A DNA stretch of 6,049 nucleotides from a virus: the IMG/VR virus record IMGVR_UViG_3300045988_013202, positions 1 to 6,049 of that record, one strand, 5' to 3'. The notes under the pieces were generated by a model. The model did no database searches and had not been told where the DNA came from. It worked only from the letters and a program-made list of their open reading frames with translations. The position numbers were made by a program, and so were the translations under genes. Below, piece by piece: positions 1-6,049 of this stretch; position 1 is the first letter of the stretch, and every line of letters begins with the position of its first letter.

Positions 1-99
1 ATTTTTTTTGCTTCGGCTTCATTCTTATCTGCTTGGCTTTCGTTAAGTCTTGTTTGACTCATTACATTTGCCAATTGTAGAGCCATTCCTTGCGCTTGG
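1..99. repeat. Terminal direct repeat, copy 1 (assembly overlap of a circular genome)
   Basis: Base-by-base comparison shows 1-99 identical to 5951-6049. The repeat lies inside an open reading frame that reads continuously across the junction. Confidence 0.95.
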
Positions 100-422
100 A
101 GTCCTACTTCTGTTCCTGTTTTGTTAGGTTGTCCTACTCCGCTAGCTTGTCCTGCTCCGCTCGTGCTTCCGCCTGCTCCACTCTGTCCGTATATAAGGCC
201 AGGGCTTAGCCCTGCGCCTTGTATGTGTCGCATAGTGTTTTCATAATTGGTATAATTCCATAAATCCTTTGCCAATCCTGTGGAATAAAACGCTTGTTGT
301 CTATTTAGCTCCGCTTGGTGCTCCATCAATTGTTTATTCTCTTCAAATTGGTCTTTTTTCGCCTGATTGCCCATTATTCCTTTGGCAATTCCGGCTCCTA
401 TACCTATTATCGCTCCTAGCAT
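1..422 (-). CDS. VP2: DNA pilot / minor capsid protein VP2 (phiX174 H-like), 5' part; continues across the circular junction into 5335-5950
   Basis: The ATG at 422-420 is the first start after an in-frame TAA at 431-429. My translation is MLGAIIGIGAGIAKGIMGNQAKKDQFEENKQLMEHQAELNRQQAFYSTGLAKDLWNYTNYENTMRHIQGAGLSPGLIYGQSGAGGSTSGAGQASGVGQPNKTGTEVGLQAQG, followed by MALQLANV, which is the start of the 5335-6036 track ORF. 422 minus 86 is 336, which is 112 codons, so the two parts are in frame. The protein has a Gly-zipper hydrophobic N-terminus, an NYENTM..AGLSPGLIYG motif and a Gly-rich linker, all typical of microvirus VP2. The ORF track missed this part because it runs off the left edge. Confidence 0.85.
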   Translation of the reverse strand, partial: MLGAIIGIGAGIAKGIMGNQAKKDQFEENKQLMEHQAELNRQQAFYSTGLAKDLWNYTNYENTMRHIQGAGLSPGLIYGQSGAGGSTSGAGQASGVGQPNKTGTEVGLQAQGMALQLANVMSQTRLNESQADKNEAEAKK

Positions 423-439
423 AATTATTTACATTTTCG

Positions 440-459
440 CGCTTTCATGTTTGAAAGCG
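440..459. other. Perfect 8-bp hairpin (cgctttca / tgaaagcg, loop tgtt) just upstream of the VP2 start
   Basis: Pairs 440-447 with 452-459 by direct reading. It sits 18 nt upstream of the VP2 ATG on the coding strand. No U-tract follows on either strand. Confidence 0.6.
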
Positions 460-503
460 ATATTCATATTACTTGATAATAAATTGTAGGTGCGTACTTT
501 CGT

Positions 504-534
504 GTATTTTCCGGTAATTAAACCGGACAAATAC
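504..534. other. Long intergenic hairpin: 12 bp with one bulge and a 6-nt AT loop
   Basis: 504-509 pair with 529-534 and 510-515 pair with 522-526 plus 527. c528 is bulged and the loop is 516-521 (aattaa; TTAATT on the coding strand). It is flanked by a further 8-bp long-range complement, ttgtaggt at 484-491 with acctacaa at 550-557. Confidence 0.6.
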
Positions 535-560
535 TCCGAAGTGCTTGTTACCTACAAGGC

Positions 561-580
561 TTTGAAGATACTTCTTCAAA
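561..580. other. Perfect 8-bp hairpin immediately after the stop of the VP3-like gene
   Basis: tttgaaga (561-568) pairs with tcttcaaa (573-580), loop tact. It begins 4 nt after the TAA at 587-585 on the coding strand. The stem is AT-rich with no U-tail, so it is at best a weak terminator. Confidence 0.45.
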
Positions 581-584
581 CAGT

Positions 585-902
585 TTAGTTTTCAGAGGGA
601 GAGCCTCCCGATGTTTTATTGGGTACATTTCCAAAATCTTCAGGTTTTGGAGCTATTTCTTTCTTTGCTGCTACTCTTGTGATTTTATCGTAGGCGTCCA
701 TAGCTATATCAAACCTGTCTGTTCGTATATTGTACGCTGGTAGTACACCGTCTTCTTTTGCTGTATAGATAATTGGTGCTGTATCTGTAATCGGTTCTTT
801 GTCTTGAAGGATTCTTGCGCATTTTGTTTCAATGCTTTCACCTTCGTAGATTTCTATTGATTTTAATCTACCGTTATTTTTTGATGGAAATGAATATTTC
901 AT
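585..902 (-). CDS. Small conserved microvirus protein, probably the internal scaffolding protein (VP3-like)
   Basis: 105 aa from the ATG at 902. The segment PIIYTAKEDGVLPAYNIRTDRFDIAMDAYDK matches my recollection of a motif conserved in gokushovirus-type VP3 scaffold proteins (..DGV.P.Y.IRTDR..A..A.D.). This is from memory and not searched. The track start at 941 is a GTG that overlaps the VP1 3' end, so I prefer the ATG at 902, 13 nt after the VP1 stop. Confidence 0.6.
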   Translation of the reverse strand: MKYSFPSKNNGRLKSIEIYEGESIETKCARILQDKEPITDTAPIIYTAKEDGVLPAYNIRTDRFDIAMDAYDKITRVAAKKEIAPKPEDFGNVPNKTSGGSPSEN

Positions 903-915
903 AATGTTATAATTT

Positions 916-2850
916 TTATAAATTAGGAATTTGTTTTGCACTAATTAGACGTCTTACTTTGATGTCAAACTTCGTTTGTACCCAGAAGTTCATAGCGTCT
1001 AGATTTGTATCTGCAAAGATGTAATTGAATTTTACTGGGTCTATATAAGTTGTTAAGTCTTCGATTTGTTTGTTTGCACTGATTGAGTAGTTACGATTGA
1101 GTACCATAAAGCTCTCGCTCATTCCAGGTGCGAAGTTTCCGAACGTCCTGTTTACATTTGTCATGTAGTTAATCCAAGCTACCGTTTTACCTGCAGATGT
1201 ACGTTTTAAGCCTAGGTCTGGTGTAAAATAGTCTGTCCACCATGCACGTTCGCCGTTTAATGAATCTTGGTATCCGATTCCATCCAGTGCTGGTTTGTGC
1301 CAATCATCCATTGTTTCTAGGTATGTATCCCAGGTATTTCCCTGTCCGTAGTCGATTCGTGGAGTGATTGAACAGATACACATAATATAACATGGTTCTG
1401 TTACTTTGATACGGATATGTCCGCCTTTTTGTTTCCCCGTCGTCACCCCTCGTCCGGCTAGTGTTCCTAGTGGTTCGTCTCCGGATGCGCTGTTGCTTAC
1501 TACTTCTTGGAATACAATTTCTTGGCTTACACCGCCTTCGAATGTTGGTGTTTCGCATCTCTCCATATAGTTGCCTCCAGTGTATACTGTTTCTAGCCAA
1601 TCACGGTAAGTTCCTCCTGAAACTGCGATTCTGTTGAGGAAGTTGTATACCTTCTGTGACAGGTTTAAGGCGTCCATTGATAACGTACCGTCTGATACGT
1701 CTACGGCGCTTGCTTCGTTGATTCCGTTTACACCTTCTATCCACTCCGTGTTTATCCAGTTTTGATATAAGTCACTGTTGTAAGTTTTTAGACATAATCC
1801 GTATTGTGGATCCGTTGTGTTTAGTTTACTGTTTACGGCTTTTCTTTTTGCGAAATTAATGAATGGCTCTACACTCATTGATGCATTCGATATATCAAAT
1901 ACGGTATCTCCTGCCGTTAATAGTATTTTATCCCTGATTGTGTCTAGGTTTTCTAGTGGATAATTTTCTAGTGTTATTCTGTTTATTGTTTGTATACTTC
2001 GGATATACCATGTTTCCCCCTCTGGGACTTTGTTCGTTGTTATTGTTATTGCTTCTCCTACTATTTTCCATGTACCTATGTCTCCCGGTGTAAGTGTTAC
2101 ACTTTGTCCTATTGGTGAATCTTTTGCGACCTTGATTTGTACTTCGTTTTGTTTTATTGTATTTGGAGCTATGGTTATTACTCCTGCGTTGTTGATTCTA
2201 CCTTCGTTGCTTGGAATTACGTTCGGGTTTACCTCTGTTCCGTTGATTGTTATTGTTATTTCTTCAGTATTTCCGATAATGTAGAAGTTCTCTTCTTGCG
2301 TGTTGGCGTAGTAGTTTTTAAAGATGTCATAGTATGCTAGTATTGGTAGTGCGTTTTTGGATGTTTTTTTTGCGTTTGTCCCTGCCATGTTCGCAAAACC
2401 TCTTATTCCTAGGTATGCAAGTAAACAACTTGGGTTTACTTGATTCCATTGCTCCTCCTCTGTTGTTATGGTGTCGTATTGGCTGTTTAGTGTTACGTAT
2501 ATTTGTGGTAATTTTACTTGTGCCATATTCAGACCGATTTTTGTTCGGTTGTTATGTAGCCAGCTGTTATATAATCTTACAGGTGCCGCATAGATGTGAT
2601 GCTCCAGTTTGAATGACCCGAATAGAGGTCCTGTTGTTGGATGAGTAAGTACGTTTGCGTCTACATCGATGTCGAATGTATCACCTTTTTGCCCTACTAA
2701 ACATAGGTTTGGCACTAATGTTCCAGGACTCTGCGTGTTTCTTACAATGGTTGACAAGTCATGGGTTGACATGTTGTACTCATGCAGGCTTACTGCCATT
2801 TTATTGTTGTCTCCTATGGTATTTTTACCGATATTCTTTTGAATTGACAT
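916..2850 (-). CDS. VP1: Major capsid protein VP1 (phiX174 F-like jelly-roll)
   Basis: 644 aa, the largest ORF. Family-typical segments include HDLS....T...G.L.P, GD.F.I, FKLEHHIYAAPVRLYNSW, ALPILAYYDIFKNYYAN and LNRIAVSGGTYRDWLETVYTG. The ATG at 2850 is preceded by AGGAGG at an 8-nt spacing. Confidence 0.95.
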   Translation of the reverse strand: MSIQKNIGKNTIGDNNKMAVSLHEYNMSTHDLSTIVRNTQSPGTLVPNLCLVGQKGDTFDIDVDANVLTHPTTGPLFGSFKLEHHIYAAPVRLYNSWLHNNRTKIGLNMAQVKLPQIYVTLNSQYDTITTEEEQWNQVNPSCLLAYLGIRGFANMAGTNAKKTSKNALPILAYYDIFKNYYANTQEENFYIIGNTEEITITINGTEVNPNVIPSNEGRINNAGVITIAPNTIKQNEVQIKVAKDSPIGQSVTLTPGDIGTWKIVGEAITITTNKVPEGETWYIRSIQTINRITLENYPLENLDTIRDKILLTAGDTVFDISNASMSVEPFINFAKRKAVNSKLNTTDPQYGLCLKTYNSDLYQNWINTEWIEGVNGINEASAVDVSDGTLSMDALNLSQKVYNFLNRIAVSGGTYRDWLETVYTGGNYMERCETPTFEGGVSQEIVFQEVVSNSASGDEPLGTLAGRGVTTGKQKGGHIRIKVTEPCYIMCICSITPRIDYGQGNTWDTYLETMDDWHKPALDGIGYQDSLNGERAWWTDYFTPDLGLKRTSAGKTVAWINYMTNVNRTFGNFAPGMSESFMVLNRNYSISANKQIEDLTTYIDPVKFNYIFADTNLDAMNFWVQTKFDIKVRRLISAKQIPNL

Positions 2851-2853
2851 AGT

Positions 2854-3120
2854 TTAATCCTCCTTTTTAGTATTTTTTTTAAATTTTTTTGCAGTACGTT
2901 CAATTCTTTTTTCGTGTTCGTCTGCTTCCTTACACGCATATATTAATGCTGCAACTAGATTCCAATTTGTTGAATCTATTACGTATTGCGCATCTTCTCG
3001 TGATTCGAATTTTTCTGGTGTTGCTAAATGTTTTCCAATTACAATCATGAATTCATTTTCTTCTGTTGAAGTTGGCAATACTTTGAACACATCTTTCATG
3101 TTATTAAATTCTCTTTCCAT
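2854..3120 (-). CDS. Hypothetical protein (88 aa), acidic body with a basic C-terminal tail
   Basis: ATG start. It is packed 5 nt after the upstream gene and 3 nt before VP1. Amino-acid composition looks normal and the C-terminus is KKFKKNTKKED. I recognise no homolog. Confidence 0.55.
   Translation of the reverse strand: MEREFNNMKDVFKVLPTSTEENEFMIVIGKHLATPEKFESREDAQYVIDSTNWNLVAALIYACKEADEHEKRIERTAKKFKKNTKKED
2859..2864 (-). promoter_or_regulatory. Shine-Dalgarno site for VP1
   Basis: The coding strand reads AAAGGAGGATTAAACT-ATG. The AGGAGG core lies 8 nt upstream of the start and is embedded in the last codons of the upstream ORF. Confidence 0.8.
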
Positions 3121-3125
3121 TTTTT

Positions 3126-3332
3126 TTAATAGTTTTTAGGGTTAATATTAATGTGTGTGCTATCAACGCTTGATGTTGTTGTTTGTTCGGTCTTCTGCGT
3201 TGAGTTTTGATTGTTTTTGCTTACGCTTAGGCTCATTGTACACGACTGCACACATAAGGTCGTAATTATAGCAATGATTGCCGTACTGATAGCTCGGATA
3301 ATTTCTATCCATTGGTTCCCGGTTATTTTCAT
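3126..3332 (-). CDS. Small membrane or secreted protein (68 aa); candidate lysis or envelope-acting protein
   Basis: ATG start, 2 nt after the upstream stop. There is one N-terminal hydrophobic helix (WIEIIRAISTAIIAIITTLCV) followed by Cys residues (LCVQSC) and a polar S/T/N/Q-rich tail. Confidence 0.55.
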   Translation of the reverse strand: MKITGNQWIEIIRAISTAIIAIITTLCVQSCTMSLSVSKNNQNSTQKTEQTTTSSVDSTHININPKNY

Positions 3333-3334
3333 GT

Positions 3335-3589
3335 TTAAAATAATTTAAGTTGTTTATGATTCCATTTTTTTAAATCTTCTACATCTTTGTCATAAGTTTT
3401 TTCGCATATTAACCTCCTTCCTTGTTTTGTGAAGATATATTTTTTTGTAATAACATCTTCTTCTAGTTCGTAACAAATTTTTTTCATATTTATTGGCGTG
3501 TTGAAGTACATGTAATTTTTTAGCTCTCGAAATGTATTGAAAATATATCCGCCTGCTTCGTATTTTCTAATCTTTTTCGGTTTTTTCAT
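3335..3589 (-). CDS. Hypothetical protein (84 aa), basic N-terminus
   Basis: ATG start (MKKPKKIRKY...). It overlaps the 3' end of the upstream gene by 23 nt and ends 2 nt before the next gene. No homolog recognised. Confidence 0.5.
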   Translation of the reverse strand: MKKPKKIRKYEAGGYIFNTFRELKNYMYFNTPINMKKICYELEEDVITKKYIFTKQGRRLICEKTYDKDVEDLKKWNHKQLKLF

Positions 3590-3767
3590 TTTCGTTAGGA
3601 TATAATTTCCATGATTCTACTACACATACTAGTTTGGTTTCTTCCGGGTCGTTTAGCATTTTGGCGAATTTTTCCGCTATTTTATATGTGTTCATACCCG
3701 GAATTTCTCTTTCGACAATTTTACCTTCGTTGTTTGCATAGATTGCTGTAAATTTTGTTGCTGCCAT
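3567..3767 (-). CDS. Hypothetical protein (66 aa)
   Basis: ATG start 2 nt after the upstream TAA, which suggests translational coupling. The composition looks globular (MAATKFTAIYANNEGKIVEREIPG...). No homolog recognised. Confidence 0.5.
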   Translation of the reverse strand: MAATKFTAIYANNEGKIVEREIPGMNTYKIAEKFAKMLNDPEETKLVCVVESWKLYPNENEKTEKD

Positions 3768-3769
3768 AA

Positions 3770-3916
3770 TTAAAAAGTTCTTTTTGTTGTTATTAATTTT
3801 ATTTCTCTTCCTTCTACTTCTTGATACGCGAAGTAGTGTCTTGTTGCGATACGTGTCGGTATATTCTTGATGATTACCGCTTTAAATCCACGTACTTTTG
3901 TTCTTGTTGTTAACAT
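3770..3916 (-). CDS. Small highly basic protein (48 aa); possible J/VP8-like ssDNA-binding packaging protein
   Basis: The internal ATG at 3916 is preceded by a perfect AAGGAGGT 4 nt upstream. The sequence is MLTTRTKVRGFKAVIIKNIPTRIATRHYFAYQEVEGREIKLITTKRTF, with 11 K/R against 3 E. The track's longer form starting at 4033 would read through promoter-like AT-rich sequence and has no RBS. Confidence 0.55.
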   Translation of the reverse strand: MLTTRTKVRGFKAVIIKNIPTRIATRHYFAYQEVEGREIKLITTKRTF

Positions 3917-3920
3917 ATTT

Positions 3921-3928
3921 ACCTCCTT
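3921..3928 (-). promoter_or_regulatory. Shine-Dalgarno site (AAGGAGGT) for the 48-aa basic protein
   Basis: The coding strand reads ACAAGGAGGTAAAT-ATG. This is the strongest RBS in the genome. Confidence 0.8.
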
Positions 3929-3946
3929 GTTTTTAATGACATTGCA

Positions 3947-3976
3947 AATATACTTGATTTTTCTGATTTCTGTAAA
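3947..3976 (-). promoter_or_regulatory. Candidate sigma70-type promoter for the small-ORF/VP1 operon
   Basis: The coding strand has TTTACA (3976-3971), an 18-nt spacer, then TATATT (3952-3947), each matching 5 of 6 consensus positions. It lies about 30 nt upstream of the SD. An exact TATAAT also occurs at 3990-3985, without a good -35. Confidence 0.4.
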
Positions 3977-4033
3977 TTTTTTGATTATATATTGATCTTT
4001 TAAACATTTATTAACAATAGTATCTTTAAGCAT

Positions 4034-4295
4034 GCGCGGCGTTTGAGCGCCGATAGAGCAATAGAGAGCGCGTAGCTCTCCTTAGCGACTAGCACCATAG
4101 TATCGGCAGAGCCGCACACCACGACCTTTGGTCGGGTGCACGTCATGCCATATCCCGGTCTTAAGGTAGCCGCCTCTCGGATAAAGGCACACCTCACCCT
4201 CCCGTTATACACCCTTGGCCACCCGGCCTTGAGGTGTTAAATACAGACCCGTGTGATGTTAGCATGGTACCCGCTGGACGTGCCCGAGCGCAGCC
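4034..4295 (-). other. GC-rich, highly structured non-coding island of unknown class (candidate ssDNA complementary-strand origin or structured RNA)
   Basis: I counted 158 G+C in 4031-4300 (about 58%). Spot counts elsewhere were 25% (3301-3360) and 45% (1201-1260). Only GTG-start or overlapping ORFs cross it. Local helices are 4037-4041/4048-4052, 4064-4069/4075-4080, 4114-4139 (10 bp, irregular), 4151-4183 (two-tier), and 4189-4196/4230-4237 (8 bp) enclosing 4217-4220/4225-4228. There is also an 11-bp long-range helix, 4132-4144/4277-4287. Confidence 0.6.
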
Positions 4296-5333
4296 CTATG
4301 TATAATATTGGTTATAATATAGATTGGCGAATATATCAATGTCTTTATTAAACTGATCTTGTTTTCTTTCCTCTTTTTTTCTTTCCTTCTCGGCGACCAT
4401 AGTCGCTTTAGATTCTGTCCACTGACGTTGTTTTTTGAGCCTGTTAAGGTATTTTCTATCTTCCCAGTCTTTGGGATTGTCGTGATACAGTCTTTCACAG
4501 CGTTCTCGTTCGCTTACGAGTACACCCATATATCGTGATTCTTCGGTCTTTAGGTCTATTTTAATGCCTAATACGTATACAATTCCTTTTTCAATTTTGT
4601 CTAGGAATAGTTTTTCACGCTCTTCTTCTGTAAATATTTTGTTTCTGTAATAAATTGGTAGATTGAGTTTTCCACCGTTTCTCATCCGGTATGATTCGTT
4701 TGTTTCGCCTTGTTTGTATATGTGCTTCTTGGCGTCCTCTCGCTTGAGGTATCCTGCCCCTATTCCTGCCGAGCATAATACTTTCCCTCTGAATTTTGGA
4801 TGTTTCTCGTCAATTTTTAACATGTATTTTGTAATGTAGTTTATAGTTTTTTCATTCACAAAATATCCGGTGAATGTGATTCCGTATTTCCAATTGTCCG
4901 TTACTTTCTTTCCATTTCCCAAGCCCCATACTATCCCATGCAGATGTAATCTTTCTGTTTTCTCGTGTCCTAGTTCTGTAATGAACCAGTGCTTTATGGA
5001 TTTTCCGGTTAACTTTCGTACTCTTTCTAAACATAGTCTTATAGCTTTTGTTGCAATATCGTTATTGTCTTTTAACTTGTATTTTTGTTTTAGTTGCTTG
5101 TATGATTTATCATCGATTGTTAGTGTCAGGAAATAGGCATTCGGTGTTTGTCTGTTTTCTTCTGACATTCTTACCACCCATTGTCTTTGCTTTTGTTTCC
5201 TGCATTCATAACAGTCTCCACAGGCTGCCGTTACATAACGTAACCTTTCATCAGGACAAACAGGCGGTATCCCACCATTTTTCTTAGTTGGTAGGTACCG
5301 CTTATTTGGTATGAGTTTCGGATATAGACACAT
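4296..5333 (-). CDS. VP4: Rolling-circle replication initiator VP4 (HUH endonuclease, phiX174 A-like)
   Basis: 345 aa. Motif I is FLTLT (5118-5132). Motif II is HLH within RLHLHGIVW (4938-4946, verified as CAT CTG CAT). Motif III is YITKYMLK with two Tyr spaced as in phiX174 A (4815-4838, verified as TAC ATT ACA AAA TAC ATG TTA AAA). There is an N-terminal Cys cluster (C..C...CGDCYEC). The ATG lies 1 nt after the VP2 stop. Confidence 0.93.
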   Translation of the reverse strand: MCLYPKLIPNKRYLPTKKNGGIPPVCPDERLRYVTAACGDCYECRKQKQRQWVVRMSEENRQTPNAYFLTLTIDDKSYKQLKQKYKLKDNNDIATKAIRLCLERVRKLTGKSIKHWFITELGHEKTERLHLHGIVWGLGNGKKVTDNWKYGITFTGYFVNEKTINYITKYMLKIDEKHPKFRGKVLCSAGIGAGYLKREDAKKHIYKQGETNESYRMRNGGKLNLPIYYRNKIFTEEEREKLFLDKIEKGIVYVLGIKIDLKTEESRYMGVLVSERERCERLYHDNPKDWEDRKYLNRLKKQRQWTESKATMVAEKERKKEERKQDQFNKDIDIFANLYYNQYYT

Positions 5334-5334
5334 A

Positions 5335-6049
5335 TTATTGAAGTCCTGTTTTTCCTACTTTTGCTCCTAGTGCCATTCCTGCACTTTTCGATGCTATTTC
5401 TAGCATTCCTAGTATAATGTCTTTGACGAGTTTTTGCTCTTCAATGTCCAGACCTTTTTTGCCTAAGTCGTATCTATTGAATACATCTTGTACATAGGCT
5501 TCCATTTGTTCTTTTTGGATGATTAATGCCTTTCCTTTTTTGGTAAGCTCTTCCCATCCTTGTAGAATTTGCGCTGGAATTGCTTTTGCTTGCTCTTCAT
5601 TGACTTTTCTCTGGCTTCCTTTGAGTAATATTTCACTCATCAGATTTTGAAGCGTTAACGAGCTTTCTTTTACTTTATTGTCGATTGTTCGTTCTTTTAA
5701 CTCGTTGTCGAGTTTCATCCCGTTGATTTCTTCAGCTAGTTTATCAATTCCCTTTTGTAGGCTCTTGATGTTCCAGCGTGTTTCATCGGCTTTGTCTTTT
5801 GTCCAATCGGCCATGTTTCGTTTGAGTTCCTCTTCTGCATCTGCTACTCTGATTTGTCCTAAGATGAGTCCTTTCTTCACTTTTTCGTTTGAAGTTTGCG
5901 CTATCAGGTTATCAATGGTAGCTTCTTGTGCTCTGGTGTCTACACCGCTTATTTTTTTTGCTTCGGCTTCATTCTTATCTGCTTGGCTTTCGTTAAGTCT
6001 TGTTTGACTCATTACATTTGCCAATTGTAGAGCCATTCCTTGCGCTTGG
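5335..6049 (-). CDS. VP2: VP2 pilot protein, 3' part (the full gene is 422..1 joined to 5950..5335, 345 aa)
   Basis: The frame stays open upstream of the track start M at 6036 (codons ...LQAQG-M), so that M is internal. The region is long, charged and coiled-coil-like (EAEAKK...LKERTIDNKVKE...), as in H/VP2 tube proteins. Its TAA stop at 5337-5335 lies 1 nt from the Rep ATG. Confidence 0.85.
   Translation of the reverse strand, partial: QAQGMALQLANVMSQTRLNESQADKNEAEAKKISGVDTRAQEATIDNLIAQTSNEKVKKGLILGQIRVADAEEELKRNMADWTKDKADETRWNIKSLQKGIDKLAEEINGMKLDNELKERTIDNKVKESSLTLQNLMSEILLKGSQRKVNEEQAKAIPAQILQGWEELTKKGKALIIQKEQMEAYVQDVFNRYDLGKKGLDIEEQKLVKDIILGMLEIASKSAGMALGAKVGKTGLQ
5951..6049. repeat. 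Terminal direct repeat, copy 2 (assembly overlap; unit genome length 5950 nt)
   Basis: Identical to 1-99. The offset of 5950 nt fits the typical microvirus genome size. Confidence 0.95.

Follow-up and report, generated by a model that had tools for sequence, protein, structure and literature searches.

What is the function of a GC-rich, non-coding island in a compact virus genome of 6 kb, and on which strand does it act? The window, by which we mean the whole stretch of DNA analysed here (6049 bases), is a circular microvirus genome whose 99-base terminal redundancy gives a unit length of 5950. According to the ORF list and profile matches, all of its genes lie on the - strand: the major capsid protein (916-2850), five small ORFs (2854-3916), the 345-aa replication initiation protein Rep (4296-5333 in the ORF list; PHROG 942, E = 5.6e-27) and a pilot-like protein that spans the circular junction. 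The island lies between the small ORFs and Rep. Its G+C content is 59.2% over 4034-4295, compared to 37.1% for the window outside it, and it adjoins the Rep stop codon (TAG, 4296-4298, - strand), so that the first-pass annotation of this DNA was right both in singling out the segment by composition and in placing its upper edge. That annotation offered two explanations: an origin of complementary-strand synthesis that folds in single-stranded DNA, or a structured RNA transcribed as part of the Rep message or as an operon leader. Here we weigh these explanations, and several others, by comparing the island with its relatives in other genomes.

The lower edge of the island is less simple. Position 4034 marks the end of the GC-rich part, as first proposed, and the non-coding sequence continues to 3917 through an AT-rich spacer (3917-4033, - strand, G+C 20.5%) that separates the element from the first small gene. 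This gene most likely starts at the ATG at 3916, which is preceded by AAGGAGG, and the predicted non-coding stretch is then 3917-4295. Another ATG, at 4033, is not conserved, and the same frame meets a stop codon in a relative that is 90% identical (alignments read by eye). Homology with copies from the other clade described below spans 4295 to about 4016, and we take the whole exchangeable module to be 4016-4295 (+ strand, the proposed folding strand), comprising the GC-rich core at 4034-4295 and a conserved AT-rich tail at 4016-4033. A promoter scan also identified a promoter-like site in the spacer (TTTACA-18-TATATT, 3976 to 3947, - strand), and site counts in the sigma-70 promoter scans were near the shuffle expectation.

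The island is genuine: it is conserved, non-coding and structured, and it belongs to a family of such elements in microviruses. Using BLAST, we find that its core is common to microviruses from tortoise, rat, lemur and human. Exact-pattern scans recovered 64 microvirus contigs from IMG/VR that contain it, together with 119 or more metagenome stretches, and almost all of these sequences are about 6 kb long. A covariance model of the core, built on a three-way-junction fold that we later demoted, scores 70-91 bits on 77 metagenome copies. Related copies are thus carried by more than 180 microvirus contigs. They fall into types (among them A, B, C, D and E) that differ in the outer domain and in the stem sequences and whose distribution does not match the relatedness of the phages. 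A foreign base composition, together with the fact that one larger contig carrying the element is chimeric, would speak for an assembly chimera, but the same junctions recur in the more than 180 contigs, which come from many studies and hosts, and a GenBank genome from the human gut (PV067927, 91% identical to the window) has the island in place. An unrecognised coding segment fares no better: no ORF in the island is conserved, in agreement with the first-pass annotation, and relatives differ by loop indels of 1-5 nt, which are not multiples of three, and by compensatory, paired substitutions that exclude coding. We regard an artefact or a hidden gene as almost certainly the wrong explanation.

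The element is restricted to microviruses in our searches. A strict pattern had no match in 185,579 bacterial and archaeal genomes. A looser pattern had 11 matches in bacterial genomes; as the covariance model scores nothing at any of them, nor on five soil contigs, all of these are chance matches. A BLAST similarity search of plasmids gave nothing meaningful. The element also has no known RNA family, with no match in Rfam 15 to the island of the window at E up to 10, nor to six loci with other element types at E up to 1, and ARAGORN predicts no tRNA or tmRNA gene in the window. A prophage or attachment-site origin was considered and rejected, given that in L097, the sole contig with bacterial genes, the join to them falls midway through VP1, which makes it a chimera; a further contig (L088) is an inverted dimer. 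In the literature, we found no description of the element family or of microvirus strand polarity. The family is new, as are its exchange across virus families and its use as a marker of polarity, and as a kind of element it resembles known single-strand origins.

We next asked what structure the relatives share. The island had been described as dense with helices, a claim that single-sequence folding of the window does not bear out (z = -1.78 and -1.48 as RNA and -1.66 as DNA, relative to shuffles), and it is the comparison with relatives that establishes structure, in the form of four hairpins with compensatory changes. The longest of these, HP-I (4115-4140, + strand), has Watson-Crick pairs at 4117-4120/4135-4138 and 4122-4126/4130-4134, a single bulge and a loop of TTT; 97.9% of its cells are paired, five pairs change on both sides, and pairing is 100% within type A. 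Adjacent to it is the mini-hairpin HP-II (4104-4114, + strand), CGGC-AGA-GCCG, whose middle pair covaries (GC 22, CG 19, AU 5). In a census of relatives its loop, closed by C-G, is mostly AAA, GAA or GGA (AGA and GTA also occur). In DNA, GNA triloops with a closing C-G pair make very stable mini-hairpins. Taken together, HP-I and HP-II have 97.7% of their cells paired, as against 86.0% in shuffles and 19-52% with slid partners, and six pairs show two-sided change. The hairpin H5 (4063-4081, + strand; stem 4064-4069/4075-4080, 5-nt loop) is paired in 100% of cells and has two compensatory pairs within type A, and other types carry different stem sequences at its position. Lastly, H6 (4034-4050, + strand; stem 4034-4037/4047-4050) has a conserved 9-nt loop, 95.8% of cells paired and two compensatory pairs, one of them with CG 11, GC 10 and UA 2; like H5, it covaries within the element type of the window.

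The four hairpins flank an invariant stretch at 4082-4103 (+ strand), TTAGCGA-CTAGCACC-ATAGTAT, which includes TAGCGA (4083-4088) and CTAGCACC (4089-4096). It contains the most conserved columns of the family and is unpaired in the best-supported model. A three-way junction was considered as an alternative fold of this part of the element and rejected. The two helices specific to it have no double-sided covariation, being one-sided or invariant, and columns 15 and 40 of the core alignment, which covary (C-G 36, U-A 10), are partners in the competing hairpin HP-I; this pair decides against the junction, which we therefore demoted.

The remainder of the element is less well defined, and the pairing model covers about half of its length. 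The middle region (4141-4188, + strand) has an AAGGTAG block (4163-4169) that is conserved across all types, and its repeated CACC, GGTG, AGGT and ACCT words permit mutually exclusive pairings, none with clean covariation. The next domain (4189-4237, + strand) is closed by an 8-bp helix (4189-4196/4230-4237) that was reported at first pass and is perfect in the window; in type A as a whole 82% of its cells are paired, with the inner six pairs mostly kept, and the domain holds a hairpin, GGCC-ACCC-GGCC, at 4217-4228 and a conserved TTATAC box at 4205-4210. The outer domain next to the Rep stop (4238-4295, + strand) is variable and completely different from one element type to the next; in type B two covarying hairpins take its place. 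Two other early observations carry less weight. A long-range helix described as 11 bp proves to be a 7-bp perfect pair (4138-4144/4277-4283) that is poorly kept in relatives (alignment by eye), and the hexamer GCGCTC, which does occur three times on the - strand, is not unusual, as 19 of 200 shuffles have at least three copies. In brute-force scans for column-pair and helix covariation, the signal was swamped by clade structure.

Which strand folds? The compensatory changes fit RNA and DNA equally, and a transcribed structured RNA, in gene sense here as the Rep 3'UTR or an operon leader, might act in cis or in trans as a regulator, riboswitch, decoy, anti-defence RNA or ribozyme. Mismatched intermediates are informative on this point. 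In the covarying helices, the non-Watson-Crick cells are mostly wobbles on the T-rich + strand: a strand-neutral consensus restricted to Watson-Crick pairs and derived for each cluster leaves 43 cells that are A.C on the gene-sense strand (G.T on the + strand) versus 14 that are G.U, the two large clusters have 21 A.C versus 1 G.U, and for the compensatory pairs in HP-I and HP-II all intermediates checked by hand are A.C. The three-way junction drawn on the gene-sense strand has 95 G.U versus 15 A.C cells and so favours that strand. Our first reading of the wobbles, as gene-sense (RNA) folding, was reversed after the strand-neutral consensus, and the helices behind it are unsupported. Consensus folding energies did not separate the two strands.

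Two observations apply to the wobbles in general. An excess of wobbles on the + strand could arise from C-to-T mutation pressure without selection on structure. Invariant G.U pairs can also be drawn on the gene-sense strand, at the base of HP-I, at the base of H5 and in the three-way-junction alternative, and an RNA fold is possible.

A second line of evidence comes from the orientation of the element. Among 172 contigs with a clear gene strand, it is gene-sense in 137 and antisense to every gene in 35. The two arrangements sort by clade: all 103 complete genomes of clade G1, to which the window belongs, have the element in gene sense, and all 30 complete genomes of clade G2 have it antisense. 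The AT skew of the coding strand at four-fold sites is +0.64 +/- 0.08 in G1 and -0.665 +/- 0.05 in G2, with non-overlapping ranges. Because these skews are mirror images, the element keeps one orientation with respect to the strand bias of the genome, regardless of the direction of the genes. Relative to the skew, which we use as a proxy for the packaged strand, its orientation is identical in 133 of 133 complete genomes, an association of modest statistical weight given that it involves only two clades and about 2-4 transfers between them.

The skew itself points to a particular strand. By the same measure, the coding strands of phiX174 (-0.62), Chp2 (-0.38) and SpV4 (-0.42) are T-rich, and the value for phiMH2K is +0.25. 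In phiX174, Chp2 and SpV4, the virion strand is taken to be the coding strand. The + strand of the window is 41.7% T. More generally, ssDNA phages favour NNT codons, a preference put down to C-to-T change in the strand that is exposed (PMC3278643). Based on the T-richness of the reference virion strands and on this C-to-T pressure, we infer that the T-rich + strand of the window is probably the packaged one. The first-pass annotation had taken the coding strand to be both packaged and folded; the evidence instead favours the + strand of the window, which is non-coding here.

These results also bear on the RNA explanation. The element shares with structured RNAs a comparable size, G+C content and covarying helices, it would be transcribed along with Rep in the window clade, and there are promoter-like hexamers whose ends lie just upstream of the 5' end of the element. 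However, in 30-35 genomes it is antisense to all genes and flanked by terminator-like hairpins of the gene strand, so that in one clade its orientation is uncoupled from transcription units. There is no terminator of its own in the window, and we see no obvious reason why an RNA should track the strand asymmetry of the genome. The G.U wobbles counted in favour of RNA come from helices without double-sided covariation, one of which is contradicted by the 15:40 pair. Taken with the absence of an Rfam match at the thresholds given above, these findings disfavour the RNA hypothesis of the first-pass annotation, and we consider it unlikely.

The distribution of the element across phages provides a third line of evidence. 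Copies that are 85-87% identical occur in phages whose VP1 proteins are about 22% identical, from which sequence comparison indicates that the element is exchanged horizontally between unrelated gut microviruses. For instance, the type found in the window occurs with a 556-aa Rep as well as with the 345-aa Rep, and tblastn finds no similarity between the two; types E1 and E2 are found in both the G1 and G2 clades. Conversely, a different element type occurs in a phage whose VP1 and Rep are 73% identical, and two close relatives lack the core and have moderately GC-rich non-coding inserts at the same locus. Since the element serves Reps without detectable similarity, it should use host factors and not the cognate Rep.

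Exchange of this kind could also be the mark of a selfish, non-autonomous mobile insert, similar to a MITE and of no benefit to the phage. Such an insert would account for transfer between very distant phages and for the patchy presence of the element among relatives. It would not account for a single locus per clade, upstream of the small-gene cluster, with a fixed orientation in each clade, nor for a core under strong purifying selection with compensatory changes. We saw no terminal inverted repeats or target duplications, and these are compact genomes of 6 kb. We think this explanation highly improbable.

The portability of the element is likewise relevant to the idea that the phage Rep recognises it, either as a viral-strand origin or as a termination signal. 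All types share an invariant core, the element is locked in orientation to strand polarity, and in most variants the + strand carries CCTTGATATCG, which resembles the phiX174 cleavage site CTTGATAT. This resemblance is lost in the window, where the variant is CCATAGTATCG, and a Rep-specific site should not tolerate the dissimilar 345-aa and 556-aa Reps that accompany near-identical elements. Moreover, the window clade has a separate and better conserved sequence, ACTTGATA, in its other intergenic region. A Rep site within the element is therefore very unlikely in our view, though a shade less so than a MITE-like insert.

The sequence ACTTGATA offers an independent hint of polarity, to be read as a lead. 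In the window it lies at 471-478 on the + strand, after a hairpin at 440-446/453-459, and we propose 440-478 as a candidate Rep cleavage site and hence viral-strand origin. Within G1, 91 of 103 genomes have ACTTGATA on the strand that is T-rich and non-coding, versus 4 with it on the other strand, and two relatives without the element have it at the same intergenic site and on the same strand. Of the first 10 bases of the phiX174 origin, CAACTTGATA, it matches 8, and we take the decamer that starts that origin to be the Rep cleavage sequence. In 12-13 G2 genomes, the T-rich coding strand carries CAACTTGAT. When the 30-nt phiX174 origin was locally aligned to all genomes, the strands were not discriminated, and what weight origin matching has comes from the 8-mer, which is conserved and fixed in location. 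Downstream of ACTTGATA, the element follows at a distance of 0.607 +/- 0.027 genome lengths, and the F-G intergenic region of phiX174 lies 0.625-0.645 from the phiX174 origin. This region of phiX174 holds its PriA site.

Based on the skew and on the placement of ACTTGATA, the window clade may be negative-sense, that is, it may package the strand opposite its genes. A broader proposal, which we hold tentatively and at slightly less than even confidence, is that the element is a marker of packaged-strand polarity, and that a large animal-gut clade consists of negative-sense ssDNA phages that use a portable, host-specific origin cassette. The cassette would be traded across microvirus families and would start second-strand synthesis. 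The negative-sense clade would take in the window as well as relatives that do not carry the element, for example Dulem virus 214 and Microvirus mar40.

What, then, does the element do? Every ssDNA replicon needs a start for its complementary strand. To our knowledge, complementary-strand origins are known only in a few model coliphages and in plasmids, and in the literature on the microviruses that dominate ssDNA viromes of the gut we found no such origins described. The orientation of the element tracks strand asymmetry, it is exchanged across unrelated Reps, and alternative GC-rich inserts occur at its locus; these three observations lead us to read it as an origin. Specifically, we propose, with confidence that is evenly balanced, that the island is a cis-acting ssDNA element and most likely a host-dependent complementary-strand origin, similar to the single-strand origins (sso) of plasmids, that folds in the single-stranded DNA of the virion. 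Of the two explanations offered at first pass, the origin is the one that fits the new evidence best, with the amendment that the folding strand is the opposite of the one assumed.

In the mechanism that we envisage, the circular single strand would enter the cell, and the GC-rich segment of the packaged strand would fold into the hairpins at 4034-4050, 4063-4081, 4104-4114 and 4115-4140 and the domain at 4189-4237. The hairpins would keep the invariant stretch of about 20 nt (4082-4103) exposed, and a host priming system would recognise the fold and make the primer for the second strand. Candidates for this system are RNA polymerase, as in plasmid sso and M13, primase, as in G4, and the PriA primosome, as in phiX174. 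Dependence on a host factor and not on the phage Rep would make the element swappable between unrelated microviruses, and the element would work only when oriented in one way with respect to the packaged strand.

Plasmid sso elements provide the closest comparison. They are structured, about 160 nt long, active on the displaced strand, fixed in orientation and flexible in position, they limit host range, and they are shuffled as cassettes (PMC5703833). Like ssoA, ssoU, ssoT, ssoW or ssoL, the microvirus element is non-coding, structured, within 150-300 nt, independent of Rep and exchangeable as a cassette, and it is fixed in orientation by the skew proxy for the packaged strand. A short motif is suggestive: TAGCG(A/T) occurs on the + strand in types A, C, D and E, and the CS-6 hexamer of ssoA, which sits in a hairpin loop, is TAGCGT (PMC4598088). 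In the window the motif is TAGCGA, at + 4083-4088 where the best model is unpaired, variants have TAGCGT, and type B has no exact match. Unlike ssoA, the alignments contain no counterpart that we could recognise by eye of the RSB sequence (TTATGCCGAGAAAATTT-like), to which RNA polymerase binds, and unlike sso in general, the element has no sequence similarity to plasmids and is carried by phages.

The complementary-strand origins of coliphages are a second point of reference. Intergenic hairpins with an exposed stretch are shared with the G4 origin (oric) used by DnaG, the n' site of phiX174 used by PriA and the minus origin of M13 used by RNA polymerase, and, as a suggestive parallel, the relative position downstream of the viral-strand origin (0.61) is close to that of the phiX174 F-G region (0.63-0.65). 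The element differs from the coliphage origins in being larger and richer in G+C and in lying here on the strand complementary to the genes, and from phiX174 in sequence, as the core model finds nothing in that genome (at most 11.5 bits, E = 0.32).

An orientation locked to one strand, portability and stable hairpins would equally be expected of an ssDNA element with a role other than priming, such as a packaging or condensation signal or a fold shielding the entering DNA from host nucleases or defence sensors. We know of no precedent for such an element in the Microviridae. Packaging in phiX174 is coupled to Rep, with no need for a separate signal. A non-priming role would also leave aside the complementary-strand start that every ssDNA replicon needs, and we judge it improbable, if somewhat less so than a Rep site.

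A host-dependent origin would have practical consequences. The element is defined and alignable, and its mapped hairpins and invariant exposed stretch make it a target for priming assays and for the design of synthetic microvirus genomes. If the element is host-specific, then carriers of one type may share hosts, and host prediction would be possible. For the evolution of the family, a 280-nt non-coding module that is exchanged between phages with about 22% capsid identity stands against the near-absence of horizontal transfer across microvirus families that has been reported (PMC9239249). Finally, the mirror-image skew at synonymous sites suggests that the gene strand and the packaged strand are uncoupled in the Microviridae. 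If this uncoupling is confirmed, it would change how the genomes of this family are oriented, annotated and classified.

The record carries an exact terminal redundancy of 99 bases (1-99 = 5951-6049), so the genome it represents is circular, with a unit length of 5950 bases. Listed at 5335-6036, the pilot-like ORF runs on over the junction and reaches an ATG near 424; read in this way it would encode about 345 aa, matching the annotation of the human-gut genome PV067927.

Within the GC-rich non-coding island, the words CACC, GGTG, AGGT, and ACCT are repeated at 4163-4169, 4189-4196, 4230-4237, and elsewhere. These repeats permit several mutually exclusive pairings, some of which involve the invariant stretch, and this could give the island alternative conformations. 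Two relatives that lack the element carry other inserts: moderately GC-rich non-coding segments at 4657-4910 of Dulem virus 214 (L207) and 4711-4947 of Microvirus mar40 (L208). These inserts differ from the island and occupy the same locus downstream of Rep; they may act as alternative cassettes, fulfilling the role that the element has elsewhere. In L017, a genome of the clade whose element is antisense to the genes, the region 5095-5680 has terminator-like hairpins on the gene strand on either side of the element (5671-5649 and 5115-5101) and a weak promoter-like site at 5467-5440. The first 15 bases of this element also occur as a short duplicate immediately upstream of it.

Two of the compared loci are affected by assembly. 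L088 is an inverted-dimer assembly. In L097 (contig OGMW01001653.1), bacterial genes for cardiolipin synthase, Hsp33, and RpiA are fused to a microvirus at ~5812-5830. We rejected a prophage, given that the bacterial genes abut a VP1 missing its first ~106 residues; this contig is most likely an assembly chimera.

A second conserved non-coding module lies in the intergenic region at 440-478, on the + (non-coding) strand, and consists of a hairpin (440-446/453-459) followed by ACTTGATA at 471-478. Of 103 related genomes, 91 have this motif, which is similar to the Rep cleavage sequence of phiX174; two relatives without the island carry it as well. Many relatives have it in the form TGATATAAT, which doubles as an extended -10 consensus.

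At four-fold degenerate sites in complete genomes (L009-L202), the coding-strand AT skew is +0.64 in one microvirus clade and -0.67 in the other; the window's own value is +0.65 and that of phiX174 is -0.62. The A-rich coding strand is shared by the element-less Dulem virus 214 (+0.60) and mar40 (+0.49). For Bdellovibrio phage phiMH2K (L204), the deposited coding strand is rich in A (34.8%) and C (27.8%), with an AT skew at four-fold sites of +0.25 and a GC skew of -0.60, a composition complementary to that usually seen in virion strands. The AT-skew contrast between the two clades, phiX174, Dulem virus 214, and mar40 suggests that in some microviruses the packaged strand is the complement of the coding one.
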